Source: an uncultured Bacteroidales bacterium (GTDB lineage Bacteria > Bacteroidota > Bacteroidia > Bacteroidales > VadinHA17). Taken from it: 64,000 nt of DNA. Both the position numbers and the translations under genes were made by a program. A model generated the notes under the pieces. It ran no database searches, was not told the DNA's origin, and saw nothing but the letters and a program-made list of their open reading frames with translations. Shown here in pieces: positions 1 through 64,000 of the stretch. Location of the stretch: positions 23,892 to 87,891 of the forward strand of contig OW818650.1 in NCBI GenBank assembly GCA_942492865.1, read 5' to 3'. The number at the start of each line of letters is the position of its first letter. The first letter of the stretch is position 1.

Positions 1-111
1 ATTTAATCCATTGCTATTTATTTTTTCAACAATTGCATCCTTTTCAATCTGCGCTGATATTGTTGTGGAAGCTAAAGAAATTAAAATCGTTACTAAGAAG
101 AATTTAACCAT
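1..111 (-). CDS. N-terminal part of a secreted hypothetical protein (partial, runs off the window)
   Basis: Reverse-strand ATG at 111-109 translates to MVKFFLVTILISLASTTISAQIEKD..., which looks like a signal peptide. The frame stays open to position 1. Absent from the ORF track because it is truncated. Confidence 0.35.
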   Translation of the reverse strand, partial: MVKFFLVTILISLASTTISAQIEKDAIVEKINSNGLN

Positions 112-226
112 ACTTTAGGTAGATTAGTGGATCCTGACCATTGCATCAAAAATTATGCCTATCTGAATACCAATGCTTTTTATCGATACCAAATTCGTAT
201 CACAATTGCAAGCATGAAATAAAACC

Positions 227-619
227 TAACGGCCCGGCAATAAAATTAGTAAACGTTACCCGACGCACCGACGGCCGGTGAGCACTGCACACTACTATGA
301 AGAAAATGTATCGAGGCCGGAGAAGGAGGGTACGGCGCGTGTTTTTGCAATCCAGGCAGAGAATTTAATTGAGTATTACGAGTGTCGCGGTACAAGATGT
401 GATGCGCGCCATATGTTGTCCACGGTTACAGCGTGGTCTAGGTGCACTGGTGCAGTGTCGCGGTACAAAGTTGATGCGCGCCAGTTGTTGTCCACGGTTA
501 CTGAGGTTTCTATGGGGCAGAGGCGGGAATCCGGGTTTATCACCAGCCAGTAGTTGTCCAACGTGCAGAGAATCAAAGCAAAAACCGTGACGAGTTTATT
601 AATTTTATTGTCCGTGTTA
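227..619 (+). repeat. Cassette-boundary element E1, type A (393 bp), giant attC-like structured repeat
   Basis: Starts cc-TAACGGCCCGGCAATAAAATTAGTAAACG and ends CGAGTTTATTAATTTTATTGTCCGTGTTA. Nearly identical to the copies at 7387, 10797, 12778 and 17622. Confidence 0.9.
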
Positions 620-640
620 TAAGCAGAGCTGTTTAGAAAT

Positions 641-1414
641 TTATCTATGGTTACTCTTATTTTTTAAGTCTGGATTGAAGTTTATCCCAATTCCCATGTT
701 CATCTTAGCATAAGGAATCACATTGTCACTATTACTGAGCTTAATAAGCCCTGTGAGTCCAAATTTATAGATGAATTTGACTTTTTCTTTCCCTGAGCGG
801 AAAAACCAGACTGGTTCTATCAAAATACTATTTTGAGTATTTCGCGGAAATGGTCCATTTTCAGAGGTATACTCATAATAATTATGATCTGTTAAACTTG
901 AGTGAAAGTATCCGGCTTTAATTGCAACACCATAATCCATTTGTCCGGGGCTAACTGCAATTCTGCCAAAATTCAATTGAGTAAAATATAATTGATAGTC
1001 ACCGTATAATCTCCTTATATAGCGAAGTGGATAATTGGACAGCCTATTTACCCAAGTGTTGCCGTATCCGTTACCAAAACCGGCGTACAATTCAAGGACA
1101 TTTCTATCTCTAAATTTTTTGTAAAATCCTGGAGCTATTTGAAAATAGTATCTGTTTTCAAGACCTATTGATCCAGATGTCTGAATGGCAATCTTATTAG
1201 TGAGTCCATAGGATATTGTCGCTTGAGCTGAAGGAAGAAGGCATATTCCTGCGTCAATTCGTAAATCATTTTTTTCATTTATTAATGGTATATCCACTAT
1301 CTGGGTATTATAGATAACACAACCAGGAACCAGTAAGAAGCTCAAAACGCAAATCAGAATTCGTATATAAATTACTAGAACTCTCATCTTGTATTGGAAT
1401 TTTTCTATGAACAA
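641..1414 (-). CDS. Hypothetical beta-rich lipoprotein/outer-membrane protein (cassette cargo)
   Basis: 257-aa ORF with an N-terminal hydrophobic segment ending LLVPGC (lipobox-like) and a Gly/Tyr-rich alternating pattern. The stop lies 21 nt from the E1 right end. Confidence 0.6.
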   Translation of the reverse strand: MFIEKFQYKMRVLVIYIRILICVLSFLLVPGCVIYNTQIVDIPLINEKNDLRIDAGICLLPSAQATISYGLTNKIAIQTSGSIGLENRYYFQIAPGFYKKFRDRNVLELYAGFGNGYGNTWVNRLSNYPLRYIRRLYGDYQLYFTQLNFGRIAVSPGQMDYGVAIKAGYFHSSLTDHNYYEYTSENGPFPRNTQNSILIEPVWFFRSGKEKVKFIYKFGLTGLIKLSNSDNVIPYAKMNMGIGINFNPDLKNKSNHR

Positions 1415-1443
1415 TTTAATACGGGCAGAATGCGCTTTGCTTA

Positions 1444-1841
1444 TAACGGCCCGGCGGTATAATTAGTAAACGTTGCGGAGTCGACTGGAGGCCGCGGCAG
1501 AATGTTTTTCGCTTGGAATTCGCATGTTTCAAAGGCCGTATAGGAGCGTAGCACGGCGCGTGTTTTTGCTGTCAGGCAGTATTTTAATTGAGGGTAATGA
1601 GTAGTCGCGGTACAAAGGCCGGATGCGTGCCAGTTGTTATCACCGGTTACAAAGTGATCTTGGTGCAGTGGTGCAGTGTCGCGGTACAAAGCTGAACCCG
1701 CGCCGGTTGTTATCCCCGGTTACTGACTTTCCTTTTGGGCAGTGGCGGGAGTCAGGGTTTATCAGCGTGCCAGTTGTTATCCAAGGTGCAGAAAAGCCCG
1801 CAAAAACCGTGACGAGTTTATTAATTATACCGTCCGTGTTA
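1444..1841 (+). repeat. Cassette-boundary element E2, type B (398 bp)
   Basis: TAACGGCCCGGCGGTATAATTAGTAAACG ... CGAGTTTATTAATTATACCGTCCGTGTTA. The terminal helix carries compensatory changes relative to type A. Same type as 3121-3514. Confidence 0.9.
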
Positions 1842-2224
1842 GGTTTTCGGCCTTGTTATTATTCCCCAGATTGAAGATTATCCAGGAAGAGAATGAAAAA
1901 AAGAACTTCTCCCCTTGCAGTATTTGTCCAGGTGTGATATGCTTTCGCCGGGTCAGTTACATTAGAACTATCCGGGTATAATGGCAATATCTCAGGCTTG
2001 TGTTTATGATTTCCTTTTCTCTCCTTGAGATGTATTGCTTACTTAAAGCTAAGAAATTATCCTGAGATTGAAATTTGAGATTATTCAATAGAGATATTTA
2101 ATCTATGGTTACAAGTATCTGTTTTTCTGCTTGTAAGAACTTATTCCACGTGGCCGCCGTTAGGTTTTCGGCCTGTTTTTTTTGTTCAGTGGCAGAATCT
2201 TTCCGGACGACTCAGGCTGAAACC

Positions 2225-2553
2225 TAACGGCCCGGCGGTATAATTGAGTAAACGGTGCTGCGCTACTGGAGGCCGGACAGATCAACCTCTCTCCTATCCT
2301 ACAATTTCTATGAGGCCGTAAGGAGCGAAGCACGGCGCGGTTTTTGCCGCCGTACTCTGCACTTTATTTGAGGTAGCGAGCTGATGCGGTACAATTAGGA
2401 TTGACGCGCCAGTTTTTTTCCCCAGTTACTGATAGCCGGTTATGTGCACTGGTGGGAACAAAGTGGCGTTATTCGCAATATCGGTTGTTTCTTTTGGTGC
2501 AGTAAGGAATTGCAAAAACCGTGACGAGTTTATTAATTATACCGTCCGTGTTA
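2225..2553 (+). repeat. Cassette-boundary element E3, type C (329 bp)
   Basis: Ends match type B (CGGTATAATT / AATTATACCG) but the interior is shorter and divergent. Near-identical to 4541-4868. Confidence 0.9.
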
Positions 2554-2565
2554 GCCTTAGTGTGT

Positions 2566-2874
2566 TTACAAAAGTCTCTTTAATGCAGTCTGTCTTAGCT
2601 TTTTAGCAGAATGATGGACTGTAAGAATGTGAACTATTTGAGTACTTGAAATTTTGTAGATTATCCTGTAATTTCCAAAGATTATCTCTCTGATTTTGTC
2701 TTTCCTGCTTTCCGGAACCATTCTCCCTATTCGGGGATTGATCTCAATATATTTTGTTACGTCAATAATCCGCTCAATTGTCAGAGATGCATATTTTACT
2801 GAATCTTTGGATATGTATTCAGCAATTGATTTTAAGTCAGTCAGTGATCGCTTAGTCCAGATTATTTTAACCAT
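2566..2874 (-). CDS. RelE/ParE-family type II toxin
   Basis: 102-aa ORF (MVKIIWTKRSLTDLKSIAEYI...GNYRIIYKI...ILTVHHSAKK), the typical ParE/RelE length and motif pattern. Overlaps the upstream antitoxin ORF by 13 nt. Confidence 0.8.
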   Translation of the reverse strand: MVKIIWTKRSLTDLKSIAEYISKDSVKYASLTIERIIDVTKYIEINPRIGRMVPESRKDKIREIIFGNYRIIYKISSTQIVHILTVHHSAKKLRQTALKRLL

Positions 2875-3044
2875 TTTTTGAGTTCTTGCTTAACCTGGGC
2901 AGTAGTGTATGTTTTCCCTTCCTCAATGTCCTTAAGCCCTTCCTCAATCTTATTTAATACAACCAATTCTTCAACAATCTGGTCAACTGTGAAATTATCC
3001 GGTAAACTGTCCAAGGTTTTCTTTACTTTATCTTTCGTTAACAT
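2862..3044 (-). CDS. Antitoxin partner of the RelE/ParE toxin
   Basis: 60-aa product from the internal ATG (MLTKDKVKKTLDSLPDNFTVDQIVEEL...). Small, acidic and overlapping the toxin start. The ORF-track start at 3110 would lie 10 nt from E4 and seems less likely. Confidence 0.65.
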   Translation of the reverse strand: MLTKDKVKKTLDSLPDNFTVDQIVEELVVLNKIEEGLKDIEEGKTYTTAQVKQELKKWLK

Positions 3045-3120
3045 AATTAACTCCGTTTCTGCAAATATATAAAAAAACAGTATGTTTTCCCGGTTAAATA
3101 GGGGCAGCATCCATTAAGGC

Positions 3121-3514
3121 TAACGGCCCGGCGGTATAATTAGTAAACGTTGCGGAGTCGACTGGAGGCCGCACCCGAGATGTTTTCGCTTGGAATTCGG
3201 ATGTTTCAAAGGCCGTATAGGAGCGTAGCACGGCGCGTGTTTTTGCTGTCAGGCAGTATTTTGATTGAGGGTACTGTGTAGTCGCGGTACAAAGCCGGAT
3301 GCGCGCCAGTTGTTATCCCCGGTTACAAAGTGATCTTGATGCAGTGGTGCAGTGTCGCGGTACAAGGCCAAACCCGCGCCGGTTGTTATCCACGGTTACT
3401 GACTTTTCTTTCGGGTAGAGGCGGGAGTCCGGGTTTATCAGCAACTACTTGTTTATCAAGGTGCAGGACCCCGCAAAAACCGTGACGAGTTTATTAATTA
3501 TACCGTCCGTGTTA
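3121..3514 (+). repeat. Cassette-boundary element E4, type B (394 bp)
   Basis: Same termini and interior as E2. Confidence 0.9.
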
Positions 3515-3525
3515 GCTTTAGGTAT

Positions 3526-4044
3526 TTAGTTTTTCTTGATTGTAACATGCTTATATTGAGCAACTACTCGCTGTAGCTCAATCAAATTTGGTTGATCAGG
3601 AATATAAAATTCGAATTTTCGTGTAGCAATGTCTGTCTGAATGGAAATGAAATTATTTATTCCGCTTCTATAACTTATGTCATATAATCCATGAGGAGTA
3701 GTTGATTTGTTGATCCCTTCATACCCGCGCAATCCAAGTTGTATGCTCTTAATGTCTTCAATTTTAATTATTTCTTTTCTCTGCATTAGTTCAACTTCAA
3801 TATGTTCTTTTGAAAATGAAATACTGCCAATAATACTTTTAAACTTAAATGAATAGCTCAAAATGAACAGACTTGTTATAAATGAAATGGCAACAATACC
3901 AATTAATATTGTTTTTATCGAATCATTCATTGAGTCAGGAATTAACCCAATAATGACCAAAAGTATTATACCAAACATTACTCCAAAAATGGCAAGATTC
4001 TTAATTGGTCTTCTCTTTTTGTCTATAAGTTCAAAGGTAAGCAT
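3526..4044 (-). CDS. Hypothetical membrane protein (cassette cargo)
   Basis: 172-aa ORF with two clear hydrophobic helices near the N-terminus. The stop lies 11 nt from the E4 right end. Confidence 0.6.
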   Translation of the reverse strand: MLTFELIDKKRRPIKNLAIFGVMFGIILLVIIGLIPDSMNDSIKTILIGIVAISFITSLFILSYSFKFKSIIGSISFSKEHIEVELMQRKEIIKIEDIKSIQLGLRGYEGINKSTTPHGLYDISYRSGINNFISIQTDIATRKFEFYIPDQPNLIELQRVVAQYKHVTIKKN

Positions 4045-4096
4045 AGTATATTAAATGGCACCGACTTAAAGCTAACTCGCTTTTAGCTTTATTTTA

Positions 4097-4465
4097 TTAT
4101 TTATTACTTTTAATAAAAGTACCTGAATTATCCCCAAATCCAAATGTTGGATACATGTTACTTAGAGTCACCAAATTATGTTCAGCTTCTATTCTATGTT
4201 CGGTCTCCCCTGGAAAATCTGGTAGTCGAACATATAGTATGTTTGCATCAATTCTATACAAGTACTCTTCGTTAACAATGTAACCTCTTCTAATAAAATG
4301 TGAAGAGTCAACAAATTCTAGAGTATCTCGATCATCTGGAGTTATCCATTGACCAATCCTATATTCATCATTATAGAAATTAGGACTGTCCCCATTTCTT
4401 TTATTACAAGAATTCGCAAAAATTAATAGGGAAAAGCATAATAAGAATTTTAAAATCGTTTTCAT
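4097..4465 (-). CDS. Hypothetical lipoprotein (cassette cargo)
   Basis: 122-aa ORF with a signal peptide ending LIFANSC (lipobox). Confidence 0.6.
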   Translation of the reverse strand: MKTILKFLLCFSLLIFANSCNKRNGDSPNFYNDEYRIGQWITPDDRDTLEFVDSSHFIRRGYIVNEEYLYRIDANILYVRLPDFPGETEHRIEAEHNLVTLSNMYPTFGFGDNSGTFIKSNK

Positions 4466-4540
4466 AGAGATGGATAATATGTTATAGATTCACAAAATAA
4501 AAGGGATAGATCTTTATATCGAGCAGGATGTACTTAAAGC

Positions 4541-4868
4541 TAACGGCCCGGCGGTATAATTTAGTAAACGTTGCTGAGCTACGGAAGGCCGGACAGAACA
4601 ACCTCTCTCCTATCCTACAATCTCTGTGAGGCCGTAAGGAGCGAAGCACGGCGCGGTTTTTGCCGCCGTACTCTGCATTAAATTTGAGGTAGTGAGCTGA
4701 TGCGGTACAATTATGATTGACGTGCCAGTTTTTTTCCCCAGTTACTGAAAGCAGGTTATGAGCACTGGAGGGAACAAAGTGGCTTTAATCGCAGTATCGG
4801 TATTTTCTTTTGGTGCAGTAGGATAAGCAAAAACCGTGACGAGTTTATTAATTATACCGTCCGTGTTA
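4541..4868 (+). repeat. Cassette-boundary element E5, type C (328 bp)
   Basis: Near-identical to E3. Confidence 0.9.
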
Positions 4869-5011
4869 GTGTGCCGTGCCATTTTGAAACTTGGAGCTTA
4901 TACAATGTTGTTTAAAAAACGTGAATTATTGTTTAGGCAGAAATAAAAGTCCCGGTTTAAGGCAGAAAATAATTATCGTTGTATTGGCCTTTGCATCAAG
5001 CGCATGGCCAC

Positions 5012-5283
5012 TAACGGCTCGGTGGTTGCGGTAGTAAGCGTTGGTGGCGCCGTCCGCCGTTGCGTGTCCCGGTACTTTAGGTCGGATTAGTCCCGGCGGG
5101 CAAGCCACCATGGCGCAATTTTTGCCAGTCCCGGCGAACGATAAAGTTGTCACGATAAACGGATTTGTCCAGAGCCGGAAGAAACGGAATTGGTAGATAA
5201 GTGAAAAGTTATTCGTCACGAAAAAATTGTCAAGGTAGTGAGCAAAAATTGTGACAAGCTTATTACCTCAACCATCCGGGTTA
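5012..5283 (+). repeat. Cassette-boundary element E6, type D (272 bp)
   Basis: TAACGGCTCGGTGGTTGCGGTAGTAAGC ... GCTTATTACCTCAACCATCCGGGTTA. Same architecture: terminal helix plus an inner CAATTTTTGC/GCAAAAATTG helix. Interior differs, with TTGTCAC-type motifs. Confidence 0.75.
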
Positions 5284-5512
5284 TGGTTAGTTCTAAAATT
5301 AAAACTGTCAAGATATTACGAATTTGTCATGGTAAAGAAATTTGTCTTGGTTCCAAATCCCGGTGAAAGAGCAGGAGTGGTCCAGTTTTACGAATTTGTC
5401 ACAAGTATGAATCCCTGTGGCAATGGTCCCGGTCCCGGATATACGGCGGGAATTGTCAAATATTGGATTTTACCCATAATGTCATAGATAACAAATGGAT
5501 GTTTTTTGGTCA

Positions 5513-6118
5513 TTATAGTTTAAAATTTATCCCAGTGGATACAATGATAAACTTACTATTAACATTTTCTGTTAGATAATATGTAAATCCAGGTTGTATG
5601 AAGATGCTGATGTCTTGATTTATTGAATAAACTAAATCTATTTTTGTATTTACCCCCAAGCCAAAAAAGTTATAATTGTCTTTATGTTGCAAATCAAGAA
5701 GATCGTTCGAAACAAGGTATCTATTAAATTCATAGTGGCTGGTAAAATAGGAGGGGAGTAGACTGCCCCCAATTCTTATTTCAAATCTGTCATTAATTAT
5801 TGGATATGATAATCCAAGATTAAGGACATAAACTGATTCTTTGAAAACTTCTTCTGTTCGATATGTAGCAGGTGTAATCTGATTATAATAGTCATGCGAA
5901 TGATGGGAGTATTCAAGACCTGCCGTAAGAATATACTTTTTTGAGAAATGCTTTGAAATGGAACTTCCAAATCCAATTGGGTAATGCTGTTTCGCTAGAT
6001 CAAATTTGTATCCATATTTATAGAACACGGAGATACTTATGTCATCTTGGGCAACGATCCTGTTTGCTAGAAGTAATGCACACAGAAATAAGAGAAATTT
6101 TTGTAGAATAGTTTTCAT
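5513..6118 (-). CDS. Outer-membrane beta-barrel-like hypothetical protein
   Basis: 201-aa ORF with a signal peptide (LLANRIVAQ) and an alternating aromatic/Gly beta-strand pattern. Confidence 0.55.
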   Translation of the reverse strand: MKTILQKFLLFLCALLLANRIVAQDDISISVFYKYGYKFDLAKQHYPIGFGSSISKHFSKKYILTAGLEYSHHSHDYYNQITPATYRTEEVFKESVYVLNLGLSYPIINDRFEIRIGGSLLPSYFTSHYEFNRYLVSNDLLDLQHKDNYNFFGLGVNTKIDLVYSINQDISIFIQPGFTYYLTENVNSKFIIVSTGINFKL

Positions 6119-6301
6119 TATGCTGTGATTTGATGTTAATCATTCTATTTTGTCGATAAAATGGTTGCTAACATTCTATTAATGGCAATAGTCAAAGTTA
6201 CAAAACATTTTGAATCCCGATTGTAGATTTAGATTCTCAAAATATTGCAAGTCCAGCAGACGTATTCCAATAGACTCGACATTGAGGAAATTTGTTATGC
6301 T

Positions 6302-6934
6302 TTAAAATTTATAAATTGCTCCAATTGTGATTGCATTCAAAGAAACAATGTTGCTTAGTCCAGCCCCAAAGTTAAAATTTGATCTTTTATCTGTAAAATC
6401 ATCTTCTTTGGATGTGCTATGACTATAACCAACACTTAATATATTGAGTGATGTTTCTATAGATAATTTCTCTGAAATATCATATGCCAATCCCGGGAAA
6501 ATACTTAAATACGTACTTGTTGTTTTAGGACCATCATTTATGGTTCCTCCTCTTTTAACACTTGATTTTGAGAATTCTAATCCAATATTTCCCTGACCAT
6601 AGATTGAGAACTTATTCCATTTAACTGCGTAATATCGCAAAAAAGGACTTACCCCGATACCGGAAGATTTGGATATGGTTTCATTATTACCATCTGTTTT
6701 GTTATAAGAAAGAGAATAATCTAATGCCAACCCTATAGCCAGCTTTTCAGATAGAAATTTGCCGACATTTGGCCTAAGGTTAAGATTATAACCAAACGAT
6801 TTTTGAGCAGGCATTCCCTGGAGATTATTGTTAGAGGTATTAAAACCAGCATTTCCTCCCACAAATACCTGAGCACTAGTATTGATGAAAACAAAAGAGC
6901 AAATAGCGATCAAAAAAACTTTACAGGATTTCAT
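6302..6934 (-). CDS. Outer-membrane beta-barrel (porin-family-like) protein
   Basis: 210-aa ORF with a signal peptide (FINTSAQ), beta-strand periodicity and a C-terminal ...GAIYKF typical of OMP barrels. Confidence 0.6.
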   Translation of the reverse strand: MKSCKVFLIAICSFVFINTSAQVFVGGNAGFNTSNNNLQGMPAQKSFGYNLNLRPNVGKFLSEKLAIGLALDYSLSYNKTDGNNETISKSSGIGVSPFLRYYAVKWNKFSIYGQGNIGLEFSKSSVKRGGTINDGPKTTSTYLSIFPGLAYDISEKLSIETSLNILSVGYSHSTSKEDDFTDKRSNFNFGAGLSNIVSLNAITIGAIYKF

Positions 6935-7127
6935 AAATATTATTTTTTGAATTATGCCTACTCTTTGGTTTTTCGGCCTCCACCAGTTGGTAATAAATAA
7001 GTTTTAGTGTTAATTACTTCACAGCAAAAATCAAACCAATCTTTTTTCTTAGGAATACCATAAAATCGACCTAAAGAACGTGCAGGAATAAGCTAGATAT
7101 AAGATATTTGTAATAGTTAACATCCCG

Positions 7128-7336
7128 GTAGATTAGCAGGTTTTGACTCTCTGTGAGAAATTTGTCACGTTAATAATCCCGGCAGATGGGCAGAAGTAGT
7201 CCAGATTTACGAATTTGTCACGGTTACCAATCCCGGCAAAAGGGCAGGAGTAGTCCAGTTTTACGAATTCGTCACAAGTTACCAATCCCGGTGGCGAAGC
7301 AGGATTTGTCACTATTTATGAACCTTGCTTGAGTTA
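7128..7336 (+). repeat. Degenerate type-D element (E6b) built from about 54-bp iterated units
   Basis: Begins gTTAACATCCCGG and ends GAGTTA followed by the same flank as E6 (TGGTTAGTTCT). The interior holds 3-4 units of AATCCCGG-N-GTAGTCCAG-TTTACGAATTTGTCAC. Confidence 0.5.
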
Positions 7337-7386
7337 TGGTTAGTTCTGAAAGAATTGGCAACTATCACGAAACTAAAGAATTAACC

Positions 7387-7781
7387 ATAACGGCCCGGCA
7401 ATAAAATTAGTAAACGTTACCCGACGCACCGACGGCCGGTGAGCACTACAGCCTACTATGAAGAAAATGTATCGAGGCCGGAGAAGGAGGGTACGGCGCG
7501 TGTTTTTGCTGTCCATGTAGAGAATTTAATTGAGTATTACGAGTGTCGCGGTACAAGATGTGATGCGCGCCATATGTTGTCCCCGGTTACAGAGGTGATC
7601 TAGGTGCACTGGTGCAGTGTCGCGGTACAATGCCAAATCGGCGCCAGTTGTTGTCCCCGGTTACTGACGTTTCTACGGGCAGGGCGGGAATCCGGGTTTA
7701 CCACCATACCAGTTGTTGTCCAACGTGCAGAGAATCAATGCAAAAACCGTGACGAGTTTATTAATTTTATTGTCCGTGTTA
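7387..7781 (+). repeat. Cassette-boundary element E7, type A (395 bp)
   Basis: Same termini and interior as E1. Confidence 0.9.
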
Positions 7782-7792
7782 GCAACAGGCTT

Positions 7793-8833
7793 TTATTTTC
7801 TCTTCTTTTTATTTTTAATTCTATTGGATTCGATTTGAACTTTTGTTATACTATGCATCTCCACAGAAACACATTCAATTTTTTCTTGCTCAAATAATAC
7901 TATATTCTTACCTCCTTTATGAAGAGAACTATTAAAGATTATCCCTTCTGCTCCAGTTATATATCTGATGAATTCACAGATAAATTGGGTTGGTATATAC
8001 TCCAATTCTGAATCATATCTTCGTATTGGTTTTGAAAGGTCCAAACTTATCTTCTTCTTTAATAGCATACTTTTAGTGTATTCCACCAAATTTCCGATAT
8101 TTAAAAATGAGCTTATGTCTTCGGTAAAGTCAACTATAATAATTTTTTCTCCATGTTTAATTTTAAAAATCCCAATACTAATATCGTCAAGATATGTGGC
8201 TCGAGTTTCATATAGAGTTGTATCAACAGACTTACTTAAATATAAATATGGTATTCCAAGAGGATTAGCTCTACCGCTCTTTGTTTCATAATTTTTAGGA
8301 CACCCCATATTGGTTTTGGTGAAAGGTGATTTTTCTCCTTTAAAATGGATCCTGGCTCGATATAATTCCTGCCTTGGAGAAAGTTCAATAGTTCTATTAA
8401 AAAAACTATCCCATCTTAACTCGATTAGTCTATCAATATCGTTTAGGTACCGAAATTTCCATTTTAAATTCTCTTTTAGAATGTCCCAATATGAAACACA
8501 TTCAAAAATTTCATCAATGTAGGATACCGAATCTGAAGAACTCGTTATTGGCTTATCAACCCTTGATAATATCTCTTCGAGTATGTTTTTGCAATTTGTC
8601 TCTGACGAGAAAAGATTCCAATCATCTTGGATTACTTTGCATATTGGTTGGCCAGAAAGATCCTTTTTGAAAATGTTAATTAACTCTGAGAAAAAATCTA
8701 ATAATTCAGTAATATCTAAAACACTAGTTTCAATACTTTTAGAACAAAAATCACAGTGGTCTTTTACTTTTGAATTTATTATAATGAATTGCTTAATTTC
8801 AACATCGTTGAAGCAATTAGCACAGATGTTCAT
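7793..8833 (-). CDS. RES-domain protein with N-terminal CxxC...CxxC zinc ribbon (putative NAD-targeting toxin/effector)
   Basis: 346 aa. N-terminus MNICANCF...HCDFCSK. Candidate RES signature residues: SGRANPLGIPYLYLS (R), TLYETRA (E), IIFNSSLHKGGKNIVLF (S). Confidence 0.7.
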   Translation of the reverse strand: MNICANCFNDVEIKQFIIINSKVKDHCDFCSKSIETSVLDITELLDFFSELINIFKKDLSGQPICKVIQDDWNLFSSETNCKNILEEILSRVDKPITSSSDSVSYIDEIFECVSYWDILKENLKWKFRYLNDIDRLIELRWDSFFNRTIELSPRQELYRARIHFKGEKSPFTKTNMGCPKNYETKSGRANPLGIPYLYLSKSVDTTLYETRATYLDDISIGIFKIKHGEKIIIVDFTEDISSFLNIGNLVEYTKSMLLKKKISLDLSKPIRRYDSELEYIPTQFICEFIRYITGAEGIIFNSSLHKGGKNIVLFEQEKIECVSVEMHSITKVQIESNRIKNKKKRK

Positions 8834-8844
8834 AATCCTAAGAG

Positions 8845-9789
8845 TTATAAAATGCTATTCACTAATTCCAGATGATTCTTAATGGATATTTTTTTGACCA
8901 TTCCTAGACCGGGATATGTTCCTTTACCATTATTGTAGTAGCATCGTAACTCTTCAGATGCATTAGTATGAATATTTTCAGAATCAAGAAACCTTACCGC
9001 CTTTTTTGCCGCCTCGGCAAACTTTCCTTGAATATTTTCCCTACCTAAGTTAGTTTCTGATACAAAATGTCTTACCCAAATAATATCATCGTCCTTTTGA
9101 TATGTAATATGTATGGCAACAGCATATGGAAGTGCGCCACCTTCTTTAAATTCGTTTTCAAGAACGGTATAATCTGAAAAACCATAATATCCATCCTCTG
9201 TGTAGAACAAATGCTCTTCTGTAAATTTTTCTTCGGAAATATTGAGATAATCTTTATTTTGCTTTTGTGCATTAAAACTATCATCTATTCTAATTAATTT
9301 TTTCTCAGTCTTATGTAAAAATCTTCTAAGTGTTCGATTCTCCTTAGACACTATATATTTTACTTGATCACATAATATTAAACTCTGAAAGTTCGGATCA
9401 CTTGTATTTGTACTTTCTGAACAAACTATCATTACAGAATTATAGTTTTGATTTGATATATGTTTCTCCAGTTCTTTATAGCCAGTTGTAACTATAAATG
9501 CAGGTATCCATCTTTTATCATCAATAAGAACATTTTTTAATTCTCTAAGAATCATTTTCTCTTTTTCTAGATCGGATAAACTCTTAATCTCTCCAACTTT
9601 GGGGTTGAGAATTAGAACTGGAGTTATATTTGAATCAAGGATTTTTGTTAATGCAAGCTTTAAACTATTAAAAGTTTCTTTAACAGGTTCTATAATTGGA
9701 ATAATATGATTATCGGATCCGAATTGCTCTGCATATTCTCGTAAAGCGATTAATTCAAATTGTCTACCTCTTAAATAGGGAAAGTACAT
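8845..9789 (-). CDS. sce7725-family-like protein
   Basis: 314 aa starting MYFPYLRGRQFELIALRE. From memory this matches the characteristic N-terminus of the sce7725 family, which is normally paired with sce7726. Needs HMM confirmation. Confidence 0.55.
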   Translation of the reverse strand: MYFPYLRGRQFELIALREYAEQFGSDNHIIPIIEPVKETFNSLKLALTKILDSNITPVLILNPKVGEIKSLSDLEKEKMILRELKNVLIDDKRWIPAFIVTTGYKELEKHISNQNYNSVMIVCSESTNTSDPNFQSLILCDQVKYIVSKENRTLRRFLHKTEKKLIRIDDSFNAQKQNKDYLNISEEKFTEEHLFYTEDGYYGFSDYTVLENEFKEGGALPYAVAIHITYQKDDDIIWVRHFVSETNLGRENIQGKFAEAAKKAVRFLDSENIHTNASEELRCYYNNGKGTYPGLGMVKKISIKNHLELVNSIL

Positions 9790-9806
9790 TATATTATGTT
9801 TTACAA

Positions 9807-10685
9807 TTAAATTTTTACAGAAATACTAAGTTTGGAATATAACTCATTAAAGGTTTTAGAGTCCAGGTTTAGTGCCAAGCACATTTGTCTTAATTCTTTG
9901 GTGAATGAATCAATAATTTTAGTATTTGATTTTCTCTTTTTTATTTCTGCAATAAAAAGTTGGTTTAATATGTCATTTGGGATTTCTCTAATCAGCTTTT
10001 TGCATTCTTCAAACATTTTAAAGCTATTCACATTAGGGAGTTCTCCGTAATAGCGGAGAATTATGTTTTTATATTCAGATGTTCTGACAGAACAAATTAG
10101 AGTATCAGGATCAATGATATGATTTTCAAAAGCAGGTCTGATTTCTCTCATTGCTAATGATTTATGGTTATCAGTGAGTTCGATAATACCTACTTTCTCA
10201 TTCTCTCTTAGGTAAATATTGATCAATGATCTATGTGTTATTACATAACATTCCTTAAATATTTTTGTATAATCTGATAATTGATTATATAAACGTTTTT
10301 TTGAATCTAATTCTGTTTTAATTTCAAACGCTTTACTAGTTCCATTGAATAAAACTAAATCAGCGATAGAATTATTGACTCTAAATTCGTTAATGATGAT
10401 TGACTCTTTTTTCCCATACTTTTCAATTAATAAATCATTAATGAACGTATTTTTATAAATATATTCATTTTGATAATGCTTTTTCAGTTCTCGGTATGTG
10501 TATTGAATGTAATCGAAATATGTGTGAATACTTTTACCGATTTTAGGCAAATCATAAATCTGAATATTGGAATTTATTAAAGAGTAATCATTATTTTTTA
10601 ATATTCTAGTGAAGGCCATCCGGGAGAAAATAGCTGAATAGCTCCTATATTTGTTAAGTGATATTTGATTCTGTATAAAACTCAT
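9807..10685 (-). CDS. sce7726-family-like protein with PD-(D/E)xK nuclease-like motif
   Basis: 292 aa. NEFRVNNSIADLVLFNG...KAFEIKTELD fits a D...ExK restriction-endonuclease-fold core. Adjacent to the sce7725-like gene. Confidence 0.55.
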   Translation of the reverse strand: MSFIQNQISLNKYRSYSAIFSRMAFTRILKNNDYSLINSNIQIYDLPKIGKSIHTYFDYIQYTYRELKKHYQNEYIYKNTFINDLLIEKYGKKESIIINEFRVNNSIADLVLFNGTSKAFEIKTELDSKKRLYNQLSDYTKIFKECYVITHRSLINIYLRENEKVGIIELTDNHKSLAMREIRPAFENHIIDPDTLICSVRTSEYKNIILRYYGELPNVNSFKMFEECKKLIREIPNDILNQLFIAEIKKRKSNTKIIDSFTKELRQMCLALNLDSKTFNELYSKLSISVKI

Positions 10686-10796
10686 TTATAAAATGTTATG
10701 TCTTATATTGGCTGTTAATAACACAAATGTAAACAATATAATTAGTATAAATGTAAGGGTCATTAGATATTTGCATCGTCGGTGAGTGCTTGTTGC

Positions 10797-11189
10797 TAAC
10801 GGCCCGGCAATAAAATTAGTAAACGTTACCCGACGCCACGACGGCCGGACAAGACAATGCCTACTAAGAAGAAAATGATTTGAGGCCGGAGAAGAAGGGT
10901 ACGGCGCGTGTTTTTGCTGTCCAGGCAGAGAATTTAATTGAGTATTACGAGTGTCGCGGTACAAAATGTGATGCGCGCCATATGTTGTCCCCGGTTACAG
11001 AGTGATCTAGGTGCACTGGTGCAGTGTCGCGGTACAAAGTTGATGCGCGCCAGTTGTTGTCCCCGGTTACTGAGGTTTCTTTCGGGCAGAGGCGGGAATC
11101 CGGGTTTATCACCATGCCATATGTTGTCCAACGAGCAGAGAATCAGAGCAAAAACCGTGACGAGTTTATTAATTTTATTGTCCGTGTTA
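10797..11189 (+). repeat. Cassette-boundary element E8, type A (393 bp)
   Basis: Same termini and interior as E1. Confidence 0.9.
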
Positions 11190-11218
11190 GGTGGTCGTAG
11201 TATTGTACTTTTTATTAT

Positions 11219-12715
11219 TTAATTAGTTATCAATGATTCTTCAATCCATTTTTTCATACTATCGATTCCCATAAAGGATTGATAATTATGTTTCAATATA
11301 CCACTCTTGTCAAAGATGAGATAGTGAGGTATAGCAGTAAATCCATAAAATTTGTTCAAGTAATTCCATTCTTTTTCAGTAATATAATAGTGATCTCCAC
11401 CAATCTTAGGTATTTGCTGCTCCCATATATAACTTGGTGATGAAGGATCTGTGACATACACAAAGACTACATCTTTATTCTCAAAATCGTTTCTTACATT
11501 CTCAGATTCTATCATTGCACGTTGACAAGGTCCACACCATGTAGCCCAAAAGTCAACAAAAACTACTTTCCCTTTATACTTTGAAATAATTGAATCCATT
11601 ATATTTCCAGGTGATGTAACATTAATTTTTCTTGCTTTGCTCGATGATATTAATTTTAATGATTCATCATCCTTGTCAAACAAAATATTAACAAAGGATT
11701 GATTTTTAAAGTAGGATTTTATATTTTGTCTTTGAAAATTACTTAAAGGAGTTTTATTATTTATCTGCTTAGCATAGGAATTGCTCACAAGCAAATCATA
11801 AAACAAACCCTCATCGGTTCCAATGTCATCTTTTAGTATTTCCTTGACCTTATTTAACCAAATATCTATTTGCATTTCTTCTATGGCTGGAATATCAAAC
11901 ATTTCATTACCAAGTATATATTGGATGATCATAGGATAAAATCCAGAAGTGAGATATGAAGGATCACTCAGATTAAAATATTTAAGAAATGAATAGTAAG
12001 ATTTGTCCGGCGACTGAAAATGAAATTCTTTCTGTAAACTATCTGTTTTGGGCTGATTCGAGTATGCCTTTTTTATATAGTGGGAATAATCGAATAAACC
12101 ATAATAAATACACATCAATTTGATATCAGCAGACAAAATCTGCTTTGCTGCATCTGATATATTTATATTATTCTCAACACGTTTCAATACATCAGGAATT
12201 CCTTCAATAATCCGCTCACTGAATACTTCTGGAGAAATAATTTCATTCCCTATATTTGGAAGTGCCCATGGCCAATTTAAAAAAATCATTCCATCCTCGG
12301 CTGTAAAGCCTACACTGTTTTCTATTTTGATGGGATTTAGCTTATTACCATCATAACTTATTTCCATTCTTGTTTCCTCGCCTGGTACAAGATAAGTAAT
12401 GACTACATTATTATCTATAGCTAACGAAGCCAATGAAGTGCATTGGATTGGTTTGCTGAAGGTGAAAGTTCCGTCTCCGTTTATCGGAACATCATGGATC
12501 GATCTGTCCCCAGTAACCACGCCGGATAGACTTATTTTTGCCTTATTTTCCTTTTTATCGCCATTTGGCAGGCCGTTAATTTTACATGAAAGGGTTGCAG
12601 TTTCGTATAGTATCTGAGGAATAAAAGTCAGATCACTCTGTTGAATCCGAGAAGGTTTTCCACAGCCAATCAATAGCAGTGAAAAAATAATGCTAATTAA
12701 AGATGTGCTTTTCAT
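11219..12715 (-). CDS. TlpA/redoxin-family thiol:disulfide oxidoreductase lipoprotein
   Basis: 498 aa with lipobox LLIGCGK. The C-terminal thioredoxin fold carries VVFVDFWATWCGPCQ (CxxC). Confidence 0.8.
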   Translation of the reverse strand: MKSTSLISIIFSLLLIGCGKPSRIQQSDLTFIPQILYETATLSCKINGLPNGDKKENKAKISLSGVVTGDRSIHDVPINGDGTFTFSKPIQCTSLASLAIDNNVVITYLVPGEETRMEISYDGNKLNPIKIENSVGFTAEDGMIFLNWPWALPNIGNEIISPEVFSERIIEGIPDVLKRVENNINISDAAKQILSADIKLMCIYYGLFDYSHYIKKAYSNQPKTDSLQKEFHFQSPDKSYYSFLKYFNLSDPSYLTSGFYPMIIQYILGNEMFDIPAIEEMQIDIWLNKVKEILKDDIGTDEGLFYDLLVSNSYAKQINNKTPLSNFQRQNIKSYFKNQSFVNILFDKDDESLKLISSSKARKINVTSPGNIMDSIISKYKGKVVFVDFWATWCGPCQRAMIESENVRNDFENKDVVFVYVTDPSSPSYIWEQQIPKIGGDHYYITEKEWNYLNKFYGFTAIPHYLIFDKSGILKHNYQSFMGIDSMKKWIEESLITN

Positions 12716-12777
12716 TGAATGCTTTTTTATGTTTGAATTGTCCAGAATTTGTCTTTGGGGGCACTTACTATGCCACC

Positions 12778-13169
12778 TAACGGCCCGGCAATAAAATTAG
12801 TAAACGTTACCCGACGCCCGGAGGCCGGTGAGCACTGCACCCTACTATGAAGAAAATGTATCGAGGCCGGAGAAGGAGGGTACGGCGCGTGTTTTTGCAG
12901 TCCAGGCAGAGAATTTAATTGAGTATTACGAGTGTCGCGGTACAAAATGTGATGCGCGCCATATGTTGTCCCCGGTTACAGAGTGATCTAGGTGCATAGG
13001 TGCAGTGTCGCGGTACAAGGCTGATGCGCGCCGGTTGTTGTCCACGGTTACTGATGTTTCTACGGGCAGAGGCGGGAATCCGGGTTTATCACCACGCCAG
13101 TTGTTGTCCAACGAGCAGAGAATCAATGCAAAAACCGTGACGAGTTTATTAATTTTATTGTCCGTGTTA
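12778..13169 (+). repeat. Cassette-boundary element E9, type A (392 bp)
   Basis: Same termini and interior as E1. Used as the exemplar for the fold analysis. Confidence 0.9.
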
Positions 13170-13208
13170 GGTGTTCGTGGTATTGTATTTGATTATATAT
13201 AAGCATTA

Positions 13209-13685
13209 TTAAAATCTATAAGAAATAGTTAATCCTGTACATAAAGGACCATTATTGTTAATGAAAACTGGTCTAAAACTAATTGAGTTATTATATTTAT
13301 TGTGCTCAATCATTACCTTTTTTATATTATGAGATCGGCTAATACCTATATTACACGCGATAACTCCGCCTCCAATTAGGCCGTAGCCAAGGATTTTATA
13401 AATACCTTTCATCACGCGGCTGCCCAGAATTTCTTCACCAAAAGTAGCATCCTCAGGCAATCCATTTTTATAGGTAGTATTGGCAACCAGGATTGATAAA
13501 CATCCTAAACCTATACTACAACCACCAGCAATGGTGACTTTCTTATAATCTTGGAAAGATATGGTGAGCTGTTCATTCGTGAGATCTCTGATATCATTGA
13601 CACCATATTGTTTTGTGTACCACTGACTTTTTAACGAGCAATTCAGTAATAATAAAATTAGTTGAGCACATAAAAGGCGTTTCAT
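13209..13685 (-). CDS. Hypothetical secreted/membrane protein (cassette cargo)
   Basis: 158-aa ORF with a signal peptide and Gly-rich hydrophobic segments. Confidence 0.5.
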   Translation of the reverse strand: MKRLLCAQLILLLLNCSLKSQWYTKQYGVNDIRDLTNEQLTISFQDYKKVTIAGGCSIGLGCLSILVANTTYKNGLPEDATFGEEILGSRVMKGIYKILGYGLIGGGVIACNIGISRSHNIKKVMIEHNKYNNSISFRPVFINNNGPLCTGLTISYRF

Positions 13686-13840
13686 CTTTTAAGTATTAGA
13701 AAGGAGTAAAAGTAAATTGTTGAATCTTTCGAGAATGCGAAGTTTGAAGGCTGCTCAGTATGTTTGTAAGAAGGTATGTCCAATACTTGTCATAAGTTTC
13801 TAAACGAACAAAAATATTTTAAAATCCAAATGATTATCGC

Positions 13841-15727
13841 ATCGAGTAGGTAAAGGGGAGTTTCACCCCTAAACCTCTCACGGAACCGTACGTGATACTC
13901 TCGCATCATACGGCTCTTGTTATACAAAAAAAGTCAAGCGGTTTCGAAGCCATGCTGCCAGTGTACAAATAAATCGGGTTGCCGTTTAGCAAGATCCCGA
14001 ATCCATCGACCAGCTTTCTTATGACTACCATTAAACCGTTTATACCGTTTAACCACCCACATGTTCAACCTGCGATGAAAGACACTGAATATCCACTGTA
14101 ACTCGTGTTTCCTGTATTTCCCAAAGTGATCAATCCAGCTCTTAATCTTCGGGTTGAAGAAAGCAGCTATGTGGTATATATCCCTGTTGGTCCAATTGTG
14201 AAAATTTGAGTCACGTATCTCGTCAATGATCCTCTTCTCGTTCTTCTTGCTAATCGCACAATCAAATCCTAAGAACATTCTGCCCTCTTCTTTATTCATT
14301 GCCGGTCTTGGCTGAAAGCTGAATCCCAGAAAATCAAACTGCACTGTATTATAGTCGGCATTGCGCCGTGCTTTCTTACAGTATACAATTTTCGTCTTCT
14401 TTTCATTCAGTTGCAGCTTGCATTCGACCATTCTCTCCCTTATGGCTTTTAGAACTTCCTCTGCTTCCTGCTGCGTATTACAGTGAACAATTATGTCATC
14501 TGCATAGCGTACAAATCGAAGCTTCGGGTATGTCTTTCCAAGCCATTTGTCAAAAGCATAATGAAGGAATAGGTTCGCAAGCAGAGGACTAATTACTCCT
14601 CCCTGCGGTGTGCCCTCTCCCATCCTGTATCTCTTGCCACCTTTTCTATCTTCTATCGCGGCTTCAAGCCACCTCACGAGATACATCTTTACCCATTTCT
14701 CCTCAACATGCCTTTCAACTGCCTTCATGAGCAGCTCGTGTGACATCTTGTCGAAGAAACTTGATATGTCCATGTCGACAACCCACTCGAACTCCCGCAC
14801 ATTTCTACGAACCTGTGCGATTGCCTGATGAGTACTTCTAAGTGGTCGATATCCGTAAGAGCTTTCCACAAATATAGCTTCAAAGCGGGCTTCAAGGTAA
14901 TCTTTGATGACCTGCTGCGCTATCCGGTCTCTTACTATGGGTATTCCAAGCTTACGCTTTCTCCCATCATCCTTAGGAATTTCTACTTCGAGAACTGAAG
15001 TTGGTCGGTAGCTGCCTGAACTCAGGCGGTTCCAGATCACATAGAGATTGTTAGATAATTTCTCTTCAAACTTCTCCAGAGTCTCCCCATCTATCCCGGC
15101 TGCTCCCTTGTTCTTCTTTACTCTCTTGTAGGCGGCGACTACCATTTCCTGGGTAATCGGTATGCTTTTCGTCTCCGTTGTCCTACTCCTACCCCGGTTA
15201 TCCAAGGGTGGTAGAGGCAATTTCAACTGTATAACCTCAGCCCTTCGCTCCGCTCCCATTACAGGAGTTTCATCACTACTACGACTGAGTCTGTCCTCAT
15301 ACAAGTCATCAGTATTCGGCCTCCCGGGTTGTCCTCCTGGTTGTGCCTTTCCTTTACCATCCTTGTATGAGTTCCCCTGTTCCATAACTAAGCCTGAATA
15401 GAAATCATGCCCCCTTTATGCCGTCTGCCATGCAGCCAGTAAGCAGGTGCCCGCTGCACTTTGGTCCCCCAGCAGCCATAAACCGGTGGTTTTGACAGAT
15501 TGTCGTTCTCTCGACACTTCATCGAAGGTTCATTTTCATTCATCTTTCCTATTCTTACCTGATCCTTTTGGCAGGACCTTTTCCCCTTACCGTTTAGTAC
15601 CTCGCCGTTGCCAGTTCAGCACCGAGGGGCGGTTTCCGGGTACGCCTGTACGTCCCCGTGAGAGGCCATACTCTCATCTTAATTACAGCATCAGATCCCG
15701 TTGGTACGAGGTCTGTTCAGGGCACAC
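13841..15727 (-). mobile_element. Group II intron, copy 1 (intact, 1887 bp)
   Basis: On the minus strand the 5' end reads GTGTGCCCTGAAC (GUGYG). A 34-nt domain V, GAGCCGTATGATGCGAGAGTATCACGTACGGTTC, is the reverse complement of 13883-13916 and shows the AGC triad, a 2-nt bulge and a GAGA tetraloop. A domain VI-like hairpin follows and the intron ends ...CTACTCGAT. Encodes an RT/maturase. Confidence 0.9.
13934..15385 (-). CDS. Group II intron reverse transcriptase/maturase (no endonuclease domain evident)
   Basis: 483 aa with RT motifs (AAGIDG, RKLGIPIVRDRIAQ, FVRYADDIIVHC) and a C-terminal maturase-like region. Confidence 0.9.
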   Translation of the reverse strand: MEQGNSYKDGKGKAQPGGQPGRPNTDDLYEDRLSRSSDETPVMGAERRAEVIQLKLPLPPLDNRGRSRTTETKSIPITQEMVVAAYKRVKKNKGAAGIDGETLEKFEEKLSNNLYVIWNRLSSGSYRPTSVLEVEIPKDDGRKRKLGIPIVRDRIAQQVIKDYLEARFEAIFVESSYGYRPLRSTHQAIAQVRRNVREFEWVVDMDISSFFDKMSHELLMKAVERHVEEKWVKMYLVRWLEAAIEDRKGGKRYRMGEGTPQGGVISPLLANLFLHYAFDKWLGKTYPKLRFVRYADDIIVHCNTQQEAEEVLKAIRERMVECKLQLNEKKTKIVYCKKARRNADYNTVQFDFLGFSFQPRPAMNKEEGRMFLGFDCAISKKNEKRIIDEIRDSNFHNWTNRDIYHIAAFFNPKIKSWIDHFGKYRKHELQWIFSVFHRRLNMWVVKRYKRFNGSHKKAGRWIRDLAKRQPDLFVHWQHGFETA

Positions 15728-17613
15728 ATCGAGTAGGTAAAGGGGAGTTTCACCCCTAAACCTCTCACGGAACCGTACGTGATACTCTCGCATCATACGG
15801 CTCTTGTTATACAAAAAAAGTCAAGCGGTTTCGAAGCCATGCTGCCAGTGTACAAATAAATCGGGTTGCCGTTTAGCAAGATCCCGAATCCATCGACCAG
15901 CTTTCTTATGACTACCATTAAACCGTTTATACCGTTTAACCACCCACATGTTCAACCTGCGATGAAAGACACTGAATATCCACTGTAACTCGTGTTTCCT
16001 GTATTTCCCAAAGTGATCAATCCAGCTCTTAATCTTCGGGTTGAAGAAAGCAGCTATGTGGTATATATCCCTGTTGGTCCAATTGTGAAAATTTGAGTCA
16101 CGTATCTCGTCAATGATCCTCTTCTCGTTCTTCTTGCTAATCGCACAATCAAATCCTAAGAACATTCTGCCCTCTTCTTTATTCATTGCCGGTCTTGGCT
16201 GAAAGCTGAATCCCAGAAAATCAAACTGCACTGTATTATAGTCGGCATTGCGCCGTGCTTTCTTACAGTATACAATTTTCGTCTTCTTTTCATTCAGTTG
16301 CAGCTTGCATTCGACCATTCTCTCCCTTATGGCTTTTAGAACTTCCTCTGCTTCCTGCTGCGTATTACAGTGAACAATTATGTCATCTGCATAGCGTACA
16401 AATCGAAGCTTCGGGTATGTCTTTCCAAGCCATTTGTCAAAAGCATAATGAAGGAATAGGTTCGCAAGCAGAGGACTAATTACTCCTCCTGCGGTGTGCC
16501 CTCTCCCATCCTGTATCTCTTGCCACCTTTTCTATCTTCTATCGCGGCTTCAAGCCACCTCACGAGATACATCTTTACCCATTTCTCCTCAACATGCCTT
16601 TCAACTGCCTTCATGAGCAGCTCGTGTGACATCTTGTCGAAGAAACTTGATATGTCCATGTCGACAACCCACTCGAACTCCCGCACATTTCTACGAACCT
16701 GTGCGATTGCCTGATGAGTACTTCTAAGTGGTCGATATCCGTAAGAGCTTTCCACAAATATAGCTTCAAAGCGGGCTTCAAGGTAATCTTTGATGACCTG
16801 CTGCGCTATCCGGTCTCTTACTATGGGTATTCCAAGCTTACGCTTTCTCCCATCATCCTTAGGAATTTCTACTTCGAGAACTGAAGTTGGTCGGTAGCTG
16901 CCTGAACTCAGGCGGTTCCAGATCACATAGAGATTGTTAGATAATTTCTCTTCAAACTTCTCCAGAGTCTCCCCATCTATCCCGGCTGCTCCCTTGTTCT
17001 TCTTTACTCTCTTGTAGGCGGCGACTACCATTTCCTGGGTAATCGGTATGCTTTTCGTCTCCGTTGTCCTACTCCTACCCCGGTTATCCAAGGGTGGTAG
17101 AGGCAATTTCAACTGTATAACCTCAGCCCTTCGCTCCGCTCCCATTACAGGAGTTTCATCACTACTACGACTGAGTCTGTCCTCATACAAGTCATCAGTA
17201 TTCGGCCTCCCGGGTTGTCCTCCTGGTTGTGCCTTTCCTTTACCATCCTTGTATGAGTTCCCCTGTTCCATAACTAAGCCTGAATAGAAATCATGCCCCC
17301 TTTATGCCGTCTGCCATGCAGCCAGTAAGCAGGTGCCCGCTGCACTTTGGTCCCCCAGCAGCCATAAACCGGTGGTTTTGACAGATTGTCGTTCTCTCGA
17401 CACTTCATCGAAGGTTCATTTTCATTCATCTTTCCTATTCTTACCTGATCCTTTTGGCAGGACCTTTTCCCCTTACCGTTTAGTACCTCGCCGTTGCCAG
17501 TTCAGCACCGAGGGGCGGTTTCCGGGTACGCCTGTACGTCCCCGTGAGAGGCCATACTCTCATCTTAATTACAGCATCAGATCCCGTTGGTACGAGGTCT
17601 GTTCAGGGCACAC
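15728..17613 (-). mobile_element. Group II intron, copy 2 (1886 bp, head-to-tail with copy 1)
   Basis: By eye identical to copy 1 except for one missing C in the run at about 16488-16490. Its 5' end lies 8 nt from the TAAC of E10. Confidence 0.85.
15821..17271 (-). pseudogene. Frameshifted group II intron RT/maturase
   Basis: A 1-nt deletion (ctccctgc becomes ctcctgc) splits the ORF into 16480-17271 and 15821-16318, which otherwise translate identically to copy 1. Confidence 0.85.
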
Positions 17614-17621
17614 ATGACACC

Positions 17622-18013
17622 TAACGGCCCGGCAATAAAATTAGTAAACGTTACCCGACGCCCGGAGGCCGGGGAGCACTACACACTACTATGAAGAGAA
17701 TGTATCGAGGCCGGAGAAGGAGGGTACGGCGCGTGTTTTTGCAGTCCAGGCAGAGAATTTAATTGAGTATTAAGAGTGTCGCGGTACAAGATGTGATGCG
17801 CGCCATATGTTGTCCCCGGTTACAGTGTAATCTAGGTGCACTGGTGCAGTGTCGCGGTACAAAGTTGATGCGCGCAGGTTGTTGTCCACGGTTACTGTGG
17901 TTTCTAAGGGCAGAGGCGGGAATCCGGGTTTATCACCAAGCCAGTTGTTGTCCAACGTGCAGAGAATCAATGCAAAAACCGTGACGAGTTTATTAATTTT
18001 ATTGTCCGTGTTA
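17622..18013 (+). repeat. Cassette-boundary element E10, type A (392 bp)
   Basis: Same termini and interior as E1. Confidence 0.9.
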
Positions 18014-18087
18014 GCATTTCGGGGCCAATTTTAAATCATGTCCTTGGCAAATAAATATTTCTGTGTTTGAGTCTGATTTTGCAACCT

Positions 18088-18813
18088 TTAATTAAATATT
18101 CGGTGCTTACCTAACATGTCATTAATATTCTCTATATGCTGAGTTTGTATTGCTTTACTATTGCCATTATACATAGCTTCTTTCAATACTTTAACTACTT
18201 CATATTTGTCAGTATAAGGAGCTAATTCCTTTTTGCTTAAGATGATATCCAAAGCTTCTAAAACTCTTGCTGATTTGACAATAAATGTACCATCTGGAAC
18301 GAAATTGATATCTTTCAATACACAATCTCCATAGAACACTACTATTGAATAGAAAGCGATATTTTCAAATTGCCTAAGTTTTTTTCTTATTTCAGCTATA
18401 TGCCTATTGTTTTGCATGATTGGATTATAAAAACGATATTTTTCCTTTCCATAAGCCAATACTTGGGTCCATTCTCTATATTTCCCATTTCCAAAGATCC
18501 ACCCACTGTAGTCTTTTACTTCAAATACAATTATCCCTGTTTTTGCAGCTACTACTAAATCAATCTGTGAAAATTCACCATCAGACTTTTCTATATACAG
18601 GTCATGAAAAATCGCCTGTGCTGGTATTCCATGTTTTAAAAATTTTAATACTAAATCTTTTTCCGTTCTCGTGCCTCTATTTGATTTAGTGACAGTTTCT
18701 AATAGTTTTTTGTCGCGTATCTTTCTAAAAATAGCATAGAAACACAGACAGATGAATATGATAAGAGGAATCCATTTTATATAAGGCAAATATGATTTAA
18801 AGTCTCCTTCCAT
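18088..18813 (-). CDS. NERD (nuclease-related domain) protein with N-terminal TM helix
   Basis: 241 aa. TEKDLVLKFL...HDLYIEKSDGEFSQIDLVVAAKTGIIVFEVKDYSGWIFG fits the NERD pattern. Confidence 0.7.
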   Translation of the reverse strand: MEGDFKSYLPYIKWIPLIIFICLCFYAIFRKIRDKKLLETVTKSNRGTRTEKDLVLKFLKHGIPAQAIFHDLYIEKSDGEFSQIDLVVAAKTGIIVFEVKDYSGWIFGNGKYREWTQVLAYGKEKYRFYNPIMQNNRHIAEIRKKLRQFENIAFYSIVVFYGDCVLKDINFVPDGTFIVKSARVLEALDIILSKKELAPYTDKYEVVKVLKEAMYNGNSKAIQTQHIENINDMLGKHRIFN

Positions 18814-18965
18814 CTACTAATTATTTTCAATCGGGCTGCTCAAACTAGTGAATTTTGATGATTTTCTGATGCTTTGTCTTTCGCAATCTTATCCTATCCG
18901 TCCTGTCGTGCGTAGGGAGTATCCCGATAAAAAATTAGTATTGTTAGGATTTCGTGCATGTTAAA

Positions 18966-19475
18966 TTAGGATGATGTTGTTTTAAAACTAGGTAGATTAG
19001 GTATTTCTGCTTTATTTAAAAATTCTATGGTTAACTCATATTTGATTTTAGTAAACAACCAGTCATGGTAATTTATAATTAGATCGTTCCATCTTGTAAA
19101 CTTTATATTGTCAGGCAGAAAAACATTATGAGAATTATTTAACTTCTCAATGTTGGCTTTATCGGTTGTAATTATTATAGGCAGATTAATAGTGAATAGA
19201 CTAGTAAATAATCCATTTTTCTTTGGACATATTATTATTAAGTTTTCTTTATAGTACATGTCAGCTTTAACAGGGAAACCAAGACCTTCTCGAATTGCTA
19301 AGCTGTCACTGGTTTGGGAATACCTAATAGAGGAATGTTGAAGTTGCTCTGAGGGAAATTTTTTCAATATACTTTTACTTAGGTGTTGTTGTACTAGAGT
19401 CATGATAAGGAAATATGTTGAAAAAGCGATAGCGACAGCTAGGAAGAAAAACAATGCGATTGTATCAGAATTCAT
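18966..19475 (-). CDS. Hypothetical membrane-anchored protein
   Basis: 169-aa ORF with one N-terminal TM helix. No motif recognised. Confidence 0.45.
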   Translation of the reverse strand: MNSDTIALFFFLAVAIAFSTYFLIMTLVQQHLSKSILKKFPSEQLQHSSIRYSQTSDSLAIREGLGFPVKADMYYKENLIIICPKKNGLFTSLFTINLPIIITTDKANIEKLNNSHNVFLPDNIKFTRWNDLIINYHDWLFTKIKYELTIEFLNKAEIPNLPSFKTTSS

Positions 19476-20056
19476 AATTTTCTTTTTACTATTGAAATGA
19501 AGTTTTGCACAGCGGCATAGATGCTAACTTGTTTTTAATTGTGCATTAGCCAAAGTCATAACAGAACTATCTTGTGTAGTCGCAAAAGCCAATGCCAGGT
19601 TACCAATTATATTTGGTTTTTGATGCATTTCGGGGCCATTTTAAAAACGATCACTTGATCCTTTCAAGGTCTTGTCGCAGTGAGGGAATATAGGCGATCA
19701 CTAGTTACCCCTGAGTGTAGTTATGAAAATCAAATATATAAATTTTAAGTCCCATATCCCCTATCAGTATCTTGTCGTGAGTTGGGATATCCTGATAGAA
19801 AGCAGTATTGTTATTAAAATAACAGAAGTTTTCTAAAGACGGCGCGAGGGCAAACTATCGAGCGATGGCAAATCCCGATACAAGAGATGAAGTTGTCATA
19901 TTACACAAAATTTTCATAAAACGGAGCGACGGCAAATCCTTGTTATCAAGCGATATATGGATTTTCTGTTAGCATTTCGGGGCCTCAATTATTGACACGC
20001 GTTTTTCACCATAGATAATTTGTCAATGTATCTGGGCGCACCAGGGCCCTGAATGC

Positions 20057-20455
20057 TAACGGCCCGGCAATAAAAGTCGTTTGCAGTGCGTAGTCGACCG
20101 GAGGCCGCCAGCAGAATTTCAAGGGTTTGTTAAAGCATAAATCTACTAAAGGCCGTAGGGAGCGAAGCATGGCGCAATTTTTGCCATCACGGCACAATTT
20201 TGCTTGGTGCTGGCGCGATCGCGGTACAAGTTTTCGGGCGACTGAGATTGAGTCATGGTTCTAAGTATGGTCGAAGACGTTTGCGCAGTTTCGCGGTACA
20301 ATACTTGGTCGGAGCCACAATCTGTCACGGTACAGAAGTTTAGTAGAGGGCAGATGAGCGTATCACGGCATAAGAGTTTGGGCAGAAACTAATCTTGTAA
20401 GCAGGAATAAAACGCAAAAATTGTGACAAGCAAATGACTTTTATTGTCCGTGTTA
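20057..20455 (+). repeat. Cassette-boundary element E11, type E (399 bp)
   Basis: TAACGGCCCGGCAATAAAAGTCGTTTGC ... GCAAATGACTTTTATTGTCCGTGTTA. The terminal helix is re-coded with compensatory changes. The inner CAATTTTTGC/GCAAAAATTG helix and TCGCGGTACAA motifs are retained. Confidence 0.85.
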
Positions 20456-20470
20456 TAAACCGTTGTTTTT

Positions 20471-20902
20471 TTAAATTATCGAGCAGGCAAGACATCTGTC
20501 ACGGTGAACACTTAATGTTTCACCACAATTTGGGCATTTTCTTCTTTTTGTCTCAAAAGTCAGGAAGTAGTCAATGCCATTTTGCTTAATCATCATCAGG
20601 TTATCCAGAAAGCTAGTTTTATACTTTGTTCTATATCGTTTGTCGAGTTGTTTTAATCTCTGACACGGATATTTCTGACAATCAAAACAGAATTTAGAGT
20701 CAGTCTTTTTGAGTAATTCACAATTTCTTATTACACAATGAACTCTGGCTTCGCCTTCAATCACGAATCTGCATCCAGGACATTTATTTTTCGGGCGCAT
20801 GTAACCAATACATGATCCACAATTCATCCCGCAAGGAGCAATCGTGCTTTTGTCGAATGTGATCGATGTATTATACTTTTTATTCTCGGCTGAATTTTTC
20901 AT
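20471..20902 (-). CDS. Cys-rich DUF3795-like zinc-binding protein
   Basis: 143 aa with CGMNCGSC...CPGCRF and further CxxC pairs. Confidence 0.6.
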   Translation of the reverse strand: MKNSAENKKYNTSITFDKSTIAPCGMNCGSCIGYMRPKNKCPGCRFVIEGEARVHCVIRNCELLKKTDSKFCFDCQKYPCQRLKQLDKRYRTKYKTSFLDNLMMIKQNGIDYFLTFETKRRKCPNCGETLSVHRDRCLACSII

Positions 20903-20922
20903 GTCATGATAACTATTCTTTG

Positions 20923-21627
20923 TTATTCAAATGATTGTATTAGTCTTATGTTTCTATTCTCTAATGAGGTAAGAAATTTATCCACTGTCTTATTCCGTCC
21001 ATAGTACCAAGATTGTTTCTTGAAATACTTGTCCATTTTTCCATTAGGTTTAAAAATATATCCATAACGGGCATATATTTCGTTTCGCATAATTTCAAGA
21101 TCAGATTTGGTCATTGTCTTTAGTTCTTCACTGGTTAAATTTCTCAAGGAAGCATGGGGAAACTTGCCTGGAAAATAAAGTCCATTAATAAAACCTATCT
21201 CTTGACCTTTGGGATTTGCATAAAAAACCCAACTACTCCAAGGTTTATAAACGAGCAATCCTTTCGTTGGTAAACTATCTGGATCAATAAAAATCACAAA
21301 TTCTCCATTTGTTTTATCAGAAAAGAATCTATTTCCCAAAATCTTAACATTATTAAGATTTTCAACATTTTGAATCCACTCCTCTTTTTTATTAATTATG
21401 ACCCAACTTCCTGTTTCAATTTGAGCATAGCAAGAATCACGGTCTATTATTAATGTCAACCTTGATTCAAGTTCAGATACTCCAAAATGGTAAGAAGATT
21501 GATACTCCTTGTTATCTTTGGCGAACCATTGATTAATACAAGAATCTTCAATTTGAAGTCCATTGTTTTGACTTTTTATGGGGAGAGTCAATAAAATCAA
21601 TCCTGATAGAATTAATCTAGTTTTCAT
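20923..21627 (-). CDS. YARHG-domain secreted protein
   Basis: 234 aa with a signal peptide. The C-terminal RNEIYARYGYIFKP matches the YARHG motif. Confidence 0.7.
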   Translation of the reverse strand: MKTRLILSGLILLTLPIKSQNNGLQIEDSCINQWFAKDNKEYQSSYHFGVSELESRLTLIIDRDSCYAQIETGSWVIINKKEEWIQNVENLNNVKILGNRFFSDKTNGEFVIFIDPDSLPTKGLLVYKPWSSWVFYANPKGQEIGFINGLYFPGKFPHASLRNLTSEELKTMTKSDLEIMRNEIYARYGYIFKPNGKMDKYFKKQSWYYGRNKTVDKFLTSLENRNIRLIQSFE

Positions 21628-21683
21628 TGTCTTAATCTAATCTTCTAATCAAATCTTAGAGTCTAGTCGTGTGCAATGGTTTA

Positions 21684-21704
21684 TAACTTGCTGATAAACC
21701 GTTA
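21684..21704. repeat. Possible collapsed boundary site (TAAC-13 nt-GTTA)
   Basis: caatGGTTTATAACttgctgataaaccGTTAT. The left flank is the reverse complement of the E11 right flank (GTTATAAACC). Confidence 0.35.
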
Positions 21705-21741
21705 TATTTTTGAATATTCTAAAATGGTAGTTAATCCCATA

Positions 21742-22290
21742 TTATTCAATAAATACTTGTTTTAAAATTGAAATCATTTTATAAAAAGAGTAAATAATCC
21801 CAATTATTACTGCAATAAAAACCGCAATTAATATTGATTGATGGCACAGTAACAAGTTTCCTAATGGTATTATTGCCAGGCAGAATACAATAATTGCAGC
21901 AGTCACGGTGGAATAATTTATTGTTTTATTTAAAATTTCTTCTCTTTTAGGAAATATTTTAAGAAATTCTTCCGAATGTCGTTTATAATTCCCTTCCTGC
22001 GGTATTTTTTCTTTCTCATTCAAATCCAGAGCACTTTTAATTTTTCTGAAATCCTTTTGCTCTAAACCCTCTTTAATATCTTTATGGACCTTAACACCTA
22101 TTTTTATCTTATCTTTATCAAAATCAGGCGGATACCAGGTGCGAGCATCTTGATAAATTTCATTTGATTTTTTTGTTAAGACCTCAGACAGTATTTGAAT
22201 TTTGAATATTGTAAAAACCCCAAATAAAGCTAGAATGCCACCCAGAACTTGAGGTGTTGCACTGAAGAAGTAGTAAAATGAATTATCCAT
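21742..22290 (-). CDS. Hypothetical membrane protein
   Basis: 182-aa ORF with hydrophobic helices at both ends. Confidence 0.5.
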   Translation of the reverse strand: MDNSFYYFFSATPQVLGGILALFGVFTIFKIQILSEVLTKKSNEIYQDARTWYPPDFDKDKIKIGVKVHKDIKEGLEQKDFRKIKSALDLNEKEKIPQEGNYKRHSEEFLKIFPKREEILNKTINYSTVTAAIIVFCLAIIPLGNLLLCHQSILIAVFIAVIIGIIYSFYKMISILKQVFIE

Positions 22291-22396
22291 AGTATGAAGT
22301 TTAACTCAGTCTTATTTTGGATTTTGTTTCTGATTCGCAAATCATCTCAGGGAAATAATCTTTATGGTAAGGAAGCCAATGGTTTATAACTTGTTT

Positions 22397-22447
22397 ATAG
22401 ATGCATAAAAATTACTTAAAATGTGCTTTTTAGGGTGGATAGTGTTA
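22397..22447. repeat. Possible collapsed boundary site (TAAC...GTGTTAGGTTT)
   Basis: The caatggtttATAACTTG block seen at 21675 repeats here. About 40 nt later comes aGTGTTAGGTTT, identical to the E2 right junction. Confidence 0.3.
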
Positions 22448-22496
22448 GGTTTAAGATTATTGGATGATGAAGTGATACTTCATAAATGAGGACCGG

Positions 22497-23828
22497 CTAT
22501 TCTTCGCGGGTGAAGGTGTTGAGACGACCTCCTTGATTCATTTCAAACTGATTATCTCCGGGCTTGAAATAAATGATTATTCCTGCCGGATCAAACCTGA
22601 ACTCATCCTTACCTGTTGCTTCAAGCGGGAAAGATGGCTGACCTGTTCCCTGCCCGTATAACCGGCCGTTGTTCTTGCTGATCGTGAGCTTTATCGGTAT
22701 TGCCGGATTTGAATATACCCCCAGGTACTTGTCGAGGTCTCCAGGATTTACGTTGTAAACGTTGAATTGCGGCAGCTTTTCATTCTTGCCGTAATAATTG
22801 TTCAATGTCCGCAGGATTATATCATTTACAGAATATACAGTTCCGTTTGAACAATAAGAAACCGCCAGCCTGTCCGCAGGAATATACAACAGAAGGGAGT
22901 TAAAACCATCAATGCCTCCTGCATGTCCGTAAATAGTCTTATCTTCATAAGGAAGCTTCATTATCCCCATCCCCATCCCATCAGTAATTGTGGTCATTGT
23001 GCCCAAACTCTCCTCACTTATTAGCCTGCCATCAAATAAAGCAGTTATAAACCTGAGAAGATCGGTAGGAGTCGATACGACAGCACCGGCACCGTGTGGA
23101 ATACTCATGTCTGTCTCCGGCGATTTGTTCCAACTTCTGTCGTAAGTGTAGGAATAGGTCTCATTTTTCGACAGGTCTGTACTGCTTCCGTAATAAGTGC
23201 TTGCCAGACCAGCCTTTGAACATATATATTTTTGAAGCACCTCATTGTAAGCCGCCTTGCGTAGTTCCTCTATAATGTAACCGAGCAGAATGTAATTGGA
23301 GTTGCTGTATGAGAACTTCTTCCCAGGTTCAAAATCAGATGAAAAAGCCGACATTACTTCAACCATCTCACTCTTAGTCTTAGGTTTTGTCATATAACTG
23401 GTATATGCAGGATCACTTGTTAAATTATGAATTCCACTCCGGTGATTCAACAGATTACCGATAGTTATCTTTCCTGCATTTGGTACCTGAGGAAAAAACC
23501 TGTCAAGAGTAGTCGTGAGCTGAAGCTTATTCTCTTCAATGAGCTGAAAAATAAGAGTTGAAGTGAACATCTTGGAGATAGAACCGATCCTGTATTTTGT
23601 TTCCGGAGTTGATAAAACCTTTTCAGGCGATACCGATGCATAACCGATAGCCCTGGAATAAATCATACTACCCTTATCCATAAGAGCAAGACTTCCCATT
23701 GCCTTGTTCTTTTCACCAAGTAGTGTCAGAAGGCTGTCTTCAAAAGCCTGGCTGAATCCGTTCTGGCCAAATGCTGAAAAGATTAGCAAAGCCTGAAGAA
23801 GAACTAAAGTAAAAATAAACTTTTTCAT
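22497..23828 (-). CDS. Serine hydrolase, beta-lactamase (class C-like)/PBP family
   Basis: 443 aa with a signal peptide, an SxxK motif (GSISKMF) and a YSN motif (YSNSNY). Confidence 0.8.
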   Translation of the reverse strand: MKKFIFTLVLLQALLIFSAFGQNGFSQAFEDSLLTLLGEKNKAMGSLALMDKGSMIYSRAIGYASVSPEKVLSTPETKYRIGSISKMFTSTLIFQLIEENKLQLTTTLDRFFPQVPNAGKITIGNLLNHRSGIHNLTSDPAYTSYMTKPKTKSEMVEVMSAFSSDFEPGKKFSYSNSNYILLGYIIEELRKAAYNEVLQKYICSKAGLASTYYGSSTDLSKNETYSYTYDRSWNKSPETDMSIPHGAGAVVSTPTDLLRFITALFDGRLISEESLGTMTTITDGMGMGIMKLPYEDKTIYGHAGGIDGFNSLLLYIPADRLAVSYCSNGTVYSVNDIILRTLNNYYGKNEKLPQFNVYNVNPGDLDKYLGVYSNPAIPIKLTISKNNGRLYGQGTGQPSFPLEATGKDEFRFDPAGIIIYFKPGDNQFEMNQGGRLNTFTREE

Positions 23829-24092
23829 GAAAATTGCGTATTAAATTGGAGCCCTAATGAATAAATTGTTATGATAAGATTCAACGAAGTTCAGCAGGGG
23901 TCCTCTTATGCGTTCGCCCCGTCAGTCACAAGAGCATTTCACTTAATCAACAACACAAATTATTCTCCAAAAAATACTACGGCCTGACTTTTAAACTTTC
24001 AACTGCTTTAACCCAACTCCAGATTTAGCAGAATTTTTGCTTTCACAAAACTAAATTTACAGTTTTTTTTCATAATCAAAAATTTTTCAGCC

Positions 24093-24177
24093 TAACCTTT
24101 TACTTATTCTTCACCTGACATTATTTATATAAATGTCTATTTATAAATTTTCAAAGCAGGCTCATGATAACTGGTTA
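24093..24177. repeat. Possible collapsed boundary site (cagccTAAC ... ctgGTTAtc)
   Basis: CTAAC at 24092-24096. The perfect palindrome GATAACtgGTTATC lies at 24166-24179. Confidence 0.25.
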
Positions 24178-24252
24178 TCAATTAATTATAAATTGAAGTT
24201 TTGAATGCTTTAGTATATGCCTGAATAAGTCGGACTGGCTTCAGGTGAAATA

Positions 24253-24711
24253 TTATCTTAATTGCACTAATACCGTTTTTATTTCCTGCACATAATCCTG
24301 AATCTGTGCCGGGAGACTGGCAATATTCGTATCAAAATGCCATTTTGTTATTTTGCCATTTTCCTGAATTTCAATGTGTATACCACCCTGATCGGCACAA
24401 TCGGGACAACCGAAGGTCTTATCCGGATTGTCTATCAAATATTTCGGGAAGTTGTCAATCAACTTTTTTGCAATATCATATTTTTCAACTGACAGAGCTT
24501 CTCCACTAAACTCTAATGATGTTCCATTATAGGATGCCACATTATCCGGATAGAGCCTGCTGTCCTTCATCATAAAAAAATTAGCGCAATCTCCCTGGCA
24601 GAATCCATAAGCATCACCAAAAGCAAAATAATCTATGTTACCCAGATCTTCCTTTGAACATGAAGACAAGAAAATAAAAACAAAAATTATAATTAAAAAC
24701 TTAATTTTCAT
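24253..24711 (-). CDS. Hypothetical lipoprotein
   Basis: 152 aa with a signal peptide ending FLSSCSK. Confidence 0.55.
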   Translation of the reverse strand: MKIKFLIIIFVFIFLSSCSKEDLGNIDYFAFGDAYGFCQGDCANFFMMKDSRLYPDNVASYNGTSLEFSGEALSVEKYDIAKKLIDNFPKYLIDNPDKTFGCPDCADQGGIHIEIQENGKITKWHFDTNIASLPAQIQDYVQEIKTVLVQLR

Positions 24712-24828
24712 GGCTTAATAAGATGTTACGGAATTAAACAATGCTAAAGTAGCATCAAAATTTATGCCACGGAGATCCCATGAATAACTTGAGATGAACA
24801 AGCTTGCCCCTGCATAAATCAAACCGAC

Positions 24829-26388
24829 TCATTCATGTACTCCAGTCTTTTCCAGGTGCAAATAATCAACTACCTGCTCTTTCACGTCAAGATCCTCAAT
24901 AGGACTTCTGATTGCCACCAGATTCCTGCGGCTGACGTGAGTATATATCTCTGTTGTGCGGGTGCTTTTGTGACCAAGTAGCTCCTGAATATATCTTATA
25001 TCAAGTCCATTCTCATGCAGATGCGTTGCGTAACTGTGCCTCAGGCTGTGAACGCCCACTTCCTTCTGTATGCCGGCATCTCTTAATGCTTTCTTGAAAA
25101 CATGATAAACGCTTTCAACGGAATACCGCTGACCCCTCTGGCCTTCAAAAAGATATTTTCCCGGACGATGGCTTTCAAGATACTCATCAACCTTCGGCCA
25201 GAGTTTACCTGGCACCGGAACAATCCGGTCAACTCCCCCCTTCCCTTCCCGAATGTGAAGAATATTACGCTCCCTGTCAAAATCGGTGAGCCTGATATTT
25301 GTAACCTCCGATCTCCTCAGCCCACAGGAATAAATAATCCAAAGGAGCAACTTGTGCTTGCTGTTACGCGCAGAGTTAAGTATTCTGGCTATCTCATCTT
25401 TGGAAAAGACCTTCGGCAATGCTCTGCTGCGCCTGGGCCTCTCAAGTATCCCGGGTATAATTCTCCCTTTTCCGGCGAGCTCATAATAAAGCTTGATCGC
25501 CGAAACCATCTGGTTTTGAAATGATGCGGAAAAGCCGTGCTTCAAAACAAAGTCATTAATGAAGTCCGACACTTCATTATGGGATATTTCATGCGGATCT
25601 TTTGTATGATAGTACTTAAAAAATAATTCAAGCTGGGAAATGTATGACTCAATTGTCCTGTTACTATACCTGTATTCTTCGAGATGCCTCCGTAAAAGTT
25701 CAACTCCTTCCCTTGCAGCTGTTTTAAGTTCCCTTGACCTTACTTCTTCACCTGAGGCCTTCCGGGCCTCTGCAACATCTGCTTTTGGTGCCTGCTTTAA
25801 TACAATGACCTTCACCCCCTGGCCAGAGAAGTAATCGGACAATGAATCAACGGTAATCTTCGACCACTTAAGAAGAAACTCCCTGTGAACCTTGTCATAA
25901 TAATACTTACCGTAACTTCTGATCTCATCAATCCATTTCTTATCATAGTAACCGGTGAACCTTACAGACAACCGCTCATCTTCAATGCGGAATTCAACCG
26001 GTGAATATCCTGATGTGAATGACCTTTCATGGAAATCTTTTTTTCCTTCAACTAAGTCATCATCACGGATTTTCTCTTTAACTATTTTTATTTCAGTTCT
26101 GGGGATGAGCGCTTCTTCCTCATGATGATCAGGAACATGATCAGGTATTTTGAGCCCGCCATAGTAGGCTGTATTCGATAGATCGATATCTGCTACCTCC
26201 CTGAAAGCCATCAGAACCTTCCTGAGGTTTTCTTTGTTATCCTCAATATGCCAGCATTTTAGCGAACCGCTGTAATTAACTCCATTAAGTTGTTTTGTAA
26301 TTGAAATAAGTTCCCTGTCATACACGAATTCAAGAGACAATCTTCGCCTTTCATCATGTATGATGTGCCTTACAGTGATCTTTTTCAT
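24829..26388 (-). CDS. Tyrosine recombinase/integrase with a long N-terminal extension
   Basis: C-terminal catalytic motifs: GLRRSE (R), HSLRHSYATH (HxxR), LLGHKS, IYTHV (Y). Preceded by about 250 aa, including two similar modules (RRRLSLEFVYD... and ERLSVRFTGYYD...). Start taken at MKKITVRH (26388). The ORF track extends to 26496. Confidence 0.85.
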   Translation of the reverse strand: MKKITVRHIIHDERRRLSLEFVYDRELISITKQLNGVNYSGSLKCWHIEDNKENLRKVLMAFREVADIDLSNTAYYGGLKIPDHVPDHHEEEALIPRTEIKIVKEKIRDDDLVEGKKDFHERSFTSGYSPVEFRIEDERLSVRFTGYYDKKWIDEIRSYGKYYYDKVHREFLLKWSKITVDSLSDYFSGQGVKVIVLKQAPKADVAEARKASGEEVRSRELKTAAREGVELLRRHLEEYRYSNRTIESYISQLELFFKYYHTKDPHEISHNEVSDFINDFVLKHGFSASFQNQMVSAIKLYYELAGKGRIIPGILERPRRSRALPKVFSKDEIARILNSARNSKHKLLLWIIYSCGLRRSEVTNIRLTDFDRERNILHIREGKGGVDRIVPVPGKLWPKVDEYLESHRPGKYLFEGQRGQRYSVESVYHVFKKALRDAGIQKEVGVHSLRHSYATHLHENGLDIRYIQELLGHKSTRTTEIYTHVSRRNLVAIRSPIEDLDVKEQVVDYLHLEKTGVHE

Positions 26389-26652
26389 AAGCAGCGAGAG
26401 TAAGAATTTAGCACTTTGAACTACTCCAATACATGAGATAAACACGGATTGAAAAAGCAGTCTGCATAGCAAGTTACAAAGAATTAGAAAAACCACAAAA
26501 AGTTTTCAATTGCTGTCACTCATTTAACTAAATCATTTCAATAAGTTGTCCAACATATCCAAAAAGTACTATAGATATATCAATTTGCATTATCGGAATT
26601 GTTGACTATTTTTGTGAAAGTTTTGCCGTCTTGCTGAAAGAGGTAAAAAATC

Positions 26653-26726
26653 CGGGGTGTGGCGCAGTTGGCTAGCGCACTTGCATGGGGTGCAAGGGGT
26701 CGTCCGTTCAAGTCGGATCACCCCGA
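26653..26726 (+). tRNA. tRNA-Pro (anticodon GGG)
   Basis: Hand-folded cloverleaf. Acceptor CGGGGTG/CACCCCG with C1:G72, D stem GCGC/GCGC, anticodon stem CTTGC/GCAAG, loop ATGGGGT (U33, GGG, G37), T arm GTCCG-TTCAAGT-CGGAT, discriminator A. Confidence 0.85.
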
Positions 26727-26740
26727 CAAAAGGTATAATG

Positions 26741-26769
26741 GGGGCTTACAATTTGTGAGTCCCCTTTTT
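26741..26769 (+). terminator. Rho-independent terminator after tRNA-Pro
   Basis: GGGGCTTAC-aattt-GTGAGTCCCC hairpin followed by TTTTT. Confidence 0.6.
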
Positions 26770-27217
26770 ATTTAAGATCGTTTGCACACCATTTGAACAC
26801 AGCTTCCTAATATTATGTATCTTGAAAGCAAAATTTAAAAGCATTAAGAATCCCTTGGCATTATAAGAAGCAGAATCGTTATTAAATAAGGGACTATACC
26901 TTGTTCTACTTTCTTTTTATGGTCGGAGTGAAAAAAGAATGCGTTTTTAATGCCGGTGGTTCGCGCAGGATCGTTTTCCCTTTTTGACCCTACCACCAGT
27001 AAAAGTACCATTGACTCCCCATGTCTTTTTTTTGTTTATCAAATCATATTGGATAACAGCATGTTATATTGGATTTGGTATAATTCATACAGATTCTGAC
27101 CTGCAAAACTAACAGCTATTATGTCATATTTGTCAAGATATTGATATTCAACAAAATATGCTCTTGTTGAATTGTGATGAGATTTAATCACTTAAAACTC
27201 GTTTAAGGCATAGATAA

Positions 27218-30200
27218 TTATCTGAAAACTACCAAGTTTTTTGAAATTATGCCCTTTGCGGTCGAGATTTTCATTAAATAGTTTCCTGTTGAAAGTTGCG
27301 AGAGATCGATTCTAACCTTTTGTGACTTTATCGTTTTTTCTAATAAAACTGAACCTAACAAATTTAAAACTTGGACATGGTTTAAAATTAAGTCAGACTC
27401 AAGTACAACCTCATGATTTGCCGGATTTGGATAAACTTTAATATTTAATGATTCAGTTTCTGCAATGGACGATATGTTTTTCTTTGCGAGAACATTCATG
27501 GTTATCCCATACCAAGAACCAAGATACAAGCCGCCAATTTGATCATGAATTGAAAACCCAGAATATGGAATTCCATCTGAAGAATAATGCACATAATAAT
27601 GTCTGTTAACGTTATAAAAATTTGCTCCGTTCTTGGTAAGCAAAAAAGTTTGATCTTCCGATAATCCAATACAGGAAATCCAATCATTAATGTTTGATAT
27701 TGCTTTTAAATCAGCCCAGTCTGCAATAGAATAATTTTCGCCGAATTCTGATTGAATTCGTGTATTAAGATTTTCCGTTTCAGCATATTGTCCTTTTGTT
27801 AATAAAAAATTATTACATAAAGGATTTGATCCCTGAGTAAAATTTGCTACGAGGTTCCTGTTTGATGTTAGAGTGAAGGTATATGTTGCATTAGAAGATA
27901 CCACTGATCCGCTTTCCGTCCAGTTAGAAAATGAATAGCCACTGGTTGGAGTTGCTGTTACTGATCGGGAGGTTCCACTCTGGAATGTCCCAGATCCGTT
28001 AGTAGTACCGCCACCTGAGGGATTAGAAGAAGTAGTGATAGTATAGTTTACAGGATTCTGTGTGAAATTTGCTACGAGGTTCCTGTTTGATGTTAGAGTG
28101 AAGGTATATGTTGCATTAGAAGATACCACTGATCCGCTTTCCGTCCAGTTAGAAAATGAATAGCCGCTGGTTGGAGTTGCTGTTACTGATCGGGAGGTTC
28201 CACTCTGGAATGTCCCAGATCCGTTAGTAGTACCGCCACCTGAGGGATTAGAAGAAGTAGTGATAGTATAGTTTACAGGATTCTGTGTGAAATTTGCTAC
28301 GAGGTTCCTGTTTGATGTTAGAGTGAAGGTATATGTTGCATTAGAAGATACCACTGATCCGCTTTCCGTCCAGTTAGAAAATGAATAGCCACTGGTTGGA
28401 GTTGCTGTTACTGATCGGGAGGTTCCACTCTGGAATGTCCCAGATCCGTTAGTAGTACCGCCACCTGAGGGATTAGAAGAAGTAGTGATAGTATAGTTTA
28501 CAGGATTCTGTGTGAAATTTGCTACGAGGTTCCTGTTTGATGTTAGAGTGAAGGTATATGTTGCATTAGAAGATACCACTGATCCGCTTTCCGTCCAGTT
28601 AGAAAATGAATAGCCACTGGTTGGAGTTGCTGTTACTGATCGGGAGGTTCCACTCTGGAATGTCCCAGATCCGTTAGTAGTACCGCCACCTGAGGGATTA
28701 GAAGAAGTAGTGATAGTATAGTTTACAGGATTCTGTGTGAAATTTGCTACGAGGTTCCTGTTTGATGTTAGAGTGAAGGTATATGTTGCATTAGAAGATA
28801 CCACTGATCCGCTTTCCGTCCAGTTAGAAAATGAATAGCCGCTGGTTGGAGTTGCTGTTACTGATCGGGAGGTTCCACTCTGGAATGTCCCAGATCCGTT
28901 AGTAGTACCGCCACCTGAGGGATTAGAAGAAGTAGTGATAGTATAGTTTACAGGATTCTGTGTGAAATTTGCTACGAGGTTACTGTTTGATGTTAGAGTG
29001 AAGGTATATGTTGCATTAGAAGATACCACTGATCCGCTTTCCGTCCAGTTAGAAAATGAATAGCCACTGGTTGGAGTTGCTGTTACTGATCGGGAGGTTC
29101 CACATAGATATGTCCCAGATCCTCCAGTAGTGCCTCCTCCTGTAGGATTTGAGGATAAATTAATTGAATAGTATATCGGTGAGAAGTGAGCGAAAAGATT
29201 TGTATTTTCATAAACATAAAAAGAATATGTAGCATTTGTTGATACAACCGAACCGTTATCATTAGTCCAATAGTTGAATGAATAACAATTTTTTGGCGTA
29301 GCGGTAACAATTACCTTATCTCCGTAAAAATAAGTCCCATTTCCAGATGTTGTGCCGCCATTGGAGGGAACCGAGGATGTTGAAACCAGATTTGTTTCCC
29401 TTATAAAAATCCCTCTTTCTCTCTGAGTTGTCATATTCCCAACATTATCATAAGCACGAACTCTAAAAAAATATGTATGACCTCTTACTCCTGTAAATGA
29501 ATAATTAAATTCAGGTCCAATATTTGGGAATGGTGATAATTGTTGCCATGCAGCAGCATTTGTAGTTACAAATCCGACATTATCTGCATATTCTAATTCA
29601 ACCTTCCAAATGCCACTCTCGTTACCAGTATTATTTAGATTATCTATTGGGTATGTGTAAACAATAAATGATGTTTCATCACTAAGGTCTCCCATAGGAA
29701 TTTCATTATTGTTGCTATCATAAATACCAATGTAGGCCCCCCCGCTGAAAATGGCAAAAACAGGAGCATCAGCATCGGTAATTTGTTGAATGAATTTTGT
29801 TTCAACAAGGTCATCAAACAATAAATCATTTTCCTTCAGTTCGAGATGCAAATATTTAGATGGCTTATCTGAATATGTTGGATTCAAGACCTGCATGTTA
29901 AATGTGAAATATGACATACTTCCAAGTGAAATTATATTCGATTTGTTATTGCTTGAAGTAGAAAAAAATGAATTCCATGGTAATGTTGGCTCATCTGCAA
30001 TATTAAGATAATATTTCCCAGATTCATTGGCTCTTATTTTTAAACCAACTATTGCACCATTAGTTGGAAGATTGTTACGAGAAGGTAGGTAGATAGGACC
30101 TGTAAGAGAATTTGGGACATAAACTCTATATTGGTCAATGCCAATGTTGCTACCACTTATTTCAGTAATATATGCTTGAGAGGAAGCTTGGGTTACGGTT

Positions 30201-30313
30201 AAAATTAATAGCAATGTTCCCAATAATATAAAATGGAATTTGGTTCTAATACTAACGCCTAATCGAATTATGGCTTCAAATGAACCTGCTATTATTTTTG
30301 TTAATTTATACAT
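27218..30313 (-). CDS. T9SS-sorted surface protein with seven Listeria-Bacteroides (InlB B-type) repeats
   Basis: 1031 aa with an N-terminal signal/TM. Seven 75-aa repeats contain the GYSFSNWTE pattern. The C-terminal VYPNPANHEVVLE...GNYLMKI...VVFR looks like a Por/T9SS sorting domain. Confidence 0.8.
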   Translation of the reverse strand: MYKLTKIIAGSFEAIIRLGVSIRTKFHFILLGTLLLILTVTQASSQAYITEISGSNIGIDQYRVYVPNSLTGPIYLPSRNNLPTNGAIVGLKIRANESGKYYLNIADEPTLPWNSFFSTSSNNKSNIISLGSMSYFTFNMQVLNPTYSDKPSKYLHLELKENDLLFDDLVETKFIQQITDADAPVFAIFSGGAYIGIYDSNNNEIPMGDLSDETSFIVYTYPIDNLNNTGNESGIWKVELEYADNVGFVTTNAAAWQQLSPFPNIGPEFNYSFTGVRGHTYFFRVRAYDNVGNMTTQRERGIFIRETNLVSTSSVPSNGGTTSGNGTYFYGDKVIVTATPKNCYSFNYWTNDNGSVVSTNATYSFYVYENTNLFAHFSPIYYSINLSSNPTGGGTTGGSGTYLCGTSRSVTATPTSGYSFSNWTESGSVVSSNATYTFTLTSNSNLVANFTQNPVNYTITTSSNPSGGGTTNGSGTFQSGTSRSVTATPTSGYSFSNWTESGSVVSSNATYTFTLTSNRNLVANFTQNPVNYTITTSSNPSGGGTTNGSGTFQSGTSRSVTATPTSGYSFSNWTESGSVVSSNATYTFTLTSNRNLVANFTQNPVNYTITTSSNPSGGGTTNGSGTFQSGTSRSVTATPTSGYSFSNWTESGSVVSSNATYTFTLTSNRNLVANFTQNPVNYTITTSSNPSGGGTTNGSGTFQSGTSRSVTATPTSGYSFSNWTESGSVVSSNATYTFTLTSNRNLVANFTQNPVNYTITTSSNPSGGGTTNGSGTFQSGTSRSVTATPTSGYSFSNWTESGSVVSSNATYTFTLTSNRNLVANFTQGSNPLCNNFLLTKGQYAETENLNTRIQSEFGENYSIADWADLKAISNINDWISCIGLSEDQTFLLTKNGANFYNVNRHYYVHYSSDGIPYSGFSIHDQIGGLYLGSWYGITMNVLAKKNISSIAETESLNIKVYPNPANHEVVLESDLILNHVQVLNLLGSVLLEKTIKSQKVRIDLSQLSTGNYLMKISTAKGIISKNLVVFR
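27839..29188. repeat. Six tandem 225-bp units inside the CDS (five near-identical)
   Basis: The GAAATTTGCTACGAGGTT anchor recurs at 28064, 28289, 28514, 28739 and 28964, an exact 225-nt period. The 27839 unit carries a variant anchor (AAAATTTGCTACGAGGTT) at the same spacing. Only a few substitutions separate the units. Confidence 0.9.
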
Positions 30314-30659
30314 ATTTATGATTTTTGATCAGTATAGTTTATACAAAAATGGATTTCAATAGGGGAAATGTCGATTTCAGTAAGAATTTATTAAGATATC
30401 TTCTAAAGAGTTATATTTTTATTCTAACTATAATTTGATTATCAGATCTTTATAAATATATAAAATTTACGATTTTCGATATTATTAACAATAATTGAAA
30501 GGTTACGCTTTACTTTAAGTGTGATAAAAGTTACAATAAAATGATCAACGGTTGTTACACAAATTAGATTATTTTGACAAATCCCTGACTTTTTTGGATG
30601 AAATGCATATTTTAAATTGTTAAGTCTTGATGAAGTTATCTGGTCACTTGCTGCTGGTT

Positions 30660-30698
30660 CAAGGGGTCGTCCGTTCAAGTCGGATCACCCCGACAAAA
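30660..30698 (+). other. 39-bp direct repeat of the tRNA-Pro 3' half (att-like; decayed tRNA remnant)
   Basis: CAAGGGGTCGTCCGTTCAAGTCGGATCACCCCGACAAAA is identical to 26693-26731. Upstream, cacttgc also matches, but there is no acceptor 5' strand. A hairpin plus T-run follows. Confidence 0.8.
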
Positions 30699-31170
30699 AT
30701 AGGATAAGGGTTTGCGATGATGCAGACCCTTTCCTTTTTCAACCATTTGCAAACAATTTGCAAAAATGTTCTCACTCTGAATCCTGCATTAATGCTGGAT
30801 TTTAAAAAAAACTTTTATTGGTTCGCATCAAAGACAGCAGAAAACCTCGAGAAGATGGCCAGGTTATCAACCAGGCCAGAAGCAGTGCTGGTTAAATCAG
30901 TGACACTCGAACCTTCCACGTTTTACCACGAGCTTATCAGCAATGGCAAAGCATGATCATCGCAGAAGGCTGTTATCCCATTCAAGGTAAACGGAATAAT
31001 ACTTTGTTTGCCAGATTAAGAATCTGACTCATTTCACCTAAAAACAAAGACCAATTACATTTGTTTTGATAATAATTAATTACCCTTTCGGAGTGATATC
31101 TATGAGGTATAATAATTTATATTACTGTATCGGAAAGAATCTGGAATTATACATAATTAACTTTTAAAAA

Positions 31171-31746
31171 ATGGCAGGCAAAACACAAAAGAAGTTGTCT
31201 ACGGAACGACATAAGGAACTTATCAGAAAACTTAAAGAGCGTTTTGAGAAGAACATGAACCGCCATAAAGGTTTAGAATGGGACAAGTTAGAGGCAAAGC
31301 TGAACTCTAATGCTGAAAAACTGTGGGCACTCTATGAGATGGACAGAACGGGTGGCGAACCGGATGTCGTTGGTTATGACAAACAGACGAACGAATACAT
31401 TTTTTATGATTGCTCAGCGGAAAGTCCTGAAGGACGCAGAAATGTATGTTATGACAGCGATGGCCAGGCATCGAGGGATAAGAAGGGAGTGCATCCTGCA
31501 GGTAACGCAATTGATATGGCAACAACAATGAACATTGAGATCTTAAGTGAAGAACAATACCGGGAGTTGCAGACTCTTGGAGATTTCGATACAAAAACAT
31601 CGAGTTGGATAAAAACACCTTCTGAAATAAGAAAACTGGGTGGCGCCCTCTTTGCCGACCGCCGTTACAACAAAGTATTCATTTACCACAACAGTGCACC
31701 GTCTTTCTATGGTGCAAGAGGTTTCCGCGGCTCACTAAGGATCTGA
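31171..31746 (+). CDS. DUF4256-like protein
   Basis: 191-aa ORF. The pattern recalled for DUF4256 is ...GGEPDVVGYD...YDCSAESP... Confidence 0.5.
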   Translation: MAGKTQKKLSTERHKELIRKLKERFEKNMNRHKGLEWDKLEAKLNSNAEKLWALYEMDRTGGEPDVVGYDKQTNEYIFYDCSAESPEGRRNVCYDSDGQASRDKKGVHPAGNAIDMATTMNIEILSEEQYRELQTLGDFDTKTSSWIKTPSEIRKLGGALFADRRYNKVFIYHNSAPSFYGARGFRGSLRI

Positions 31747-31928
31747 ACCGTATAGCAAAACGCTCCTGCCTGCCTGGACATAATGAGATTCAAAGAGTGG
31801 GAAATAATGGATTAAAATAAAACTACCCGGTTCTTAATCATTTTGAGACTTCTCAAGAATGATAAGCATTATTCTGCCCTTTCTTTTTATTTTTATACTT
31901 TTGTGAATCGACAAACAATACCAAAATC

Positions 31929-32924
31929 ATGGCACTTTTTAAACCGCTTGACCTTAGTAATGAATCTGAAAAAACAAAACTTCACAAAACCGAAAAGGTC
32001 AGATGCCTGATCATTGGTTCTGGCCCTGCCGGGTACACTGCTGCAATCTATGCTGCACGGGCTAACCTCAAACCGGTTCTCTACACCGGTATGCAAATGG
32101 GTGGACAACTTACCACAACCACCGAGGTTGAGAATTATCCGGGTTATCCAAAAGGAATTACCGGACCTGAAATGATGGAGGAATTCAAGGAACAGGCTGA
32201 ACGTTTTGGGACAGACATACGGTTCGGAGTAGCGACCGGGGTTGACTTTACAGGCACTCCACATAAAGTGATTATTGATGATGAGACAGTTATAGAAGCC
32301 GATGCCGTGATCATTTCGACAGGAGCGACAGCAAAATATCTTGGGATAGAAGCAGAAACGAAATATGCAGGAATGGGTGTTTCAGCCTGCGCCACATGCG
32401 ACGGATTCTTCTACAAAGGAAAGGATGTTGCAGTTGTAGGTGGCGGCGATACAGCAGCTGAAGAGGCAGTTTACCTGGCAGGTATCTGCCGGAAAGTCTA
32501 CCTGATTGTGAGAAGAAACGAACTAAGGGCTTCAAAGGTAATGCAGGAAAGGGTCTTTAAAACTCCTAATATCGAAATTCTGTGGGAACATCAGGTAGTG
32601 GACCTTTACGGTGAAACAGGTGTTGAAGGCGCCACGCTGGTAAAAAAATCAGGAACATCTGAAGAAACAATTGTAAAGATTGCCATCGATGGATTCTTCC
32701 TTGCAATAGGACACACTCCGAACTCAGAGGTCTTCAGAAAATATCTTGAAACCGATGCAGTTGGCTATATAAAAACTATTCCCGGCACAACAAAAACAAA
32801 TGTTGAGGGGGTCTTTGCTGCCGGTGACGTTCAGGACAGGCACTACAGGCAGGCGGTAACTGCAGCAGGAACAGGATGTATGGCTGCTATCGATGCCGAA
32901 CGCTACTTATCGGATCATCATTAA
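31929..32924 (+). CDS. trxB: Thioredoxin-disulfide reductase
   Basis: 331 aa with GSGPAGYTAA FAD motif, redox CATCDG, and GGGDTAAEEA NADPH motif. Confidence 0.9.
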   Translation: MALFKPLDLSNESEKTKLHKTEKVRCLIIGSGPAGYTAAIYAARANLKPVLYTGMQMGGQLTTTTEVENYPGYPKGITGPEMMEEFKEQAERFGTDIRFGVATGVDFTGTPHKVIIDDETVIEADAVIISTGATAKYLGIEAETKYAGMGVSACATCDGFFYKGKDVAVVGGGDTAAEEAVYLAGICRKVYLIVRRNELRASKVMQERVFKTPNIEILWEHQVVDLYGETGVEGATLVKKSGTSEETIVKIAIDGFFLAIGHTPNSEVFRKYLETDAVGYIKTIPGTTKTNVEGVFAAGDVQDRHYRQAVTAAGTGCMAAIDAERYLSDHH

Positions 32925-32941
32925 GACTAAATCATGGGGGG

Positions 32942-33328
32942 ATGAAAACATTTAAAAAGCATTTCAAAATAAATGCAGAACCTTCGGATGTCTATTCTGC
33001 TATTACAAATCCCTATACCATAGAACTATGGACCGGATACCCTGCATTGATGTCGACCGAACCAGGAAGCGAATTCTCCCTGTGGGAAGGTGATATTACA
33101 GGAAAAAACATTGAGTTTGTGACCGACAGGAAAGTTGTTCAGGAGTGGTACTTCGGAGACCAGACTGAGAAATCAATAGTAACAATCATGATTCAGGATG
33201 ACCGCGGAAACTCTTCCGTAATGGTAGACCATACAAATATTCCTGATGATGACTTTGATGATATTGCCGAGGGATGGCGCGAATATTATATGGGAGCAAT
33301 TAACAGCTTTTTTAACCCTAATTTTTAA
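32942..33328 (+). CDS. SRPBCC/Aha1-like small protein
   Basis: Start at the internal ATG (MKTFKKHFKINAEPSDVYSAITNP...). The ORF-track start overlaps trxB. Confidence 0.5.
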   Translation: MKTFKKHFKINAEPSDVYSAITNPYTIELWTGYPALMSTEPGSEFSLWEGDITGKNIEFVTDRKVVQEWYFGDQTEKSIVTIMIQDDRGNSSVMVDHTNIPDDDFDDIAEGWREYYMGAINSFFNPNF

Positions 33329-33348
33329 AGAAAATAGCAGATCAAAAA

Positions 33349-33999
33349 TCAATTCCTGCTTTTGTCAGTGTTTGAGAGGACATTATTTACGTCTTCAATG
33401 CATGCATGAATAAGAGTTCCTATTCCCTTATAGCAAAGTGTATTGGCATGTTCCTGAACCTGATCGTTCCACTGAGGTATCCATGATAAAAGATGTTGTC
33501 CGATAAAACGTCGTATCTCTTTTCCCATTTCGTTTTTGCAGGGCAAATCGTCAATTGAAAGATATTTCTCAATGAGGCGGGTCAAAAACAGTAACTCAAT
33601 GGCAAGATGATCATCATTTTCTTTACCGCGCATTTTTGAAACCCAGCCGTAAGCATCGTAAAAAGCACTCACATCTTCCGCATGTCCTGAACCGTTATGT
33701 TTATGGTAGCCTGATTCCCTTACCGGAACCAGGGAGTTATTACCTGAAGGAAAAAGTCTTCTGTAATCGGTAAGAAGATCGTCCACGCACAGATGAACAT
33801 TCTCCACCGATTCCCTTAGCTGCGATGCAGCATTTATGAACCTTGGATTCCGGCTGGCGACAGGCAACTGCTTGAGTAAACCGTTCTTCCAAAAATCAAC
33901 AACACACTCTTTTGAAGGCTCATAGAGTACCATGCTACCTGCAAAAAGTAAAAGCATATTATACGCTTTAAGAATGTTATTGTCTTCTATATTTTCCAT
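33349..33999 (-). CDS. TorD/DmsD-family chaperone-like protein
   Basis: 216 aa. ...PVRESGY...FYDAYGW...DDHLAIELLFLTRL matches the recalled TorD-like pattern. Confidence 0.5.
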   Translation of the reverse strand: MENIEDNNILKAYNMLLLFAGSMVLYEPSKECVVDFWKNGLLKQLPVASRNPRFINAASQLRESVENVHLCVDDLLTDYRRLFPSGNNSLVPVRESGYHKHNGSGHAEDVSAFYDAYGWVSKMRGKENDDHLAIELLFLTRLIEKYLSIDDLPCKNEMGKEIRRFIGQHLLSWIPQWNDQVQEHANTLCYKGIGTLIHACIEDVNNVLSNTDKSRN

Positions 34000-34123
34000 C
34001 GTTCCTTAATGGCATGTATAACCGGAAAACTAAAAAATTGTTCGAAACATGAAAAAAAAACCGGAACAGCCTTGGGGCCATTCCAGTTTAAAATCAGTTA
34101 TGTTTAATTGTCAGGGATGTCAA

Positions 34124-35377
34124 TTACTGGATCATCTTAGAAAAGTCAATCATCTTATCAGGATATGAATTTGAGTCAATTTTCTTTTTGATCTCCTTAA
34201 AGGTTTTGACGGTATAATTTACATCATCAAGAGAATGGACCGCTGTAGGAATAAGCCGAAGCATAACAACATCCTTTGGAACTACCGGATAAATAACAGC
34301 TGAACAGAAGATGCCATAATTTTCCCTGAGGTCATAGATCATCTGGGTTGTCTGTTTAAGACCGCATTTCATAAATACGGGGGTAACCGGCGATTCAGTC
34401 TTTCCAAGATCAAGGCCTGCGTTCTTTAATCCTTCCTGAAGAGCTTTTACCACTGTCCAAAGCTTAGTTCTGAGCTCTGGATGAGTTTTAATAAGCTCCA
34501 GTCTTTTGATAGCGCCTAATGTCATTGCCATCGGAAGAGATTTAGCATATATCTGCGACCTCAGGTTATAACGAAGATAGGTTATCACCTCTTTTTTGCT
34601 GGCAATAAATCCACCTATACCTGCCATTGACTTGGCAAATGTGGCAAAATACATGTCAATGCCATCCTGTACTCCAAAATGTTCGCCTGTACCAGCACCA
34701 TTGGCGCCCATGGTACCAAACCCATGTGCATCATCAACCAGGAAACGGAAGTTGTATTTCTTTTTCAGCGCCACTATCTTGTCAAGTTTGCCAAGATCAC
34801 CAGCCATTCCGAAAACACCTTCGGTAATAACAAGTATTCCGCCACCGGTTTCCTTTGTTATTTTTTCGGCACGCTGAAGCTGCTTTTCGCAACTTTCAAT
34901 ATCGTTATGAGGAAATACGAATCTCTTTCCAATATGAAGCCTTAATCCGTCCATTATACATGCATGAGATTCCGAGTCATATACGATTACATCATGCCTG
35001 TCAACTATAGCATCAATAATGGAAACCATTCCCTGGTAGCCATAATTCAGCAGGTATGCATCCTCTTTACCGGTAAATTCAGCGGCCATTTTTTCGAATT
35101 TCTCATGCATAGTTGTTTGCCCCGACATCATTCTGGCTCCCATAGGATATGCCAGGCCATAGGTTTCAGTCACTTGTGCATCATACTTCCTTACCTCAGG
35201 ATGATTGGCCAGGCCCAGATAATTATTTAAGCTCCAGGTTAATACTTCCTTGCCAAGAAATTTCATCCTGGGGGCAATCTCCCCTTCCAGTTTTGGAAAC
35301 GTAAAATATCCATGAGCCATATGTGAGTACTGGCCAAGAGCACCTTTATCAGATGTGATTTTTTCGAAAATATCCAT
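34124..35377 (-). CDS. Alpha-oxoamine synthase family PLP enzyme (Kbl/BioF/serine-palmitoyltransferase-like)
   Basis: About 417 aa from MDIFEKI. Features NNYLGLANHPEV, DDAHGFG and FAKSMAGIGGF (PLP lysine). An alternative start lies at 35407. Confidence 0.8.
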   Translation of the reverse strand: MDIFEKITSDKGALGQYSHMAHGYFTFPKLEGEIAPRMKFLGKEVLTWSLNNYLGLANHPEVRKYDAQVTETYGLAYPMGARMMSGQTTMHEKFEKMAAEFTGKEDAYLLNYGYQGMVSIIDAIVDRHDVIVYDSESHACIMDGLRLHIGKRFVFPHNDIESCEKQLQRAEKITKETGGGILVITEGVFGMAGDLGKLDKIVALKKKYNFRFLVDDAHGFGTMGANGAGTGEHFGVQDGIDMYFATFAKSMAGIGGFIASKKEVITYLRYNLRSQIYAKSLPMAMTLGAIKRLELIKTHPELRTKLWTVVKALQEGLKNAGLDLGKTESPVTPVFMKCGLKQTTQMIYDLRENYGIFCSAVIYPVVPKDVVMLRLIPTAVHSLDDVNYTVKTFKEIKKKIDSNSYPDKMIDFSKMIQ

Positions 35378-35615
35378 GATTGAATTTAAATTAAAGAATT
35401 GGGACAAAATTAGTGAAAGAAGGAAGACCGGAATACCTATTTATACCTATTTCTGGCAGACAAGAAAATTTAAGCATTGACTAGTACAGCGCAATAAGCT
35501 CTCATTCTCAATTATAAATTCAATTTCACCTATTGCAGATCCCTGATTTTTTATAACTTTCCGATCCTGGCCTGCCCTCAATTATGAAAACTTCAAATTT
35601 AATTATATCATAACT

Positions 35616-35906
35616 ATGGCTTTTTACTTTGTTGCTCACACAAGGATCATTGATCCCAATGAATATGCACGCTACCTGGAAAGGTTTGATGAAATTTTTT
35701 CAAAATTCAAAGGTCAGTACATTGCAATTGATGAGTGTCCGGTTATTATTGAAGGAAACCGGAATTATAACAAATCGGTCCTTATAAAATTCCATAGCAG
35801 GGAGGATTTTGAAGATTGGTTTAATTCAGAAGATTACCGGGAAATAATGAAGCATAGATTGAAATCCTCAGAAAGTGACATTATACTTGTTGAAGGAGTA
35901 GACTGA
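35616..35906 (+). CDS. DUF1330-like protein
   Basis: 96-aa ORF. Family assignment is from memory of the size and pattern only. Confidence 0.4.
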   Translation: MAFYFVAHTRIIDPNEYARYLERFDEIFSKFKGQYIAIDECPVIIEGNRNYNKSVLIKFHSREDFEDWFNSEDYREIMKHRLKSSESDIILVEGVD

Positions 35907-35932
35907 GAAGGTAAATTAAGACAAAACCATCA

Positions 35933-36283
35933 ATGAAACTCACAGTTTTACCGGAGAAATATTCAATTTATAAATTCAGAGATGAATCATCCATAGATGA
36001 ATGGATCATGTCTTCCGATTTTTATTCTGTAACCAGGACTAAAGATGAAATATCAGTTGTAGCAATTCAGAAAGATCCTTCTCCTTCCGGCATTGTCTGC
36101 AACAGGGATTGGCGGATCCTTAAAATTGAAGGACCCCTGGATCTTTCGCTGGTTGGTGTAATTGCCGGAGTTTCTGCGATCTTTGGAGAAAAAAAGATTC
36201 CTGTCTTTATTATATCAACTTACGATACTGATTATATTCTGATAAAACATAATGATTTAAATACCGGGATAGAAGCCCTTTAA
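35933..36283 (+). CDS. ACT-domain-like small protein
   Basis: 116-aa ORF (MKLTVLPEKYSIYKF...) of ACT_7-like length and pattern. Confidence 0.4.
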   Translation: MKLTVLPEKYSIYKFRDESSIDEWIMSSDFYSVTRTKDEISVVAIQKDPSPSGIVCNRDWRILKIEGPLDLSLVGVIAGVSAIFGEKKIPVFIISTYDTDYILIKHNDLNTGIEAL

Positions 36284-36317
36284 GAACAAGGATATAACAT
36301 AAAAAACACATGGTAAA

Positions 36318-38156
36318 ATGAAAAAAATAACGCCTGTAATTGTCTTTTCAATAGCTTATCTTTTATGCCTTCCCCTTGCTGCACAGCAAGGAACAGCAGC
36401 ACTGACCTATTCAAGACAGGAAGTACTGATCACAATGAGGGATAGCATTAAATTGAACACTGTCATCTACGCTCCGGAAAACGTAAAAGAACCATTTCCG
36501 TTGATTTTTCTACGGACACCCTACGGAGTGAGCACCAAACCATCTCCCGAAAAGACCCCTTATATCAGTGATCTGGCTGAAGAAGGATATATATTTGTAT
36601 TTCAGGATATCCGTGGACGATATAAATCAGGTGGTACATTCGAGATGCAGCGTCCGATGCGCGATAAAAAAGATCCGGATGCGATAGATGAAAGTACGGA
36701 TACATTCGATACTATTGAATGGCTGCTGAAAAATGTTCCCGGTAATAACGGAAAAGTCGGTATGATAGGAGTCTCATACGACGGGTGGACGACAATGATG
36801 GGAGCAATAGATCCCCATCCTGCATTAAAGGCAGCCTCGGAACAGGCAACACCGTCTGATATGTTCATCGGGGATGATTTTCATCATAATGGCGCTTTCC
36901 GGTTGAGCTACGGATTCGAATATGCGTACATGACTGAACATTCAAAAGTAAGCGAACAGTTCCCGTTCGATCAGTATGACACTTATGAGTGGTATCTGAA
37001 CCTTGGGCCTTTATCCAATGTAAATGAGAAATATTTTCATGGGGAACTCCCTTCCTGGAACGATTTTGTAAAGCACCCAGATTATGACGATTTCTGGCAG
37101 AAACAATCAATGGTTTACAGGCTCTCAACTCCTGAGGTCCCCATTTTACACGTCGCAGGCTGGTGGGACCAGGAAGATTTTTATGGACCCCTGAAAGCTT
37201 ATGAGTTCCTGGAAAAAAATGACGACCGCAACCTTAATTTCATAACGATCGGACCATGGAATCACGGTGGATGGAGAAACGGTGCAGGAGACGTATTAGG
37301 AAGAATTAGTTTTGGAGTTCCTACTGCAGAAACATTCAGAAAAACAATCCAGGCTCCGTTTTTTGCATTTTATCTCAAAGGGAAAGGAAAGGGTCAGTTT
37401 CCGGAAGCTTTAACATTTCAGACAGGTTCAAATACCTGGAAAAGTTATAATGCCTGGCCTCCCTCTGAGTCCACAACGGTAAAGAATCTTTACATGAATG
37501 CAAATGGCAATCTTTCATTTGATCCGCCACGGGAGAATATGGGTTTTGATGAGTATCTGTCAGATCCGTTCCACCCGGTTCCTTACAGGCCCCGTCCCGT
37601 TGAGGTGACTTACGGGCCCGGCTCCAGGTGGAGTACCTGGCTGCTTGAAGACCAGCGCTTTGTCCATCGCCGTCCGGATGTCATGAGCTGGGAAACAGGT
37701 GTTTTGACAGAAGATATTGAGGTAACAGGCAACCTGCTTGCCGTATTATTCGCATCCACCACCGGAACCGATGCTGACTGGATTGTAAAGCTCATTGATG
37801 TGTATCCTGAAGCATATCCTGAAAAACCGGAAATGGGAGGATACCAGTTAATGATTGCCAATGATGTTTTCCGTGGAAGGTTCCGCAACAGCTTCTCAAA
37901 TCCCCAACCTGTTGAGCCTGACAAGGTGAATGAATATAAGATCGACCTGCATTCTGTAAATCATATTTTTAAAAAAGGTCATAAAATAATGGTCCAGGTC
38001 CAAAGCTCATGGTTTCCTATCATTGACCGGAATCCGCAAAAATATGTACCAAATATTTTTAAAGCTACTGAAAGTGATTTCACTATAGCTTATCAGAAGG
38101 TATACAGATCAGCAGATTTTCCTTCGCACATTAAATTGCCTGTGATGCAAAAATAG
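36318..38156 (+). CDS. CocE/NonD-family hydrolase (X-Pro dipeptidyl-peptidase S15-like)
   Basis: 612 aa with a signal peptide and the GVSYDGW nucleophile elbow. Overall size is typical of the family. Confidence 0.75.
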   Translation: MKKITPVIVFSIAYLLCLPLAAQQGTAALTYSRQEVLITMRDSIKLNTVIYAPENVKEPFPLIFLRTPYGVSTKPSPEKTPYISDLAEEGYIFVFQDIRGRYKSGGTFEMQRPMRDKKDPDAIDESTDTFDTIEWLLKNVPGNNGKVGMIGVSYDGWTTMMGAIDPHPALKAASEQATPSDMFIGDDFHHNGAFRLSYGFEYAYMTEHSKVSEQFPFDQYDTYEWYLNLGPLSNVNEKYFHGELPSWNDFVKHPDYDDFWQKQSMVYRLSTPEVPILHVAGWWDQEDFYGPLKAYEFLEKNDDRNLNFITIGPWNHGGWRNGAGDVLGRISFGVPTAETFRKTIQAPFFAFYLKGKGKGQFPEALTFQTGSNTWKSYNAWPPSESTTVKNLYMNANGNLSFDPPRENMGFDEYLSDPFHPVPYRPRPVEVTYGPGSRWSTWLLEDQRFVHRRPDVMSWETGVLTEDIEVTGNLLAVLFASTTGTDADWIVKLIDVYPEAYPEKPEMGGYQLMIANDVFRGRFRNSFSNPQPVEPDKVNEYKIDLHSVNHIFKKGHKIMVQVQSSWFPIIDRNPQKYVPNIFKATESDFTIAYQKVYRSADFPSHIKLPVMQK

Positions 38157-38194
38157 AGGTAGTAATCAAGCTTGTAAAAGTTTTAATATCTCAT

Positions 38195-38632
38195 ATGAAA
38201 AGACTCCTGTTCCTGTTGCTTATAATGATGTTAAGTACCTGCTGCAATCATCCGGCAGACAGTGAAAAAATCAAAAAAGAAATTCTTCAAAGTGAAAAAG
38301 CTTTTGAAAATATGGCATCCGGAAAGGGCCTGGCAGAAGCCTTTTATTATTTTGCAGATGAGAATGCAGTGATCAAAAGGGAAAACGATACATTAATAAT
38401 GGGTAAAGAGAATATTAAGACCTATTATTACAATAAGAAAAATAAAAACGTAACCTTAAACTGGACCCCTGATTTTATAGAAGTGTCAAATTGCGGAACT
38501 CTTGGATACACGTATGGAAAATATGTAATGACAGCAAAACAGGATAATGGCAAAACGATTGAATTCACGGGCGTTTTCCACACGGTTTGGAAGAAACAGG
38601 CCGACAAGTCCTGGAAATATGTCTGGGACTAA
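38195..38632 (+). CDS. SnoaL/DUF4440-like (NTF2 fold) lipoprotein
   Basis: 145-aa ORF with a signal peptide ending LSTCC. Confidence 0.45.
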   Translation: MKRLLFLLLIMMLSTCCNHPADSEKIKKEILQSEKAFENMASGKGLAEAFYYFADENAVIKRENDTLIMGKENIKTYYYNKKNKNVTLNWTPDFIEVSNCGTLGYTYGKYVMTAKQDNGKTIEFTGVFHTVWKKQADKSWKYVWD

Positions 38633-38686
38633 AATCCCTGTTTTTGAAATTCTTTAAAGACTTTAACATACGACAATATTAAAGGA

Positions 38687-40594
38687 TTGTACGATCTGGT
38701 GGGTCTTACTGTCAATGTTCATTTTATGGTAACTAATTATGAAGTAGGCTTACTAAATAGCCTGATGCTGGAGTCTAAGGAAAAAAGCAATAAAAGTATT
38801 GAACTTGCAACCCAAAGCACCGTAAAACTACGGGAAGTGCTTAAAGAAATCCTGTTAAGCGATAAGTCCATTACAGATTACCGTCAAATGGAAGCTATTG
38901 GTTCTTTCTTTATAGAAATAAGGACTATACTTTTTGATTTTTGTATGAGCCCCTTTCTAAAAGTTCTCGATAATGAGGTCCTTAATAAATTTGAAATGGT
39001 CTATTCGTATCTAATTAAATTTGTTGACAGTGAGCAGGTAGAATTGAAAAAAGCAGGCAAAATATGGCAGTTTGTAAATTCTAAATTTCAAAAAGAACTC
39101 GAGAAAAAAACATTTCCGTTACTTCTTGAATACAGAATGTTTGAGGCCGGCATATCGGCCGGTAATCTCCTTGCAGATATTGCACAGTTATTAGCCGGGA
39201 TTATACTGTTTCTCTGGGGCGCCGGAAAGATTATGGTCAAAGGGGGCAAACTGGCTTTATTAAAATTGCTAAAACTCTCGGCTACAGATAAAGTAAAAGC
39301 CTTGGCATTATTGTCAGCTGTCAGCCTCGATTTAGGATATTTAAAGAAATTGCAGCCGCTCACTATGGATTCACCTGTGTTCTCATTAGTACTCAAAAAC
39401 GATGAAATTAACAAAATTTCAACGACACTCATCAATGAGTTATCATATGCTGAGTCCAGAAATGTAAAAATGATTGATGCAGATGTAGCAAACAGCCTTT
39501 TACAGGAGTATAGAAAGCCTTTGCTGTTTGAAAGCTCCGCAACAGGAGGTGATCCTACTTATTTAATAAGTATTCTCGGTCTTTTTTTAATGCTTCGTAA
39601 ACGCAAGAAAGAAGAGGCTCTGGAGAATTACCGTCTCAATAATATAAGGAACCTTTTTCAGGAAGCTTTTACCGTAAAATTAACGGTCAGTCTCTCAAAA
39701 AACGTGAAATTTGAGAGTTTCTTGAGGGAAGTTGCAACAGTCGATGGAATAAATATTCCCGATAATTTGAGTGTGGAAAAAATTCTTCAACTTATTATTA
39801 ATGATTTTGTTAAACAATTTGAAAAATTTGTTGAAAGTAAAATAAAAAAAGGCGTGGTTTTTAGTAAAAAAGGCATTTACAGTAATTTTAATTCATTTAT
39901 AAACGGGAAATTCAGGGAGGTAAGCAAAAGAAAAACATTTGACGGCTTTGTGTTGTTAATTGACAAAAGACTAGATAGTTTATTATTAAACATACTGAAC
40001 AGGAACGCTTTAACGCTATCCAAAATCAAGCCCATTAAGGTAAGTGAATTGTTTGAAATGACTATCGGGGAATTTTATAAAAGATTTTATCCTGAGAAGA
40101 AGATGAGTGAGATGTATGGCCGTTTTGTTGATAAAATTAAGAGAAACGGAGGTAAGGAAATCTACGATAAAAGAGAGAAATTATTGGCTGTTATTAACAG
40201 TGGGACAAGTAAGAATGTTGATTCACTTCTAAAAGACTATGAAGCCCTGACTGATGAAATAAATTTTTTAATTCAGGAGTTAATAGACAAGAAGAAAATC
40301 AGCATAACCGATAGCGATAAAATTGTATTGAGAGTATTCGGGAAACTCAATATTGATGGCAAATGCGGTGCCGCCAGACCGGATATGGCATTAATGAGCC
40401 TCATTGAAGGAACCAATGTTTTTGATTTTCTGCATGCTGCAAATAAAGATGTCGTTGATCCAAGTCATTTGACCGGATCAGATTTTTATCAGGACTTTTT
40501 CAGAGTTATCTTTGGTGAAATTCCAAAGGAAAACGAAGTAACAAAAGATATCATTTATACTTTCAGTGAGGAATTTATGAAAAAACTTAAATAA
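38687..40594 (+). CDS. Large hypothetical protein, no motif recognised
   Basis: 635-aa ORF, visibly more AT-rich than its neighbours. The first codon is TTG; the first ATG is at 38726. A hydrophobic segment lies around residue 160-180. Confidence 0.55.
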   Translation: MYDLVGLTVNVHFMVTNYEVGLLNSLMLESKEKSNKSIELATQSTVKLREVLKEILLSDKSITDYRQMEAIGSFFIEIRTILFDFCMSPFLKVLDNEVLNKFEMVYSYLIKFVDSEQVELKKAGKIWQFVNSKFQKELEKKTFPLLLEYRMFEAGISAGNLLADIAQLLAGIILFLWGAGKIMVKGGKLALLKLLKLSATDKVKALALLSAVSLDLGYLKKLQPLTMDSPVFSLVLKNDEINKISTTLINELSYAESRNVKMIDADVANSLLQEYRKPLLFESSATGGDPTYLISILGLFLMLRKRKKEEALENYRLNNIRNLFQEAFTVKLTVSLSKNVKFESFLREVATVDGINIPDNLSVEKILQLIINDFVKQFEKFVESKIKKGVVFSKKGIYSNFNSFINGKFREVSKRKTFDGFVLLIDKRLDSLLLNILNRNALTLSKIKPIKVSELFEMTIGEFYKRFYPEKKMSEMYGRFVDKIKRNGGKEIYDKREKLLAVINSGTSKNVDSLLKDYEALTDEINFLIQELIDKKKISITDSDKIVLRVFGKLNIDGKCGAARPDMALMSLIEGTNVFDFLHAANKDVVDPSHLTGSDFYQDFFRVIFGEIPKENEVTKDIIYTFSEEFMKKLK

Positions 40595-40648
40595 TATACA
40601 TTCTTAACCGTTTCAAAGTTATTATACATACGGAAGTATTTTTTGATA

Positions 40649-41194
40649 ATGAAAGAAATTTTCAAAATTCAGGTGATAATCATAATTATATTAATATCTG
40701 CTTTCCAGATAGTATATACTTCCTGCTCAAGGTCAGTCTATCAGCCTTCCACATCAGGAATAACCGAAAAAAAGGGTAACCCTGGCATAATTTCAAAAAT
40801 TGAAACCATGGGCATCACTCCTGATGAAATCATAAGGACAGCTCAAAAGTACCTTGGTGTGCCGCATTGCATGGGTGGCACATCGACCAGATGTATAGAT
40901 TGTTCCGGATTGCTGGTAAAGGTTTTTGCGAGTCATGGCATTTATCTGCCTCATAACTCGGATGAACAGTCAAGGTACGGGAAAAAAATATCCGTCAGGG
41001 ATGAATTAGAGAAAGGAGATCTTGTATTTTTTATAAGATCATATAAAACAAATCGTTTCATCACCCATTCAGGTATCTACATTGGTAATAATAAATTCAT
41101 TCACGCTTCTTCTTCAAAAGGTGTAACTATAACCTCAATGAGTAATCCCTGGTGGAATGACAGATTCATTTTCGGGACTCGCTTATTTGATTGA
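40649..41194 (+). CDS. NlpC/P60 (C40) peptidoglycan hydrolase
   Basis: MGGTSTRCIDCSGLL (catalytic Cys) and ITHSGIYIGNNKFIHAS (His). Confidence 0.8.
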   Translation: MKEIFKIQVIIIIILISAFQIVYTSCSRSVYQPSTSGITEKKGNPGIISKIETMGITPDEIIRTAQKYLGVPHCMGGTSTRCIDCSGLLVKVFASHGIYLPHNSDEQSRYGKKISVRDELEKGDLVFFIRSYKTNRFITHSGIYIGNNKFIHASSSKGVTITSMSNPWWNDRFIFGTRLFD

Positions 41195-41340
41195 GGGTTT
41201 TCCTTCCACAAAAGTTAGTTATTAACTTCAAGTACCAAATCGGGCATACGATTGGATTTCGTAACTTGCTTTATGAATTGTTTTAAACAACTTTAAACAA
41301 TTTGACCTTAGCAGTTGTTCTTTTTTTAATTGGTTATGAT

Positions 41341-42036
41341 ATGAAGAGAATTGGAATAATCGGCGGCATGGGGCCAGAATCAACCATTGACTATTACAGG
41401 GAATTGATCAATGCCTTCAAAAATGAAAAAGGCGAAATGAATTACCCTGAAATAGTAATATTCAGTATCAATATCTCCCAGTTTCTCAGGTTAATCAAAG
41501 AAAAAAAATATGCTGAAGTCACTGATTTCCTGCTGGGGAAGATTGAACTTTTAAAACGTGCCGGTGTCGATTTTGCTGCGATCAGCGCCAATACCCCACA
41601 TCTCGTCTTTGAAAGCCTGCGTGAAAGGTCTCCTGTCCCGTTGATAAGCATTGTTGAAGCGACTTGCGAAGAGGCCAGTCGTAAAGGGCTGATGCGTACA
41701 GGGTTGCTCGGAACAGGATTTACAATGAAAGCCACTTTTTACAGAGACGTTTTCTGCAAGGATGGAATAGAGGTTATTGTTCCGGAAGAAGATGATATTG
41801 AATATATTGACCAAAAGCTTTTCAGCGAAATAGAGCTTGGTATTTTTAAGGATGAGACAAGAAGATCAATTGAAGAAATTATCGGAAAAATGGTCAGGGA
41901 AAAAAATATTGATTCAATAATTCTTGGATGTACTGAACTTCCTATCATTCTTAAAGAGGATTCTTATTCAGGAATTCCTGTACTTAATACTACAAAAATA
42001 CATGTTAATGAGATAGTTAACTATTGTTTGAAGTAA
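41341..42036 (+). CDS. Aspartate/glutamate racemase-family protein
   Basis: MKRIGIIGGMGPESTIDYY, ...ANTPH..., ...ILGCTELP... Confidence 0.8.
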   Translation: MKRIGIIGGMGPESTIDYYRELINAFKNEKGEMNYPEIVIFSINISQFLRLIKEKKYAEVTDFLLGKIELLKRAGVDFAAISANTPHLVFESLRERSPVPLISIVEATCEEASRKGLMRTGLLGTGFTMKATFYRDVFCKDGIEVIVPEEDDIEYIDQKLFSEIELGIFKDETRRSIEEIIGKMVREKNIDSIILGCTELPIILKEDSYSGIPVLNTTKIHVNEIVNYCLK

Positions 42037-42079
42037 TCTTGTATTACCATTAAAAAATTATCTGCTAAAATATTATATC

Positions 42080-42268
42080 ATGTCAATAAATAAAGTTTGG
42101 ATCATAGATGGATGCACTGCCTGCGGGTTGTGTTCAGATATCTGCCCGGAGGTTTTTCAGATGGAAGACCTCGCGACCGTAATACCGGGCGCAGATTTCA
42201 ATGCTAATGAGGCTTCGGTGAAGGAAGCAGCAGAAAGCTGCCCGGTTGAGGTAATAAAATATGAATGA
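42080..42268 (+). CDS. Small ferredoxin
   Basis: 62 aa with CTACGLCSDICP plus a distal CP. Confidence 0.7.
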   Translation: MSINKVWIIDGCTACGLCSDICPEVFQMEDLATVIPGADFNANEASVKEAAESCPVEVIKYE

Positions 42269-42292
42269 TCGCTAATACTAAAAGAAACAATC

Positions 42293-42820
42293 ATGGAGAA
42301 AATTACCGACACCCGGAAAAGTGCGAAGAAATTTACGCCTGTCAGAATGAAAAAAGTATTGATTGCCCTCGATTTTGATCCTTCGGCCCAAAAAGTTGCT
42401 GAGACAGGATATTCACTGGCAAAGTCGATGAATGCTGAAGTTACATTGTTACATGTTATTGGCGGACTCAGCTACTACACATCTCTTGAATTTTCGCCTA
42501 TCATGGGATACAGCGGCTTCAGCACGGCAACAGCCCAAAACCTGATTGATATGGATAAGATCAGGGAAGGGTCAAAAAACTTCCTGGAGGAATCAAGAAA
42601 ACATCTTGGTGATGAAAATATCCAGGTAATGGTAAATGAAGGTGATGCTGCAGAAGAAATCATCACTGCTGCCGATAACATCAAGGCTGACCTGATAGTG
42701 GTTGGCACTCACAGCCGAAGGGGACTGGATAAGATGCTAATGGGAAGTGTTGCTGAAGAGGTCTTCCACAAAACATCGATACCTCTATTTGTTATTCCAA
42801 CAAAAAAACAAGAGGAATAA
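42293..42820 (+). CDS. Universal stress protein (UspA family)
   Basis: 175 aa. ...DLIVVGTHSRRGLDKMLMGSVAEEV... Confidence 0.8.
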   Translation: MEKITDTRKSAKKFTPVRMKKVLIALDFDPSAQKVAETGYSLAKSMNAEVTLLHVIGGLSYYTSLEFSPIMGYSGFSTATAQNLIDMDKIREGSKNFLEESRKHLGDENIQVMVNEGDAAEEIITAADNIKADLIVVGTHSRRGLDKMLMGSVAEEVFHKTSIPLFVIPTKKQEE

Positions 42821-42857
42821 AAGCTCCGGATTACGGATCAGGCAGATTTTCTATTCC

Positions 42858-43322
42858 TTAATTGGAACTCCTTTGTTCAAGTTCCCTGATCTTCTCAAGC
42901 CGGCGGTCATGCCTTTCTGCCCCTATATATTCTGACTCAAGGAAAGTACGAACAATATCTTTTGCAAGATAACGTCCGGTGACCCTTCCTCCAAGACATA
43001 TCACATTCATATCATCATCCTCCACACCCTGGTGTGCCGAAAAAGTATCGCCTATCAGGCAGCCCCTAACCCCTATTATCTTGTTAACAGTAACACATGC
43101 TCCCACTCCACTGCCGCATACCGCTATGCCGCGGTACACATCACCTGCTGCAACCGCACTTGCCAGAGGAATTACATAATCAGGATAATCATCTTCGTTG
43201 TTCAGAATGCTGTTGCCAAAATCAACGAGTTCGTATCCTGATCTTTGAAGTTCATCCTTAAGATATTCTTTCAGCTCAAACCCACCATGGTCCGAAGCTA
43301 TTCCTATTTTTTTCTTCATCAT
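42858..43322 (-). CDS. rpiB: Ribose-5-phosphate isomerase B
   Basis: 154 aa. KIGIASDHGGFELKEYL and CGSGVGA. Confidence 0.85.
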   Translation of the reverse strand: MMKKKIGIASDHGGFELKEYLKDELQRSGYELVDFGNSILNNEDDYPDYVIPLASAVAAGDVYRGIAVCGSGVGACVTVNKIIGVRGCLIGDTFSAHQGVEDDDMNVICLGGRVTGRYLAKDIVRTFLESEYIGAERHDRRLEKIRELEQRSSN

Positions 43323-43355
43323 TATCCTGAATAAATTTAATTTACATACAAACCA

Positions 43356-44042
43356 CTAACGCACCAGGTTATTATAATAATCTATCATTTCAGCCAGCTG
43401 AACGACATTTTCTATCTTTATCCGATTTTTTTTACTGAAATCCTTTAGATCCTTTTCCCTGTCAGACAGTAATTTAAAAAGCTGTTTCTCACTATAAAAA
43501 TCGAGCAGCTCATCACCTCTGCGTATAAGGTAAACCGGAGAATAATCAACAATATAATCCTTTGACAGTGGCAGGTTATAGCGTCCGCTCGATATCTCAA
43601 TGCTCGATAATCTCTTTGTTGCTGCCACCTGTGATGTTCCTCCGTACCCCGCTGGAGTGCCTGCCGACTGCAATGAAGCCTGCTGCCGTATAAACAAAGT
43701 CAATGGTTCTCCTTTAAGTATAAGTTCATGAAAGACCTTCCCCTGAGGTATGAACTTCCTGTCGTGCATGTAAACTGTATCAACCGTACCAGTATTGATC
43801 AGATCAAATTTTTTGCCGTCCAGCTCATACACCATCTTTTCAGTCACCATGTTATAATTCATCATGACTGTCTGGCTGCTTCCGTTTTTGAGTAAAACTT
43901 TTGTTTTGCTGAATGCAGGAAAAAGATATTGCTGCAATGTGAGCTCAGAATCTTCCTGTGCTGAAAGGATACTGCTAATCCCTGTTACCATTAAAAGCAA
44001 TAAAATTCCGGTGTTCCTGATTAAAATATCTTTGTATCTCAT
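43356..44042 (-). CDS. Hypothetical secreted protein
   Basis: 228-aa ORF with a signal peptide. Confidence 0.5.
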   Translation of the reverse strand: MRYKDILIRNTGILLLLMVTGISSILSAQEDSELTLQQYLFPAFSKTKVLLKNGSSQTVMMNYNMVTEKMVYELDGKKFDLINTGTVDTVYMHDRKFIPQGKVFHELILKGEPLTLFIRQQASLQSAGTPAGYGGTSQVAATKRLSSIEISSGRYNLPLSKDYIVDYSPVYLIRRGDELLDFYSEKQLFKLLSDREKDLKDFSKKNRIKIENVVQLAEMIDYYNNLVR

Positions 44043-44251
44043 AATAATCTCAAATTATGTTCTATAAAGATATAAAACCCGGACAATCTAGGCCATCCTG
44101 ACAACCAATTTTATCGCCAACTGTTTGTTTCATGACAAACACATCCAGTAAGTCAACATTAAAATACGTGAAGGACCTTATAGTAAATGAAATAATTAAT
44201 TATTAAATTTGGTTTTAATCTCAATTTTTGATAACCTAAAAGGAATATACT

Positions 44252-45064
44252 ATGAAATCAACACCATTTCTTAACCGTTATGCTATAGTTCTTTTTCTGT
44301 CTGTTATTTCGACCGGGCTTCTGGCGCAGGAATTTGTTCCTGAAGTAGGCCAGCGCGGGAAAGATGTTGTTTGGGTTCCTACACCCAATGATCTCGTTGA
44401 CACAATGCTTGATATAGCCAAAGTGACTTCCTCAGATTTTCTTGTGGATCTGGGGTCGGGCGATGGCCGTACAGTAATTGCCGCCGCAAAACGCGGAGCC
44501 CGTGCCGTAGGCATCGAGTTCAATCCTGAAATGGTAAAACTATCTGTCAATAGCGCCAAACAGGAAGGAGTTAGTGACAGGGCACAATTCCTTAATATGG
44601 ACCTTTTTGAGTATGATCTGACAAAAGCCACAGTTATTACAATGTTCCTGCTTCCTGAGATCAACCTTAAACTTCGCCCGAAACTGCTTGATCTCAAGCC
44701 AGGTACGCGCATCGTTTCAAACACATTCACAATGGGCGACTGGGAACCGGATCTTGAGGTGGAAACCAATGATAACAGTCATAGCTGGACCACTGCTCTG
44801 TTATGGATCATCCCGGCAAAAGTTGAAGGTACATGGAAAATGCCTCAGGGAGAGCTCAAGCTTACCCAGGAATTTCAGATGATCAACGGCAGCCTGACTA
44901 ACGGCTCCAAAAACGCGGCAATCCGTGAAGGCAGAATACGCGGTAATGAGATCACCTTCAGCGTTGACGGCACCAAATATACAGGGCAGATCAAAGGCAA
45001 TACGATGTCTGGTAAATCAACACGCGGATCAGGTACAGCATCAGATTGGATTGCAACAAAATAG
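44252..45064 (+). CDS. Class I SAM-dependent methyltransferase (secreted/periplasmic-type leader)
   Basis: LVDLGSGDGRTVIAAAKRGARAVGIEFNP motif I. Confidence 0.75.
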   Translation: MKSTPFLNRYAIVLFLSVISTGLLAQEFVPEVGQRGKDVVWVPTPNDLVDTMLDIAKVTSSDFLVDLGSGDGRTVIAAAKRGARAVGIEFNPEMVKLSVNSAKQEGVSDRAQFLNMDLFEYDLTKATVITMFLLPEINLKLRPKLLDLKPGTRIVSNTFTMGDWEPDLEVETNDNSHSWTTALLWIIPAKVEGTWKMPQGELKLTQEFQMINGSLTNGSKNAAIREGRIRGNEITFSVDGTKYTGQIKGNTMSGKSTRGSGTASDWIATK

Positions 45065-45174
45065 ACAATCGACCTCTCCCCTCCCGATAGCTATCGGGCC
45101 CCTCTCCCGAGTGAGAGGGGCTAAGAAAGAATGAGGGGGAAAGAGGGTGGAAAGATGGGGTGAGACCGGTAAAT

Positions 45175-47193
45175 TCAATGAACTTTTGAATATAGCAGCT
45201 TTTGCAGCTCTGTCATTTCGTCGCGGTACCTGGCTGCCTCTATAAAGTTGAGTTCCGAAGCTGCTTTCTCCATGTTCTTCTTTGATTTTTCGATTGCTTT
45301 TTCCAGGGCATTTTTATCCATATACCTGACAACAGGATCAGCTGCAATATCAGTATGGTCAGGTTCTACATAAGCCTTCAAAGAAGTTGCTTTTTTGCCA
45401 AGACCAATAAATACAGAACCTTTTTTCTTAACAATCTGGGCAGGTACTATCCCCATCTTTTCATTGTATTTTAACTGCTTTTCCCGTCTTCTGTTGGTTT
45501 CATCTATGGTCACCTGCATGCTTCCTGTTATCCTGTCGGCATACATTATTACCTTGCCATTTAGGTTACGCGCCGCTCTTCCTGATGTCTGGGTAAGTGA
45601 CCTCGCTGATCTCAGGAATCCTTCCTTGTCTGCATCAAGAATCGCCACAAGGGAAACTTCAGGCAGATCGAGGCCCTCTCTTAAAAGATTTACCCCGACA
45701 AGAACATCAAATTCGCCCGAACGCAAGCCTTCCATAATATCTATTCTCTCCAGGGTCTCAATATCAGAATGAATATACCTGCATCGTATATCATACCTTG
45801 TAAGATATGCTGTGAGCTCTTCAGCCATCCTTTTTGTAATGGTTGTAACAAGGGTTCTTTCATCTATTTTTGCGCGCGTCCTTATCTCTGCCATCAGATC
45901 ATCTATCTGGTTCAGGCTGGGCCTGATCTCGATTGCCGGATCAAGCAATCCCGTTGGCCTTATCACCTGGTCAATAAAAACACCTTCACTCTTTTCCAGC
46001 TCATAGTCGGCAGGAGTGGCACTTACGAAAATAGTCTGACCTGTAAGGGCTTCAAATTCCTCAAGTCTCATAGGACGGTTATCCAATGCCGCAGGAAGCC
46101 TGAACCCATATTCCACAAGGTTCTGCTTCCTTGAACGGTCCCCTCCGAACATGGCGCTTATCTGAGGAACACTTGCATGACTCTCATCAATGACCGTCAG
46201 GAAATCTTTGGGAAAGTAATCAAGAAGACAGAACGGCCTGGTGCCTGGTTTTCTTCCATCGAAATACCGGGAATAATTCTCTATACCGCTGCAATAACCA
46301 AGCTCTTTGATCATCTCAAGATCATATAAAACCCTCTGCTCAAGCCTTTTGGCTTCCTCCTTCTTTCCAATCTCATTAAAATGGCTGACCTGCAGGAAAA
46401 GATCGTTCTGTATGTATTCAATAGCCTGGTTTATCCTCTCCCTCGTAGTGACAAAAATATTTGCCGGATATATAGTGTATTCCCTCAGGTCCTCAATACG
46501 GTGGCCGTTAAGAGGATCAAATGAATATATCTCTTCAATCTGGTCACCGAAGTAGATTACCCTTATCCCAATATCGGCGTAGGCAGGAAAAATGTCAACC
46601 GTATCTCCCCGCACCCTGAAAGTTCCATGCTTGAATTCCATTTCATTCCTTGAGTAGAGACTGTCCACCAGGTTTCTGAGGAAAATGTTTCTGGAAAAAG
46701 TCTGACCCTGACGTATATGAACCGTGCTCGAATGAAAATCATCAGGGTTTCCTATGCCGTAAATACAGGATACCGATGAAACCACTATTATATCTTTTCT
46801 GCCTGACAAAAGTGAAGAAGTCGCGCTGAGCCTGAGCTTTTCAATTTCTTCATTTATTGAAAGGTCCTTTTCAATATAAGTATCTGATACAGGGAGATAG
46901 GCCTCAGGCTGATAATAGTCATAATATGAAACGAAATATTCAACCCTGTTTTCAGGAAAGAACTGCCGGAATTCACCATAGAGCTGTGCAGCAAGAGTTT
47001 TATTATGGCTCAGTACGAGAACTGGTCTCTGAACTTTATCGATTACATTGGCAATTGTAAACGTTTTACCTGATCCCGTGACGCCAAGCAGGGTCTGATA
47101 CGGAACACCGTTATTAAGTCCATCCACAAGCTGTCTGATGGCCTCAGGCTGATCGCCGGTCGGTTGAAAATCAGATATGAGTTTAAAATCCAT
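45175..47193 (-). CDS. uvrB: Excinuclease ABC subunit B
   Basis: 672 aa. GVTGSGKTFT Walker A, helicase motifs and a C-terminal UVR domain (AARYRDE). Confidence 0.95.
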   Translation of the reverse strand: MDFKLISDFQPTGDQPEAIRQLVDGLNNGVPYQTLLGVTGSGKTFTIANVIDKVQRPVLVLSHNKTLAAQLYGEFRQFFPENRVEYFVSYYDYYQPEAYLPVSDTYIEKDLSINEEIEKLRLSATSSLLSGRKDIIVVSSVSCIYGIGNPDDFHSSTVHIRQGQTFSRNIFLRNLVDSLYSRNEMEFKHGTFRVRGDTVDIFPAYADIGIRVIYFGDQIEEIYSFDPLNGHRIEDLREYTIYPANIFVTTRERINQAIEYIQNDLFLQVSHFNEIGKKEEAKRLEQRVLYDLEMIKELGYCSGIENYSRYFDGRKPGTRPFCLLDYFPKDFLTVIDESHASVPQISAMFGGDRSRKQNLVEYGFRLPAALDNRPMRLEEFEALTGQTIFVSATPADYELEKSEGVFIDQVIRPTGLLDPAIEIRPSLNQIDDLMAEIRTRAKIDERTLVTTITKRMAEELTAYLTRYDIRCRYIHSDIETLERIDIMEGLRSGEFDVLVGVNLLREGLDLPEVSLVAILDADKEGFLRSARSLTQTSGRAARNLNGKVIMYADRITGSMQVTIDETNRRREKQLKYNEKMGIVPAQIVKKKGSVFIGLGKKATSLKAYVEPDHTDIAADPVVRYMDKNALEKAIEKSKKNMEKAASELNFIEAARYRDEMTELQKLLYSKVH

Positions 47194-47272
47194 ATATTAT
47201 ACACTGGCAGGATTTACAAAATTAGTAAAAAAACAGCCGCCGGGATCAGGCGGAAGGATTATACAGGCCGAT

Positions 47273-47305
47273 AAAAAAACAGGCGCCATGAAGCGCCTGT
47301 TTTTA
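47273..47305 (-). terminator. Rho-independent terminator downstream of rpoD
   Basis: CAGGCGC-catgaa-GCGCCTG hairpin flanked by A- and T-runs. Confidence 0.6.
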
Positions 47306-47327
47306 AAACTCCCTGATAAACCTTTAT

Positions 47328-48188
47328 CTAACCTAAATAACCTTTCAATAACCTGCTTCTGGAAGTATGTCTTAATCTCCTGATAGCCTTTTCTTTAATC
47401 TGGCGTACTCTTTCACGTGTAAGCCCGAATTTTTCACCAATCTCCTCAAGGGTCATTTCCTGACAGCCTATTCCGAAGAAAAACCTTATAATGTCTCTCT
47501 CCCTTTCCGTGAGTGTCGCAAGAGCCCTGTAGATCTCCCTTGACAGAGATTCGTCCATGAGGAGTTTATCTGCTACGGGAGAATCGTTATTAGTAAGCAC
47601 ATCAAGAAGACTGTTATCTTCTCCTTCAATAAAAGGAGCATCTACAGAAACGTGCCTGCCTGATACTTTAAGAGTATCCGTCACCTTTTCTTTCGGCAGC
47701 TCAAGAACATCGGCCAGCTCTTCGGGAGAAGGAGTGCGTTCGTTCTCCTGCTCAAATTTGGAGAAAGCCTTATTTATCTTGTTAAGTGAACCTACCTGGT
47801 TAAGAGGTAATCTCACTATCCTTGATTGTTCAGCCAGAGCCTGGAGTATGGATTGACGAATCCACCATACTGCATACGAAATGAACTTAAATCCCCTCGT
47901 CTCATCAAACTTCTCTGCAGCTTTAATAAGACCCAGGTTGCCCTCGTTAATAAGATCCGGAAGGCTTAAACCCTGATTCTGATACTGCTTTGCAACAGAA
48001 ACGACAAACCGTAGATTTGCTTTAGTAAGTTTCTCAAGAGCAGCTCTATCACCTTTCTTAATCCTTTGAGCCAGTTCGACTTCTTCTTCTACCGATATCA
48101 ACTCTTCCTTACCAATCTCCTGCAGATATTTGTCCAATGAAGCACTTTCCCTGTTGGTGATTGATTTGGTAATTTTTAGCTGTCTCAT
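47328..48188 (-). CDS. rpoD: Primary RNA polymerase sigma factor (Bacteroidota-type short sigma-70)
   Basis: 286 aa with regions 2-4 ([43 protein letters not shown]). Confidence 0.9.
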
Positions 48189-48317
48189 TCGCCTTTTTAA
48201 AATTTTTGCAAAGATAGACCTTTTAGGAATAATAACAAAATTATCTCAATAATGTTGTGTCAGGAGACCTGATTTACAAATCTCCTGACACGCAATAAAT
48301 TATGTATGAGGACCAGA

Positions 48318-49766
48318 TTAGTTCCTGAACTGGTAGCTAAACATTGTACCGTCAGACTGGATCCCTTCAATCGCTTTAAGTCCGCTGCCTGCTGCCTGGC
48401 GGGCATCAGAAGGCTTTTCTATTTTTCTGCCGTTGATGCTCAGAATAATATTACCTTTTCTTAATCCAATATCCCGTAACCTTCCTTCGCCAATTTCAGT
48501 AATTTTAACACCATAATCTATGTCAAGTGATTGCTTGTCTGAATCGGATAAAGCCTCAAGTCTCGCACCGAACACGCTCCCCGAACTCATTTCAGCGGTA
48601 ACAATGTCAGTGTTTCCGGCAGCATTCCTAAGATTGATTGGCACTGTCTTTTCCGAACCATCCCTGACATAGGTGATTGTTGCCTTATCGCCCGGACGGA
48701 AGCGGCTAACCTGGACCTGAAGGTCAGTGGCTGTATTTACCGGGACCCCGTTGAAGGCCAATACTATATCATTTGGTTTCAGACCAGACTCTTCTGCAGA
48801 ACTTCTTTCCAGGATATTGGTTACATAAACACCTCTTATCTCTTTGAGTTTTTTCTCTTCAGCATCCCTGGAAGTAACATCCCTGATGTTCACCCCAATG
48901 ATAACACGCTGTACCTCTCCAAATTCTTTAAGATCCTTAACAACTTTCTCTACAATTTCAACCGGAATGGCAAAAGAGTTACCTGCATAAGCTCCACTGG
49001 GGGAATAAATTGCCGATGTAATGCCTACGAGCAGACCCCGGGTGTTAACCAGAGCGCCGCCGCTGTTACCCATATTCAGGGCTGCATCAGTCTGAATGAA
49101 TGATTCTAATCTTGTATCGCTTTCAATAATTTCAAGACTTCTCCCTTTGGCGCTTACAATACCTGCCGTAACTGTCGACGTAAGATTAAACGGATTGCCT
49201 ACTGCAAGGACCCACTCTCCGATTTTCAGCTTTTGTGAATCTCCATATTTGACATAAGCCAGCTTATCAGCTTTGACCTTCAGAAGAGCAAGATCTGTAC
49301 TCGGATCACGACCAATCACATCTGCTTTTAAAATCCTGTTATCGTTAAGCTTAACCTCTATTGATTCGGCGTTCTCAATAACATGATTGTTGGTTACTAT
49401 ATATCCATCGGGTGTAATTATTACACCTGAGCCGTATCCTCTAACTTCTCTTGGCTGCCTGTTGCTGTAACGGTCGCCATAGAACCATTCCATAATGGGA
49501 TTTTCCGGGTTGGAGCCAACCACTGAGGTCGTACGCACATGTACTACTGCATGCACAGTTTGTTCTGCTGCATAAGTAAAATCAACCTGACCTTCACCCA
49601 TCTGAAAAGCTGTCAGCATACCTGATGTATCCGGATGACCAATCGCTGAATATGTGTTCTGCTGATTGTCGACCGGGTTGCTAACGAAAGTGGTATATGC
49701 AAACAGTGCTATTATTGCTCCCAATAGAGCCATAACTAATCCTCCTAATAAAAACTTTCCTTTCAT
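48318..49766 (-). CDS. htrA: HtrA/DegP/DegQ-family serine protease with two PDZ domains
   Basis: 482 aa with His/Asp/Ser triad context (TNNHV, DLALLK, GNSGGAL). Confidence 0.9.
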   Translation of the reverse strand: MKGKFLLGGLVMALLGAIIALFAYTTFVSNPVDNQQNTYSAIGHPDTSGMLTAFQMGEGQVDFTYAAEQTVHAVVHVRTTSVVGSNPENPIMEWFYGDRYSNRQPREVRGYGSGVIITPDGYIVTNNHVIENAESIEVKLNDNRILKADVIGRDPSTDLALLKVKADKLAYVKYGDSQKLKIGEWVLAVGNPFNLTSTVTAGIVSAKGRSLEIIESDTRLESFIQTDAALNMGNSGGALVNTRGLLVGITSAIYSPSGAYAGNSFAIPVEIVEKVVKDLKEFGEVQRVIIGVNIRDVTSRDAEEKKLKEIRGVYVTNILERSSAEESGLKPNDIVLAFNGVPVNTATDLQVQVSRFRPGDKATITYVRDGSEKTVPINLRNAAGNTDIVTAEMSSGSVFGARLEALSDSDKQSLDIDYGVKITEIGEGRLRDIGLRKGNIILSINGRKIEKPSDARQAAGSGLKAIEGIQSDGTMFSYQFRN

Positions 49767-49928
49767 ATCAATAATTTTTTAATTTAATCTTTATATCAGC
49801 AATTTATAAAAATCTGCTGGTAAAAGATTTTTATCTTTATAACCTTAATTTTTGTGTATTGTTTCGTAAAGGTCATACATTTTTTATGCCGTTTTTTATG
49901 TAAAAAAATATTTAACAACACTTTAACA

Positions 49929-50708
49929 ATGATATCTTTAGTATTTAACAAATACCAGGGGGCAGGAAATGATTTTGTAATGGTGGATAATCGCCGGGCT
50001 CAGATAAATCCGTCAGATCATACCCTTATTAACAAATTATGTGACCGGCGATTTGGCATTGGCGCCGATGGATTGATACTGATCTCGGACCATAATGAGT
50101 TCGATTATGAGATGAAGTACTTTAATTCTGACGGGTATATAGGGTCTATGTGCGGAAACGGAGGAAGATGCACCGCGAGATTCGCCTATAACCTTGGAAT
50201 AGCAGGAAAGAGCCAGAAATTCATGGCCTTCGATGGAATGCACGAAGCAATTGTTGAAGATGATATCATCCGCCTGCAGATGAGGGATGTTGCCAATCCG
50301 GGACTTTCTGACGGGGATTATTTCATCAATACAGGTTCACCTCATCTTGTATTGTTCGGAAAAAATATCGACGACATAGACGTTAAAACTGAAGGCAGTA
50401 AGCTGAGATACTCTCCTATGTTTGCTCCGGGTGGCACAAATGTAAATTTTGTTCAGGTTTTGAAAGACGGAATATACGTAAGGACTTATGAAAGGGGTGT
50501 AGAAGATGAAACCCTTGCCTGCGGAACTGGTGTCACAGCATCTGCCATTGCTTCAGTCCTTAAAGGACATTTTGACACTAATTCAATTAATATACGCACC
50601 AAAGGAGGAAATCTTAACGTAACAATGGATTTCTCACAGGAAAAAATTTCCAAAATCTGGTTAAGCGGACCGGCAACATTCGTCTATAAAGGAGAAATTG
50701 AAATCTGA
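49929..50708 (+). CDS. dapF: Diaminopimelate epimerase
   Basis: Begins at the ATG at 49929 (MISLVFNKYQGAGNDFVMVDN). Both catalytic Cys motifs are present (MCGNGGRC, ACGTGV). Confidence 0.9.
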   Translation: MISLVFNKYQGAGNDFVMVDNRRAQINPSDHTLINKLCDRRFGIGADGLILISDHNEFDYEMKYFNSDGYIGSMCGNGGRCTARFAYNLGIAGKSQKFMAFDGMHEAIVEDDIIRLQMRDVANPGLSDGDYFINTGSPHLVLFGKNIDDIDVKTEGSKLRYSPMFAPGGTNVNFVQVLKDGIYVRTYERGVEDETLACGTGVTASAIASVLKGHFDTNSINIRTKGGNLNVTMDFSQEKISKIWLSGPATFVYKGEIEI

Positions 50709-50725
50709 AAGACATCACTTTCAAT

Positions 50726-51751
50726 ATGCAGAAGGAGAAACTCTACGGGAAAACATTAAATGAGCTCATCGCTGTTACTAAACGCGTCGGCTTGCCAGCT
50801 TATTCTGCCAGGCAGATAGCTGACTGGCTGTACAGGAAAGAGATAAGTTCAATCGAAGAGATGACTAATCTTTCAAAAAAGATGAGGGATCTTCTGACTG
50901 AAGATTACGAAATAGGGCTCGCTCCTCCTGAAAGTTTTGCAGTAAGCTCTGACGGAACAAAAAAATATCTGTATAAAGTTCTCAATAATAAGTTTATTGA
51001 GACGGCTTATATTCCGGAAGAAGACAGGGCAACCATCTGCGTTTCATGCCAGGCGGGCTGTAAAATGGGATGTGTATTCTGCATGACGGGCAGGCAGGGA
51101 TTCCAGGGACATCTTTCATCAAATGAAATTCTCAACCAGTTCAGAAGCCTGCCGGAATTTAAAAGTCTCACCAACATGGTCTATATGGGTATGGGAGAAC
51201 CTCTGGATAATGTTAATGAGGTGCTTAAAACACTGGAAATACTTACAAGCGAATGGGGTTATGGCTGGAGCCCTACCAGGATCACTGTGAGCACAGTCGG
51301 ATTAAAAACAGGCCTGAAGGAGTTTCTTGAAAAAAGCCGTTGCCATCTTGCTGTGAGCCTTCATTCACCCTTTGACGCAGAAAGGAGAAAACTTATGCCA
51401 ATCCAGAAGACAAACAGTGTAAAGGAAGTGCTTGATATAATCAGAAATTTCGATTTTAACAGTCAGAGAAGAGTGTCATTCGAATATATACTCTTCAAGG
51501 GGATGAACGACTCACCTGCCCATATAAAGGAGCTTGCCCGCATTCTCAATGGAATAAAATGCAGAATCAATATCATAAGGTTTCACAAAATACCGGGATC
51601 CGAATTCTTCAGTCCGGATGCGAAGGAAACCCTGAATTTTAAAGAGGAACTGACCAAAAAAGGGATCATCACAACAATAAGGGCCAGCAGGGGAGTTGAT
51701 ATAAATGCCGCATGCGGGCTTCTTTCAACACTTGAGAAAAACAAAGCCTGA
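50726..51751 (+). CDS. rlmN: 23S rRNA/tRNA m2A methyltransferase, radical SAM
   Basis: 341 aa with CQAGCKMGCVFCMTG and GMGEPL. Confidence 0.9.
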   Translation: MQKEKLYGKTLNELIAVTKRVGLPAYSARQIADWLYRKEISSIEEMTNLSKKMRDLLTEDYEIGLAPPESFAVSSDGTKKYLYKVLNNKFIETAYIPEEDRATICVSCQAGCKMGCVFCMTGRQGFQGHLSSNEILNQFRSLPEFKSLTNMVYMGMGEPLDNVNEVLKTLEILTSEWGYGWSPTRITVSTVGLKTGLKEFLEKSRCHLAVSLHSPFDAERRKLMPIQKTNSVKEVLDIIRNFDFNSQRRVSFEYILFKGMNDSPAHIKELARILNGIKCRINIIRFHKIPGSEFFSPDAKETLNFKEELTKKGIITTIRASRGVDINAACGLLSTLEKNKA

Positions 51752-51756
51752 AAAGA

Positions 51757-53187
51757 ATGATCAGCAGAGCGCTTTCCATGATTTTTATATTAATACCTTC
51801 CCTCCTGTTTTCACAGAATGGATCCCTTAAAAAATTCATTGAAAATCATGCACTGCAACATGCTTCGTTATCGGCAAGTATTATCGATGCCGGCAGCGGA
51901 AGACCTGTGATGGAATATGACTCCCGAAAGAGCCTTACACCTGCTTCTGCCCTTAAAATTGTAACCTCAGCGGCAGCGCTTGAATTGCTCGGGCCCGATT
52001 ATAAATTTAAGACAGTACTGGGGTATACCGGATCTGTTACCGACGGACGGCTCCAGGGCGATATCATAATCAAAGGTGGCGGGGATCCTGCATTAGGCTC
52101 AGAATACTTCAAAGATCATTACGGTGATTTTATAAAAGGGTGGATCAATGCTATAAAGAGCCTTGGAATAAAGAATATAACGGGCAGGATAATAGCTGAT
52201 GATTCTTATTATGACTACCTGCCGGTTCCGGCAAAATGGCTCTGGGAAGATGCCGGAAATTACTATGGAGCAGGTGCTTATGGAATATCGGTGTTTGATA
52301 ATACCTGCAAAATACATTTTAACACCACCGATTCATTAAGACCTTCAATAACCGGGTTTTCACCTGCTGAATCCAAAATTGAACTGACAAATCGTTTAAT
52401 CGCTGCCGGTAACACAGATGAAGGTTATGTTTTTGCAGCGCCATACAGTAAATACGGATGGATAGCAGGATCAATACCTGTTAACAGGGAAGACTTTATA
52501 CTAAAAGCATCTGTAAGTGATCCGCCTCTGCTGCTTGCCAAAATTATTGACAGGAAGCTTAAGGATGAAGGAATAAGCGTTGCAGGCGCTCCCACAACTG
52601 CAAGGATACTGGAAAAATCTCTCACAACACCCTTAAAGACGATAACAGAGATCAACTCACCTTCCCTTAAGGAAATAATTATGGTGTTAAATCACAACAG
52701 TGTAAACCTATATGCAGAACATCTGACCAAGGAACTTGGAAAAGTTTTCAGAAATTCAGGTACCACACAGGCGGGTATTGAGGTTATTAAGGAATTCCTT
52801 TCAGGCGCCGGAGTAAACCTCAGTGGAATGTTTATTGAAGACGGAAGCGGTTTATCTCCGATGAACGCCGTTAATGCAAAAGAAATGACCGGTCTTTTGC
52901 TCTATATGAAGACTAAAGGGAAATATTTCCCCGATTATTTCGATTCATTTGCCGATGCAGGGAAAGAAGGAACTCTGAGATATTATTTCAGAAATAAAGT
53001 ATTTGAATCAAGAGTAAAAGCCAAAGGAGGATCGATGAAAGGTGTAAGAAGTTTCGCCGGATACTTTAAAACTGCTTCCGGCAGGGATGTGATCTTCTGC
53101 ATAATAGTAAATCATTACTCCGGTCCTGCATCGGATATTATAACGGGGATAGAGGAGATAATAAAAGAATCTATTCTGAATTACTGA
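51757..53187 (+). CDS. dacB: D-alanyl-D-alanine carboxypeptidase/endopeptidase (PBP4, S13)
   Basis: 476 aa with PASALKIVTS (SxxK) and family-typical length. Confidence 0.8.
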   Translation: MISRALSMIFILIPSLLFSQNGSLKKFIENHALQHASLSASIIDAGSGRPVMEYDSRKSLTPASALKIVTSAAALELLGPDYKFKTVLGYTGSVTDGRLQGDIIIKGGGDPALGSEYFKDHYGDFIKGWINAIKSLGIKNITGRIIADDSYYDYLPVPAKWLWEDAGNYYGAGAYGISVFDNTCKIHFNTTDSLRPSITGFSPAESKIELTNRLIAAGNTDEGYVFAAPYSKYGWIAGSIPVNREDFILKASVSDPPLLLAKIIDRKLKDEGISVAGAPTTARILEKSLTTPLKTITEINSPSLKEIIMVLNHNSVNLYAEHLTKELGKVFRNSGTTQAGIEVIKEFLSGAGVNLSGMFIEDGSGLSPMNAVNAKEMTGLLLYMKTKGKYFPDYFDSFADAGKEGTLRYYFRNKVFESRVKAKGGSMKGVRSFAGYFKTASGRDVIFCIIVNHYSGPASDIITGIEEIIKESILNY

Positions 53188-53373
53188 TCAATTGGAGGCT
53201 TTATCAAAAGCTTGTTATATTGCCCTCCACCCCCTGAAGGAGGTTTCCTAAGTGCCTGCATATCAACAAGTACCCTTTAGATGTCACGATAACTATCGGG
53301 ATAGGTGCAAATAATGAAAAGTGAGCTTTTGATACACCCTCATTCAGTGGGTGAGGCCGATCCAGAAATTATA

Positions 53374-55365
<1,992 letters not shown>

Positions 55366-55536
55366 TTACCGGCCGGCTTCAATAATATTAAGAGCCGACA
55401 CTAAATCAACCTGTTAATTATAAACTATAAATAATTGATTATATGCAAATTAATTAGCACCACAAAGATATTATTTTTAAATGATTTTAAAAGAATAATC
55501 TCATTTTTTATCAATCAAAAACATCCATATTTACAC

Positions 55537-57312
55537 TCATAGGCTATAGGTGAACCCTACCATTCCCATAAATCTTTGTGAAGGATAAAAGGCCCATTCA
55601 TAATATCGCCTGTATGATACATTATTCAGTTTAACCCAGAATGAAAGGATCTTAGTGTATCGGTATTCTGCACTTAAATTCAGGTTCAGGTGCGCAGGCT
55701 GGTTAAGAGTCATAATCTCAAAAAGTGGTTCAGGCAGCCTGATATCTCGTGTCGCCAAATGTTTGCGGCTACCGGTACCCACAAATTCTGCTCCGGCAAG
55801 TATTTTATCTCTCAGATTATATTTAAGGGAAAGGCTGGTTTGCCAGTCAGGCTTGTTCCAGGCATAAGCCTGGTCAGCAAGAGTATATTTGAAATAGTCG
55901 CCTTTTGCAATAAATGAGATCTTACCGGTTATTCTGCCCGAAACTTCACCATGAAGATTTAATACTTCGCCGTCATCGGTTAAAACATTAAAATTATTTC
56001 CCAGCCTGTTCCTGCGGGGAATATTATTTGCGGGATCAGGTGTTAGCTGTGAAGTATCAGGGAAAAACCAATTATGGAAGAAGTTCATATCATTGACAAC
56101 AGAATATGTAGCGGAGAGAACATAGTTTCCTTCAATACCTGTATTTCCCTTTAGTCCTGCAAACACAACAAGCTCATTATCTGTGGGAGAAATATTGTAG
56201 AGTCTTCCGTCGGGAATAACATACGGATTTACCCCTATTACTGATCGCGGAGTATTTTTCTCCATAAAGCCTCCAAGTCCGGTATAAAATTGGATATACG
56301 ACGGCACAATGCTGAAACCAAAGTTGATATCGGGATAGATATGCAATCTTGCGGCATTTGTAGTATTTCTTTCGAGCATTGCCTGAAAACCTGCTTTAAA
56401 ATTCCAAAGACGGGTATTTTTGGATATGAATGGACTGACAGAGGTAAAATATTTTGATTTATCCCAGATACTGTCGGACACCTGGTAAAAATCAAGCTCA
56501 GTTTCCGCTCCTGCATAAAAATCACTGAAGAAGGATTTAGCCATTTTACCTGAAAAACGTGTGTTGTGACTGAAAAGGTATTTGTCCTGTGTAAAGTAAT
56601 TGTAGCTGAGATCAAAATCATAAGAGAAGCGCGATGAATCTGAGGTGGAAGATGCAAAACCGATATTTGCTCCTATATTATTATAATTAAACCTTGTATC
56701 CTTTTTATTCATTGGAGGGTAAACGGCTATTGTATCAAATCCGTATGCATGTCTCAGTTTCTGGCTGAAATCAATTGATCCATCCACTAAACTCTTTCTG
56801 AAAAACTTTTTACCGAAGAGAGAGACATCATTATCCATATAGCCTGCATAGGTCCTTAAGTCATTGTCAAGCTTTATATTTGAATTAGTTGAATAATGCC
56901 TGCCGTAAAAGCCTATCGCTCCCTTTTTTGATCTGCGGCTTGCTATGCTTATTTCAGCAAGCGGGCTGTTGTAATTGCCCAGCCCCAGGTTAACAAAGCT
57001 TTTATAAAGCCTGGGCAAAGGATCAGGAAGTAACGAGGCTGGTTTCAGCGGGCTAATAACATACTCCGGTGAGAACGGAATTGTATTTATTTCATAGATA
57101 ATATCAGGGCTGATCTTCAAAGTATCATTCATCTCGGGTAAAAAGCTCCTTTTCTTAAATTCCGGCAAAGATGGCTTATACGGATTGTAAAGAGTGATCT
57201 CTCTTTTCAATCCTGGTTCCTGCTTCCTTGTCTGAGCTTTTGCCGGAACGACAAAAAGGAACATCAGAATGGCAAAAACAAGGTTCCTGTTAATCATATC
57301 AACTATATTCAT
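55537..57312 (-). CDS. Outer-membrane beta-barrel protein (putative porin family)
   Basis: 591 aa with a signal peptide, beta-rich sequence and C-terminal ...GFTYSL. Confidence 0.55.
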   Translation of the reverse strand: MNIVDMINRNLVFAILMFLFVVPAKAQTRKQEPGLKREITLYNPYKPSLPEFKKRSFLPEMNDTLKISPDIIYEINTIPFSPEYVISPLKPASLLPDPLPRLYKSFVNLGLGNYNSPLAEISIASRRSKKGAIGFYGRHYSTNSNIKLDNDLRTYAGYMDNDVSLFGKKFFRKSLVDGSIDFSQKLRHAYGFDTIAVYPPMNKKDTRFNYNNIGANIGFASSTSDSSRFSYDFDLSYNYFTQDKYLFSHNTRFSGKMAKSFFSDFYAGAETELDFYQVSDSIWDKSKYFTSVSPFISKNTRLWNFKAGFQAMLERNTTNAARLHIYPDINFGFSIVPSYIQFYTGLGGFMEKNTPRSVIGVNPYVIPDGRLYNISPTDNELVVFAGLKGNTGIEGNYVLSATYSVVNDMNFFHNWFFPDTSQLTPDPANNIPRRNRLGNNFNVLTDDGEVLNLHGEVSGRITGKISFIAKGDYFKYTLADQAYAWNKPDWQTSLSLKYNLRDKILAGAEFVGTGSRKHLATRDIRLPEPLFEIMTLNQPAHLNLNLSAEYRYTKILSFWVKLNNVSYRRYYEWAFYPSQRFMGMVGFTYSL

Positions 57313-57325
57313 TATACTTCGCAGG

Positions 57326-60300
57326 TTACATTGTGGGAATAGTGTCTTTCTTTACCGGATCGCTTTCACTTAGGGAATCCAGCTTTGATCTTACTTCATC
57401 AAGAATACCATCATCATTTATTGAATAATATTCTTTCAGGCTCTGAAGCGTTGCCCTGGCCTGGAGTACATCACCCTTCTTTATACTTACATCGGCAAGA
57501 AGCAGGAATATCCGAGCCATCCAATACTGGTGCGGAGTATTCTTTTCGATGAATTCGGTTATTACTTTTTCCGCCTCCTGACTTTTATCTGACCTGAAGA
57601 GGATCTCGGCAACACGATATTTTGATTCTGCACCCTCTACGCTTGACACCTCAGTCGCAACTTTCCTGAAATCAGCTAGGGCTCCAGGGAAATTATTAAG
57701 GCTGTAATTTGCTTTGGCATTCATGAAAGTTGCTTCCCGCAGAAGTTCTTCAGGTATTTTCGGAGTATTGATGAGCTTTGAGGCTGCACTAAGTGTTTTC
57801 TGTGCATCTCCTTCCTCCCATGAAGACCTGAGCTGACCTCTGAGGCCGATCATTTTGTTTTCATGATTTGAAGCAATATTTTCAAGTCGCTCATAATAGT
57901 TGTAAGCCGCGGTGTAATTCTCTTTTTCATATTCCAGGATAGCAGCCGATATCAATGCGGGTTCCATGAATTGGTTGTTTGGCACATCGGTAACCGCCGA
58001 ATAAAGTTTAAGTGCCTCATCTTTATTAGCGGATGATTTTAGTGTTTCAGCAAGATAGAACTGGGCATTGAGCCTGAAGCTCCCATCAGGGAATTCATCC
58101 AGGTAATTTCTGAAAACCTCACCGGCCCGTGCCTGATTTCCGGTTATATACAGGTTCTCACCGGAGGCGTAAAGTAACGAGTCGCGTTCCGACTGGTTGA
58201 CATCCCCGTAACCGTCTAGCGATTTCACGTAAGCAAAATATGATTCGACTTCGTTTGTTTCAACATACGCGTTCCTGAGCCCTGTCATCGCATCCCTTGC
58301 TTCCGGAGTAGATTTATAATTTTCTATCACTTTCTTATACTGACCGATAGCCCTTTGATTATCTCCGAGGTTGGTATATAGCAGGCCAAGCTGAACAATT
58401 GAACGAGGGACAAACTGTGAAGTGGGATAATTTTGTATAATGGTGTTGAAGTCAGCTTCTCCTCTTTTATAGTCTTCGAGAACAAGCCTTGCCCTTCCCC
58501 TTTCAAATATCGCATTGGGAACATAGGAAGAAGCAGGAAATTTCTCAACAAGCGTAGTAAGTATTTCGGCTTTGCCCCTCTGATCTTTCATAAGGCCGAG
58601 TGAAAATCCCTTTTGAAACATTGCGTAATCCGCATCGACCCTGCCATAGTCAATTATCTTATCGTAATACCTGATGGCATCAGTGTAGTTAGTTGATATG
58701 TAATAACAATCCGCCATCCTGTTCCGGGCATCTGTCACTATTTCAGGATTAACATTGCCAGGATTTGACTCAAAGCTCCTGAAGTGATTAACAGAATTAT
58801 TATATTCCTTCAGATTGAACCAGGCATATCCAAGGTTATATCTTACCATCTTGTATTCGGAAAGCCCGGCTGAACCGGGAATACCCATAAATTCCTCATA
58901 ATCTTTAATGGCATTTGCATATTCACCCATCCGGTACCAGGCTTCCCCTCTCCAGTAGATAGCTCTTGCCCTTAGGGGCCTGTTGTATTTTCCGTATTGA
59001 AGCGACTTATCGAACATGTCTATTGACGCTTCAATTTCGATATTCTTAAAAAGCTCCAGCGCTCTGTAGAAGGCGACTCTCTGGTAAGCTTCCTGGAGCC
59101 TTGCATCCTTATTCCTTATTTTATCGAGTGAAGCAAGCGCTGCCTTATAGTTCTTTACCTGAAGGTATGTTGATACCAGATAGTCATAAGCTTCCTGGAT
59201 TTTGTCAGACCCGGGATAGAGGTCAATATATTCCTGAAAAGCGTCAATAACTTCTCCAAATGGAGAATATGATGTTTCGTAGGTCAGCTTGGCATAATTG
59301 AACAGTGCATCTTCCCTGATCTTTTTATCAAAATCCATTTTCGAAGCCTCTCCAAACCCCAGCTGTGCTCTTTTCTTATCTCCTTTCTCGATGTATGAAT
59401 TCCCGAGCATGTACCAGATATTCTGAGTCAGAAGGTCATTTCGTACTCCTATCTCAAGGAAGAGCTTGATAGCTTTGTCAACATCACCTGTTCTATAATA
59501 ACTGTACGCAAGCTGGTACTTATCCTCCCTGCCGCTCAACTTTGTTCCCGCCGCGTATTTTTCAAGGTAAGGAAGGGCTTCTTTATATTGTTCCTTATTA
59601 TAATAAGCATCCCCAATAAACCTGTACAGCTCAACGACTCTCTCTTTTCCTGCCGACTCGATCAGCCCTGGGGCCATTGACAGTATTCCGTCGTAATCTT
59701 TCCGCTGGTAAAGGATCTGAACAATGTAAAATGGAACAATGCTGCCGAATGTCTCGTCATCTTTAAGCCTCGTGAAACCATCCATTGCTGTTTCAAACAT
59801 TCTCTGCTCATAAGCTATATGAGAGAAATAATAGATAGCCGGGGGGGTGTAGTCAGTATCAATATCTTTTATCTCAGAGAACATAAGCAAGGCATGAGGT
59901 TTATCACCCTTGTTATATAATGAATATCCGTATCTGAAGAAATATTTCGCCAGATTCTCATCTTTAAGTTCCTGCCGGTTAACTCTTTCATAGTAAGCAG
60001 AAGCCTTTCTGTAGGCTTTATCCTGATAAAAGTAATCAGCAAGCTCCAGCAATCCTTCATTGATCTTTGTACTTTCAGGGTGTTTTGCTATATATTTCAT
60101 CATCCGGTACTCACCATCCGGATTAAAAGCCCTTATGGCCGCAATAGCGCTCATATATTCTGCTTCGGCAGCCTGAATATCATCAGTGCCGGCATTTTTG
60201 GCAACGTAATTATCAAGCAGTCTTATTGCGGCCGGGTACTTCTCCTTATTGAACAGTTCCACACCCCGTCTGAATTCAGAGTTCCATTCCGTTCCTGGGA

Positions 60301-60478
60301 AAGGGACCTGGGATGATACTTCAAAAAAGAAAGCAATAAAAAATATGATAAAAGAAATTGGCTTTAACGCCAACCGGGATTTTGTATGATTTATTTCCAC
60401 CACTGTACAGCTATTAGTAAAAACACAACCACTTAATTTTATGTCAATTAAGTATTTATACCCACATTTGTATAACAA
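57326..60478 (-). CDS. Large tetratricopeptide-repeat protein
   Basis: About 1050 aa with many TPR-like A/Y/L heptad patterns. The start is uncertain; the signal-like segment begins about 40 residues in. Confidence 0.7.
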   Translation of the reverse strand: MLYKCGYKYLIDIKLSGCVFTNSCTVVEINHTKSRLALKPISFIIFFIAFFFEVSSQVPFPGTEWNSEFRRGVELFNKEKYPAAIRLLDNYVAKNAGTDDIQAAEAEYMSAIAAIRAFNPDGEYRMMKYIAKHPESTKINEGLLELADYFYQDKAYRKASAYYERVNRQELKDENLAKYFFRYGYSLYNKGDKPHALLMFSEIKDIDTDYTPPAIYYFSHIAYEQRMFETAMDGFTRLKDDETFGSIVPFYIVQILYQRKDYDGILSMAPGLIESAGKERVVELYRFIGDAYYNKEQYKEALPYLEKYAAGTKLSGREDKYQLAYSYYRTGDVDKAIKLFLEIGVRNDLLTQNIWYMLGNSYIEKGDKKRAQLGFGEASKMDFDKKIREDALFNYAKLTYETSYSPFGEVIDAFQEYIDLYPGSDKIQEAYDYLVSTYLQVKNYKAALASLDKIRNKDARLQEAYQRVAFYRALELFKNIEIEASIDMFDKSLQYGKYNRPLRARAIYWRGEAWYRMGEYANAIKDYEEFMGIPGSAGLSEYKMVRYNLGYAWFNLKEYNNSVNHFRSFESNPGNVNPEIVTDARNRMADCYYISTNYTDAIRYYDKIIDYGRVDADYAMFQKGFSLGLMKDQRGKAEILTTLVEKFPASSYVPNAIFERGRARLVLEDYKRGEADFNTIIQNYPTSQFVPRSIVQLGLLYTNLGDNQRAIGQYKKVIENYKSTPEARDAMTGLRNAYVETNEVESYFAYVKSLDGYGDVNQSERDSLLYASGENLYITGNQARAGEVFRNYLDEFPDGSFRLNAQFYLAETLKSSANKDEALKLYSAVTDVPNNQFMEPALISAAILEYEKENYTAAYNYYERLENIASNHENKMIGLRGQLRSSWEEGDAQKTLSAASKLINTPKIPEELLREATFMNAKANYSLNNFPGALADFRKVATEVSSVEGAESKYRVAEILFRSDKSQEAEKVITEFIEKNTPHQYWMARIFLLLADVSIKKGDVLQARATLQSLKEYYSINDDGILDEVRSKLDSLSESDPVKKDTIPTM

Positions 60479-60592
60479 ATGTAAAATTACAACTATTAAA
60501 CGCCGTTACATGGCTCTTTATTACTGATTTTATTAACATACAAATGTTAATTATCAATTCTTTCCTTAATTTGCGGAAAATTTAACTGGATA

Positions 60593-61309
60593 ATGAAAGA
60601 AAATCTTCCTCTCGATATTATTATTTCGCTGGAAGAGTGCTCTATCTGGCAACAGGATCATCTTGTGCTTACCGGAGTAAATCTGCAGGTCGGAAAAGGT
60701 GAATATATCTACCTTATAGGAAAAGTTGGGACCGGTAAAACCAGTCTGATCAAAACACTGCATGCCCAGATCCCTTTAAAGAACGGTGTCGGGATTGTAG
60801 CAGGTTACAACCTGTCAAAAATAAAAAACCGCGAAATTCCTTTTCTGAGAAGGAAAGTTGGTGTTGTTTTCCAGGATTTTCAACTTCTTACCGACAGATC
60901 GGTGAATGAGAACCTTGAATTTGTTCTGCGATCGACAGGTTGGAAGAACAAGGCAGATATTGATGCCAGGATAGGTGAAGTGCTTGAAAAGGCCGGCTTA
61001 GGATTGAAAGGATACAAAATGCCGCATCAGCTGTCAGGAGGTGAACAGCAACGAGTGGTAATTGCCAGGGCTCTTCTGAATGATCCCGACATTATCCTTG
61101 CCGACGAACCTACCGGAAATCTTGATCCTGAAACATCTGAAGGTATAATCAACCTTTTGCAGGAGATCAGTAAAACAGGCAGAGCCGTCATCGTGGCGAC
61201 TCATAATCATACTATCATTAAGAAATTCCCTTCCAGGACTATCCGGTGCGAAAACGGAAAGCTAAGCGATGTACCCCAGGATCAGCCGTTCGAACTGGAG
61301 GAGCTTTGA
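60593..61309 (+). CDS. ftsE: Cell-division ABC ATPase FtsE-like
   Basis: 238 aa with GKVGTGKTS Walker A, LSGGEQQR and [11 protein letters not shown]. Confidence 0.8.
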
Positions 61310-61334
61310 TGCCCGGATCATCTGGCGAAAATTC

Positions 61335-62594
61335 TCACACCAGATTTCTCAGCATATATTCAAATACCTCACGCCTTTCAAGCATTTCTTCACTTCCGCT
61401 AAGTGATGAAATATGCCAGGAGCTTACAAAGACGCCTCCTGCCCTCCTGGTTTCGCTGATCAGCTTCGAAATAAATTTCATGATCTGATCTGCCGGATAT
61501 TTTTGAAATGACCTGTCTGAATATTGAAAAGGTATAATTTTCAAGCCTGTGACTTCATCTGTCATTACATCGTAAAAATAAAAAGGGCGGGCAGTGCCTG
61601 CCCTGAAACCCGGTTCATCGGGATATCCCATTGAATACTCATTTGTAATTCCGGCTTTTATCAGATTACGGTGCGAATGAGGAACATCGAGGTTCACTAA
61701 ATGGGTAAGACTTGAGCGTACATCACCTGTCAATATTTTCTCAAGCCTTGAAATCTCAGCGGTCATCAGTGAATAACCCGAAGATGCCCTGAAGGAGACG
61801 TGCAGGCCCGTCTCATATTTTTCTGCAATGCGGCGTATCAGGCTCCGGTACCTTTCATTTTTCCAGGAAGGGTTATGGTCATATTTTGAGTTATTCCCAA
61901 CGGGAAAAAAGAATTTTGCATCCAGTCCAGCTTTTTTAATTGTCTGAAGAATATATTCAAAAAAGTCCGGATGATCCCTGTCGCCGTTTGATGCCGGTTC
62001 TTTTTTCCTGAAATCAAGCAATCCTCCCATGAAACCTTTCTCCTGTGATTCAAACGGATGATCTGCATCAACCGCAAGCAGGGAACTGTATTCGCTTCCC
62101 TTAAAGGTAAGCATCTGGAACTTTTTCAGCAAAGATCTGGATAATTCTTTGACCCACAGATCAATAACAGGAATCTGCAAAAAGCCATTCTTAAAAGCAA
62201 CAGACGATGAAGCCTGGAACCTTCCTAATTCATCCGGCACAAAATCGAGGTACTCCTCATAGCGTGTGACAAGAAAAAAAGAGGCCGCAAAAATATCGAA
62301 CGGAAGATCGGATGGTGAGTCGTCTGAAAAAAATACAGGCAGGCCGTTCCAGGTGCTCACTTTTATCTCCTGCTCGTTTATTTCTTTTTCAAAAAGAAGA
62401 GGGACCTGGCTTATCTTAAATGAATTACGAATGTTCTCTGCTGAATAATTTATTACGGGATTCTTTCCGATCTTACGTTTGTCGGTTACAATCTTCCACC
62501 TCAGTCCGAGCATATCTCCAATGATGAGTCCTGCTATGTATCTTAGCCTTGGAACATCATAATTGCTGTATATTATTACCTGTAAAGTGGCCAT
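61335..62594 (-). CDS. Conserved hypothetical protein
   Basis: 419-aa ORF with core-like composition. No motif recognised. Confidence 0.5.
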   Translation of the reverse strand: MATLQVIIYSNYDVPRLRYIAGLIIGDMLGLRWKIVTDKRKIGKNPVINYSAENIRNSFKISQVPLLFEKEINEQEIKVSTWNGLPVFFSDDSPSDLPFDIFAASFFLVTRYEEYLDFVPDELGRFQASSSVAFKNGFLQIPVIDLWVKELSRSLLKKFQMLTFKGSEYSSLLAVDADHPFESQEKGFMGGLLDFRKKEPASNGDRDHPDFFEYILQTIKKAGLDAKFFFPVGNNSKYDHNPSWKNERYRSLIRRIAEKYETGLHVSFRASSGYSLMTAEISRLEKILTGDVRSSLTHLVNLDVPHSHRNLIKAGITNEYSMGYPDEPGFRAGTARPFYFYDVMTDEVTGLKIIPFQYSDRSFQKYPADQIMKFISKLISETRRAGGVFVSSWHISSLSGSEEMLERREVFEYMLRNLV

Positions 62595-62704
62595 TCATAC
62601 AAATTTATGAATTTTTAAGTTACCTTTGTCGCCTTATTTAATAAAGTGATTTTCAACAGGGCTTCATTATCTTTAGCTCTAAGAATCACACCACAAAACA
62701 TATA

Positions 62705-64000
62705 AATGACAAAATTCGAAGAACTGGGATTTACTCCCGGAATCCTTAAAGCCATACAGGAGCTGGGATTTGAGGAACCAATGCCTGTACAGGAAAAAGT
62801 TATTCCATTGATGCTTGGGGAAGAAGGCGACATTATCGCCCTCGCTCAGACAGGAACAGGAAAAACAGCTGCCTTCGGGCTGCCCCTGGTACAGATGACC
62901 GACACTGATATTAATGCCCCGCAGGCGCTAATACTCTGTCCCACGCGCGAGCTCTGCATGCAGATAACAGGCGATCTGAACGATTACGCACGGTTCACTG
63001 GCAAGCTGAAAATACTCGCAGTTTACGGCGGAGCGAGCATCGACAATCAGATAAGGGAACTGAAAAAAGGTGTCCATATAATTGTTGCCACGCCGGGGAG
63101 GCTCATAGACCTGATCGGAAGAAAGGCGGCAAAATTATCAGCAGTGCATACCGTAATTCTCGATGAAGCCGATGAGATGCTTAACATGGGATTTTTAGAC
63201 AGTATTAATGAGATCCTGGAAGAAGTTCCGGACGGAAGAAGGACATTATTATTCTCAGCCACAATGTCGGCTGAAATATCAGGGATCGCCAGAAAGTACA
63301 TGGATAACCCCAGGGAGATTACAATCGGGGTAAAAAACGCTTCTGCCGAAAACGTTACACATGGATACTATCTTGTAAATGCAAGGGATAAATATAAGGT
63401 CCTGAAAAGAATCGCTGATTCAGAGCCTGACATTTACGGTATCGTATTCTGCCGTACAAGAATAGAAACCCAGGAAATTGCTACAAAACTTATTAATGAC
63501 GGTTATAATGCCGATGCCCTTCATGGAGATCTTTCACAGGCTCAGCGTGATGTGGTGATGCAGAAATTCAGGGTCAGGAACCTTCAGCTCCTGGTTGCAA
63601 CCGACGTTGCTGCCCGTGGTCTTGATGTCGATGACCTGACTCATGTGATACATTACAGCCTTCCCGACGATACTGAGGTATATACCCATCGGTCAGGAAG
63701 AACTGGCAGAGCAGGTAAAAAGGGAATATCCATTTCACTTGTACATACACGGGAGAAATATAACCTGAAGCAGGTTGAAAAGCTAATTAAGAAGCCAATA
63801 AAGATTATCACTATTCCTACAGGTAATGAAATATGCGGCAAGCAACTGTTCCACTATGTAAAGAAACTCGAAACAGTTGTAACTGAACACCAGGAGATAG
63901 AAAAATTCCTTCCCGAAATAAAAAAGAAACTGGAAGGACTAGACAGGGAGGAATTAATCAGAAGAGTTATTTCACTTCAGTTCGGGAAATTCCTCGACGA
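62705..64000 (+). CDS. DEAD-box ATP-dependent RNA helicase (3' end beyond window)
   Basis: Own translation from the ATG at 62705: MTKFEELGF...AQTGTGKTAAF...PTRELC...LDEADEM...SAT...HRSGRTGRAG. Open for all 432 codons to the window edge. Confidence 0.9.

Follow-up and report, generated by a model that had tools for sequence, protein, structure and literature searches.

A tandem pair of group II introns beside a giant attC-like element

We analysed a 64,000-nt stretch of DNA, referred to as the window; coordinates are positions in it unless a genome position is named. Two group II introns, 1886 and 1887 nt long, lie on its minus strand and abut exactly, head to tail, beside the giant attC-like element E10 (Table 1). 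Lengths, strand and junction agree with the original prediction, whose end coordinate of 17625 takes in 12 exon bases. The boundary between the copies on the minus strand reads ...CTACTCGAT, followed directly by GTGTGCCC. Both units are complete mobile group II introns. They begin with GUGUG and end with GAU, and each matches the Rfam models for domains V-VI (RF00029, 62 bits, gathering threshold 40), including the expected 34-nt domain V, and for domain I (RF01999, group-II-D1D4-2, 61.9 bits, gathering threshold 36).

The sole difference between the copies is one G: at intron nt 1125-1127 the upstream copy has GG in place of GGG. The frameshift that had been predicted for one of the two reverse transcriptases (RTs) is present in the sequence, and splits the frame into ORFs of 263 and 165 aa. 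Because the broken copy has the higher plus-strand coordinates, it is the upstream one on the minus strand. GTGTG directly follows the 5′ exon, GCCGGGCCGTTAGGTGTCAT, which places the intron start 8 nt past the GTTA of E10 (17622-17625), as predicted. Removal of both introns restores the proposed inverted-flank match with E9, with GTTAGGTGTCATG at this site and GTTAGGTGTTCGTG at the E9 right flank.

Table 1. Positions in the window of the two introns, their predicted exon-binding sites and the adjoining exon and element sequences.
Feature	Position	Strand	Evidence or remark
Upstream intron copy	17613..15728	-	1886 nt; RT frame broken by 1-nt deletion; Rfam domain I and domain V-VI matches
Downstream intron copy	15727..13841	-	1887 nt; intact; five other genome copies identical
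G-run frameshift site, GGG to GG in upstream copy	~16487..16489	-	Copy-to-copy comparison
Domain I core (group-II-D1D4-2), upstream copy	17443-17561	-	Rfam
Domain I core (group-II-D1D4-2), downstream copy	15557..15675	-	Rfam
Domains V-VI, upstream copy	15728-15805	-	Same domains as in downstream copy
Domains V-VI, downstream copy	13841..13918	-	RF00029, 62 bits; domain V 34 nt; bulged A at 13847
Conserved RT/maturase, class D type, without En domain	13934..15205	-	RVT_1, GIIM, TIGR04416; ORFs of distant relatives
EBS1, AUGGC, intron nt 249-253, upstream copy	17361..17365	-	Loop homologous to RmInt2 EBS1; covariation
EBS1, downstream copy	15475-15479	-	Same site as in upstream copy
EBS2, AACG, intron nt 221-224, upstream copy	17390..17393	-	Aligned with RmInt2 EBS2; covaries in relatives L044 and L009
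EBS2, downstream copy	15504-15507	-	Same site as in upstream copy
EBS3, A, intron nt 311, upstream copy	17303..17303	-	Column pairing in related introns
EBS3, downstream copy	15417	-	Same site as in upstream copy
5′ exon homing half-site GCCGGGCCGTTAGGTGTCAT	17614..17633	-	IBS1 and IBS2 by homology and covariation
IBS1, GTCAT, cassette-specific	17614-17618	-	Predicted pairing with EBS1
IBS2, CGTT, within conserved GCCGTTA end of element	17623-17626	-	Predicted pairing with EBS2
First 3′-exon base, G	13840..13840	-	Identical to first nucleotide of intron
Giant attC-like element E10, 392 nt	17622..18013	.	Context; minus-strand end reads GCCGGGCCGTTA, supplying IBS2 and distal 5′ exon

The RT carries RVT_1 and GIIM domains and scores 395.6 bits against TIGR04416 (cut-off 300). 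A domain search of the protein found no HNH/En domain, as had been expected. The longest ORF (15385..13934) opens with an ATG at 15385, and its first ~60 codons overlie ribozyme domains II-III. The conserved protein starts near codon 61, at a TTG (15203-15205), and the open frames of distant relatives are ~423 aa long. Third positions account for 0.30-0.44 of the changes within codons 1-60 in all but one of five comparisons; for the RT the range is 0.47-0.73. The exception is the closest relative, with a share of 0.83 in codons 1-60, from six changes only. The original figure of about 435 nt of non-coding sequence is correct arithmetic for the longest ORF. As the size of the ribozyme it is, by these comparisons, misleading, because the ORF runs upstream over domains II-III.

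The intron belongs by sequence to class D

In tblastn searches the protein matches an intron of S. meliloti GR4 (45% identity, 395 bits) and one of S. medicae WSM419 (43% identity). Two published features of RmInt2 are found at the GR4 locus: its target, with AGTGC at -14..-10, and its experimentally defined EBS2, GAACU (PMC4615759). The match to the GsI-IIC RT reaches only 171 bits, against 395 to RmInt2. The C-terminus of the intron-encoded protein (IEP), IRDLAKRQPDLFVHW, lies 7 residues from the end and fits the class D motif LX3AX3PXLF[V/A]HW, of which LF[V/A]HW is common to RmInt2, Sr.md.I1 and other near relatives. In an IQ-TREE phylogeny that sampled class D references and two IIC RTs, but no IEPs of class E, class F or the g1-g4 varieties, the intron and its relatives group with the references RmInt2 and Sr.md.I1 in one clade (99/99), apart from a second clade (100/98) made up of the IIC RTs of GsI-IIC and E. 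rectale. The ribozyme gives the same picture. The D1D4-2 model also matches RmInt2 and Sr.md.I1, at 107-115 bits and at the same offset, and the 5′ part of the ribozyme is colinear with that of RmInt2 for about 580 nt, in an alignment of the first 640 nt that runs through domains II-III. Judged by its sequence, the intron is an endonuclease-less bacterial ORF class D intron of the RmInt1/RmInt2 lineage with a IIB-type ribozyme, and it is probably active.

The original prediction had assigned the pair to class C. An IIC-attC-like intron of this kind would read the closing stem-loop of the element together with an IBS1 of 3-4 bp, and its second copy would have landed at the domain V/VI hairpins of the first. 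We consider this highly improbable. The lack of an En domain and the GUGUG start are in keeping with it, and IIC RTs are the best matches among solved structures, but no class D structure exists to compete. Evidence against class C membership comes from the IEP motif and the tree, from a higher score to RmInt2 (395 bits) than to GsI-IIC (171 bits), and from the 5′ ribozyme, which matches the same Rfam model as RmInt2, is colinear with it over about 580 nt and has an EBS2. Class C introns have a small ribozyme that lacks EBS2, and a stem-loop stands in place of IBS2 (PMC7923331). We rejected such a ribozyme here, since EBS2 lies at the RmInt2-homologous position and covaries with the exon.

Predicted pairing with the element end and the next cassette

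Exon-binding sites were located from the homologous positions in RmInt2 and from the way intron and exon covary among related introns. EBS1 covaries with the exon in five lineages (AUGGC/GCCAT, AUCAAC/GTTGAT, CUUGA/TTAAG, CAUGA/TCATG and UCACUG/CAGTGG) and EBS2 in three (AACG/CGTT, UGUCC/GGACA and CCG/CGG). EBS3 forms a Watson-Crick pair with the first 3′-exon base in all eight related introns with a single known site, and its column includes RmInt2 (U-A) and Sr.md.I1 (G-C), matching the published pairs. This homology and covariation suggest that pairing of EBS1, EBS2 and EBS3 with the target accounts for the site.

The DNA target would be recognised mainly through RNA-DNA base pairing, nearly all of it in the 5′ exon. 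EBS2 (AACG) is predicted to pair with the CGTT of the invariant GCCG/TTA end of the giant attC-like repeat, and EBS1 (AUGGC) with the G(C/U)CAU that closes the cassette-specific 8-mer after the repeat. With these pairings, insertion would be fixed at 8 nt beyond GTTA, on the strand that is sense for the cassette genes, so the homing site would combine the recombination-site end of one cassette with the first 11 bases of the cassette that follows.

Homing beside a stem-loop had been proposed instead, and the position of the insertion directly 3′ of a long hairpin-forming repeat fits that proposal, as do two relatives (L009 and L044) whose targets also follow short hairpins. We set it aside because the EBS pairings explain the site. 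In addition, IBS2 overlaps the GTTA that would be paired in the folded element, so the EBS2-IBS2 pairing requires an open helix. From the two relatives, DNA secondary structure may act as a helper.

The orientation of the introns, which is that of the cassette ORFs as originally described, bears on the same question. The cassette-ORF strand is the top strand, as three of five duplicated cassettes share their content and the downstream element. IIC-attC introns such as S.ma.I2, E.c.I7 and Kl.pn.I1 resemble the present intron in occupying cassette arrays, in using a fixed point of the recombination site and in occasionally entering look-alike sites. They differ in being class C introns with a small ribozyme and no EBS2, which insert in the folded bottom strand of attC at TTGT/T in R′′, opposite to cassette transcription (PMC3001079, PMC7923331). 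The intron described here shows none of these IIC-attC traits. It lies in sense orientation at G(C/T)CAT/N, 8 nt outside GTTA, with recognition predicted to be by sequence, and we therefore rejected the group IIC-attC type.

The genome holds seven identical intron copies. Six are at element ends, including a second tandem pair at genome 1-3746, and the four independent element-end sites all have G[CT]CAT and an insertion point 8 nt past GTTA. Copies away from the elements, which the original prediction had named as evidence against such a link, are limited to a single ectopic one at genome 1425285, in the look-alike sequence GCCGTAAGTTGCCAT. The array has ~52 elements, only six with G[CT]CAT in register; four of the six are occupied, and two (genome 28903 and 4551756) are empty despite a suitable IBS1 and IBS2. 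Relatives in other metagenomes lie 8-10 nt past GCCGTTA ends, and several sub-lineages with different EBS1 sequences occupy many attC-like sites. The position beside the giant attC-like element, singled out early on as worth attention, is specific and not accidental.

Class D introns show a lagging-strand-template bias (PMC4615759). All seven copies are co-oriented relative to a weak GC-skew switch at ~1.1 Mb, as would fit such a bias; dnaA is at 3.88 Mb, near the skew maximum, which makes the origin assignment uncertain.

Formation of the tandem

The end of the first intron is a poor target for the second. Taken as an exon, the junction sequence CUCGAU forms only two contiguous pairs with EBS1 and none with EBS2, and the true 5′ exon is intact. 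Pairing between EBS and IBS, proposed as a check, is thus found with the 5′ exon and fails with the intron 3′ end. The second copy most likely re-homed into the intact 5′ exon and, in contrast to what had been suggested and to what a class C intron would require, did not land next to the 3′ hairpins of the first. Domain VI moreover ends 2 nt before the junction and not 8-12 nt.

The first 3′-exon base is G, as is the first base of the intron, so the first insertion left positions -25 to +1 of the target as they had been. The 3′ exon differs between sites. With recognition in the 5′ exon, a variable 3′ exon and G at +1, the occupied site would still be a target. A second RNP could then have inserted by reverse splicing at the boundary of the exon with G1 of the resident copy, giving an exact head-to-tail pair. 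Of the two copies, the frameshifted one upstream probably arrived later, and it would need an RT supplied in trans. We infer this order of insertion, as well as priming from the lagging-strand template and splicing of the introns from cassette transcripts.

The tandem arrangement itself is an already known outcome. A head-to-tail homing product of RmInt2 was seen in mobility assays (PMC4615759), and tandem integration of EcKTE56.groEL, a subgroup IIB1 intron of E. coli, was shown experimentally, with tandems making up 4-22% of integrants in mobility assays (PMC12584367). In the latter the second copy likewise sits exactly at the end of the 5′ exon, in front of nucleotide 1 of the resident. EcKTE56.groEL differs in homing to the groEL stop codon, and both precedents put tandem formation down to an EBS3(U)-G wobble (PMC4615759, PMC12584367). 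That wobble is not available here: EBS3 is A, which is unable to pair with G. The EBS3 pair is also missing at two of the four independent sites, which implies that the intron tolerates an EBS3 mismatch.

Other routes to a real tandem are improbable. These include insertion after the first 3′ end, an RT template switch between intron RNAs, and copying of a circular RNA. Group II RTs readily switch templates, and circular intron RNAs joined head to tail have been described. On the metagenome contig L047, the downstream copy of the pair is a mini-intron, whose EBS1 (AUUAA) fits the upstream 3′ end (CGAU, 3 bp) about as well as its own attC-like site. Against these routes, the CUCGAU end in the window fits EBS1 poorly and EBS2 not at all, and no extra bases are present at the junction. 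The junctions of L044 and L045 also fail to match EBS1, the upstream exon of L044 matches with 6 bp, and re-homing into an occupied site has been shown directly in a class D intron.

That this genome has two copies at the site is known only from its assembly, and an assembler could have duplicated one real 1.9-kb repeat. The intron is present as seven exact copies, the first bases of the contig fall within an intron of the other tandem pair, a sign that these repeats were difficult for the assembler, and the two copies differ only by a homopolymer indel of the kind typical of long-read consensus error. We nevertheless judge an artefact unlikely. Long reads easily cover 3.8 kb, the length of the tandem, and this assembly closed 4.57 Mb as a single contig. 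On seven metagenome contigs and in one MAG, related introns also meet head to tail; the junctions are exact in these eight independent assemblies, which include short-read contigs whose k-mers must come from reads. The target rules also predict this arrangement, and experiments have produced it. Overall, a class D intron that targets element ends by base pairing and formed the tandem by re-homing into the 5′ exon is the reading we hold with fairly good confidence.

Discussion

RmInt2, RmInt1 and Sr.md.I1 of Sinorhizobium (PMC4615759) share with the present intron an En-less IEP of ~420 conserved residues with an LF[V/A]HW end, a IIB-type ribozyme that matches the same Rfam domain I model, and homologous EBS1, EBS2 and EBS3 positions. 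RmInt2 also homes into a multiply repeated part of another mobile element (IS ends) and forms head-to-tail double insertions. The IEP described here is only 43-45% identical to those of that lineage, and its host is a member of the Bacteroidales and not of the Alphaproteobacteria. The target of the present intron is not an IS, as for RmInt2, but the point where a giant attC-like repeat meets the following cassette. Further differences are that EBS3 is A, the tandem arose without a U-G wobble, and the annotated ORF extends over domains II-III. Two further introns that are not of the IIC-attC type lie beside attC in cassette orientation: UHB.I2, a IIB1 (CL1) intron just downstream of attC in a soda-lake cassette array, and an unusual top-strand IIC intron of Enterobacter cloacae (PMC7923331). 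They belong to other classes and are single occurrences, with no conserved target or repeated homing shown.

The tandem pair is a natural counterpart of the laboratory tandem integrations, formed without the EBS3-G wobble. The exact 1.9-kb repeats and their tandems break assemblies of such arrays, and the contig analysed here ends in one. To our knowledge, integron-associated group II introns have until now come almost only from the class C-attC lineage, which uses the folded bottom strand and lies antisense to cassettes. Our literature search found no account of class D introns in cassette arrays, in sense orientation and with EBS-IBS targeting.

We tentatively suggest that a class D clade, spread over Bacteroidales and related uncultured bacteria, could be a specialist parasite of the giant-attC cassette system. 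If so, the invariant recombination-site end would serve as IBS2, and changes in EBS1 would allow cassettes with different first bases to be colonised. The homing site would be re-formed at each excision or insertion of such a cassette, so the intron would travel with cassettes, and its sense orientation would allow it to splice out of array transcripts. Identical copies could drive cassette rearrangement and even assembly, as has been proposed for IIC-attC introns. Such a clade would represent a second, independent origin of cassette-array specialisation, based on base pairing instead of structure recognition. The introns also offer a natural example of homing-intron retargeting, in which EBS1 varies by sub-lineage and EBS2 stays on the conserved repeat end, and they lend independent support to the GCCG/TTA ends of the giant elements as functional, conserved boundaries.

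Two head-to-tail introns beside a cassette boundary

The intron is present as two head-to-tail copies on the minus strand that abut exactly at ...CTACTCGAT/GTGTGCCC (in junction and flank sequences a slash marks the intron boundary). The upstream copy starts 8 nt past the GTTA of E10, a 392-nt giant attC-like repeat element, in the context GCCGGGCCGTTAGGTGTCAT/GTGTG, which confirms the arrangement described in the original prediction. The sole difference between the copies is one G of a GGG run at intron nt 1125-1127; this G is missing from the upstream copy at about 16488, where the reverse transcriptase (RT) frame is split. Each copy matches the Rfam models for domains V-VI (RF00029, 62 bits) and domain I (RF01999, 61.9 bits). 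The RT/maturase of the intact copy matches TIGR04416 at 395.6 bits and contains RVT_1 and GIIM domains, and a domain search found no endonuclease domain in it. Coordinates of the introns, their exon-binding sites (EBS) and other features are collected in the table.

Coordinates and sequences of the introns and associated features. Positions are those of the window unless prefixed by C1 (the 4.57-Mb contig, of which the window covers 23892-87891) or by L042 or L047 (related loci in other assemblies).
Feature	Position	Strand	Details
Upstream intron copy	17613..15728	minus	1886 nt
Downstream intron copy	15727..13841	minus	1887 nt
Predicted exon join without introns			GTTAGGTGTCAT/GCGATAATC
Four independent 5' flanks			TAAGCCAT/ (twice), GCTGCCAT/, GGTGTCAT/
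EBS1	intron nt 249-253		AUGGC; loop holding EBS1 in RmInt2
EBS2	intron nt 221-224		AACG; aligned to GAACU of RmInt2, itself established by experiment
EBS3	single column		A in this intron
ORF-less mini-introns	C1:4532930-4533578; L042:2586-3338; L047:1-1291		about 650 nt; retain 5' 490 nt and 3' 80 nt of the intron
Second tandem pair, at contig start	C1:1-3746		outside the window; downstream member has last 28 nt absent and one mismatch near end
Small second array	C1:1105841-1115442	plus	five elements with CCGGGCCGTTA ends, at the GC-skew minimum
3' exon of single copy	C1:4555960-4555987		AGTGCCATGAATAGAATGAC; matches intron 5' end at 12/16 bases
(C)TGCC motif	~12750-12778	minus	about 10-20 nt past the 8-mer after GTTA
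Tyrosine recombinase	24829-26496	minus	555 aa
tRNA-Pro(GGG) and repeat	26653-26727; 30645-30698		last 54 nt repeated 4 kb downstream
Tandem repeats in surface protein gene	27833-29257		six of 225 nt, 99% identical
DUF805b RNA match (Rfam)	6955-6986	minus	37 bits (gathering 35.6), in cassette array

The intron groups with class D

Five lines of evidence point to class D, which replaces the class C membership originally proposed. A plasmid search recovered introns of Sinorhizobium medicae WSM419 and S. meliloti GR4 whose proteins are 43-45% identical (373-395 bits). Both the target and the EBS2 (GAACU) published for RmInt2 are found at the GR4 locus; RmInt1, RmInt2 and Sr.md.I1 are members of class D (PMC4615759). 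The C-terminus of the protein, IRDLAKRQPDLFVHW, agrees with the published class D signature LX3AX3PXLF[V/A]HW. In a maximum-likelihood tree the protein groups with its metagenomic relatives and the class D references in one clade (99/99), and two IIC enzymes form a separate one. Finally, the same Rfam domain I model matches RmInt2 and Sr.md.I1 at 107-115 bits, and its position relative to the 5' end and to the conserved RT start is unchanged. Class C was first accepted from a PDB ranking in which the best solved structures were IIC, and was overturned by the plasmid matches, the Rfam comparison and the RmInt2 alignment; IIC enzymes come top among solved structures because no class D structure exists. 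When the plasmid matches were screened for IIC-attC reference introns, none was found in an integron context.

The ribozyme is also longer than it first appeared. The first 640 nt are colinear with RmInt2 in the alignment, domains II and III included, and these domains fall within the first ~60 codons of the long ORF. Substitutions in those codons show little excess at third positions in four of five comparisons (0.30-0.44, versus 0.47-0.73 in the RT); in the fifth, with the closest relative, just six changes fall within this stretch. Open frames in the more distant relatives reach only ~423 residues. The 435-nt length assigned to the ribozyme is thus an artefact caused by upstream extension of the ORF. 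The ribozyme measures about 580 + 93 nt and is IIB-like.

Target recognition

Exon-binding sites were placed by homology to RmInt2 and by covariation. The EBS1 loop covaries with the 5' exon in relatives (AUCAAC/GTTGAT, CUUGA/TTAAG, CAUGA/TCATG and UCACUG/CAGTGG). The predicted partner of EBS2 is CGTT at -13..-10, within the conserved GCCGTTA end of the element; the same position reads UGUCC/GGACA in a relative with a different target and CCG/CGG in another. EBS3 pairs Watson-Crick with the first 3'-exon base in eight related introns, including U-A in RmInt2 and G-C in Sr.md.I1, in agreement with the published pairs. The hairpin loop UAUGGC (intron nt 57-62) was considered as EBS1 and rejected, as it is unchanged in a relative with a different target. 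The placement and covariation of the three sites argue that the intron recognises sequence rather than a hairpin, so that the stem-loop targeting first envisaged gives way to homing through EBS1 and EBS2 pairing.

Because CGTT overlaps the GTTA that would be paired in the folded element, the helix must open for EBS2 to pair. Folding of E10 on either strand gives a long closing helix with unremarkable z-scores (-0.9) that do not discriminate the strands. Duplicated cassettes, when compared, usually share their content together with the element downstream of it, up to GTTA, which makes the intron strand the ORF-sense ('top') strand. On this basis the homing site straddles two cassettes, joining the final bases of the site of one to the first 11 bases of the one that follows.

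Intron copies and the cassette array

The 4.57-Mb single contig holds seven identical copies of the intron, along with a 72%-identical relative and some fragments. Six copies lie inside a long cassette array that spans the contig ends and comprises ~52 elements with CCGGGCCGTTA ends, all on the minus strand. These six represent four independent sites, every one exactly 8 nt after GTTA, and the proposed link between intron and cassette boundary is thus both real and specific. G[CT]CAT occurs in register in only six array elements, four of which are occupied. The seventh copy lies on the opposite strand at 1.425 Mb, 3' of GCCGTAAGTTGCCAT; this sequence resembles the usual target and stands in an ordinary intergenic region that lacks a giant element. 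The small second array contains no introns.

Cumulative GC skew reaches its lowest value near 1.1 Mb. An origin at that point would place all seven copies, including the opposite-strand one, on the lagging-strand template, although the skew signal is weak and dnaA lies at 3.88 Mb. Such placement would agree with the published lagging-strand-template bias of class D introns (PMC4615759).

Five pairs of duplicated cassettes within the array (C1 positions 5233/23009, 27012/4537862, 4529967/4548264, 4527266/4542751 and 15341/4561640; 93-99.9% identity) help to fix the crossover point of the giant sites. In three pairs the common unit starts at one GTTA and takes in the downstream element as far as that element's own GTTA; in one it ends at the start of the downstream element, and in the remaining pair the downstream elements are mosaic. 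The (C)TGCC motif recurs at most cassette starts genome-wide (for example atgctgcccc, attctgcccg, gtcctgcc and agctgcctg), and a similar sequence forms the intron 5' end, GTGTGCCCTG. Either the stump of an older intron or the cassette-start motif may account for the match between an intron 5' end and AGTGCCATGAATAGAATGAC, the 3' exon of the single copy at C1:4555960-4555987. A mini-intron in the array follows GTTATGGTTAAT, with T replacing G1.

The 555-aa tyrosine recombinase scores 200 bits on an integron-integrase model, below the cut-off of 265, and is a candidate array integrase. It lies directly on the other side of tRNA-Pro(GGG), whose repeats flank, in an att-like arrangement, the gene for a 1031-aa Flg_new_2/Por_Secre_tail surface protein that carries the tandem repeats.

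Origin of the tandem

Tandem pairs occupy two of the four independent sites. The second is cut by the contig start, which falls within its downstream member. The opposite contig end carries no intron sequence; the assembly is thus unclosed at this point and may conceal further copies.

One possibility raised in the original prediction was that the second copy homed next to the 3' hairpins of the first. This is unlikely, since the junction exon CUCGAU makes two contiguous pairs with EBS1 and none with EBS2, and domain VI ends only 2 nt from the junction. The genuine 5' exon, by comparison, is unaltered by the first insertion. The 3' exon varies among sites (its first base is T at two of the four, A at one and G at the window site), and the G at the window site equals the first base of the intron; an occupied site is therefore as good a target as an empty one. 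A second copy that re-homed into the occupied site would yield exon-intron-intron, and the tandem is the expected product of such an event. Tandem formation is itself known behaviour of group II introns: RmInt2, a class D intron (PMC4615759), and EcKTE56.groEL (PMC12584367) have both given exon-intron-intron products in mobility assays. Both papers invoke an EBS3(U)-G wobble for tandems, whereas EBS3 here is A and cannot wobble with G. The intron must instead tolerate a mismatch, as it likewise does at two single-copy sites; the EBS3 pair is absent at two of the four independent sites.

A search for the junction of 3' and 5' ends gave matches in seven metagenome contigs and one MAG. The cases include a 90%-identical relative, two beside GTTA element ends, and mini-introns in both homo- and hetero-tandem; at the MAG locus L040 the intron 3' end is followed by only ~14 intron-like bases, which is not a clean tandem. 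Insertion behind a resident copy fits the hetero-tandem at L047 equally well and may be an additional route in the family. An order-level genome search found relatives in 11 of 400 genomes, nearly all at contig ends and uninformative for tandems.

The tandem at the window site is very probably real: its span is short relative to long reads, its junction recurs in independent assemblies, and the product has mechanistic and experimental precedent. An exact repeat, copies that differ by a homopolymer indel only and a contig that begins inside the other tandem nevertheless favour an assembly artefact.

Relatives at element ends in other assemblies

A 69%-identical intron occurs on numerous metagenome contigs, where it lies 8-10 nt past GCCGTTA ends of giant elements like those here, with small cassette-like genes in the same orientation as neighbours. 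At four loci with the 69%-related (P0023-type) intron (L014, L015, L016 and L021), identical EBS sites are found with three different 5' flanks, 8 or 10 nt after GTTA; the flanks 10 nt away, GGTGGCATAG/ and GGTTTCATAG/, fit EBS1 poorly and need a 2-nt bulge. Shuffling of cassettes, or else chimeric assembly across the repeat, could explain why upstream and downstream neighbours vary in combination there. ORF-less mini-introns are present at GCCGTTA-type ends on two further contigs, and two metagenome contigs have them in tandem at GTTA element ends.

No class D lineage dedicated to attC-like cassette junctions and inserted in sense orientation is described in the literature searched. Unrelated sites are occupied by an 83%-identical relative and by another that is more distant; in each case the site fits the intron's own EBS1 and EBS2. 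Set beside the relatives at element ends, these suggest that the association with giant elements is a property of a clade, in which new cassettes would be reached through changes in EBS1.
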